Assembly: GCA_947594845.1 (NCBI GenBank)
Contig: CANQEI010000003.1
Location: 41,010 to 105,009 of the forward strand
Reading direction: 5' to 3'
Source: an uncultured Clostridia bacterium
GTDB lineage: Bacteria > Bacillota > Clostridia > TANB77 > CAG-508
Length of the DNA: 64,000 nt
Under the pieces are notes generated by a model that saw only the letters and a program-made list of their open reading frames with translations, was not told the DNA's origin and ran no database searches. Made by a program: the position numbers and the translations under genes. This document shows, in pieces, positions 1 to 64,000 of the stretch; the stretch's first letter is position 1, and the number at the start of each line of letters is the position of its first letter.

Positions 1-908
1 AATGTTGATTGTGGTAAATGAAAATTAGTTATTAGGGCATCTAAACATTTAAATTTATAGCCTGGATATATAAAAATTTTAGTATCTCCTTCTGTTTCTT
101 TTACGAACCCATTTTCATCAGAAATTGTTTCCAAAACTCTGCAAGATGTTGTTCCAACAGAAATAACCCTTTTACCTTTTTTCTTAGCATTATTAATTTT
201 TTCTGCATCTTCTTTTTTTATATAAAAGTGCTCAGAATGCATATCATGCTTTTCCACTTCTGTTTCTTTTACTGGTCTAAATGTACCTATTCCAACATGA
301 AGAGTAACATTTGCAATCTCAATGCCTTTTTGTTTTATTTTCTCTAGTAATTCATCTGTAAAATGTAATCCTGCCGTTGGTGCTGCTGCTGAACCACTAT
401 ATTTTGCATAAACTGTTTGATACCTATTTTTATCTTTTAATGTTTCGTGTATATAAGGAGGTAGTGGCATTAAACCAATTTGGTCCAATACTTCATTAAA
501 TATTCCATCATAATGCATTTTTACTTTTCGAGTTCCACCAGGCATAATTTCAAGAATTTCTCCTGTCATTAAGCCATCTCCAAAAACTACTTTTGTTCCT
601 ATATGTAATTTATTTCCAGGTCTAACAATAGACTCCCAAATATCTCCCTCAATATTTTTCAAAAGCAAAAATTCAACATTTGCTCCAGTCTCTTTTTTAC
701 CATATAACCTTGCAGGTATAACTTTAGTATTATTACGAACCAAACAATCACCAGGTTCTAAATAATCTATTATATCTTTAAAAGTCTTATGTTCTATTGT
801 TTTATTTTCTTTATCTAGTACCATTAACCTTGATTCATCTCGTTTTTCAATTGGTGTTTGAGCAATCAATTCTTCTGGTAGTTCATAATAAAAATCTGAT
901 ACTTTCAA
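1..908 (-). CDS. queA: S-adenosylmethionine:tRNA ribosyltransferase-isomerase QueA, C-terminus runs off the window start
   Basis: Minus-strand translation from TTG at 908 reads [30 protein letters not shown]...[13 protein letters not shown]...[33 protein letters not shown]...[10 protein letters not shown], which is typical QueA. GAGGAG RBS lies just upstream. Absent from the ORF track because there is no stop inside the window. Confidence 0.85.
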
Positions 909-919
909 TGTTTTCTCCT

Positions 920-2287
920 CTAATCTGTAGTTACACTTGTATTATAATCATAAAATTCTGTATTTTCATCTTTTGATTTTATTAAAATATTCTTTAAATT
1001 TTTGAATACTTGCGTTATTGCATCAATTACATTTTTAGGATTTGTTTCAAATTCTATTTCTGTAGCATTTGAAAAATCGCTCAAATGTACAGGCTTAGTT
1101 GTATATATAAACTTATCAATTCCAACTTTTCCTTGATTGCTATCAATATTACATTGCATATAATCTATATACCAATTTTTTAATCCTTTTTTAGAAACAT
1201 TTTCATATCCAAATTTTTCATTATCATGCAATGCAGGTATTGTATATCCTCTTTCTTTTGCATTTCTTTCTAACGAATGTAAAAATTCGTGAACAAAAAC
1301 TTCTTCTGGAAAAGTATCATTTTTAATATCATATTTGTACATTGTACTATTTTTTAAATTATTAGGCATTCTTATGTTTGAAAATCCAATAGATTCATAT
1401 CTCATACTGCCAAGCCCAATCCAATCTTTTACAGGTATTTCACTACTGGTATTTCCCATTCTAATGCCAATAAAAATATGATCATACTCTTTTTCTTGTA
1501 CATATTTATCAATCAATGGTCTTACATCCTCAGGAGCCACATAATAGTAATTTTCATCATCATATGAAAAATTTGTTAATGGCTCATCTATTTCTATTAT
1601 TTCATGATTAACAACCATTTCATTATTAGAAAAAATTTCACAAGTATTATCAAATCTATTTAAGTTTGCCTCTAATAAATCTTTATCCTCTTGAGTTAAA
1701 GAATATTCATGTCTAGTGCCCTTTATATTAAAATCAACATTATTTATAAAAAAGCATACAACATTCCATTCTTTACTATCATCCTTCTTTCCTTTTTCTA
1801 CATGTATATCAGAAAACCAAACTTTTCCCTTAGAATAACCATTGTATCCTCCAAGTCTAAAGCCTATTCTGACTTTTTCTTGATTTTTACTATCAAACAA
1901 TAGTGTAATCTTTTGCCAATCATTTGTACCTTGCAACGTTGTACTTTGATCAGCTGAATCTACTAAGCTTATACATGCCCCAGAAGTCTCTGGTATAGTG
2001 CTTTCTACATTTTCTGTTTTTACCATACAAGTAACCTTATATGGTGTATCTTTTTCTACAGCAATTTCCTTTAAGAATATTGCGTCATTATAATCTTTGC
2101 TATCAATACAATAACTACTATATTCGTTAGTTTTTTCTTTTGAATCCCTATAAAAGCTCGTTACATTACTTTTATCTTGTGCTTTAGTAAAATCATTAAA
2201 ATAAAATCTTTTATATACGAAAATTATTATTCCAATTAAGATAGCTGTAATAATTATTGATATTATTGTTGAAATAGTTTTTTTCAT
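920..2287 (-). CDS. Membrane-anchored protein with a jelly-roll/CBM-like domain and a zincin HExxH motif (VHEFLHSLE)
   Basis: N-terminal TM helix ([21 protein letters not shown]). The segment ...[21 protein letters not shown]...[12 protein letters not shown] resembles CBM4_9-type modules. HEFLH motif lies in the C-terminal half. Confidence 0.5.
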
Positions 2288-2883
2288 ATTTTCTTCATTA
2301 TCTCCTTTAGTGAATTTTGTAAGTTTTCAATTGTTCCGTCATTATTAATTACATAATCTGCTTTTTTTAGAAAAAATTCATTATTGTTTTGAATTTTAAG
2401 TCTTTGCTCTGCTAAATCTTTGTCTATGTTATCTCTTTCACATATTCTAGAAATTTTTTCTTCATGTCTAGCAATTACAGCAATAACAGCATCACAAATT
2501 TTTTCCATTTTTGCTTCATATAACAAAGGAACATCAATAACAATATATTCAAACTTATTTTCAGATTGTAGTTTTTCTATTTTTTTTGAAATTTCATTAA
2601 CAACATAATAAAAAGTTAAAGCATTTAATTCTTTTCTTTTAACAGAATTATTATAGATTATAGAAGCTATTTTCTTTCTATTTAAACTTCCATCATTTCT
2701 CAAAAGCTCTTTTCCAAATAATTCTACCATTTTTTTAAAATACTCTGTCTCTGGATTTGAACTTAACTTTTTAGCGACATCATCTGCATCAATAACAAAA
2801 GCATTATACTCTTTGGCAATTATTTCACTAAGAGTCGTTTTGCCAGCACCTGAAGGTCCAGTAATTCCTAATATTTTCATCAT
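2284..2883 (-). CDS. coaE: Dephospho-CoA kinase
   Basis: MKILGITGPSGAGKTT P-loop at the N-terminus and typical CoaE length. The track start at 2907 is a TTG overlapping rnhA. The ATG-ATG at 2883/2880 after AAGGGG is more plausible. Confidence 0.85.
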   Translation of the reverse strand: MMKILGITGPSGAGKTTLSEIIAKEYNAFVIDADDVAKKLSSNPETEYFKKMVELFGKELLRNDGSLNRKKIASIIYNNSVKRKELNALTFYYVVNEISKKIEKLQSENKFEYIVIDVPLLYEAKMEKICDAVIAVIARHEEKISRICERDNIDKDLAEQRLKIQNNNEFFLKKADYVINNDGTIENLQNSLKEIMKKI

Positions 2884-2893
2884 GCACCCCTTA

Positions 2894-3328
2894 TTAAAAT
2901 TTTTCAATTGCTTTTCTAGCTAACTCATCACACCTATTATTAAATTCATTATCACTATGTCCTTTTACTTTAATGAATTCTATTTTGTGAATTTTAGTAA
3001 AAGAATACAATTCTTCCCATAGTTCTTTATTCTTTACAGGCTTTTTATCTGCAGTTTTCCAATTATTCTTTTTCCAATTGTAAATCCATCCATTATTAAA
3101 AGCATTAACAACATATGCACTATCACTATATACTTTCACTTCGCACTCAAATTTCAATAGCTTCAAAGCTTCTAATACAGCAGTTATCTCCATTATATTG
3201 TTAGTTGTGTCAGCACTTCCCCCTGATATTTCTTTTTTATTATCTTTATACATTAAAATTGCTCCCCAGCCACCTGGACCAGGATTACCAGAACAAGCGC
3301 CATCTGTATAAATAGTTACTTTTTGCAT
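2894..3328 (-). CDS. rnhA: Ribonuclease HI
   Basis: [22 protein letters not shown]...[13 protein letters not shown]...[10 protein letters not shown]...[18 protein letters not shown], the classic RNase H1 signature. Confidence 0.9.
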
Positions 3329-3412
3329 AATATTCCTTCCTTTTGCAATATTATATAATCTATGGTATTATATCAATAATTAAATAAATATACAATAAAG
3401 GAAGGAAATATT

Positions 3413-4603
3413 TTGAGTAACATATTAACAATAATTTCTGAATATAATCCATTTCATTCTGGTCATCTATATCATTTACAAGAATCTTCAAAACTTGTTA
3501 ATGCAGACTACAAAGTTGCAATTATCTCAGGTAACTTTGTTCAACGTGGTGAACCTAGCATATTAAACAAATGGGAAAAAGCTAAAGTTGCACTAGAAAA
3601 TGGATTTGATTTAATAATAGAATTACCATGTATTTATGCAATATCAAGTGCAGAAAACTTTGCAAGTGGCGCAGTAAAAATTGCTAATCAAATTAATTCT
3701 ACTTATCTATCTTTTGGAAGTGAAGTTGGTAAATTAAGTGAATTAAAAAAATTAACAACATTAATTTCAGAAAATGAAAAAATTTATAATAAAAAAATAA
3801 AAGAAAAGCTTTCTGATGGAAATTCTTATCCTAAGTCTCAAGAATTAGTAATAAATGAATTATTTCATTATGAATTTGATGCAATCTGCTCACCTAACAA
3901 TATACTAGGTCTAGAGTATCTAAAAGCTTTACAAAACACTAATTCACATATTCAGCCAATAACAATAAAAAGGAATGATAAATTACCATCTTCTTCAAAA
4001 ATAAGAACCCATATAAGACAAAATGAAAATTTAGAAAATTTGAAAAATGTCTTACCTACTACATCATATTTAGTAATCCAAGAAAATATATCTAATGGTC
4101 ATTTAGTAACATCTATAAAGAACTTTGAAAAAGAGATACTATTTTCTATAAGAAAAATGAAATTTGAAGAATTAAAAAATGTACCTGATATTCCCGAAAA
4201 TATGATAAATAAGATAAAATCAGCTGGAGATTTTTGTAATACTGTAGAAGAACTTATACAAATATTAAAAAATAAAAGCATAACACAAGCAAGAATTCAA
4301 AGAATTTTATTATATATTCTTTTAGGAATAACAAAAAAAGATATGAAGATGTCAAAAAATACAGTTCCATATGTACGTGTATTAGGAATTAATAATAAAG
4401 GAAAGCAACTCTTATCCTCTATTTCTAAATCTACTCCTAACTTAATAACATCTGTTAAAACTTTTGAAAGCAAATGTGATGATTCAAACCTTCTTAGAAT
4501 GTTAGAAATAGATAGATTGGCAACTGATATATATACTTTAGCTTACAAAAAAGATTCACAATCAAATCTTGACTACACTACAAAATTAATTGAAAAATTT
4601 TAA
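3413..4603 (+). CDS. tmcAL: tRNA(Met) cytidine acetate ligase (TmcAL/YlbM family nucleotidyltransferase)
   Basis: ISEYNPFHSGHLYHL HxGH motif, ~400 aa, GNFVQRGEP motif typical of the UPF0348/TmcAL family. Confidence 0.8.
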   Translation: MSNILTIISEYNPFHSGHLYHLQESSKLVNADYKVAIISGNFVQRGEPSILNKWEKAKVALENGFDLIIELPCIYAISSAENFASGAVKIANQINSTYLSFGSEVGKLSELKKLTTLISENEKIYNKKIKEKLSDGNSYPKSQELVINELFHYEFDAICSPNNILGLEYLKALQNTNSHIQPITIKRNDKLPSSSKIRTHIRQNENLENLKNVLPTTSYLVIQENISNGHLVTSIKNFEKEILFSIRKMKFEELKNVPDIPENMINKIKSAGDFCNTVEELIQILKNKSITQARIQRILLYILLGITKKDMKMSKNTVPYVRVLGINNKGKQLLSSISKSTPNLITSVKTFESKCDDSNLLRMLEIDRLATDIYTLAYKKDSQSNLDYTTKLIEKF

Positions 4604-4627
4604 TAATAATAATTATTATATATATAC

Positions 4628-4957
4628 GTTTTCTTTGTTATTATTTTTTTTAATTTTGACATTTTCATTGAAAACGCAGCATAGAAATTGTTAATTTTAT
4701 AAGTAGAGAATCTCACAGGATTGAGGATTCTACGCAATAAAATTACAATCTCAAGCAAATAAAATAAATAAGCAAAAAGTTTTCTTTATTATTATTTTTT
4801 TTAAATTTTGACGTTTGCAGTGAAAACGCAGCATAGAAATTGTTAATTTTATAAGTAGGGAATCTCACAGGATTGAGGGCGCTACGCAATAAAATTTACA
4901 ATTTCTTGCAAGTGAAACAAACAGGCAAAATTTAAAAAAAATAATAATAAAGAAAAC
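4628..4957. repeat. Two tandem copies (period 151 bp) of a palindromic AT-rich element. Copy 2 (4779-4957) is bounded by perfect 32-bp terminal inverted repeats.
   Basis: Direct repeat GTTTTCTTT(G/A)TTATTATTTTTTTT..TTTTGAC...GAAAACGCAGCATAGAAATTGTTAATTTTATAAGTAG.GAATCTCACAGGATTGAGG... starts at 4628 and 4779. GTTTTCTTTATTATTATTTTTTTTAAATTTTG (4779-4810) is the exact reverse complement of 4926-4957. The inner arms GCATAGAAATTGTTAATTTTAT and ATAAAATTTACAATTTCTTGC are also complementary. Confidence 0.85.
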
Positions 4958-4994
4958 TATATATTAATAATATTATTGTTTTGAAAGGAATTTT

Positions 4995-5849
4995 ATGCAA
5001 AAATTAATTGTAGAACCAAAATATAATAATAAAAAATTAAGTACATTTCTATATGACCACTTTAATGGTTTAACATCAGCAACATTTTACAAAGCATTAA
5101 GAAAAAAAGACATTAGAATAAACAATGTGCGAATAAATGAAGACCAAATTATTCATGAATTTGATTTAATAACAATTTATATTTTAGATGACTTCTTATA
5201 TAAAAACTTAAATTTAGAAAAAGTATATGAAGACGAAAATATATTAATAATAAACAAACCTGTTGAATTAGAAGTTGTTTCTGAATCTAAAGAAGAAACA
5301 GCTACTTCACTACTTCAAAAACAATATTCATACATACAGCCATGCCATAGACTAGACAGAAATACTACAGGTCTTGTAATGTTCGCTAAAAATGAAGAAT
5401 CACTAAAAATATTATTAGAAAAATTTAAAAATAAAGAAATAAAGAAAAACTATATTTGTACAGTATTAGGAAAAATGCCAAAAAAAGAAGACCTTTTAAA
5501 AGCCTACTTATTTAAAGACAATAAAAAATCATTAGTATACATTTCAGACACTCCCAAAAAAGGATATCAAGAAATTCTAACAAAATATACTGTTTTATCT
5601 GAAAATACTAAAGAAAACACCTCTAACCTTGACATTGAACTTATAACAGGAAGAACTCATCAAATAAGAGCACACTTAGCACATATTGATCATCCAATCA
5701 TTGGAGACGGAAAATATGGAATTAACGAAATAAACAAAAAATTCAAATGTAAATATCAGAAATTAAAAAATTATAAGATACAATTTGTCTTTGATACTTC
5801 GGCTGGATTTTTAGATTATTTAAATAACAAAACAATTAAAATATCTTAA
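4995..5849 (+). CDS. RluA-family 23S rRNA/tRNA pseudouridine synthase with N-terminal S4-like domain
   Basis: HRLDRNTTGLVMFAKN (catalytic Asp motif) and TGRTHQIRAHLAHIDHPIIGDGKYG. Confidence 0.85.
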   Translation: MQKLIVEPKYNNKKLSTFLYDHFNGLTSATFYKALRKKDIRINNVRINEDQIIHEFDLITIYILDDFLYKNLNLEKVYEDENILIINKPVELEVVSESKEETATSLLQKQYSYIQPCHRLDRNTTGLVMFAKNEESLKILLEKFKNKEIKKNYICTVLGKMPKKEDLLKAYLFKDNKKSLVYISDTPKKGYQEILTKYTVLSENTKENTSNLDIELITGRTHQIRAHLAHIDHPIIGDGKYGINEINKKFKCKYQKLKNYKIQFVFDTSAGFLDYLNNKTIKIS

Positions 5850-5885
5850 AAAAGTCCTTGTTCATCTTTAACAAGGACTTTTTTA
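5850..5885. terminator. Bidirectional rho-independent terminator between convergent genes
   Basis: AAAAGTCCTTGTT-catcttt-AACAAGGACTTTT hairpin flanked by an A-run and a T-run. Confidence 0.75.
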
Positions 5886-5889
5886 TCTA

Positions 5890-6444
5890 TTAATTTCTTT
5901 CAAATATACTTAGTACTTTTGCTACAACAGCAATAATTTTATTACACTGCGTTTTAGCGAAATTTTTTCCTAAAGCTTTTCCACCAACTGTTAGTGATGC
6001 CACTAATGCACTCATAATAAATTGAATATTATAATCTAATCCAAATGAAGCAGTAATTTTTAAAGTTAACATAGCACTAATTGCACCACTAAGTACACCA
6101 CATATATCACCAATTACATCAGCACAAATATTTGAAACTTTAGGTGCTGATCTTATTAATCTTAGTGCAGTTTTAGCACTTTTAACCTTTTTAGAAGCCA
6201 TAGCGTGAAAGTCTTCTTCGGTTGCACACGTTACAGCAACACCAATAATATCAAAAAATACTCCAACTAAAATAACTACAATCAAGACAATTAATGCCGG
6301 TATTACATCTAAAGCATTTATACTTGTTGTTGAAATGTAGGAAAAAGTCATTGAAAGAATAAAAGTTATTATAAATACTATAAAAAACCATTTAATAGCC
6401 TCGCCTTTTGCATTTTTACCTTTTTTCTCTTGTTTATTTTTCAA
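5890..6444 (-). CDS. Small polytopic membrane protein, function unknown
   Basis: TTG start with GAAAGGA RBS. Several hydrophobic helices. No motif I can name securely. Confidence 0.5.
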   Translation of the reverse strand: MKNKQEKKGKNAKGEAIKWFFIVFIITFILSMTFSYISTTSINALDVIPALIVLIVVILVGVFFDIIGVAVTCATEEDFHAMASKKVKSAKTALRLIRSAPKVSNICADVIGDICGVLSGAISAMLTLKITASFGLDYNIQFIMSALVASLTVGGKALGKNFAKTQCNKIIAVVAKVLSIFERN

Positions 6445-6531
6445 TTAATCTATCATCCTTTCATTAATTTTTTTCATTATATAATAATTATGCTTTTTTG
6501 CCTATACCTTTTTAATTTTAATTAAAAAAAT

Positions 6532-6580
6532 AAAAAAGGATTTATTTTTAATAAGTACTTTCACTTATAATAATAAATCC
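6532..6580 (-). terminator. Long AT-rich hairpin plus T-run on the minus strand, located upstream of the 5890..6444 gene (attenuator-like position)
   Basis: Minus strand reads GGATTTATTATTATAAGTGAAAGTACTTATTAAAAATAAATCC followed by TTTTTTATTTTTTT. Confidence 0.6.
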
Positions 6581-6864
6581 AAATTTATAAATTACGTATA
6601 TAAAGATGGTAGAAATTTAAGTAAATTTTACGGTTTAAGGTCTAGCAGAATTTCTCTATTTCCTACTAAATATTACTATTTAGCTGTTTCCATTTAAAAG
6701 AAATATTCCTTAAAAGTTTCGGAAAGCTAGATCGCCACTAAAATCCGTACCTTAATCCCTAAATTTCCAAGCTTCTCAATTAAAGCAAACATTCTAGAAG
6801 TTTTCCTTAATGCACTATTACCTATTATTAGTTTCTTTTGCAACAATGATTTCATAGTCTTAAA

Positions 6865-7170
6865 TAAAAAATGTGGCCGCATTTTTTATTTAACTAATGA
6901 CTAATCCCAAGATTATCACTCAAAACGATTTACTGTACACTAAAAAAGTACTGTTAAACTAGATATATCATCAAAAGATAACATTGATGACAGCGAAAAT
7001 AGGAATCTAAATATATGCCATTATATTTTATCCTACATTCTTTACTCCTTATAAACACACAAAACTGGCATTTTGCGCATAATATAAGAAACTTTATCTA
7101 ATAAATCATGTGTGGATTTTTAGCCCCACCCTCATAATAGATAGTACAACTAGAATAATGCACCACCGAG
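6865..7170 (-). ncRNA. Candidate ~300-nt non-coding transcript, class unknown, bracketed by a strong promoter and a terminator
   Basis: Sigma-A-like promoter at 7175-7203. Hairpin AAAAAATG(C/T)GGCC(A/G)CATTTTTT at 6865-6887. No ORF with an RBS in between. Internal hairpin TCATCAA-n9-TTGATGA. Confidence 0.35.
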
Positions 7171-7174
7171 ATAT

Positions 7175-7203
7175 ATTATACCAAAAAAAAACTTTATTGG
7201 CAA
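7175..7203 (-). promoter_or_regulatory. Sigma-A type promoter with extended -10
   Basis: Minus strand reads TTGCCA-17 nt-TATAAT, with TG immediately upstream of the -10 (TGGTATAAT). Confidence 0.55.
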
Positions 7204-7263
7204 ATTTAGTCTGAAAAGTTTCAGGCTAAATTTACCGACAAAGCTATTTTTTAAAATGCTATT

Positions 7264-9669
7264 TTATGTATTTTCCTCTGTTTTTCTCTTCTTTTCTCTC
7301 TTTTTCTTATTTTTTTGAGTGCTGCTTTTCTCTGCATTTTCTGAATCATTTTTCTCTTCAGGCTTCTCTTCAGTTTGTGCTAAATCTTTTAATTTCACAT
7401 CATACTCTTCAACATAAATTTGAGTTAATTTTGGATATATATCATCATATTCATTAAAATATCTATTTGTTTTTATCTTCTTTTTATCAACCAATTCAAA
7501 CTCAAACATATTAGCATCTATTAAAACTTTTGATGAAACATCCATACCAACAGGCAAAGTATTGTTATTATTATCGTAAAAAATACTATTAGTTAGATAT
7601 ATAATTGGAAATTTCTCCTTAAAATTTAATTTTAATAATTTAACAGAAGTTTCGAATTTATTTTCATAAGACAATAATTCTTTTTCAATATTTATATCTA
7701 ACAAATTATAATCAGTTTGATGTAATTTTTCATTAACAGCAACAATTTTATAAAGTGGCATATCATAAACTGCCGTAATTTTGTGCATTGCCTCTTTCAA
7801 TGAATTTACAATAGACTGCAATTTTTCAGTAAAATCAAAAACATCAATTTTCTTATTTACATTTAGTATTTGAAATTTATCTTTTTCACTCTCTCTATGT
7901 GCTTTATTATTCAAATATCTAACTAAAGTAGAGTCCTCTTTCATTGTCCCAAAAATATCAAAATCTGTTTTAGCAGTAGATGGTGATGACATAAAATATT
8001 CAGATTTTAAACTGCGTAGCAATTCATCAATAATATCTTTGTTCATTTCCCCATCTCTAATCATATTGATTACTGGTAATACATTAGTTGTAGCAATGAA
8101 AATATCATCCATTTCTTTTTTAGAGAACTTCGTTCTTTCTTGCCTATCAGAAGAAATCCCTAAATCTTCAAAATCATATTCATAATTAAATTTTTTCTTT
8201 ATATTTAAAGGTGCATTTTCCTCAACAGAGTCACCTGTTTCCAATTCTAATAATTCATCTTTATTTGCAAATTTCCAAAACTCAAATAAACTCTTTTTAT
8301 GTTCATCAATTTCATTAAGATATGTAGTAGCATTTTTTACTTTCTTTTTAGTATTTTCTATTTTTAATTCTAAAGCACTAATATCTTGATTTAAATCTTT
8401 AACATATCTATCGCTTTTCTCATATAATGCTTGAATTGCAACTAAATCATCTATTGCATGATATTTTTTATCATCAACATATCCCTGAATTGGTTTTGGC
8501 TCTTTTGTTTCCTCTTTTTGAACCTCTTCGTGGTTTTCAACTTTTCCAATTTTAGCATATTTTTTCTTTGAAAAGAAATATTTAACTTTTCCAAAGAAAG
8601 TTTTTTTACATTCTAAATATGTTGAAATTTGTTTTTGCTTAATAAAATATTCTGCATCAAGTTTTTTAGATTCTTCTTTTAATTTTTTTAATTTTTCCTC
8701 TAATTTAAAAGCTTGCTGATTAAATTTTTTTATTGTAGCCTCTGTTTGAATATATTCTTTCTTTATAAATTCAGGCAAATCGCTATAAACCATTTTTTTA
8801 TTATCATAATAAAATTCAATTTTATTATCAGCGTCAATCTGTGTTTCAAATTTATACCTATCGCCAAGTTCTGTTTGTAATATAAATAATGCTCTTGTAA
8901 GATTGTAAAATTCTTCTGCTTCTTCTTTAGAAGATAATACTATTTTGTACATAGATTTTAAGTCATCATATATTGGTGTCTCTCCAACAATTTGTAATGT
9001 TAATTTTTCGTTTTTATCATATACTTCATATGTTAGAGACCAGTTTTTAGTAAATACCCACAAGTAATTTTCCACATCATTTATTTGTTTATTTGTTAAA
9101 AACTTTTCACTATAATTTACATATGAGATTGGAATATAAATTTTTTCATCTTTTCCAGTTTTTTCAATATCAATTTTCTTCTTTAATAAATAGAAAAACT
9201 CATCAAATGTCTGTTCCTTAAGTGATACTAGCATAAAATATTTATTTGTATCTTCTGAATAATAAACCTGCCACATTTGACTTCTATTATAATGAACTGC
9301 AAAAGGAATTTTCTCTCTCATCTTTTTTTGTTCATTTTCTATTCTTATTAGACTTGCATTTGATATTCTTTCAAAAGCATTTAATAATTCTACCGATTTT
9401 TCTGAGTCTTCTTGACTTTTATCAATATATTCAGCTAAAGGAAGAGCTCTATTATATTTTTCTTTAACCAAATCATCTCTATATGCTGGTGTACAATAAA
9501 TGTCAATATCTTTTATTGAAACATATTTATACACTTTTAATTCCTTATCATTGTTAAGTCTAGATGGATTGAATATTATTGGCTTTACTTCTCTTAAAAA
9601 TTTAGGTAAATTATCCAAGTCTAAACCAATTATATTTAATTTTTCTTTTATATCTTCTTTCGTAGCCAA
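7264..9669 (-). CDS. Large (801 aa) cytoplasmic protein of unknown function with a central coiled-coil and a Lys/Glu-rich tail
   Basis: TTG start preceded by GAGGAGGAAG RBS. Long uninterrupted ORF. Heptad-like K/E-rich central segment. C-terminal KKKREKKRKTEE tail. No recognisable catalytic motif. Confidence 0.6.
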   Translation of the reverse strand: MATKEDIKEKLNIIGLDLDNLPKFLREVKPIIFNPSRLNNDKELKVYKYVSIKDIDIYCTPAYRDDLVKEKYNRALPLAEYIDKSQEDSEKSVELLNAFERISNASLIRIENEQKKMREKIPFAVHYNRSQMWQVYYSEDTNKYFMLVSLKEQTFDEFFYLLKKKIDIEKTGKDEKIYIPISYVNYSEKFLTNKQINDVENYLWVFTKNWSLTYEVYDKNEKLTLQIVGETPIYDDLKSMYKIVLSSKEEAEEFYNLTRALFILQTELGDRYKFETQIDADNKIEFYYDNKKMVYSDLPEFIKKEYIQTEATIKKFNQQAFKLEEKLKKLKEESKKLDAEYFIKQKQISTYLECKKTFFGKVKYFFSKKKYAKIGKVENHEEVQKEETKEPKPIQGYVDDKKYHAIDDLVAIQALYEKSDRYVKDLNQDISALELKIENTKKKVKNATTYLNEIDEHKKSLFEFWKFANKDELLELETGDSVEENAPLNIKKKFNYEYDFEDLGISSDRQERTKFSKKEMDDIFIATTNVLPVINMIRDGEMNKDIIDELLRSLKSEYFMSSPSTAKTDFDIFGTMKEDSTLVRYLNNKAHRESEKDKFQILNVNKKIDVFDFTEKLQSIVNSLKEAMHKITAVYDMPLYKIVAVNEKLHQTDYNLLDINIEKELLSYENKFETSVKLLKLNFKEKFPIIYLTNSIFYDNNNNTLPVGMDVSSKVLIDANMFEFELVDKKKIKTNRYFNEYDDIYPKLTQIYVEEYDVKLKDLAQTEEKPEEKNDSENAEKSSTQKNKKKREKKRKTEENT

Positions 9670-9728
9670 TTTATAACTTCCTCCTCGTTATAATTTATAT
9701 CAGTATATCATAATAAAAAATTTTTTCC

Positions 9729-9766
9729 AATATATAAACAAAAGAAAATGGGATAGTTTTTATTAA
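9729..9766 (-). terminator. Rho-independent terminator downstream of thrS
   Basis: AATGGGATAGTT-loop-AACTATCCCATT followed by a T-run on the minus strand. Confidence 0.75.
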
Positions 9767-9780
9767 CTATCCCATTAGTG

Positions 9781-11541
9781 TTATATTACTTTTTCATCAA
9801 TTTCTTTTTGCACTTTTTGAACAAAGTCTTTTAAAGGCATCTGTCCAATATCTCCTTCTTTTCTCTTTCTTACACCGACTGCTTTTGCTTCTACTTCTTT
9901 ATCTCCAATAATTAACATATAAGGAATTTTTTGAAGTTGTGCTTCTCTTATTTTATAACCTATTTTTTCCTGTCTATCATCTAATTCAACACGAATTCCT
10001 AATTTTTGTAGTTCTTCTTTTACAGAAATTGCATATTCTTTTTGACTATCAGAAATAGGTAAAATTGAAACTTGTACTGGTGAAATCCAAAGTGGAAAAG
10101 CTCCTGCAAAATGTTCTGTTATAATACCAATAAATCTTTCGAAAGAACCAAATAAAGCTCTATGTACAAGTATTGGTGTTTTCTTCTCCCCATTAGAATC
10201 AATATATGAAAGATTAAATCTTAATGGTAATTGGAAGTCAACTTGAACTGTTCCCATTTGCCATTCTCTACCTAAGCAATCCTTCATTTTTATATCAATC
10301 TTCGGACCATAGAATGCTCCATCACCTTCGTTAATTCTATAATTATCTTTACCACACAATTCGTCTAAAACTTCTTTTAAGTTTGCTTCTGCTTTATTCC
10401 ATAATTCTATGTCTCCCATAAAATCTTCTGGTCTTGTAGATAAAGTTAATTCAAAATCTAATCCAAAAATTCCATACAAATATTTAGCAATTTCAATTAT
10501 ATCTTTAATTTCATTTCCAATTTGATCTTCTGCAATAAAGTTATGAGCATCGTCTTGTCTAAACATTCTAACTCTAAATAATCCGTTTAACTGACCTGAT
10601 TTTTCATTTCTATGAATAACATCAATATCATTAAAACGCATTGGTAAATCTTTATAGCTTCTTAATTTTGAAGCAAATATTTTAATTGCATTTGGACAGT
10701 TCATTGGTTTTAAAGCTTGTTCTTTTCCATCTGAATCTGTTAATACAAACATATCTTCTTTATAATGATCCCAGTGACCAGAAATTTTCCATAACTCGCT
10801 ACTGTTTAGTTGAGGTCCTGAAAATTCCATATATCCTCTTTTTTCATGTTCTTTTCTCCAAAAGTCAATTAAAACATTCATCATTTTAAATCCTTTTGGT
10901 AACCAATAAGCCATACCTGGTGCTGTTTCATCAAAGAAAAATAAGTCTAATTCTTTTCCTAATTTCCTATGATCTCTCTTTTTTGCTTCTTCAAGCATAT
11001 TTAAATATTCTTCAAGTTCACTAGCTTTAGGGAAAGATATTCCATAAATTCTTTGAAGCATTTTATTATGCTCATCACCTCTCCAATAAGCACCTGATGA
11101 AGATAACAATTTAACAGCTTTAACACAACCTGTAGATGGCAAATGTGGTCCTCTACATAAGTCTGTGAAATCGCCTTGTTTATAAAAAGATATAACTTCT
11201 CCTTCTGGTAAATCTTTTATCAATTCTACTTTATAAGGCTCTTTTCTTTCTTCCATAAATTTAATAGCTTCATCTCTAGGAAGTTCAAATCTTTCAAGAG
11301 CAAAATCCTCTTTAATGATTTTTTTCATTTCTTCTTCAATTTTAGCCAAATCTTCTTCTGTAAATGGATTCTCAACATCAAAATCATAATAAAATCCATT
11401 TTCAATAGATGGTCCTATAGCTAATTTAGCATTAGGAAACAATCTTTTTACAGCCTGAGCCATAATATGAGACGTCGTATGCCAATACATAGACTCTTCT
11501 ACTTCTTGCGTTTTTCCTCCGCCGAGTTTAATCTTAAACAT
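9781..11541 (-). CDS. thrS: Threonine--tRNA ligase, short form lacking most of the N-terminal TGS domain
   Basis: HTTSHIMAQAVKRLFP...GPSIENGFYYDFD, RDHRKLGKELDLF, class II core and C-terminal anticodon-binding domain. GGGAGG RBS at the 11541 start. A Thr T-box lies upstream. Confidence 0.9.
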   Translation of the reverse strand: MFKIKLGGGKTQEVEESMYWHTTSHIMAQAVKRLFPNAKLAIGPSIENGFYYDFDVENPFTEEDLAKIEEEMKKIIKEDFALERFELPRDEAIKFMEERKEPYKVELIKDLPEGEVISFYKQGDFTDLCRGPHLPSTGCVKAVKLLSSSGAYWRGDEHNKMLQRIYGISFPKASELEEYLNMLEEAKKRDHRKLGKELDLFFFDETAPGMAYWLPKGFKMMNVLIDFWRKEHEKRGYMEFSGPQLNSSELWKISGHWDHYKEDMFVLTDSDGKEQALKPMNCPNAIKIFASKLRSYKDLPMRFNDIDVIHRNEKSGQLNGLFRVRMFRQDDAHNFIAEDQIGNEIKDIIEIAKYLYGIFGLDFELTLSTRPEDFMGDIELWNKAEANLKEVLDELCGKDNYRINEGDGAFYGPKIDIKMKDCLGREWQMGTVQVDFQLPLRFNLSYIDSNGEKKTPILVHRALFGSFERFIGIITEHFAGAFPLWISPVQVSILPISDSQKEYAISVKEELQKLGIRVELDDRQEKIGYKIREAQLQKIPYMLIIGDKEVEAKAVGVRKRKEGDIGQMPLKDFVQKVQKEIDEKVI

Positions 11542-11654
11542 AAGTACCTCCCTTATTCAAAAGCTTACTTTTGAATATTTTATTGGTTTAAATCCATAAC
11601 TTATAAGTTTTTTGTTATTATTTAAAATTTTAAGTTTGCCATGCATTCTCTTTT

Positions 11655-11885
11655 AAATAAACAAAAAACCCTATAAGTCATTTTGGACTTATAGGGGTAA
11701 GTTTCTTCTTACGGTTCCACCCTAATGTTTAACTCATTACCGTTTTAACGCAACTTCTACGCTTTTCTTTCGAAAAGAAACTCCGGGGTAGTTTTTCGAA
11801 AATGTTTATTATGATTAGCTTTCAGCCGGTGACTAATCTTCTCTTTTAACAACCTTTTTTCTACTTTGTCCCTTCACTGTTTACA
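11655..11885 (-). promoter_or_regulatory. T-box riboswitch leader, Thr specifier (ACC)
   Basis: Minus strand contains AACATTAGGGTGGAACCGTAAG (T-box sequence) overlapping the terminator ACCCCTATAAGTCcaaaatGACTTATAGGGTTTTTTG. Stem I segment AGTCACCGGCTGAAAG presents ACC (complement at 11828-11830). Confidence 0.85.
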
Positions 11886-11890
11886 AAATA

Positions 11891-11919
11891 ATTTTAAACT
11901 TTTATTTGAAAATTGTCAA
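11891..11919 (-). promoter_or_regulatory. Sigma-A promoter for the thrS leader
   Basis: Minus strand reads TTGACA-17 nt-TAAAAT. Confidence 0.6.
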
Positions 11920-12113
11920 CTATAAAAAGACAAATTAATATTTAACAAATTCTTTTTACATCTGATTTTCATTACTTTCTCTTGTATGTTTATCAATTTT
12001 AACTAACAATTGTTATTTCTTCCTTGTGTGATTTGGAATTTATTTACATTTGCAATAAGCCATGTTTATGTATATAATGTTGTAGAATAATTACTAAAGA
12101 AAAGGAGTATAAA

Positions 12114-13397
12114 ATGGAAAAAGCGAAAATGCGAAAACATAATATGAAATTATATCCATCATATTACACTCTTTCCTATGATTTCTTATTTTTTTATACT
12201 ATTAATGTTTTATTTCTAATTCAAGTTCAACATTTTAATCCAGCTACAATTGTTCTTGTAGATTCTTTTTATGCTCTATTTTCTTTTTTATTTCAAATTC
12301 CAGCAAATGCAATTATTGAAAAAACTAGTAGAAAAAAAGCTATTATTTTAGGAAATATAATAAATTGTTTATATTTAATAATTTTTATGCTTAGTAAAAA
12401 TGTCGTTACTTTAATTATAGCAGAAATGTTCTGCTCATTTGGATTTGCACTTAAAGATATTGCAGCCCCGAGTTTACTAAACAACTCTATTCCCGCAACT
12501 TTGAAAAAAAGTAAAATTTTTTCTAAAATAAGTGGAAAAGGTCTTTCTAATTATTATATTTTAAATTCCATTTCCATTATAATTTCTGGGTTTTTATTTA
12601 ATATAAATGGATATATACCAATCATACTTTCTTTATTAATAGTTTTTATTGCATTCATATTATCAACTTGTTTTATTGAACCATTAGAATTTCCTGAAGA
12701 AACTAAAAAGTTGAAAAAACCAAAAAAACAAATTAGTACAAAGGATGGTTTTAAATTTATATTAAAATCTGGAAGATTAAAAAGTTTAATATTATTTGGC
12801 GCATTGTTCTCCGGTCTGCATTCTCTACTTGCAAACGTAGAAGTCTCCATGGTTGAAAAGCTTCCTATCTCTCCTACTATTATTGGTATTCTATTTGCTT
12901 CTTTGGAAATTATTTCAGGATTATCTTCTAAAAAGCAAAATAAATTTCATAATTCTTTGAAAAATAAAACTTTATCAGTTTTAGGAATATCACTTAGTTT
13001 AGCCTGTATAATATCAACTATTGGATTTTTCTTGAATTTACCACTGCTATTAACTTTATTAATTATAGCAATATCTTTTGCTATTAATCATTCTTCTATA
13101 GGATTATATTATGTGCTGATTTCAAAATATTTAAGCAATTTTACTAATGAACAAATCGATTCCAAAATATTTGCAGCACACCAATTACTTAATGGCCTTT
13201 CAAAAGTGATTTTAGGAATAATAACTTCAATAATATTAGGATTTCTTGCTCCTTTTGAAACTATGTTCATTATTGGTATTGCTTCTTTAATATTATTTAC
13301 ACTAATAATATTTTATTCAAGAAATAAACTTGGCTTAAAGCCTTCCGAATATGATCAAAGCGAATTACAATATTCTATTATCAAAAATTTTAGATAA
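12114..13397 (+). CDS. MFS-type transporter (about 12 TM segments)
   Basis: Polytopic hydrophobic profile in two halves separated by a charged loop (PEETKKLKKPKKQ). AAAGGAG RBS. Confidence 0.6.
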   Translation: MEKAKMRKHNMKLYPSYYTLSYDFLFFYTINVLFLIQVQHFNPATIVLVDSFYALFSFLFQIPANAIIEKTSRKKAIILGNIINCLYLIIFMLSKNVVTLIIAEMFCSFGFALKDIAAPSLLNNSIPATLKKSKIFSKISGKGLSNYYILNSISIIISGFLFNINGYIPIILSLLIVFIAFILSTCFIEPLEFPEETKKLKKPKKQISTKDGFKFILKSGRLKSLILFGALFSGLHSLLANVEVSMVEKLPISPTIIGILFASLEIISGLSSKKQNKFHNSLKNKTLSVLGISLSLACIISTIGFFLNLPLLLTLLIIAISFAINHSSIGLYYVLISKYLSNFTNEQIDSKIFAAHQLLNGLSKVILGIITSIILGFLAPFETMFIIGIASLILFTLIIFYSRNKLGLKPSEYDQSELQYSIIKNFR

Positions 13398-13434
13398 CCA
13401 AAAAGAGCAGTTGCTACACTGCCCTTTTTAGTTT

Positions 13435-14355
13435 TTATCTTACAGTATCTACTTCTATCTCATTTCCGTCTGAAGTCACAACAATATCTCCGTTAATATC
13501 TGTTCTAAAAATATTTACATTTTGTTTTTTTAGCTTATGAATTACAAAAGAATTTGGATGTGAATAAGGATTATTCTTTCCGCAACTTATCAATGCATAT
13601 TTAGGACTTACCTCTTTTAAAAAATCCATCATCGTTGATGTTACACTTCCATGATGTCCAACTTTTAAAACATCTGCAGATAATTCACACTCTTCTTCAA
13701 CAAGCTTCTTTTCAACTTCACTTTGAGCATCTCCCATAAATAACATCGAAAAATCTTCAAAATGCAATTTTGCGACAAGTGATTTATTATTTACCTTGCA
13801 AGCATCAATTTGTTGTGCTAAAAAATCAACTACAGCACCACCAAGTTGTATGCTCTTAAGATTATTATTTTCATCATATGGATTTTCCATTTTTATATTT
13901 TTGAATTTGAAAATATTATTCATCACTTGTGAAAGCTTAATATCCACATACCAAAAAACTTCTTGAAATGTAGTACAGTACTTTGGATCCATGCAAATTA
14001 TTTTTTTCACATTCATTCTAGCAATTACTCTAGCTGTACCTCCTGCATGATCATTATGATAATGTGTAATAATAAGATAATCAATTGTATCTATTCCAAG
14101 ACTTGAAACATACTTTGTAATAGTCTTTCCAGAAAACATTCCTCCAGTATCAATTAACATCGTATAATCACCTTGAATAATTAAAATTGATTCAGCTTGC
14201 CCTACATCTATCATATGTACTTCTACTTTAGAATCATCATATTCTGTGTCAGACACTTGAAATTTAGATATTGTAATATATCGTAAGATAAAAAATAAGA
14301 TAAGAATTATTAATGTGGTAAAAAGAATTCTTTTCACCCGGGTAGATTTCCGCAT
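13435..14355 (-). CDS. Membrane-anchored MBL-fold hydrolase, ComEC C-terminal-domain-like
   Basis: ITHYHNDHAGG metal motif, KVGHHGS, N-terminal TM anchor. Start chosen at the second ATG (AAAGGAGG RBS). The N-terminus then reads M-R(CGG)-K-S-T-R(CGG)-V. Confidence 0.75.
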   Translation of the reverse strand: MRKSTRVKRILFTTLIILILFFILRYITISKFQVSDTEYDDSKVEVHMIDVGQAESILIIQGDYTMLIDTGGMFSGKTITKYVSSLGIDTIDYLIITHYHNDHAGGTARVIARMNVKKIICMDPKYCTTFQEVFWYVDIKLSQVMNNIFKFKNIKMENPYDENNNLKSIQLGGAVVDFLAQQIDACKVNNKSLVAKLHFEDFSMLFMGDAQSEVEKKLVEEECELSADVLKVGHHGSVTSTMMDFLKEVSPKYALISCGKNNPYSHPNSFVIHKLKKQNVNIFRTDINGDIVVTSDGNEIEVDTVR

Positions 14356-14493
14356 TCGAAAACCTCCTTTCATCTAAGTTACATAATATCTTATCGTAGT
14401 TTTCCTACATCTGTCAAGTTTTTATAATAGTAAAAGGAGCTAAAAATTAATTTTAGCCCCTTTTATTATTAATAATTTTAAATATAAATCATA

Positions 14494-15795
14494 TTAATAT
14501 CCTGGTTTTTCTAGCAATTTAAACATATTCTTTTTGTATTCTTCAACACCTGGTTGATTAAATGGATTTACATCTAAAATCATACCAGACATAGCACATG
14601 CCTTTTCAAAGAAGTAAATTAAGTGTCCAATATTTTCTTCATCTAAAGTATCAATTTTAATCATAATGTTTGGAACATTTCCGCTAACATGTGCTTGTAT
14701 TGTTCCTTCCATAGCTTTTTTATTTACGTAATCTAATGTTTTTCCAACAAGATAATTTAATCCATCAACATTCTCATCATCTTCTGTTATATCAATATCG
14801 CTTTTTGGTGTTTCAACACATAAAACAGTTTCAAATAAATGTCTTTCTCCGTCTTGTATATATTGTCCCATTGAATGCAAATCTGTAGTTAAATCTACAC
14901 CTGCTGGGAAAATTCCTTTTCCATCTTTTCCTTCACTTTCACCATATAGCTGTTTCCACCATTCTGTAAAATAATGTAATTGTGGTTCATAGTTAGCAAG
15001 AATTTCTATTTTTTTACCAGAATTGTATAATAAATTTCTTATAACAGCATATTTATAGCAATCATTGAATTTTACACTTGGATCTAAATATTTTTCTCTA
15101 GCATCTCTAGCTCCTTGCATCAATTTATCTATATCAATTCCAGCTGTAGCAATTGGTAGTAATCCAACAGCTGTCAAAACTGAAAATCTTCCACCAATAT
15201 TGTCAGGAATCACAAATGTTTCATACTGTTCTGAAGTAGCTAAACCTTTTAAAGCTCCTTTTTCCTTATCTGTAGTAACATATATTCTCTTTTTAGCTTC
15301 TTCTAATCCATATTTTGACTCTATTGCTTCTCTTAAAATTCTAAAAGCAATGGCTGGCTCTGTAGTTGTTCCAGATTTAGAAATAACATTTAAAGAAATA
15401 TCTTTTTCTCCAATTAAATTCATTAAATCATTCAAATAATTAGGACTTAAATTGTTTCCTGCATAAATAATCATTGGTGAATTTCTTTTTTTAGAAGGAA
15501 GCATATTATAAAAGCAATCTGTTAAACTTTCAATAACTGCTCTTGCTCCTAAATATGAGCCCCCAATTCCTATAACAATTAAAACATCTGAATCTGAACG
15601 TATTTTTTTAGCAGCCTTTTTTATTCTTTCAAATTCCTCTCTATCATATTTTTCTGGAAGATTAATCCAACCTAAAAATTTATTTTCGTCATCTGGATTT
15701 TCATGCAATAATGCATGATTTTTTTGAACGAATTCTTCATATTCACTAATCATTCGTTCATTTATACTTGAATTTTCAAAATCAAATTTAACCAT
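14494..15795 (-). CDS. pgi: Glucose-6-phosphate isomerase (short Firmicute type)
   Basis: [37 protein letters not shown] and QLYGESEGK motifs. Confidence 0.9.
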
Positions 15796-15869
15796 AAGTT
15801 TCCTCCTTAGTTTTTATTAATATGATTATATTTATAATAATATATTTGTTCAAGTATAATTTTCAAAAT

Positions 15870-16952
15870 TTATATCTGTGAAATAACTTGTGCCAAATAT
15901 TTCATACTTACTAAACATTCTTCCAAAGTATTTCCAGTTGCTCCGACTTCTATAATACAAGCCCCTTTTGTAACATGCTGATTATATCTATACTTCCTAA
16001 ATATAATTGGCTTAAATAATCCTGGATACATTTCATTAGCTTTTTCTTGAATTTTTATAGCAATTTTTAAGTTATCATTCCAGTTAGGATGAGTAAGTCC
16101 TCCCTCATTACTTCCTATAACAAACATTAATTGAGCTGCCTTTTCTTCACCTATCATAACACTAGGTCCATATGTACTATCTCCTAAAGCATCTCTATGT
16201 AAATCAATCACTATGTCTGCACTCGTAGTCTTTAGTAAATTTTGTGCTGTCCTTAAGGATCTATCATATGAACCATTATATTCAGGATAATCATGAAAAG
16301 TAGCATCATGAATCACATTAATACTTTGCTTTTCTAATTCTTTTTTTAATTCTTCACCCACTCTAACTACACTATGTTCTGTGTCTAAAGTTCTAAAATT
16401 TCCACTAGCTTGATATTGATTTGCTTCTGTGGGAGTATAGCTTTCGCTTGTATGCGTATGATAGATAATAATATTACTCTTGTCAAATTCAATATTTGGA
16501 GTCATCATTTCTTCAGTCAATTGAAAACTTGTTTGATTTCTAATTTTAACACTCGAATATGTTACATCAAAAATATCTTTTTTATTGTGTTCTGCAACTA
16601 CTTCTGTAGTAGGAAATTCTTGAAGATTATTATCTTCTTCAATTTCTTGTTGCTCAATATTTTGTTCATCTGAAAATACGCTATCAACATGAAAAGCATT
16701 TTGTATAAAACCAATTTCACTTGATAAAGCATTTTCATTTTTTTGTTCAATAACAGGCTCATCAAAATTTTCATCAATCATTTCTATAAATGTTTTATTT
16801 TCAAAAGAATTTAATCTATTTTCTATAATTTTCTTTAAATCTATTTTTTTAATCTCACTAAAAAATCTAGTAAGAAGTACAATACTAATTATGAGTATCA
16901 TTACTTTTACTAGATTTTTTCCTACATCACTTAATCTAAAAACTCTTATCAT
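15870..16952 (-). CDS. spoIIP: Stage II sporulation protein P
   Basis: N-terminal TM, IIIYHTHTSESY motif, DLHRDA, typical SpoIIP amidase-like domain. Confidence 0.8.
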   Translation of the reverse strand: MIRVFRLSDVGKNLVKVMILIISIVLLTRFFSEIKKIDLKKIIENRLNSFENKTFIEMIDENFDEPVIEQKNENALSSEIGFIQNAFHVDSVFSDEQNIEQQEIEEDNNLQEFPTTEVVAEHNKKDIFDVTYSSVKIRNQTSFQLTEEMMTPNIEFDKSNIIIYHTHTSESYTPTEANQYQASGNFRTLDTEHSVVRVGEELKKELEKQSINVIHDATFHDYPEYNGSYDRSLRTAQNLLKTTSADIVIDLHRDALGDSTYGPSVMIGEEKAAQLMFVIGSNEGGLTHPNWNDNLKIAIKIQEKANEMYPGLFKPIIFRKYRYNQHVTKGACIIEVGATGNTLEECLVSMKYLAQVISQI

Positions 16953-17018
16953 ACTACAACCTCATATATCTTTATAACTAATATATGTATGGTTACTATT
17001 TTTATGATAAAAATTCTT

Positions 17019-18269
17019 TTATTGGCCTAGTTTTTCCTTTATATTTTCACAATTTAATAATATTTCGCTTTCTTCACCAGTTTCCATATTCTTTATCATT
17101 GCTTTTCCGCTTCTTACTTCATCATCTCCAATAGTAATAACAAACTTAGCTCCTTGTTTGTCAGCATACTTAAATTGTGCTTTTATTCCCCTTTGGCATA
17201 TATCTTTTTCTACAAAAATTCCCTCTTCACGTAATTCTTTAACTAATTTTGTTGCATATAAATTAGATTCATCCCCAATATTAGCAACATAAAGATCCAT
17301 TTTTCTTTCTTGGGCAACATCAGGATTATATTTATCAAACAATTCTAAAAGTCTTTCCATTCCCATAGCAAATCCAACAGCTGGTGTATCTTGTCCACCA
17401 ACTTCTTTAACTAATCCATCATATCTACCTCCGCCTAAAACTGTTAAGCCATCATCTTCAGAAATAAATTCAAATACAGTTTTAGTATAATAGTCTAGTC
17501 CTCTTACAATTGTAGAATCAATTTCATAATTTATTCCTAACTCTTTTAATAACTTTTGAACATTTTCAAAGTGTTCTTTACATTCATCACATAAATAGTC
17601 TAATATAGTTGGTGCATTTTGATTCATTTCTTTACACTTTTTTTCTTTACAATCAAGAATTCTCATTGGATTTTTGTCAAATCTTGTTTTACATGTATCG
17701 CAATATTTTTCTAAGTTTGGTCTTATAAAATCTCTTAAAGCTTCTTGATATTTTGCTCTACATTCAGGGCAACCTATACTATTTATATTTAATTTAATAT
17801 TAGGTATACCTAATGCTTTAAAAATCTGTACACCTAAATCAATAACTTCTACATCTGCTAAATAGCTTTGTGTACCTATTACTTCTGTTCCAATTTGTCT
17901 AAATTCTCTTAATCTACCTTTTTGTACATTTTCATATCTGTACATTGCCATTTCATACCACAACTTTAGTGGAGTAGCTAAACTTGCCATTCCATTCTCT
18001 ATATAGCTTCTAACTACACCAGCTGTTCCCTCTGGTCTTAATGTAATACTTCTTCCTCCCTTGTCTTCAAAAGTATACATTTCTTTTTGAACAACATCTG
18101 TAGTTTCTCCTACACCTCTTGAAAATAACTCAGTATTTTCAAAAACTGGTACTCTTATTTCTTTCATACCTGCATTTTCCATTACAGTTTTTATTTTATT
18201 TTCAATATATTGCCATCTATAAATTTCTGAAGGCAATATATCTTTCGTTCCTTTTGGTTTTTGTATCAT
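17019..18269 (-). CDS. hisS: Histidine--tRNA ligase
   Basis: PKGTKDILP, RLWYxxxMYRYENVQKGRLREFxQ, GGGRYD. Start moved to the ATG at 18269 (GGAGGA RBS) just after the upstream stop. Confidence 0.9.
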   Translation of the reverse strand: MIQKPKGTKDILPSEIYRWQYIENKIKTVMENAGMKEIRVPVFENTELFSRGVGETTDVVQKEMYTFEDKGGRSITLRPEGTAGVVRSYIENGMASLATPLKLWYEMAMYRYENVQKGRLREFRQIGTEVIGTQSYLADVEVIDLGVQIFKALGIPNIKLNINSIGCPECRAKYQEALRDFIRPNLEKYCDTCKTRFDKNPMRILDCKEKKCKEMNQNAPTILDYLCDECKEHFENVQKLLKELGINYEIDSTIVRGLDYYTKTVFEFISEDDGLTVLGGGRYDGLVKEVGGQDTPAVGFAMGMERLLELFDKYNPDVAQERKMDLYVANIGDESNLYATKLVKELREEGIFVEKDICQRGIKAQFKYADKQGAKFVITIGDDEVRSGKAMIKNMETGEESEILLNCENIKEKLGQ

Positions 18270-18289
18270 ATTTTTTCCTCCAATTTTAT

Positions 18290-19162
18290 TTAAATCCAAT
18301 TTTTTATTGTATTTATATTAATTTCTTCTTTTTTAGGAAATTGTCCTAAAAACACATCTTTCTTATTTTCGCCATGATAATCACTTCCTGCACTCATAAA
18401 ATATCCTTTTTTACTACATATATTTTTAAGATATTCAACTTGTTCTTCTGTAAAACTGCTATGAGAACATTCAATTCCATCTATATCATAATTATCAAGC
18501 AAATCATTTATAAATTCTTCTTTGTCTTTAGCCCAATCATATAAAAATAAATGTGGTAAAAATACTAATCCTCCACAGTCTTTAATCATTTGAATTGTTT
18601 GCTCTAGTGAAGGGTAATCTCCTTTTTTATCAATATAAAAAGCAGAATTTTTATCTACGCAATATTTTTTTGTAAAAGTCTTAAAATCATTCCATAAATC
18701 TTGTGGAAGTAACTCTTTATTTTCTTCATGACTTTTTATTTCATCATAAATGGCTAAACTTCCCCATATTGAATGCCATTTAATTTCTTCTTTTTCTCTA
18801 ACCTTTAAGTTTAACTTTTTACAAGCATTATACAAAATATCAAAATATTTTTGCTCTATCATCTCTTTTGTTCTTTCCTTATAAAAAGCATTCATTTTTT
18901 CTTGCATTTTATTTATATCAATTTTATATCCTAAAACATCTAGGCTTCTTTCTTTATACATTGATTTTATTTCTATGCCATAAATTATTTTTCCGCTATA
19001 AAATTTAGAAACATCAATATTTTTCAATTCTTCATAAGCTTTACAAGTATCGTGATCTGTAATTGAAATGCACTCTAGTTTCAATTCTTCAGCCTTTTGT
19101 AAAATTTCTTTTGCACTATTAGTTCCATCTGAATATTGAGTATGTATATGCAAATCTATCAT
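18290..19162 (-). CDS. PHP-domain metal-dependent phosphoesterase
   Basis: MIDLHIHTQYSDG start and ITDHDT motif. Confidence 0.7.
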   Translation of the reverse strand: MIDLHIHTQYSDGTNSAKEILQKAEELKLECISITDHDTCKAYEELKNIDVSKFYSGKIIYGIEIKSMYKERSLDVLGYKIDINKMQEKMNAFYKERTKEMIEQKYFDILYNACKKLNLKVREKEEIKWHSIWGSLAIYDEIKSHEENKELLPQDLWNDFKTFTKKYCVDKNSAFYIDKKGDYPSLEQTIQMIKDCGGLVFLPHLFLYDWAKDKEEFINDLLDNYDIDGIECSHSSFTEEQVEYLKNICSKKGYFMSAGSDYHGENKKDVFLGQFPKKEEININTIKNWI

Positions 19163-19812
19163 TAAAAATCCTTCTTTCTAAGTTCAAAATAAATAGGTTT
19201 TTCATCTTTTATCATTGTAGATTTTCCATGTCCAGGATAAATAATAGTATCATCTGGTAAAACTAAAATTCTATTTGTAATTGAATCCATAATTTCTTCC
19301 ATGTTTCCTGTAGGTAAATCAGTTCTGCCCCATGTCCCTGAAAAAATTGTATCACCTGTAAAAATCATTCTTTCTTTTTCACAATATAGGCAAACTCCAC
19401 CTTTGGTATGTCCAGGTGTTGCTATAACTTTAAATTCCAAATCTCCTAAATGTATTAAATCATTGTCATCTATTCTTGAATCAGCTTCAAGCTCTGGATT
19501 TGGAGTTTCCGCATAATATGTTAAGCTAATTGATTCATCATATAATCCATTACTGTCTTCTCTACTTATAAGAATCTTGCCACCTTTTTCAGCTTTAACC
19601 TCACCTATAGCTCCTATATGGTCAGCATGACAATGTGTTATAAATATATATTTTAATTTTGCTTCTAATATATTAAGCATTTCAATGATTTTTTCTGGTT
19701 CAGAACCAGGATCAATAACCATTGTTTCTTTTGTCTTTTCATCTACAACAATATAACAATTCGTAAGTAAGTTTAAATGCTCTACTTTTAACTTTAACTT
19801 TTTTAATATCAT
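19162..19812 (-). CDS. MBL-fold hydrolase (glyoxalase II-like)
   Basis: ITHCHADHIG motif, ATPGHTKGG, ~215 aa. Confidence 0.75.
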   Translation of the reverse strand: MILKKLKLKVEHLNLLTNCYIVVDEKTKETMVIDPGSEPEKIIEMLNILEAKLKYIFITHCHADHIGAIGEVKAEKGGKILISREDSNGLYDESISLTYYAETPNPELEADSRIDDNDLIHLGDLEFKVIATPGHTKGGVCLYCEKERMIFTGDTIFSGTWGRTDLPTGNMEEIMDSITNRILVLPDDTIIYPGHGKSTMIKDEKPIYFELRKKDF

Positions 19813-19824
19813 TTGTATCCCTCT

Positions 19825-22021
19825 TTATTTATTTCTCTTTACCTCATAAACACTTTCAATTCTTTTTAATGTGTTCATCACTTTATTTAATTCATCTAAA
19901 TTTTCAAGTTCTAATGTTAATTCGATAATTGCAATTCTTTCTTTAGTAGTTTTAGTATTAACTCCTAAAATGTTAAATTTTGCACCAGTAATTTCTTTAA
20001 TAACATCTGATAATAAACCTTGTCTATCATTTGCAAATACTGTAATTTCAACACTATAATTAGTTGTTCGCTCATTTGCCCAATAGACATCAATCATTCT
20101 ATTTTCTTCTGAAATTAAGTCTTTAATATTAGCACAATCTGTTCTATGAACTGATACTCCTCTTCCTTTAGTTATGTATCCAACAATTTGATCTCCAGGC
20201 AATGGATTACAACATTTAGAAAGTTTAACTAAACAATTGTCTATTCCTTCTACTACAACACCTGTTTTTGAAGGCTTAGTAACTGTTTTCTTGTTAGCTA
20301 ATTCTGTAATTGTTTTTTCTAAATCTTCTTCTTTATGTTCTTTCTTATATTCTTCTAATAATCTTGCTAAAATTTTAGCAGCTGAAATAGCTCCAAAACC
20401 GATACTAGCATACATATCATCCACAGAATTATATTTATATCTATCTAAAGCAATTTGAACCCATTCTGGTTTAAACAAATCGCTGTGTTTCATTCCAATT
20501 TTTTTAATATCTTTTTCTAGTATTTCTTTACCTTTTTCAATGTTTTCAGCTCTTTGTGCCTTTTTAAACCATTGTTGAATTCTAGTTTTCGCGCCACTAC
20601 TTTTTACAAACTTAAGCCAATCTCTACTAGGTCCTTTAGCAGAATCTGAAGTAATAATTTCTACAATGTCACCATTTTTAAGTTGTGTAATAATTGGCAT
20701 CATTTTGCTATTTATCTTTGCACCTATCATTCTATGTCCAACTTGTTCATGAATAGCATAAGCTAAATCAATAGGTGTACTTCCTCTAGGCAAAACTTTT
20801 ATATCACCTTTAGGTGTAAAAACGTGAACCTCATCTTCAAATAATTCTTTTTTCAAAGTATTCATAAATTCATCAGGATTTTCTGTATCTTTTTGCCATT
20901 CTAGAGTTTCACGAAGCCAAGCCAATTTATCTTCTTTTACAATAACAGCTTTTTTCTTTCCTTTATTGCTTTGTTCTTTATATGCCCAATGTGCAGCAAT
21001 ACCAAATTCTGCTACTCTATGCATTTCCCAAGTCCTTATTTGTACTTCAAAAGGTGTACCTTTAGGTCCAATTAATGTAGTATGTATTGATTGATACATA
21101 TTCTTTTTAGGAACAGATATATAATCTTTAAATCTTCCTGGCATTGGTGTATATAAATCATGAACAACACCTAATGCAGCATAGCAATCTCTTACAGAGT
21201 TAACTAATATTCTAAGAGCAAATAAATCATATATTTGGTCAAGAGTTGAATTATCTCTTTGCATTTTTCTATAAATACTATAAATATGTTTTGCTCTACC
21301 TGTTACTTCGGCAGTTATTCTTACTTTTTTTAGCTCTAGACGTATTTCATCCATTATTTTATCAATAAATGCAAGTCTTTCATCTCTTTTTTTATCTAGC
21401 CCTTTTACTATTTCATGAAACTCGTCAGGATATAAATATTTGAATGCCAAGTCCTCCAATTCCCATTTTAAAGAATATATACCTAAACGATTTGCAAGAG
21501 GAGCATATAAGTCCATTGTTTCCTTACTATTTGCAATTTGTCTATCTCTACTTAAAAATTTCAAAGTCCTCATATTATGAAGTCTATCAGCAAGTTTTAT
21601 TAAAATAACTCTAATATCTTTTCCCATTGCCAAAAACATTTTTCTGTAGTTTTCAACTTGCTCTTCTTCTTTTGTAGTATATTGCAATTTTCCAAGTTTT
21701 GTAACTCCACTTACCATTTCAGCAACAGATTCGCCAAATTCTTTAACTAAATCTTCGTTAGTTGTATCTGTATCTTCAACAACATCATGTAATAATGCAG
21801 CACAAAGAGTATCTGTATCAAGCTCTAATCCAGCAAGAATATAGGCAACTTGTAAAGGATGAATTATATAAGGCTCACCTGATAATCTCTTTTGATCTCC
21901 GATGCTTTGCCTTAGCATAGTTATAAGCTTTCATTACTTTTCTAGCATCTATGTGGCGATTTTTTTCTTTAGCCAATTTTATTACATCTTCAATATTCTT
22001 TTCTACAGTATCTTCTTTCAA
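19825..22021 (-). CDS. relA: Bifunctional (p)ppGpp synthetase/hydrolase RelA/SpoT-homolog, interrupted by a +1 frame break near 21901
   Basis: Downstream frame reads GDQKRLSGEPYIIHPLQVA... (HD, synthetase, TGS, ACT regions). Upstream frame from TTG 22021 (GGAGGGGA RBS) reads LKEDTVEKNIEDVIKLAKEKNRHIDARKVMKAYNYAKAKH. The two join as ...AAG CAT [C] GGA GAT CAA..., so one extra nucleotide separates them. Confidence 0.85.
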
Positions 22022-22035
22022 TGCTACATCCCCTC

Positions 22036-23721
22036 CTAATATGATTTCATTATATCTTTCATATTAATTTGAACATAATCTTTTCCATTAAATGAGTTAA
22101 TTTCTAAATTTCCAACAATATCTATTTTATCACCAATTAGATATTCTTTTGATAAATATCCCATATTAAAACCAATTGCAGAAATAATTGTATTTTCATC
22201 TTTCAAAGTTAATTTAAGATGTTTACCATCAGATAATGCTCTTATAGAATCTATTTTTAAATTCTTATATGCAAAAACAGGTCTTCTATTAGATTCTCCA
22301 AAAGGTTCTAATAGGTCTAATTCTTTTACATTTTCACAAGCAATATCTTTTAAATCTATAAGTTTATCTATCTCAATAATTGGAACTATTTCAGATATAT
22401 TTTTACTTTTTGCATATTCTTCAAAATTTTCTTTGAATCTATTAAAATTACTTTTCTTAATTCCAAGTCCTACAGCCATTTCATGTCCGCCATATTTTTC
22501 TAGTTCATCAGAAAGATGTACAAGTGCATCATGCAAGTCAAAACCTGGTATACTTCTTCCAGAACCTTTTCCTTCTTCTCCTTCAAAACATATTAAAATT
22601 GAAGGTTTAAAATACATATCAGTAATCTTTGATGAAACAATTCCAATTACTCCATGATGCCATTTATCAGACCCAAGTACAATGGTTTTACAATTTTCAT
22701 CTTCTTTTTCAATCATTGCAATTGCTTCTTCAAAAATATTTTTTTCTATTTCTTGTCTTTCTTTATTGTATTGATTCAACTTTTCAGTTATTGCATTTGC
22801 TTCAACAATATTTTCTGTTAAAAACAATTCTAAAGCTTCTTTTTCGTGTCCCATACGCCCACAGGCATTTATTCTAGGTGCTATTCCAAATGAAATAGCA
22901 TTAGAATTTACTTGTTTATATCCAGAAGCATTAAGCAAAGCTTTTAATCCTGGGCTTTTAGTAACTTCTATTAATTTTATTCCCAATTTAGCTATAACTC
23001 TGTTTTCATCTACAAGTGGAACAATATCTGAAATTGTGCCTAAACAAACAATATCTAGATATTTTAAATACTCTTTTTCTGGCATATTTAATTTTATTCC
23101 AATAGCTTGTGATAATTTAAAAACAACTCCACAACCAGCTAGGCTTTTAAAAGGATATTCGCTATCCTTTCTTTTTAAATCTATAATTGCCAATGCATTA
23201 GGCAATGTTTCCATTGGTTCATGATGATCTGTTACTATTGTTTCAATTCCTAAGCTATTTGCATATTCAATCTCATCTATTGCGGAAATACCACAATCAA
23301 CTGTAATTATTAATGTATAATCTTGTTCCTTTATCTTATCAATAGCTTCTTTATTTAATCCATATCCTTCACTTAAACGGTTTGGTATGTAATATCCTGT
23401 TTCTAAACCGCAATCTTTTAAAAATTTTTTTAAAACCGTTATACTCGTAATTCCATCAACATCATAATCTCCATAAATAATAACCTTTTCATTTGCATTA
23501 ATAGCTTTTATAATTCTATCAACCGCAATCTTCATATCAGGCATCAAATAAGGATCATGAAAATCATTCCTTGTAGGATTTAAAAAAATTTCTATTTCTT
23601 TTTCATCTGTAATTCCTCTATTTACTAAAATTGTAGCTAATAATTTAGATATATTAAATTTATTTACAATTTTTTCAACTTCTTCTTGATTACATTCTTG
23701 ATATTCCCATTTTTTTCGCAT
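22036..23721 (-). CDS. recJ: Single-stranded-DNA-specific exonuclease RecJ
   Basis: IYGDYDVDGITS, TVDCGISA, TDHH (DHH motifs) and GGHEMAVG (DHHA1). Confidence 0.9.
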   Translation of the reverse strand: MRKKWEYQECNQEEVEKIVNKFNISKLLATILVNRGITDEKEIEIFLNPTRNDFHDPYLMPDMKIAVDRIIKAINANEKVIIYGDYDVDGITSITVLKKFLKDCGLETGYYIPNRLSEGYGLNKEAIDKIKEQDYTLIITVDCGISAIDEIEYANSLGIETIVTDHHEPMETLPNALAIIDLKRKDSEYPFKSLAGCGVVFKLSQAIGIKLNMPEKEYLKYLDIVCLGTISDIVPLVDENRVIAKLGIKLIEVTKSPGLKALLNASGYKQVNSNAISFGIAPRINACGRMGHEKEALELFLTENIVEANAITEKLNQYNKERQEIEKNIFEEAIAMIEKEDENCKTIVLGSDKWHHGVIGIVSSKITDMYFKPSILICFEGEEGKGSGRSIPGFDLHDALVHLSDELEKYGGHEMAVGLGIKKSNFNRFKENFEEYAKSKNISEIVPIIEIDKLIDLKDIACENVKELDLLEPFGESNRRPVFAYKNLKIDSIRALSDGKHLKLTLKDENTIISAIGFNMGYLSKEYLIGDKIDIVGNLEINSFNGKDYVQINMKDIMKSY

Positions 23722-23825
23722 CTCTTTCTCCTATAAAAATAAACAATTCTTGAATATTATATATTATTTTTACTTTTTTTAAAATACTTTTTAGGAATTT
23801 ATCGAAATATAAAAAATAAAAACAA

Positions 23826-23856
23826 AAAAACGATAATAAAATTATCGTTTTTTATT
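23826..23856 (-). terminator. Rho-independent terminator after the DUF1292 gene
   Basis: AAAACGATAAT-loop-ATTATCGTTTT followed by a T-run on the minus strand. Confidence 0.7.
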
Positions 23857-23858
23857 TT

Positions 23859-24146
23859 TTATTTTTTATCATTCTTAGTTGCTTGATTAATTATAGTATT
23901 AAGCACATTAGAAATCATTTCATTTTCCTCAGCAGTTAATTTTGTATTTACATATAATTTATCATTCTCTTCCTTATAGCTTCCTGCTTTCATTAGTAAA
24001 GTTCCTGATGGTGATTCAGTATATTCGGTAAAAATCACATAACTTTTTCCTGTAATTTCTGAATCAAAAGAACAAAATATCTCATACTTTCCCTCATTAT
24101 TTTCTTCATCCACTATATTGACAATTCTTTTCATATTATCTTTCAT
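23859..24146 (-). CDS. DUF1292-family small protein
   Basis: IVNIVDEENNEGKYEIFCSFDS..GKSYVIFTEY pattern typical of DUF1292. Confidence 0.6.
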   Translation of the reverse strand: MKDNMKRIVNIVDEENNEGKYEIFCSFDSEITGKSYVIFTEYTESPSGTLLMKAGSYKEENDKLYVNTKLTAEENEMISNVLNTIINQATKNDKK

Positions 24147-25623
24147 CTCCTTGTTTATTTTTTAATACAGCAACAGTAGCATTATCTTTTCCACCTTGTA
24201 TAACTGGATTATAATCTCCATCATTTCTATATTGTCTTGGAATATAACTATCTTGTTGTATCGCTTCTGCAACAAGCATTTGTGATAATTTTTTATAATC
24301 AGTTCTCTGTGTTATTGCTTTTATTTGTGTATCTGATAAGCAATCTGTAACTCCATCACTAAATAGCATTAAAGTAGAATACTGATCATTTGGAACTGAA
24401 ATATAATGTGGTCTTACGTCATATTGTCCTACGCCTATTGCAGAATGTATACGGTTTGAATCTTTTCTGAATCTTAATAAATCTTTTTCAACTTTTTTAG
24501 CATCTAGCATTTGAGGTGTTAATCTTGCTTCAGGCTGACCCCAACGTCTTTTCCACACTTGGTATGCAGGATTATCATCAGATGTTATTTGATAAAGTTC
24601 ATTATCTTTACCCAAAAAGTAAGCTCTAGAATCTCCTACTGAAGCAACAAGAGTATTCTCTTCTCCAACTATTGCACCAACAAAAGTAGAACCAGCATTT
24701 GCGTACATTTTATTTATTTCATCATTAATTTCTTGTAGCTGACTAGTCCATTCACGAGATAAATCCCCAATTCTCTCACTAGATAGAAGTTGAGTATCTA
24801 GTTTATTAAACCAATAGTACATTTTTTGGGCAATTTGACTACTTGCTTTTTCTCCATCCTGATGTCCTCCCATTCCGTCAGCAACCAAAAGCATCTTATA
24901 TTTTGGATTTTTAGGATGATACATTATTAAAACAGAATCTTCCTGATTTTTTCTTTTTTCTCCAATATCTGTAGTAGCAAACATTTCATCATTCAAGTTA
25001 TAGTTTCTAGCAGGTCTACCTTCTAAATTTCCATTATTTTTAATATCATTTTGTATTGAAATTTGTGTTCCATCCAATACTTCTTGAGCACAATAATTAA
25101 CTGCAATTGGGTTAATACGTAAATTTTTAACTCCAAATCTAGATTCTAATTGTTTTTGTGCTTCTTGTTGAATTCTATGTGCTTCTTCTTCTTTTTCATA
25201 AGCTACTTCATCCGTAAATAACTGACATGCTATTTCAGCTATTTTATCACTATCCTGTTCAAAAAAATTTTTTTCTTCTCCTAGCATAGAATATGCTAAT
25301 TCAGAAATAATTCTTCTATCACTAATGTGCTCTAATTTTTTTCTTTGAATGGCCTGATATAATAGGCTTTCATAGTGATTTCGTGGTCTTTCACTAGTAG
25401 CTTTCCTTAATAAATATCTTGACAAATAAACAGCTAATTCTTCTCTTGCAATATATTTAATAATATCCTGTCTTGCACCATTTGTAGATGTAAAATAATT
25501 TGGATCACGATACTTCATATAATTTGCAAGTGCTCCTGAAGCTTGTAATGCACCATCTTTTTTTCTTTCATTGAAAACTTTATAAGTTGTATAAACTGCA
25601 TTTTTTAACTTTTTTTCATCCAT
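24136..25623 (-). CDS. PP2C-family Ser/Thr phosphatase with a ~220-aa N-terminal domain of unknown function
   Basis: EDSVLI...LVADGMGGHQDGEKAS, GSTFVG, VGDSRAY, FSDGVTD and GGKDNATV (PP2C motifs) in the C-terminal half. Confidence 0.8.
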   Translation of the reverse strand: MDEKKLKNAVYTTYKVFNERKKDGALQASGALANYMKYRDPNYFTSTNGARQDIIKYIAREELAVYLSRYLLRKATSERPRNHYESLLYQAIQRKKLEHISDRRIISELAYSMLGEEKNFFEQDSDKIAEIACQLFTDEVAYEKEEEAHRIQQEAQKQLESRFGVKNLRINPIAVNYCAQEVLDGTQISIQNDIKNNGNLEGRPARNYNLNDEMFATTDIGEKRKNQEDSVLIMYHPKNPKYKMLLVADGMGGHQDGEKASSQIAQKMYYWFNKLDTQLLSSERIGDLSREWTSQLQEINDEINKMYANAGSTFVGAIVGEENTLVASVGDSRAYFLGKDNELYQITSDDNPAYQVWKRRWGQPEARLTPQMLDAKKVEKDLLRFRKDSNRIHSAIGVGQYDVRPHYISVPNDQYSTLMLFSDGVTDCLSDTQIKAITQRTDYKKLSQMLVAEAIQQDSYIPRQYRNDGDYNPVIQGGKDNATVAVLKNKQGDER

Positions 25624-25813
25624 ACAATAAACTCTTTTCTTCTTATTTTTTACTTACTAAAAAAATTATAACATATTAATAAATATAAATACAATTATTT
25701 TCGGCAAACTTCGTCACCATATATGCCTTTTCAACATAATTTATAATATAAATATTTTTATTCATCAAGTTTAAAATAAGTTTCTAATATACAAAATAAA
25801 AGGAGGAATTTTA

Positions 25814-26152
25814 ATGTTTAGAAATTGCAGTTGTTCTTGTAACAATAATCAGCAAAATGATACTAACAACATGTATGAAGAATCTTGCGATATAAATACA
25901 ACTTATGATGATATGGATATGAATTCTTGTTCATGTGGATTTGACGAATATTCCGCTTTTCCTCAAAATTGGATGTATGGTCATTCATATGTACCTCGTC
26001 AAAGATTAAATAAAGTATATACTCCCGAAATTGGCTTAAAAATGGGAACTATATTTCCTGAATTAGTTAGTCCTTACTGTCCAAATCAATCATTAGAAGT
26101 AAATATGTATTTAAAAAATTCAAATACTATTGGGGAGGGCTGTAATTCATAA
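25814..26152 (+). CDS. cotJA: Spore coat-associated protein CotJA
   Basis: YVPRQRLNKVYTPEIGLKMGTIFPELVSPY, which is the CotJA signature. AAAGGAGG RBS. Confidence 0.8.
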   Translation: MFRNCSCSCNNNQQNDTNNMYEESCDINTTYDDMDMNSCSCGFDEYSAFPQNWMYGHSYVPRQRLNKVYTPEIGLKMGTIFPELVSPYCPNQSLEVNMYLKNSNTIGEGCNS

Positions 26153-26421
26153 TGGAAGAATATTGTAACAATCATACAAGAGGCGAATTATTAGATGAAA
26201 TTCGTGCTACAAATTTTAGCTTAATAGAACTTGGATTATATTTAGATATTAATCCAAATGACAAAAGAGCACTTTGTTTATGTAATGAATGTGCTAAGAA
26301 ATTAAAAATGTTAACAGATAATTATCAAAAAATTTATGGTCCACTTACTATAGAGTTCCCATGCAATAAATGGCGTTGGCTTGAGGAACCATGGCCTTGG
26401 GAAAAAGGAGGTAGTTTTTAA
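26152..26421 (+). CDS. cotJB: Spore coat protein CotJB
   Basis: LLDEIRATNFSLIELGLYLDINPNDKRAL...PWPWE. Position between cotJA and cotJC, with overlapping stop/start. Confidence 0.8.
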   Translation: MEEYCNNHTRGELLDEIRATNFSLIELGLYLDINPNDKRALCLCNECAKKLKMLTDNYQKIYGPLTIEFPCNKWRWLEEPWPWEKGGSF

Positions 26422-26822
26422 TGTGGTTATATCAAAAAAAATTAGAATATCCTGTTAGAATAAAATGTACCAATCCTCGATTAGCTAAATTTATAATATC
26501 ACAATATGGTGGTCCAGATGGTGAATTAGCTGCATCATTAAGATATCTTTCACAAAGATTTGGCATGCCAGATCAAAAGTCTAAAGCAATTCTAAATGAT
26601 ATTGGTACTGAGGAGTTAGCCCACTTAGAAATGGTTGGAAGCATTGTTCATCAATTAACTGATGGTGTTCCTGTAGAAGAATTAGAAAAGGCTGGTTTAG
26701 GAGCATATTATACTGATCATGGAGTTGATGTCTATCCTTCTTCTGCAGCTGGAGTTCCTTTCACAGCCGCATATATGGCTGTGAACTTTAGGATAAAAAA
26801 AAGCAATGTCAATTATCTTTAA
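26421..26822 (+). CDS. cotJC: cotJC 5' segment (Mn-catalase-family spore coat protein). Codons 1-118 are genuine and the last ~15 codons are read-through into the inserted element.
   Basis: MWLYQKKLEYPVRIKCTNPRLAKFIISQYGGPDGELAASLRYLSQRF...IGTEELAHLEMVG...AAGVPFTAAY then diverges (MAVNFRIKKSNVNYL*). Confidence 0.85.
   Translation: MWLYQKKLEYPVRIKCTNPRLAKFIISQYGGPDGELAASLRYLSQRFGMPDQKSKAILNDIGTEELAHLEMVGSIVHQLTDGVPVEELEKAGLGAYYTDHGVDVYPSSAAGVPFTAAYMAVNFRIKKSNVNYL
26757..26792. other. Left junction (attL-like) of the cotJC intervening element
   Basis: CCTTTCACAGCC GCATATAT GGCTGTGAACTTTAGG. It shares TTCACAGCC..ATATAT with the right junction. Confidence 0.7.
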
Positions 26823-26843
26823 TTAACATTGCTCTTCTGTCTC
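26795..26843 (-). terminator. Terminator of the cargo operon, just inside the element's left end
   Basis: Minus strand reads AGCAATGT-16 nt-ACATTGCT followed by TTTTTTTT. Confidence 0.65.
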
Positions 26844-26855
26844 AATATGAAAATT

Positions 26856-28334
26856 TTATTCTTCTGTGCTAGATTCAATTAAAGCATCTATCATATTTAC
26901 TATATCTGCTTCATTTATAGTTTCACCAGCTTTTAAATCTTCTTCATCTTCTCCAGAAAATTTAGCCGTTTCTACTATTGGCAATAATTCTTTTAATGTT
27001 TCTCTATCAAAATCATTGTCTTCATTCATTACTTCTATTAACATACAATAGTTTGAATCTAATTTTGTATATACAATTAATTCGTTTGTTCCACCTACAC
27101 TTAATTCAATAGTAATAAATTCTACACCATCTATTGTTTCTGCTTTAACATCTGAAACTTTTCCACCAACATTTTTAAAAGTTTCTTCTAATTCACTCTT
27201 TAGGGATGTTATATTTTTTTTCAAATCTTCATATCTTACTGGTTGTATCATCAAATTAGCCAACCATGTTGAATCTTCATCCTGTAGCTGTATTGTATTA
27301 TTAGTATCATCTATTTTATACTCTAAATTATCTGGTATGTATAGTGTAAATCCTGAAAACTTAACTTCTTGTGAAGATGATGATGGCGTATTTGTTGAAT
27401 TTCCAGTATTGTTATCTTTGCCTTCATCTTCTTCATCTTTATTTTCATTTGATGTAGATGATATTTTTTTATCTTCTTTTGATTCTTTTTCTCCACTATT
27501 ATCTATGAAAGCTGAAAAAATAATTAAGCTTATTACAGCTACAATTATAACAATCAATACGATTATAACACATACCTTTACTACACCATTATTATTTTTT
27601 TTAGGCTGATTGTTATTATTTACACTCTGTTGAGTCTTTTGTTGATTTGCTTGTACATTGTTACTGTTAGATTGTGAATAATTATTTTGTTGTGCATAAT
27701 TACTACTAGGTTGTGAATAATTACTTTGTGATGCATAATTGCTACCAGACTGTGAATAGTTACTTTGTGGCGCATAATTATTAGATTGTGTGTTATTACT
27801 TTGTGGTGCATAATTATTAGATTGTGTATTATTACTTTGTGGTGCATAATTATTGTTTGATTGTGCATAGTTTCCGCTATATTGCATATTATTACTTGGC
27901 TGCGCATATTCATTATTAGATTGTATATTATTGTTTGGTTGTGTATAGCCATTATTAGATTGCGTATTATTGTTTGACTGTGCATAGCCATTATCATATT
28001 GTGTATTATTGTTTGACTGTGCATAGCCATTATCATATTGTGTATTATTGTTTGGCTGTGCATATCCATTATTAGATTGTGTATTATTATTTGGCTGTGC
28101 ATAGTTATTATTAGATTCTATATTACTATTTGGTGGTGCAAACCTACTGTTAGATTGCCCATAATTACTTGTTCCATCATTTCCTTGATTGGAAGTAGAT
28201 GTATTACCATAATTATAAGAACCTCCATTTTGAGAATTTAAATCATTAGTAGTTGATTTTTGCACTAATGTACCACACTTAGGACAAAATATATCATTTT
28301 CTGTTAATGGTTCTCCACATTTACTACAATTCAT
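26856..28334 (-). CDS. Cargo protein D: N-terminal zinc-ribbon, long N/Q/S/Y-rich repeat region, one TM helix, C-terminal extracytoplasmic domain
   Basis: MNCSKCGEPLTENDIFCPKCG (CxxC-n11-CxxC). About 165 aa of YAQ(P/S)NNNTQSNNG-type repeats. TM VVKVCVIIVLIVIIVAVISLIIFSAFI. Start set at ATG 28334 (GAAAGGAG RBS). Confidence 0.7.
   Translation of the reverse strand: MNCSKCGEPLTENDIFCPKCGTLVQKSTTNDLNSQNGGSYNYGNTSTSNQGNDGTSNYGQSNSRFAPPNSNIESNNNYAQPNNNTQSNNGYAQPNNNTQYDNGYAQSNNNTQYDNGYAQSNNNTQSNNGYTQPNNNIQSNNEYAQPSNNMQYSGNYAQSNNNYAPQSNNTQSNNYAPQSNNTQSNNYAPQSNYSQSGSNYASQSNYSQPSSNYAQQNNYSQSNSNNVQANQQKTQQSVNNNNQPKKNNNGVVKVCVIIVLIVIIVAVISLIIFSAFIDNSGEKESKEDKKISSTSNENKDEEDEGKDNNTGNSTNTPSSSSQEVKFSGFTLYIPDNLEYKIDDTNNTIQLQDEDSTWLANLMIQPVRYEDLKKNITSLKSELEETFKNVGGKVSDVKAETIDGVEFITIELSVGGTNELIVYTKLDSNYCMLIEVMNEDNDFDRETLKELLPIVETAKFSGEDEEDLKAGETINEADIVNMIDALIESSTEE
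27610..28110 (-). repeat. In-frame degenerate tandem repeats (about 36-39 nt units) encoding the N/Q/Y-rich low-complexity region
   Basis: Reiterated ...AATAATAATACACAATCTAATAATGGATATGCACAGCC...-like units visible in the DNA. Protein repeats NNNTQ(S/Y)(N/D)NGYAQ(P/S). Confidence 0.8.
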
Positions 28335-28356
28335 CCTTTGTCTCCTTTCTACATTA

Positions 28357-36698: not shown

Positions 36699-38796
36699 AT
36701 TGTTTCCTTCTTTCTTGTGCTAATTTATAAATAGTATCTTGTATATTTAAGTAATTATCAATATCATATTTACTCAACCTATTTTTTGAGCTATCTTTTA
36801 TATTAGTTATATAATTTTCATTTTCTGAAATTATCATATCAGAAACTTTCAAACACCAATATTCGTTTTGAGAAGTTTCAAGTATTTGTTTTAAAACTTC
36901 ATTTTTTTCAATATTATAAAGAGAATAAACTCTTATTTTTCTCTCTTGTAATTTTTCATATATAAATTGCATATTTTCATCATTTATTTTTGAATAATCA
37001 AGTTCTTTAAATTTGAAATAAAAATCTTCTGTTTCTTCATATTCTTCATATTCCCTAATTAAGTCAACAATTTTATTTTCATTACCTACAGTATTTAATT
37101 CATCTATTGTTTCAAGTAAACTTGTATTTCTCTTCTCTACATTAGTTTGTTTTATTCCCATCGCTACGCCAAAAATGTTAACTAAAATAATTACAACAAA
37201 TATAATATTTTCCATATTATTATTTTTTTCTGCGTTTTTAGTCTTTTTCCTTCCAATGTTATCATATTTTGAATTTAATATCGATAATAAAGCTATCCAT
37301 AATACATTTATGCAATAGAAAGACATATCAAAATCTATAAAACTGTGTAACGTAAGCAATATAAAAGCAACATCCATTAAATCAATTTTTTTAATGTTTT
37401 TATATTGTTTCACAGCCAAAATTACTAAAATACTTATCAAAGAAATAAATCCAATAATTCCAGTTTCAATAAAAGTTTCAGTTAAAAAACTATGAGATTC
37501 TAATGTTGCATAATTATAAGATTGTATATCTCTATACTCATAATACCAGCCATTTCCTCCAGCACCTATTAAGAAATGATTCATTGCTATTTTAAATCCA
37601 TCTGTAATAAAAGCAACTCTCTCTATTACACTAGTATCATCTATTCTAAAATCTCTTATTGTTTCTATGAATCTGAATGGTAGAAATTTATATGCCAAAG
37701 CATATTTTTTTCCATTGACAGTAGCAGAATTTATACGAAGTTTACTTTTTACTTTAGTATTTGAATTTTTAACAGTTATTTCAATTTTTGCAGTATCTTC
37801 ATCTGTTACAAACTTTATTTCTTTTTTTCCACTCTCGTTTTTTAAATTCAATTCATGTGAATATGTTATATCTTCATATTTATTTCTTTCTTTTATATTT
37901 ATCTTATAAGCTATTGCATTTTCATCTTCTGATTCAGATGTTAGATCAAAAGCAAAAGTATATTCTTTATTTTTTTCAACATTATAAATTGTTGCAGTTA
38001 CTGAATCTTTTGTATTATTCGTCATTTCCAATGGCTTTTTAAAGTTTACCGCAACTACAATAAACAACACAATGAAACCTAACGCTATTCCTACTTTTGC
38101 TAAATGCTTTCTCATTTTCTTTATGAAAATTATATATATAAACATAACTGCTAATAATAACATTATTGCAAATCTAGAAAAAGCTGATATAAAACATATT
38201 CCAAAAAGAACTATTAGTATTGAATATATAATTTTATTTTCTTTAAATCTATTAATGCATAATAATAAGTCTACAATCATTATTATAGCAAAAGCATTTG
38301 GATATCCTAATGCAGAAACCATTCTTCCACTTACATTATCCATTTTCTGAGCTTTAATTATCTCTAAAAATTGATAAAAGAATGGACTTTCAAATTTTTC
38401 AAGTAATCCTAGAATAGCTAATATGATTCCGCCAACAATTAACGCACTTATAAGATCAGCTGAATTGTCACTATTTTTACCTATTGTTTCTTTTACAATA
38501 AAAAAGACATTAAAAAGAGAAAAATTTCTAACTAATAAAATTAAAGTATCTTCCAAACTATAATAAGTTTTAAAAATAACAGGTAAAGTTGGAACTATAC
38601 AAAATAGTAACACGAGTAAATCTGTTTTAGTAATTGTAAATTTCTCTTTTTTAAAGAAAAGTTTATATCCAGCCAAAATAATTCCTATTAAAATTATAGC
38701 TATATTTAATCCAATGCAATTATATTTAACAGGTAAGCCTACTAATATAAATGAGAAAATTAATATAATTGTAGATATTAAAGTTAAAACATTCAT
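36682..38796 (-). CDS. O-antigen ligase/polymerase-like (Wzy_C-type) polytopic membrane protein with extra soluble domains
   Basis: Many TM helices, SAFSRFAIMLLLAV-type loop region, large extracytoplasmic insert and a C-terminal soluble region. Confidence 0.55.
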   Translation of the reverse strand: MNVLTLISTIILIFSFILVGLPVKYNCIGLNIAIILIGIILAGYKLFFKKEKFTITKTDLLVLLFCIVPTLPVIFKTYYSLEDTLILLVRNFSLFNVFFIVKETIGKNSDNSADLISALIVGGIILAILGLLEKFESPFFYQFLEIIKAQKMDNVSGRMVSALGYPNAFAIIMIVDLLLCINRFKENKIIYSILIVLFGICFISAFSRFAIMLLLAVMFIYIIFIKKMRKHLAKVGIALGFIVLFIVVAVNFKKPLEMTNNTKDSVTATIYNVEKNKEYTFAFDLTSESEDENAIAYKINIKERNKYEDITYSHELNLKNESGKKEIKFVTDEDTAKIEITVKNSNTKVKSKLRINSATVNGKKYALAYKFLPFRFIETIRDFRIDDTSVIERVAFITDGFKIAMNHFLIGAGGNGWYYEYRDIQSYNYATLESHSFLTETFIETGIIGFISLISILVILAVKQYKNIKKIDLMDVAFILLTLHSFIDFDMSFYCINVLWIALLSILNSKYDNIGRKKTKNAEKNNNMENIIFVVIILVNIFGVAMGIKQTNVEKRNTSLLETIDELNTVGNENKIVDLIREYEEYEETEDFYFKFKELDYSKINDENMQFIYEKLQERKIRVYSLYNIEKNEVLKQILETSQNEYWCLKVSDMIISENENYITNIKDSSKNRLSKYDIDNYLNIQDTIYKLAQERRKQFVGEQ

Positions 38797-38807
38797 GAAC
38801 TACTCCC

Positions 38808-39539
38808 TTATCTTTTGCTATTAAAATAATTTTGATATTTTTCTTTCTGTGAAATGATTTCATCTCTTTTTGAATTTGATATATAATTATATTTTACCAT
38901 CTTATCTAATACTTGCTCTTGCCTTTGTGATGCCAATTCAAAATTAACAGTTGGAGCATAAACAGATGGAGCATTTGGAACTCCAGCTAACATTGTAGCT
39001 TCATAATCATTTAATTCGCTTGGATTTTTATCAAAATATCCTTTACTGGCAGAACCAATATCATAATATCCATTTCCAAAATAACTAGTATTAGCATATA
39101 ATTCAAGTATCATTGATTTATCAAGTTCTTTTTCGTATTTACAAGCCATAAAAATTTCTGCAACTTTTCTATCCATTTTTTTATTTTTAGGAAAATAAGT
39201 ATTTTTAGCTAATTGTTGTGCAATTGTACTTCCACCTTCAACTAGTTCCTTTTGAGATATATTTCTTACAATAGCCCTTCCAATTCCAATTATATCAATA
39301 CCTTTATGAATATAAAATCTATGATCTTCTACAGCTACTACAGCATTTTTATATGTTTCAGATATATCATCTAATTTGGTATAATTTGGCTTCTCTTGAA
39401 TTTCCTTGATTTTACTATCAATACTCTGTTCTTTTATTTTTTTTGAGTACAAATTATATCCGCTTCCCAAAAGTATAGTTACAATCGCTAATACAATTAG
39501 CAATATGATAAATAATATATTTTTTATTAATTTTTTCAT
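38808..39539 (-). CDS. Monofunctional peptidoglycan glycosyltransferase (GT51)
   Basis: AVVAVEDHRFYIHKGIDIIGIGRA, GGSTIAQQLAKN and RKVAEIFMACKYE motifs. N-terminal TM. Confidence 0.85.
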   Translation of the reverse strand: MKKLIKNILFIILLIVLAIVTILLGSGYNLYSKKIKEQSIDSKIKEIQEKPNYTKLDDISETYKNAVVAVEDHRFYIHKGIDIIGIGRAIVRNISQKELVEGGSTIAQQLAKNTYFPKNKKMDRKVAEIFMACKYEKELDKSMILELYANTSYFGNGYYDIGSASKGYFDKNPSELNDYEATMLAGVPNAPSVYAPTVNFELASQRQEQVLDKMVKYNYISNSKRDEIISQKEKYQNYFNSKR

Positions 39540-39541
39540 AT

Positions 39542-40327
39542 TTATACCTTATTTAAAGTTTCATTAAACACTAAATTAATATCATTTCTGATTTTTTCCA
39601 TTTGTGAAATATATGTCATTAACTGAATTTTTACATCTGCTACTTTTAAAACAGTTTTAGCCTCTATATCTTTAAAATTTGATTCTAATTGTTTTATTAC
39701 ATACTTATTAAAATTCTTTTCTCCTCCAAAAGAAAACTTAAATAGTCTTTTGATTTTAGCAATAATACTATTATTATTCTTAGCAATCTGATTATTCTTT
39801 ATTGTAAAAATTTCATTCAAAGAATGAATTGTATTCTTTTGGCAGTTTTCTAATCTTGCCATACATTCATCAATTACAACATCATAATTTAATTTTTTTT
39901 GAGCTGTAGCAAAAATTTTCTTACGAGACTTTTGTACTAATACATCATTCTTTACATTAAGTGCTTTTAGTTCATTTCTTTTACTAGCAATTAAATTAGC
40001 AATTGCAATTTTTTGATTGCTTTGTGCTAAAACTGTTTCATTTTGAATATAGATATATTGCGCATTATATTGAGCAAATACTCTTCTAATTTTAGAATTA
40101 TATTCACTAACAAGCTCATTAAATTTTTCCTTATAATTATCAACATTCACCTTATAAGCTTTAGCTTGGTATTCTAAATATTCTTCAAATTCTTTTGTCT
40201 TTTTATCTATAATATCATAACATGTTCTCTCATAAATTGTAGCCCATAAAAGTAATTTATTACTCTCATTTTCTGACAATTCTTTAAGATTTAAAGATAA
40301 TTTAACTTCTATATCTGTATTTTCCAT
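39542..40327 (-). CDS. Coiled-coil protein, unknown function
   Basis: ORF with a GGTGGA RBS-like sequence. Helical/heptad composition. No motif. Confidence 0.5.
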   Translation of the reverse strand: MENTDIEVKLSLNLKELSENESNKLLLWATIYERTCYDIIDKKTKEFEEYLEYQAKAYKVNVDNYKEKFNELVSEYNSKIRRVFAQYNAQYIYIQNETVLAQSNQKIAIANLIASKRNELKALNVKNDVLVQKSRKKIFATAQKKLNYDVVIDECMARLENCQKNTIHSLNEIFTIKNNQIAKNNNSIIAKIKRLFKFSFGGEKNFNKYVIKQLESNFKDIEAKTVLKVADVKIQLMTYISQMEKIRNDINLVFNETLNKV

Positions 40328-40337
40328 AAATCCACCT

Positions 40338-40763
40338 CTATCTATCTAAAGCTTGCTTTCCTTTATTAGCTACTTTTCCAATTTCATTGGTTATAGCTGC
40401 TGTAGGAACTGAAATTACATCTAGCACTTCTTTCATAACTTTTTCTGAAAAGCCAAATGTAGATTTTAAAGCTGTAACAGGTGAAACATCTTTTCCAAGT
40501 ACACAATTTTGGAAGAGATAATTCATTGCTGTAATTGATATTGCTGGTCCAATAAAAGCAACCGTTGAAGCAATTGTTCCTGCTTTAGCAAGAATCCTTC
40601 TTGCTTTATTACTATTCAATACATTTGTAGCAGCCTTAGCAGAAAATTCTGTTGCTGTTAACATTGTTTTACCAGCAAACTTAACTCCCTTTAGAGCATA
40701 CTTTCCACCAGTTTTAGCTGCATTTTTAATATTTCTTTTTGTATTATTAACGTCCATAAACAT
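40338..40763 (-). CDS. Small protein with a central hydrophobic segment, unknown function
   Basis: 141-aa ORF, tightly packed in the operon. Confidence 0.5.
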   Translation of the reverse strand: MFMDVNNTKRNIKNAAKTGGKYALKGVKFAGKTMLTATEFSAKAATNVLNSNKARRILAKAGTIASTVAFIGPAISITAMNYLFQNCVLGKDVSPVTALKSTFGFSEKVMKEVLDVISVPTAAITNEIGKVANKGKQALDR

Positions 40764-40767
40764 TCTC

Positions 40768-40926
40768 CTATTTATTTATCATTTGCGTAATTAATTCATC
40801 CAATTCAGTCTTTAATTCTTTTTCTCTTTTTTCTGTATTTTGAGCATATCTTTCTAAATTTTCAATTTCTTCCTTATCTAAATTAACTATCCTGCCATCA
40901 ATAAATTTCTCGCCAATTTTCTCCAT
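40768..40926 (-). CDS. 52-aa ORF below the ORF-track cutoff
   Basis: GAGAGGAAAAGTT-ATG. MEKIGEKFIDGRIVNLDKEEIENLERYAQNTEKREKELKTELDELITQMINK. The stop lies 4 nt before the next gene's start. Confidence 0.45.
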   Translation of the reverse strand: MEKIGEKFIDGRIVNLDKEEIENLERYAQNTEKREKELKTELDELITQMINK

Positions 40927-40958
40927 AACTTTTCCTCTCATTTTAAGTTCTTTCGTAA

Positions 40959-42209
40959 TTAATCTTTATCAATATTATTTTCGCTTAAATTTTCCAAATA
41001 TAATGCTCTTTCATCTTCTTCATTATTTGGTAAAGTATATATTTTAGCAATGAAAACAAGTTCTGATTTATCATTTAGGTATATGACTGTATCAGAAATA
41101 GAATAATTTGATTCATCTACTGTTTTTTCATGCGCTTTTTCATATTTAGCAACTTCTATAAAATTAAGATTATTTTTATCATATAATTTCTTAAAATAGT
41201 CCTCTACAGCTTCAAGACATTTATCTACAAATTCTTCAGATGAAACATTTGCCATTTCTAATATTTTAGAATTTTGAACATTTTCGCCATCCTTAACATT
41301 AATATTATAAACATGGTATTCATGTTTTTCATTTCCATATTCTAAGGAAACTACAACAGATAATAAATCATCATTCTGATACCATATGTAATCAACATTA
41401 ACTAAATCATTTCCTTCTTTAGTTTCTGCTTTTTCTGCATCTTTTAGTTTTTCCTCAGTAAAATCTATTATTTCTGAATTTATTCTTTGTACATTCTCAT
41501 AATTCAAATTAATTGTTGGAATTCTAGAAAGTTTATCTCCTATGTCAGCAGTATAATAATCATAAACCAATTCCTTTGATTTATCTTTTTTATTAATTTC
41601 ATCTTTTCTGTCTTCAGGTTTAATTTCTTTCAAAGTTATATTTTCTTCATTCTCTTTTTCATCATTTTCCTTATTACCTTTAAGTGCATTTTCTAAATTT
41701 TCAAAAACAGGAGATACAGCATCTCTCATTCCTTCTGGTAATACTTGCATTTTATATAATTGATACATTCCTCCAAAAATCACAAGTAAAACTATAATTA
41801 ATATAATAAAAATTCTAATTCCATTACTATTATTCTTTTTTACATAAACATCTTTTTTTTGAAATTTTGGCTTCTCATCTGCATTATTTTCATCCTGAGT
41901 TTCCATTTTTTTAGTATTTATTTCTCTTTTAATTTCCTTTTCATCTGTTTTTTTTCTTACATATTCTTCTTTTATCTTTTCGATTTCTTTATTTACAACA
42001 GGATCTGAAATATTTTCTTCTACATTTTCTTTTTTATCTGCTTTTTGATTATTACTTTTTATTTTATCTTTCATTTCTTTTTCTGCTTTAGCTTTATTTT
42101 CAGCTTCCTTTTTTACTCTTTCATTTAGAGCCTGTTCTACATTAGTTCCACAATTTCCGCAAAATTTTGCACCTTTTTCTAATATCTCACCGCAATTAGG
42201 GCATTTCAT
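40959..42209 (-). CDS. Zinc-ribbon, K/E-rich linker, TM helix and extracytoplasmic domain protein
   Basis: MKCPNCGEILEKGAKFCGNCG. TM IRIFIILIIVLLVIFGGMY. Confidence 0.65.
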   Translation of the reverse strand: MKCPNCGEILEKGAKFCGNCGTNVEQALNERVKKEAENKAKAEKEMKDKIKSNNQKADKKENVEENISDPVVNKEIEKIKEEYVRKKTDEKEIKREINTKKMETQDENNADEKPKFQKKDVYVKKNNSNGIRIFIILIIVLLVIFGGMYQLYKMQVLPEGMRDAVSPVFENLENALKGNKENDEKENEENITLKEIKPEDRKDEINKKDKSKELVYDYYTADIGDKLSRIPTINLNYENVQRINSEIIDFTEEKLKDAEKAETKEGNDLVNVDYIWYQNDDLLSVVVSLEYGNEKHEYHVYNINVKDGENVQNSKILEMANVSSEEFVDKCLEAVEDYFKKLYDKNNLNFIEVAKYEKAHEKTVDESNYSISDTVIYLNDKSELVFIAKIYTLPNNEEDERALYLENLSENNIDKD

Positions 42210-42372
42210 TATTTATCCCCCCTATATATTTATATATTATTTATATCAAATTTCCTTTATTATATCAAAAAATATCATTTTGTAAAACATATTTACAAAT
42301 ATCAGCACAATATCTTTTCGTATAACCCAAAAGATAGATGAAAGAATATACTTTCATCTATCTCCTCAAAAT

Positions 42373-42401
42373 AAAAAACAGGTAATATAATAAATTACCT
42401 G
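42373..42401 (-). terminator. Rho-independent terminator
   Basis: Minus strand reads CAGGTAAT-loop-ATTACCTG followed by TTTTTTATTTT. Confidence 0.7.
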
Positions 42402-43046
42402 CTAAACATTTCTATTTATTGTTACTACTTTATTTGTATAAATTTGATTTATTTTTTCATCCGGATAGTATTCGTCAAGAAAAGAATCAATTCTAGTTCT
42501 TGGAGGAATATTTAATATTCTTTCTCTTTGTCTCATAACAGCAGTCCATGATATTAATATATCAAATGATAAAAAAATAGCAAAAATAGTAGTTATAGTA
42601 ACTAGCGATTTTGTCAAATCTTTATTTAAAACTTTATTAAACCACGGATGTATAATTTCATTAAATATTAAGCCTGCCATTCCCCAATAAAAAGCATGTA
42701 AAATACTTGTTCTTCCGTTAAAGTTAATTTTTACCCATTCATAATTCCAAGAAATAGTTCCAAAAATAACTTCTTGCAAATATGAGCAAACATATTCTAC
42801 AACTCCTCCAAAAAACATTGTATACAAAAATATTTTTAATGGGCTCTTAATTTTTGGAACAACGATTTCATATATAATAGCTCCAATTCCATAAACAGGA
42901 ATAAAAGGGCCATACATAAGTCCTTGTCGTAATTCAAAATGACCTTTCTGTATTAGAACAAGAATATTTTCATATAAAAAACCTACTACACTTCCAATTA
43001 AAAAAATCCAAAAAAATCTAAAAAATTTTTTCCTTTTCTTCTCCAT
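42402..43046 (-). CDS. Polytopic membrane protein (resembles the putative ABC-transporter type IV/DUF1113 family)
   Basis: LMYGPFIPVYGIGAII motif and about 5-6 TM helices. Confidence 0.5.
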   Translation of the reverse strand: MEKKRKKFFRFFWIFLIGSVVGFLYENILVLIQKGHFELRQGLMYGPFIPVYGIGAIIYEIVVPKIKSPLKIFLYTMFFGGVVEYVCSYLQEVIFGTISWNYEWVKINFNGRTSILHAFYWGMAGLIFNEIIHPWFNKVLNKDLTKSLVTITTIFAIFLSFDILISWTAVMRQRERILNIPPRTRIDSFLDEYYPDEKINQIYTNKVVTINRNV

Positions 43047-43109
43047 TATCTATAATTCCTTTTTCAAAATCATAGTTATTATATCATGTTAACATAATTT
43101 TGTAAATCT

Positions 43110-44282
43110 CTAAAAATATATATGTTCAATTCTAAATATAGGCCTATACTTTTTATCTTCTTTACATATTTCAGTTTTAATTTTATCTTCTAGCTCTTTT
43201 TTATCTATTTTTTCATCTCTAGGTATAACAACATCAAAAATAAGATTACTCTTTTCTTCACCATTAGTCATTCTAAAATCATGTATAGAATATTCTCTAT
43301 TAATCTTTTTAACTATATCTTCAACCATTCTCTTTGCTGCATTAACCTTTTCATCATCTGTAGTAATAGGATCCATATGTATTGTAGTAATACATTTGAA
43401 TTCTTTATTCATATCATCTTCCATTTTATCTATAACATCGTGAATTGCACATATATCATAGTTAGATGGTACCTCAGCATGAAATGAAATTATTTTTCTT
43501 CCCGGTCCATAATCATGAACCATTATATCATGAATTCCACAAACAATTTCATACTTTTTAGCGTATTTCACAATTTCATTTATAAATTCTTGACTCGGAC
43601 TACAACCGATTAATATTCCTATTACCTCTTTCAATGCCTTAAATCCAGTAAACATTATAAAAATAGAAACAATTGCTCCAACAAAACCATCAATTGTAAT
43701 TTTAAAATATATTAGAATTAAAGCAGAAATCAAAACAGATAATGTAGCAATACAATCTGATATACTATCATACGAATTTGATTTAATAACTTCTGAGTTA
43801 GTAATTTTAGCTATTTTTCTATAAAAGTTAAATAATAAAAATTTGATAATAATTGCAACAGTCAAAATTATTATTACAATATTATTTATTTCTGGTATTA
43901 CTGGATTAATAATTTTTTCAATAGATGTCTTAAATAATTCAAATCCAACTAACATAATGAAAATATCTATTATAAAAGCCGTAATATATTCTATTCTTCC
44001 ATGTCCCCATGGATGATCTAAATCAACTTCTTTTTGTGACATTTTGCATCCAATAATTGTAATAACAGAAGATGTAGCATCAGTGAAATTATTCAAAGCA
44101 TCAGATATAATAGATATTGAATTAGCAAATATTCCAACAGCTAATTTAAAAATAAATAAAAATATATTAACTATTATCCCCACTATTCCAGAAAATAAAA
44201 TATATTTTTCCCTTACATTTTCATTTTTCATGTCTTCACTATTTTTTATAAATAGTCTTAACAAAAATTTCGTCATTAACAC
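43110..44282 (-). CDS. Cation diffusion facilitator (CDF) family transporter
   Basis: SDALNNFTDATSS, HPWGHGRIEY, and C-terminal cytoplasmic domain IHDIMVHDYGPGRKIISFHAEV. Confidence 0.8.
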   Translation of the reverse strand: MLMTKFLLRLFIKNSEDMKNENVREKYILFSGIVGIIVNIFLFIFKLAVGIFANSISIISDALNNFTDATSSVITIIGCKMSQKEVDLDHPWGHGRIEYITAFIIDIFIMLVGFELFKTSIEKIINPVIPEINNIVIIILTVAIIIKFLLFNFYRKIAKITNSEVIKSNSYDSISDCIATLSVLISALILIYFKITIDGFVGAIVSIFIMFTGFKALKEVIGILIGCSPSQEFINEIVKYAKKYEIVCGIHDIMVHDYGPGRKIISFHAEVPSNYDICAIHDVIDKMEDDMNKEFKCITTIHMDPITTDDEKVNAAKRMVEDIVKKINREYSIHDFRMTNGEEKSNLIFDVVIPRDEKIDKKELEDKIKTEICKEDKKYRPIFRIEHIYF

Positions 44283-44292
44283 AAGCTCCTAC

Positions 44293-44322
44293 AAAATAAA
44301 TTAGCCCCCTAAAGGAAGCTAA
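44293..44322 (-). terminator. Rho-independent terminator
   Basis: Minus strand reads TTAGCTTCC-TTTA-GGGGGCTAA followed by TTTATTTT. Confidence 0.6.
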
Positions 44323-44331
44323 TTCTCTAAC

Positions 44332-44895
44332 TTATTTTAGTATAGATTCAAACATACTGCTTTCTACTCCATAATATGTTGCTTGAATATCTATGATTTT
44401 ATTTTTATAAAATACAAATTTAACATCTCGTTCAGTATCTGAATACTCGCCTTTATATTTTAAAGTAGCCTTTACAGTAGATATATTTTTGTTTTTGCTA
44501 TCCTTTTTAGGCTTTTTAATATCTTCTACTTCTACTTCTGAATAATAACTTGAATTATCGTCAGCATAATCTATTAAAGCTTCTTTAGCATCTTTAACAT
44601 CTTTATCATCTTTTTTTACATCTTTATATTCTTCTTTAAATTTTTTAGATTTTTGGTCAGCTTCTTGCCATGCAACAACTCCTCTTAAATCTATATTTTC
44701 TTCAATTGCTTTTTCCATGTCATCTTCTGAACATAATGCACTTCCTACAGCTTCTATTTTTTTCTTGTATCCCATAGGTTTCATATTTGATATAACAACA
44801 GCTGCAATAATAACTAATATAAGTACTACTACCGCAACAGATACAGCTATCACAATTTTTTTGTGATCTTTGATAAAAGATAATACTTTATCCAT
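44332..44895 (-). CDS. N-terminally anchored K/D/E-rich protein, paralog of 46831..47358
   Basis: TM IVIAVSVAVVVLILVIIAAVVI. Shares YKK, FK(E/K)EYK and FVFYK(N/G)K with the paralog. Confidence 0.55.
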   Translation of the reverse strand: MDKVLSFIKDHKKIVIAVSVAVVVLILVIIAAVVISNMKPMGYKKKIEAVGSALCSEDDMEKAIEENIDLRGVVAWQEADQKSKKFKEEYKDVKKDDKDVKDAKEALIDYADDNSSYYSEVEVEDIKKPKKDSKNKNISTVKATLKYKGEYSDTERDVKFVFYKNKIIDIQATYYGVESSMFESILK

Positions 44896-44919
44896 ATTTT
44901 TCCTCCCTTATTAATTTAT

Positions 44920-45744
44920 TTAATTTTCATCTGTAGAATTACTATCTACAGTGTTTCCATCATTTTCTAAATTGTTCATTCCTGAATCTGTATTTAAGAA
45001 AGACTCTCCATCTTCATCTACAATATAAACTACTATTTCATCATAAAATACCATAGTTAAAGTAGCTTCCTCATCAGCTAAACCAATTACTAAATCAACT
45101 CTAGTTACTTCATCTAAATCATCAGATTCTTGGAAATTAGTAACTTTCTTTAATTTAAATACAAAATCAGCTGAACTTATTTCAGCAACATCATTTTCAG
45201 TGTCATTTGACACTTCATTTTGGATTGCATTAGTTAAATTTTCATCTGAAGATATTTCATTTGCCATTTGTTCTGCAGCTGCCATAAGATTTTTTAATTG
45301 TTTAAACTGTTCTGGATAAGCTTTAAAGCTCTCTGTTATCTCATTGGCTTCATCATCAGTAACATTAGCATATTCATCCATTACTTTAGAATCATCACCA
45401 TCAACCTTATCATATGCTGCATAAACTTTTGAATCTAAATTTTCTTCTATAAAAGTATCCATTTCATCTTCATCCATTAATGCTGCAACAAATTTTTCTG
45501 TTGCTTCTTTTGCATATTCTGGTATATCATCATCATATTCTACTTCATCATCATCAGTAGTATTTGTATTAGATGTATTAGTTTTATTTTCCGTAGTATT
45601 AGTAGTATTTTCTTCTTCAAATTTTATTTTATCATCTTTTCCTTTTGAATTACCTAGTTTTCCAACTAAAAATATCGCAACTACTGCAACTACAATTACA
45701 ACTACAGCAATAATTACCGCTATAAGTATCTTTTTGTTTTTCAT
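44920..45744 (-). CDS. N-terminally anchored, highly acidic protein
   Basis: TM ILIAVIIAVVVIVVAVVAIFLV followed by a D/E/N/T-rich sequence. Confidence 0.5.
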   Translation of the reverse strand: MKNKKILIAVIIAVVVIVVAVVAIFLVGKLGNSKGKDDKIKFEEENTTNTTENKTNTSNTNTTDDDEVEYDDDIPEYAKEATEKFVAALMDEDEMDTFIEENLDSKVYAAYDKVDGDDSKVMDEYANVTDDEANEITESFKAYPEQFKQLKNLMAAAEQMANEISSDENLTNAIQNEVSNDTENDVAEISSADFVFKLKKVTNFQESDDLDEVTRVDLVIGLADEEATLTMVFYDEIVVYIVDEDGESFLNTDSGMNNLENDGNTVDSNSTDEN

Positions 45745-45917
45745 CTTAAAATTTCACCCTTTCCTAAATATCTTGCAAAAAGTTTCACACTTTTCTTCAG
45801 TTTAATTTATTATATTTATTTTAAAAAGAAAAGTAAATATATAAATAAAAAAAATATATAAAATGTCAATTAAAATATTTAAAATTGCCTAAAAAACTAG
45901 CTTTTTTTTTGATTTTA

Positions 45918-45926
45918 TGGTATAAT
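45918..45926 (+). promoter_or_regulatory. Extended -10 element upstream of the VbhA/Fic pair
   Basis: TGGTATAAT. Confidence 0.4.
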
Positions 45927-45985
45927 AAAAATGTAGTGATTAGAAAATTTTAATGTTTTTTAACGTTCATATAAAGGAGAAAAAA

Positions 45986-46171
45986 ATGTTTAATATTTCA
46001 GGTGAAGAAAAATTTAATTTTGATATTGAAAATTTAAAACAAGATTTTGCAGTTGAAAATATCAATATTCAAGATTCTGATATTGAAATTTTAAAAAAGT
46101 ATTATAATAATGAAATAACAATGAATCAGATGATAGATATCATAAAAACTACCAATCTAAATAATATTTAA
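45986..46171 (+). CDS. VbhA-like antitoxin (Fic inhibitory helix protein)
   Basis: Small ORF immediately upstream of fic. DFAVENINIQ resembles the (S/T)xxxE(G/N) inhibitory motif. AAAGGAG RBS at the internal ATG. Confidence 0.55.
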   Translation: MFNISGEEKFNFDIENLKQDFAVENINIQDSDIEILKKYYNNEITMNQMIDIIKTTNLNNI

Positions 46172-46182
46172 GGAGATTTTTT

Positions 46183-46788
46183 ATGAATGATTTTTATGAA
46201 TCTAGAAATTCTATCTATTGTTATCCAAATAGTAATGTATTAAAAAATAAACTTAATGTTCACGATTCTGATAAGTTATCTAAACTTGAAAAGCAGTTAG
46301 TTTTAGCCAAATCATACATACTTAGGCAATTAGATAATACTCCAAAATTTGATAAAAATCATTTTTTAAATATTCACAAATTTTTATTTGAAGATCTTTA
46401 CCCTTTTGCAGGAAAAACAAGAACTGAAAATATATCTAAAGGAAATTTTACTTTTGCAAATTGGGAATTCATAGATAGTGAATTAGATAAGATTTTAGAA
46501 GAATTAAAATCTGAAAATTATCTAAAAAATTATGATAAAGAAAAATTGGCTGAACGTCTTGCCTATTATCAAGCAGAACTAAACGTATTACATCCTTTTA
46601 GAGAAGGTAATGGTAGAACAATTAGAGAATTTATCCGTGAACTTGCTCTATCAAATAATTATATTTTAGATTTGCAATGCTCAACACCACAAGAAATATT
46701 TGATGCCAGTGTAAAATCAGTATATGATTCTAGTGATCTAGAAAAAATAATATATAAATGTTTAAAATTTTTAAATCCAAAAAAATAA
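46183..46788 (+). CDS. Fic-domain protein (AMPylase-type toxin, class I FicT-like)
   Basis: Canonical HPFREGNGRTIR (HxFx[D/E]GNGRxxR). Confidence 0.85.
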   Translation: MNDFYESRNSIYCYPNSNVLKNKLNVHDSDKLSKLEKQLVLAKSYILRQLDNTPKFDKNHFLNIHKFLFEDLYPFAGKTRTENISKGNFTFANWEFIDSELDKILEELKSENYLKNYDKEKLAERLAYYQAELNVLHPFREGNGRTIREFIRELALSNNYILDLQCSTPQEIFDASVKSVYDSSDLEKIIYKCLKFLNPKK

Positions 46789-46817
46789 ACTCTTATAAAA
46801 ATAAGAGTTTATTTTTT
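46787..46817. terminator. Bidirectional terminator
   Basis: AAACTCTTAT-aaaa-ATAAGAGTTT followed by a T-run. Confidence 0.7.
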
Positions 46818-46830
46818 ATTTTCTTTTATT

Positions 46831-64000: not shown

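Follow-up and report, generated by a model that had tools for sequence, protein, structure and literature searches.

An 8-kb non-phage element in the Tyr118 codon of cotJC in an uncultured clostridium, bounded by probable attachment sites of a large serine recombinase

Introduction

In the skin elements a mobile element lies inside sigK, a sporulation gene of the mother cell, joining of the two flanks restores the reading frame, and the left and right attachment sites (attL and attR) consist of inverted arms around a short common core. The recombinases of skin are SpoIVCA in Bacillus subtilis and CD1231, together with the directionality factor CD1234, in Clostridioides difficile (PMC5025042). 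CD1234 of the C. difficile skin has 72 aa, and both CD1234 and SprB of SPbeta have been described as acidic (PMC5025042). The gerE gene of Bacillus cereus ATCC 10987 is interrupted by gin, a non-prophage element of 28.6 kb with three recombinases, in which a large serine recombinase, GirC, is accompanied by a small accessory factor, GirX, and in which a short consensus core stands in the middle of an inverted repeat with predicted cleavage at an asymmetric AA (PMC5595907). With cotJC as the target, the sole precedent in the literature searched is a one-line mention of a skin-like element in Laceyella sacchari FBKL4.010 (Galperin et al., bioRxiv 10.1101/2022.02.25.481979, supplementary table).

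For the A118/LI integrase, whose target is comK, the attP site is pseudo-palindromic, attB is shorter and there is a 2-bp crossover at the dyad center (PMC3783163, PMC3556126), and the distal zinc-ribbon motif is nearer to the center in attB than in attP (PMC3783163). The attP and attB sites synapse equally well in either alignment, the central dinucleotide alone setting the orientation (PMC3783163, PMC3556126), and the parallel alignment of attL with attR is imposed by the protein itself, via the arrangement of P-type and B-type half-sites (PMC3783163). With a symmetric core A118 gave 52.5% deletion and 47.5% inversion (PMC3556126). The closest characterized proteins to the recombinase described below are TnpX (Tn4451) and TndX (Tn5397), which have the same three-domain build and move antibiotic-resistance transposons. 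Their crossover is at GA and their choice of target is looser.

Here we analyze a window of 64,000 nt, by which we mean the whole stretch of DNA under study, from an uncultured Clostridia bacterium (GTDB lineage Bacteria; Bacillota; Clostridia; TANB77; CAG-508; assembly GCA_947594845.1, contig CANQEI010000003.1, positions 41,010-105,009 of the forward strand), with a G+C content of ~25-30%. An earlier note on this DNA had read two junctions, at 26757-26792 and 34833-34868, as the attL and attR of an element moved by a large serine recombinase, and the junction strings that it gave are found verbatim at both coordinates. We conclude, with a probability of roughly 0.88, that these junctions are attL and attR, left by a large serine recombinase when it inserted a non-phage element of 8,080 bp into the Tyr118 codon of cotJC. 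The reading is upheld by an in-frame cotJC on joining, by an empty site in a related genome and by a three-domain recombinase beside attR, and also by 12 diverged relatives at the same nucleotides and a shifted CCT motif in the half-sites. The element belongs with the skin- and gin-like sporulation-gene-intervening elements, a known kind of which the clostridial cotJC example is new, and what could go beyond that kind is the palindromic core, the occurrence of either orientation and the way in which elements stack in cotJC.

The element is like skin in its placement within a sporulation gene and in the design of its attachment sites, and differs in that the target is cotJC, which encodes a coat-associated protein of the Mn-catalase type and not a sigma factor, in that it has 8 kb with non-phage cargo, a palindromic center, both orientations and a frameshifted copy, in that its recombinase belongs to a clade of its own (nearest outsiders ≤38% identical), and in that excision is proposed by analogy. 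With gin it shares the non-prophage character, the short core and the pairing of a large serine recombinase with a small factor, here a candidate, and it differs in its size of 8 kb, its single recombinase and its TA center. The Laceyella insert interrupts the same gene and is also ~8.1 kb long (between fragments at 2604060-2604290 and 2612416-2612766), although it stands after about codon 77, not codon 118, in a host from the Bacilli (Thermoactinomycetaceae), and the one-line entry does not describe its att sites, recombinase clade or orientation. In comparison with A118 the motif shift is 4 bp here and 5 bp there, and the native A118 core is the asymmetric GG, so that the symmetric core is artificial there and natural here. 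TndX is ~30% identical to the recombinase over 95% of its length, and the present clade differs from TnpX and TndX in being tied to a single cotJC codon.

Results and Discussion

The interrupted gene and its empty counterpart

The gene cotJC is the final one of a cotJA-cotJB-cotJC operon; in Bacillus subtilis cotJ is expressed in the mother cell. The operon and the insertion are laid out in the window as follows:

25814-26152, plus strand: cotJA (Pfam CotJA PF11007, E 1.6e-11)
26152-26421, plus strand: cotJB (Pfam CotJB PF12652, E 2.7e-23)
26421-26772, plus strand: 5' segment of cotJC, codons 1-117 and the first base of Tyr118 (Mn_catalase profile 1-133)
26757-26792, no strand: probable attL, B half-site 26757-26772 and P' half-site 26773-26792, crossover between T26772 and A26773
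26773-34852, 8,080 bp: inserted element, absent from the syntenic locus L089, with attL and attR as its bounds
34833-34868, no strand: probable attR, P half-site 34833-34852 and B' half-site 34853-34868, crossover between T34852 and A34853
34853-35088, plus strand: 3' segment of cotJC, from the rest of Tyr118 to the stop codon (Mn_catalase profile 133-197)

The open reading frame of the 5' segment extends into the element as far as 26822. On the Pfam Mn_catalase profile the 5' piece ends at position 133 and the 3' piece restarts at position 133, with no profile positions lost, and when the flanks are joined at the common ATATAT the product is an in-frame CotJC of 195 aa of the manganese-catalase type. 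The best database matches of this rebuilt protein are full-length intact proteins, with 97% identity over 100% of the length, and one of them (P0121) is encoded on a 57-kb contig of the metagenome-assembled genome GCA_947589065.1, our locus L089. Synteny between this contig and the window holds to either side of the site, the alignment running up to 26779 and again from 34839, and hence the window has an insertion of 8,080 bp exactly at the predicted place. The crossover falls inside the Tyr118 codon, between its T and its AT, and the insert lies within the coding sequence of a sporulation gene whose frame is restored by precise removal.

Attachment sites

When the insert is closed on itself, right end to left, the result is an attP of CCTAATTTTCACAGCCAAAT followed by ATATGGCTGTGAACTTTAGG, which as joined reads TTCACAGCCAAATATATGGCTGTGAA across the junction. 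Its arms had been reported as inverted-identical at 14 of 16 positions, and a recount gave the same figure. Counted from the center, attP is a 40-bp site in which 17/20 dyad positions are self-complementary, and it is thus an imperfect palindrome, as attP sites of large serine recombinases are over roughly 40-50 bp. The dyad score of 40-mers in the window is 5.9 ± 2.1 on average, and among chimeras built with the same 8,080-bp spacing the only one to reach 17 (1/55,880) is the real attP itself. The predicted attB in cotJC, a site of 32 bp, is CCTTTCACAGCCGCAT followed by ATATTGCATGTAAAGG. It is shorter and, as the earlier note had held, less symmetric than attP, with a dyad of 9/16 that is equalled or beaten by 2.5% of the 32-mers in the window; attL and attR are hybrids of the two sites.

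Since the dyad of attB is weak, support for this site must come not from symmetry but from the empty site in a related genome. In L089 the empty site reads CCTTTTACAGCTGCATATATTGCATGTAAAGG, compared with CCTTTCACAGCCGCATATATTGCATGTAAAGG for the predicted attB, so that 30 of the 32 bases agree and the two differences are both synonymous. A further empty site, in L091, reads CCATTCACAGCAGCATATATTGCATGTAAAGG. The conserved bases of attB are the codons of the conserved GVPFT and KGD residues of CotJC, and for this reason the site is present in many species.

The AT-richness of the window and the ease with which 32-mers attain the 9/16 of attB raise the question of whether the dyad and the shared core are a chance feature beside an unrelated insertion or deletion. 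The chimera controls, among which the attP score is unique, refute this, as do the behavior of the 9-mer TTCACAGCC and the recurrence of the same architecture in 11 other elements. The 9-mer is present in four copies in the 64-kb window against 0.15 expected (>25-fold enriched), none of 100 shuffles reaches four copies, and three of the four are the arms at the two junctions. We therefore give practically no credence to chance.

Anatomy of the half-sites and the point of exchange

With half-sites written from 5' to the center, the P and P' arms have 20 nt and the clade-wide consensus CCT(T/A)A....A.AGCA.CAT, and the arms of attB have 16 nt, CC(T/A)TTTACAGC...AT for B and CCTTT..TGCAATAT for B'. 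All four types have an inner (A/T)GC in common, at -8 to -6. The outer motif occupies -20 to -16 as CCT(T/A)A in every P and P' arm and -16 to -12 as CC(T/A)TT in every B and B' arm, and this placement of the CCT 4 bp nearer to the center in the arms of attB than in those of attP resembles, at the level of sequence, the model drawn from the structure of the A118-family (LI) integrase, in which the zinc-ribbon domain binds one and the same motif 5 bp closer to the center in attB than in attP (PMC3783163).

The earlier note had written of an 8-bp spacer, but the stretch that is strictly common to attL and attR is shorter, the 6 bp ATATAT, and its extent is not constant among relatives. The block of identity between attL and attR reaches from -2 to +4 in the window (ATATAT), from -8 to +1 in L009, from -10 to +2 in L010, from -1 to +2 in both L012 and L173, and from -12 to +2 in L193, and the intersection of these six is exactly -1/+1, the dyad center of attP and of attB. 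By this comparison the predicted exchange is at a 2-bp central dinucleotide without target duplication. The mapping of the crossover dinucleotide, for which the earlier note had looked to experiment, is thereby answered as TA at -1/+1 by comparing relatives, an answer that is comparative and not biochemical. Of the 12 systems, 11 have TA as the central dinucleotide, and the L173 group alone has TG.

The same ends could be those of a cut-and-paste transposon of the DDE type, with GGCTGTGAA.../...TTCACAGCC as terminal inverted repeats and ATATAT as a 6-bp target-site duplication, and the ends do form 14/16 inverted repeats flanked by a 6-bp direct repeat. However, the ATATAT is placed asymmetrically against these repeats (GCC-AA-ATATAT on the right, ATATAT-GGC on the left), the chromosomal arm resembles the arm of the element (TTCACAGCC), as it does in attB/attP pairs, and the shared block is only 3 bp in L012 and L173 or ends at +1 in L009, so there is no duplication of fixed length. 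The element also has no transposase, the serine recombinase being its only DNA enzyme, and the location of twelve diverged elements at the same cotJC nucleotides is not transposon-like. The lack of a transposase, the variable shared blocks and the single target site effectively refute a transposon, which we consider highly improbable.

Contents of the element

Between attL and attR, attachment sites in our preferred reading, are four cargo genes, a small open reading frame and the recombinase gene:

26856-28370, minus strand: cargo gene 1, with a zinc ribbon, Q/N-rich repeats and a membrane span (39-bp tandem repeats at 27645-28210)
28357-29961, minus strand: cargo gene 2, 534 aa, without a family match
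29958-31682, minus strand: cargo gene 3, 574 aa, with a trypsin-like peptidase domain (Pfam Trypsin_2, E 1.1e-6)
31687-32898, minus strand: cargo gene 4, 403 aa, with a zinc ribbon, a membrane span and an HELGH motif
33061-33189, plus strand: small acidic open reading frame, 42 aa, which overlaps the start of the recombinase and is called as a gene in L201-L206
33182-34808, plus strand: large serine recombinase gene, in two open reading frames (33182-33985 and 34059-34808) with a 1-nt insertion, C at 33965

Scans of the cargo with PADLOC, PHROGs and NCBIfam gave no phage-structural or defense-system match and no convincing function, and the element is hence of the non-prophage kind, like gin (PMC5595907). 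Matches of the cargo to PD-T4-6 and SAG1386 were rejected as weak and as overlapping Q/N-rich repeat and membrane regions. The recombinase lies at one of the element's edges, its stop codon ending at 34808, 24 bp before attR begins at 34833. When upstream regions were aligned, no sporulation-type promoter of the sigma-E or sigma-K type was recognizable ahead of the small open reading frame or the recombinase, and a scan for sigma-70 promoters gave fewer sites than in shuffles.

The recombinase and its frameshift

Over its two open reading frames the recombinase has the three domains of a large serine recombinase, with Pfam matches to Resolvase (E 1.7e-17), Recombinase (E 2.3e-11) and Zn_ribbon_recom (E 4.6e-11). 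It carries the conserved catalytic region YxRLS...ESESIxNQ, with S15 within YLRLSKED and with R13, E23-S26 and Q30 invariant in the alignment, and its PDB matches are the catalytic domains of TnpX (2mhc, E 1e-21) and of the TP901-1 integrase.

The reading frame is broken by the 1-nt insertion. In tblastn, residues 1-261 end at 33964 and residues 262-541 start at 33966; frame 0 runs to ...SNPVYI and the next frame carries on as GSIVGCKTFKP..., and removal of one base brings back the motif NPVYIG..VG.KT.KP, which is invariant in the alignment with intact relatives. The same frameshift is present in all six further contigs that cover the recombinase (L201-L206), from several runs (ERR10663694, ERR10663695 and ERR10663696) and from ENA assemblies, so that the shift is a true allele, shared by what amounts to one clone, and not a sequencing error. 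Apart from the copy number of the 39-bp repeat in cargo gene 1, these contigs are 100% identical to the window. As 280 codons downstream of the frameshift are still open, the mutation is recent.

This copy of the element is probably immobile, with its recombinase broken and cotJC left split, and as the recombinase is broken the split is probably permanent in this strain. Of the functional site-specific system that the earlier note had proposed, the site-specific part holds (12 elements, one codon) and the functional part is doubtful for this copy, whose recombinase is frameshifted at 33965 in all contigs that span it. A permanently split cotJC would be tolerable in this clone because, according to work cited in PMC11222575, C. 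difficile can do without catalases of the cotJC type when it forms its coat.

The frameshift might nevertheless not be inactivating, if +1 ribosomal frameshifting occurred at AUA-CGG, a rare codon, or if a related recombinase acted in trans, so that the element would still excise. The 280 open codons in DNA of 25% GC, the intact state of both att sites and the presence of the frameshifted allele in several samples could all be taken in this sense, although persistence of the allele says little when the contigs are otherwise identical and represent one clone. Moreover, the relatives P0001-P0004 and P0008 are unshifted at this motif, re-pairing from AUA to UAC would be poor and there is no slippery run, and the 64-kb window holds no second recombinase of the clade. 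With no slippery sequence and with unshifted relatives, we judge programmed frameshifting unlikely, as we do continued excision by either route.

A recombinase clade at one codon of cotJC

The best match of the repaired recombinase is 59% identical (P0001), followed by two at 55% (P0002 and P0003) and by a large group at 48-51%, below which there is a gap, with the next proteins at ≤38%. Clustering at 90% identity divides the clade so defined into ~100 protein clusters, and their sources are without exception uncultured gut Clostridia. A tblastn search of annotated phage and plasmid collections gave no match to the recombinase above 36% identity, so that the clade is without a link to known phages or plasmids. 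The best match in representative-genome contigs searched with the recombinase alignment was 51%, and the genome of the window and its closest elements are outside the representative-genome set; metagenome contigs gave recombinases ≤35% identical among the matches listed and added no clade members.

We recovered the DNA context of eleven members of the group at ≥48% identity besides the window, most of them from metagenome assemblies, which gives 12 distinct elements (the window, L002, L003/L004, L005, L006, L007/L008, the L009/L183 group, L010, L011, L012, the L173 group and the L193 group). All 12 elements examined with a recombinase at least 48% identical are at the same codon of cotJC, Tyr118, and at the same nucleotides, and 0 of 76 loci with recombinases ≤36% identical are at that position. 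In every recovered member of the group the recombinase abuts a cotJC fragment. The cargo is wholly different among the elements, with DUF2207_C alone in L173, RepL/Mob_Pre in L193 and Phage_CRI in L002, and sizes at the same site are 3.4 kb in L173, ~4.2 kb in L009 and 8.1 kb in the window. Common to the whole clade are the recombinase, the att arms and, just upstream of each recombinase, a short acidic open reading frame of 37-54 aa with the motif (F/Y)G..DLK..IL..I...C. This small protein has no family match, and by analogy with the small factors of known systems we infer that it is a candidate directionality factor. Our literature searches brought up no account of cotJC elements from Clostridia, of the present recombinase clade or of the att sites that it uses.

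The palindromic core and the two orientations

Within ATATAT the choices for a crossover dinucleotide are AT and TA, both palindromic, with no asymmetric choice available, and a core of this kind cannot set the polarity of insertion. The sites accordingly lack the asymmetric central dinucleotide that is typical of large serine recombinases, although not strictly defining for them. To our knowledge, every characterized site of a large serine recombinase has an asymmetric core. Our literature search for native sites with a palindromic core gave engineered cases only, and a report outside the literature searched is possible.

If only the dinucleotide decides orientation and TA is palindromic, then insertion either way round is predicted, and both are observed. 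Ten distinct elements are forward like the window and three are flipped (L008, L012 and L005), the three flipped cases resting on contigs and not on reads. The recombinase protein of L008 is identical to that of L007, and the P arm of L008 is joined to the reverse complement of the upstream half of cotJC. In L012 both junctions are on one 14.6-kb contig in the flipped arrangement, and attP is a perfect 40-bp palindrome. L007 and L008 are from different samples, and no case of both orientations within one strain was seen.

Both orientations among relatives would also be expected of a DNA-inversion switch, in which the recombinase flips the 8-kb segment instead of excising it; with a palindromic TA, inversion between attL and attR is chemically possible, and each of the two holds an inverted copy of an arm of the other. 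Flipping would, however, switch nothing obvious, as cotJC is split in either orientation, and the empty sites in the relatives L089 and L091, together with wholly different cargo at the same site, fit independent insertions and not a resident switch. In addition, synapsis of attL with attR in large serine recombinases is reported to prefer the parallel alignment that leads to deletion (PMC3783163), and the pair with identical recombinases and opposite orientations is from different samples. An inversion switch is therefore improbable in our view.

Proposed integration and excision

Returning to independent insertion by the large serine recombinase, the anatomy of the sites and the established mechanism of these enzymes suggest that recombinase dimers would bind the near-palindromic 40-bp attP on a circular form of the element and the 32-bp attB in cotJC, that both sites would be cut at the central TA and that half-sites would be swapped, with entry possible in either orientation because TA is its own reverse complement. 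Excision need not suffer from the palindromic center, as the layout of the half-sites in attL and attR brings the two sites together in parallel (PMC3783163). In intact relatives the recombinase, probably aided by the small acidic protein as directionality factor, would rejoin attL and attR in the mother cell and so make cotJC whole again. That such excision would take place at the time of sporulation we infer from the analogy to skin, SPbeta, vfbin, vrin, gin and yin. Searches for an excised circle or a phage-borne form gave 0 matches to the exact attP core in viral contigs, and no excision product was found in assemblies, a 100%-identical rebuilt CotJC being absent from the protein collection (best 97%).

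Significance of the cotJC elements

With these elements, cotJC in Clostridia joins the short list of sporulation genes that are split by elements with a recombinase of their own, sigK, spoVFB, spoVR, gerE, spsM and yabG. The comparative set yields the crossover at base-pair resolution, a consensus of the half-sites and a minimal natural element (3.4 kb, L173) without experiment, and it is directly usable in a recombination assay. A natural palindromic core with both orientations in the wild tests the rule that the central dinucleotide alone sets polarity, and such a core may be of interest to engineers of serine integrases.

We would give even odds to a broader proposal, in which these enzymes form a clade of large serine recombinases that had not been described before and that is dedicated to a single cotJC codon, with a TA core and no polarity of integration, and in which cotJC is a site where elements stack. 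Under this proposal the only safeguard of faithful excision would be the parallel alignment that the protein imposes on attL and attR. cotJC would be a preferred "parking gene" for several unrelated recombinase elements, and the mother cell would have to excise every insert before the gene was whole again. In L183/L184, on the evidence of contigs, cotJC is interrupted by four inserts and lies in five or more pieces. In L174, L175 and L179 the extra recombinase element is outside the gene, just upstream of cotJC, and a second insert within the gene was ruled out by the contiguity of cotJC residues 1-116.

Recombinase Gene, Small Upstream ORF and Cargo Repeats

The large serine recombinase gene of the window's element carries one additional C (TAT ATA C GGA) at position 33965 that shifts its frame, and the 280 codons 3' of the shift remain open. 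The frameshift is identical in six other contigs of the same clone, representing several sequencing runs. An acidic ORF of 42 aa (33061-33189) overlaps the recombinase start. Conserved counterparts of it, 37-54 aa long, precede all recombinases of the clade, the relatives at least 48% identical, of which those examined all lie at the same cotJC codon. The 42-aa ORF gave no family match and is a possible candidate for a directionality factor. Within cargo gene 1, 39-bp tandem repeats (27645-28210) encode a 13-residue repeat rich in Q, N, S, and Y, and their copy number varies among samples, the product being 504 aa in the window versus 479 aa in L202, a further contig of the same clone.

Insertions In and Beside cotJC

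In the related contig L183 (1900-19300), and likewise in L184, four different recombinase-bearing inserts divide a single cotJC into at least five pieces; the N-terminal part lies outside the locus. The features in L183 are as follows.

cotJC fragments: residues 62-102, 97-122, 114-138, and 136-194
259-1809, recombinase
4647-6212, reverse strand, recombinase
10001-11626, recombinase
15690-18784, recombinase

A cotJC with two inserts, one after residue ~65 and the other at residue 118, is found in L005 (7871-12306). The gene appears to be a hot spot where recombinase-bearing elements insert.

In L174 (4235-5944), and also in L175 and L179, a further serine-recombinase element, with a recombinase of 532 aa, ends ~110 bp 5' of where cotJC starts. 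It is missing from L173 (7589-7873), where cotJB directly adjoins cotJC, and is a polymorphic second insertion adjoining the same cotJ operon.

Palindromic and Inverted Motifs in Related Elements

Part of the 541-aa subfamily has an extra 40-bp att-like palindrome, for example CCTTATAATTACAGCATCAGTAGTTGCAGTTTTTATAAGG, after the stop codon of the recombinase and before the true attR. This palindrome may serve as a terminator or a decoy site, or be a relic of an attP. A second motif, GAATGGTTGTCTA, forms an inverted pair, with one copy just inside the element's left end and the other in the stretch that separates the small ORF from the ribosome-binding site of the recombinase; the pair occurs in L173 and also in L009, L010, L193, and L012. 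The window's element has neither motif.

L009 6790-6830, extra palindrome
L010 6170-6215, extra palindrome
L005 7805-7860, extra palindrome
L183 11640-11680, extra palindrome
L173 8240-8270 and 9960-9985, GAATGGTTGTCTA pair

Region Downstream of cotJC

Immediately 3' of the cotJC stop codon in the window is a bidirectional terminator-like hairpin (35106-35135), which fits with cotJC being the last gene of its operon. A 3.7-kb block 3' of cotJC (35090-38823), with one glycosyltransferase-like and one Wzy_C-like gene, is missing from L089, a syntenic locus with an empty cotJC site. Inside this block, the 13-nt P-arm core TTTCACAGCCAAA recurs exactly at 37408-37420 with no dyad partner; this copy may have arisen by chance or be the relic of a half-site, and in the chance control, with one mismatch allowed, two matches were obtained in 2 of 100 shuffles.
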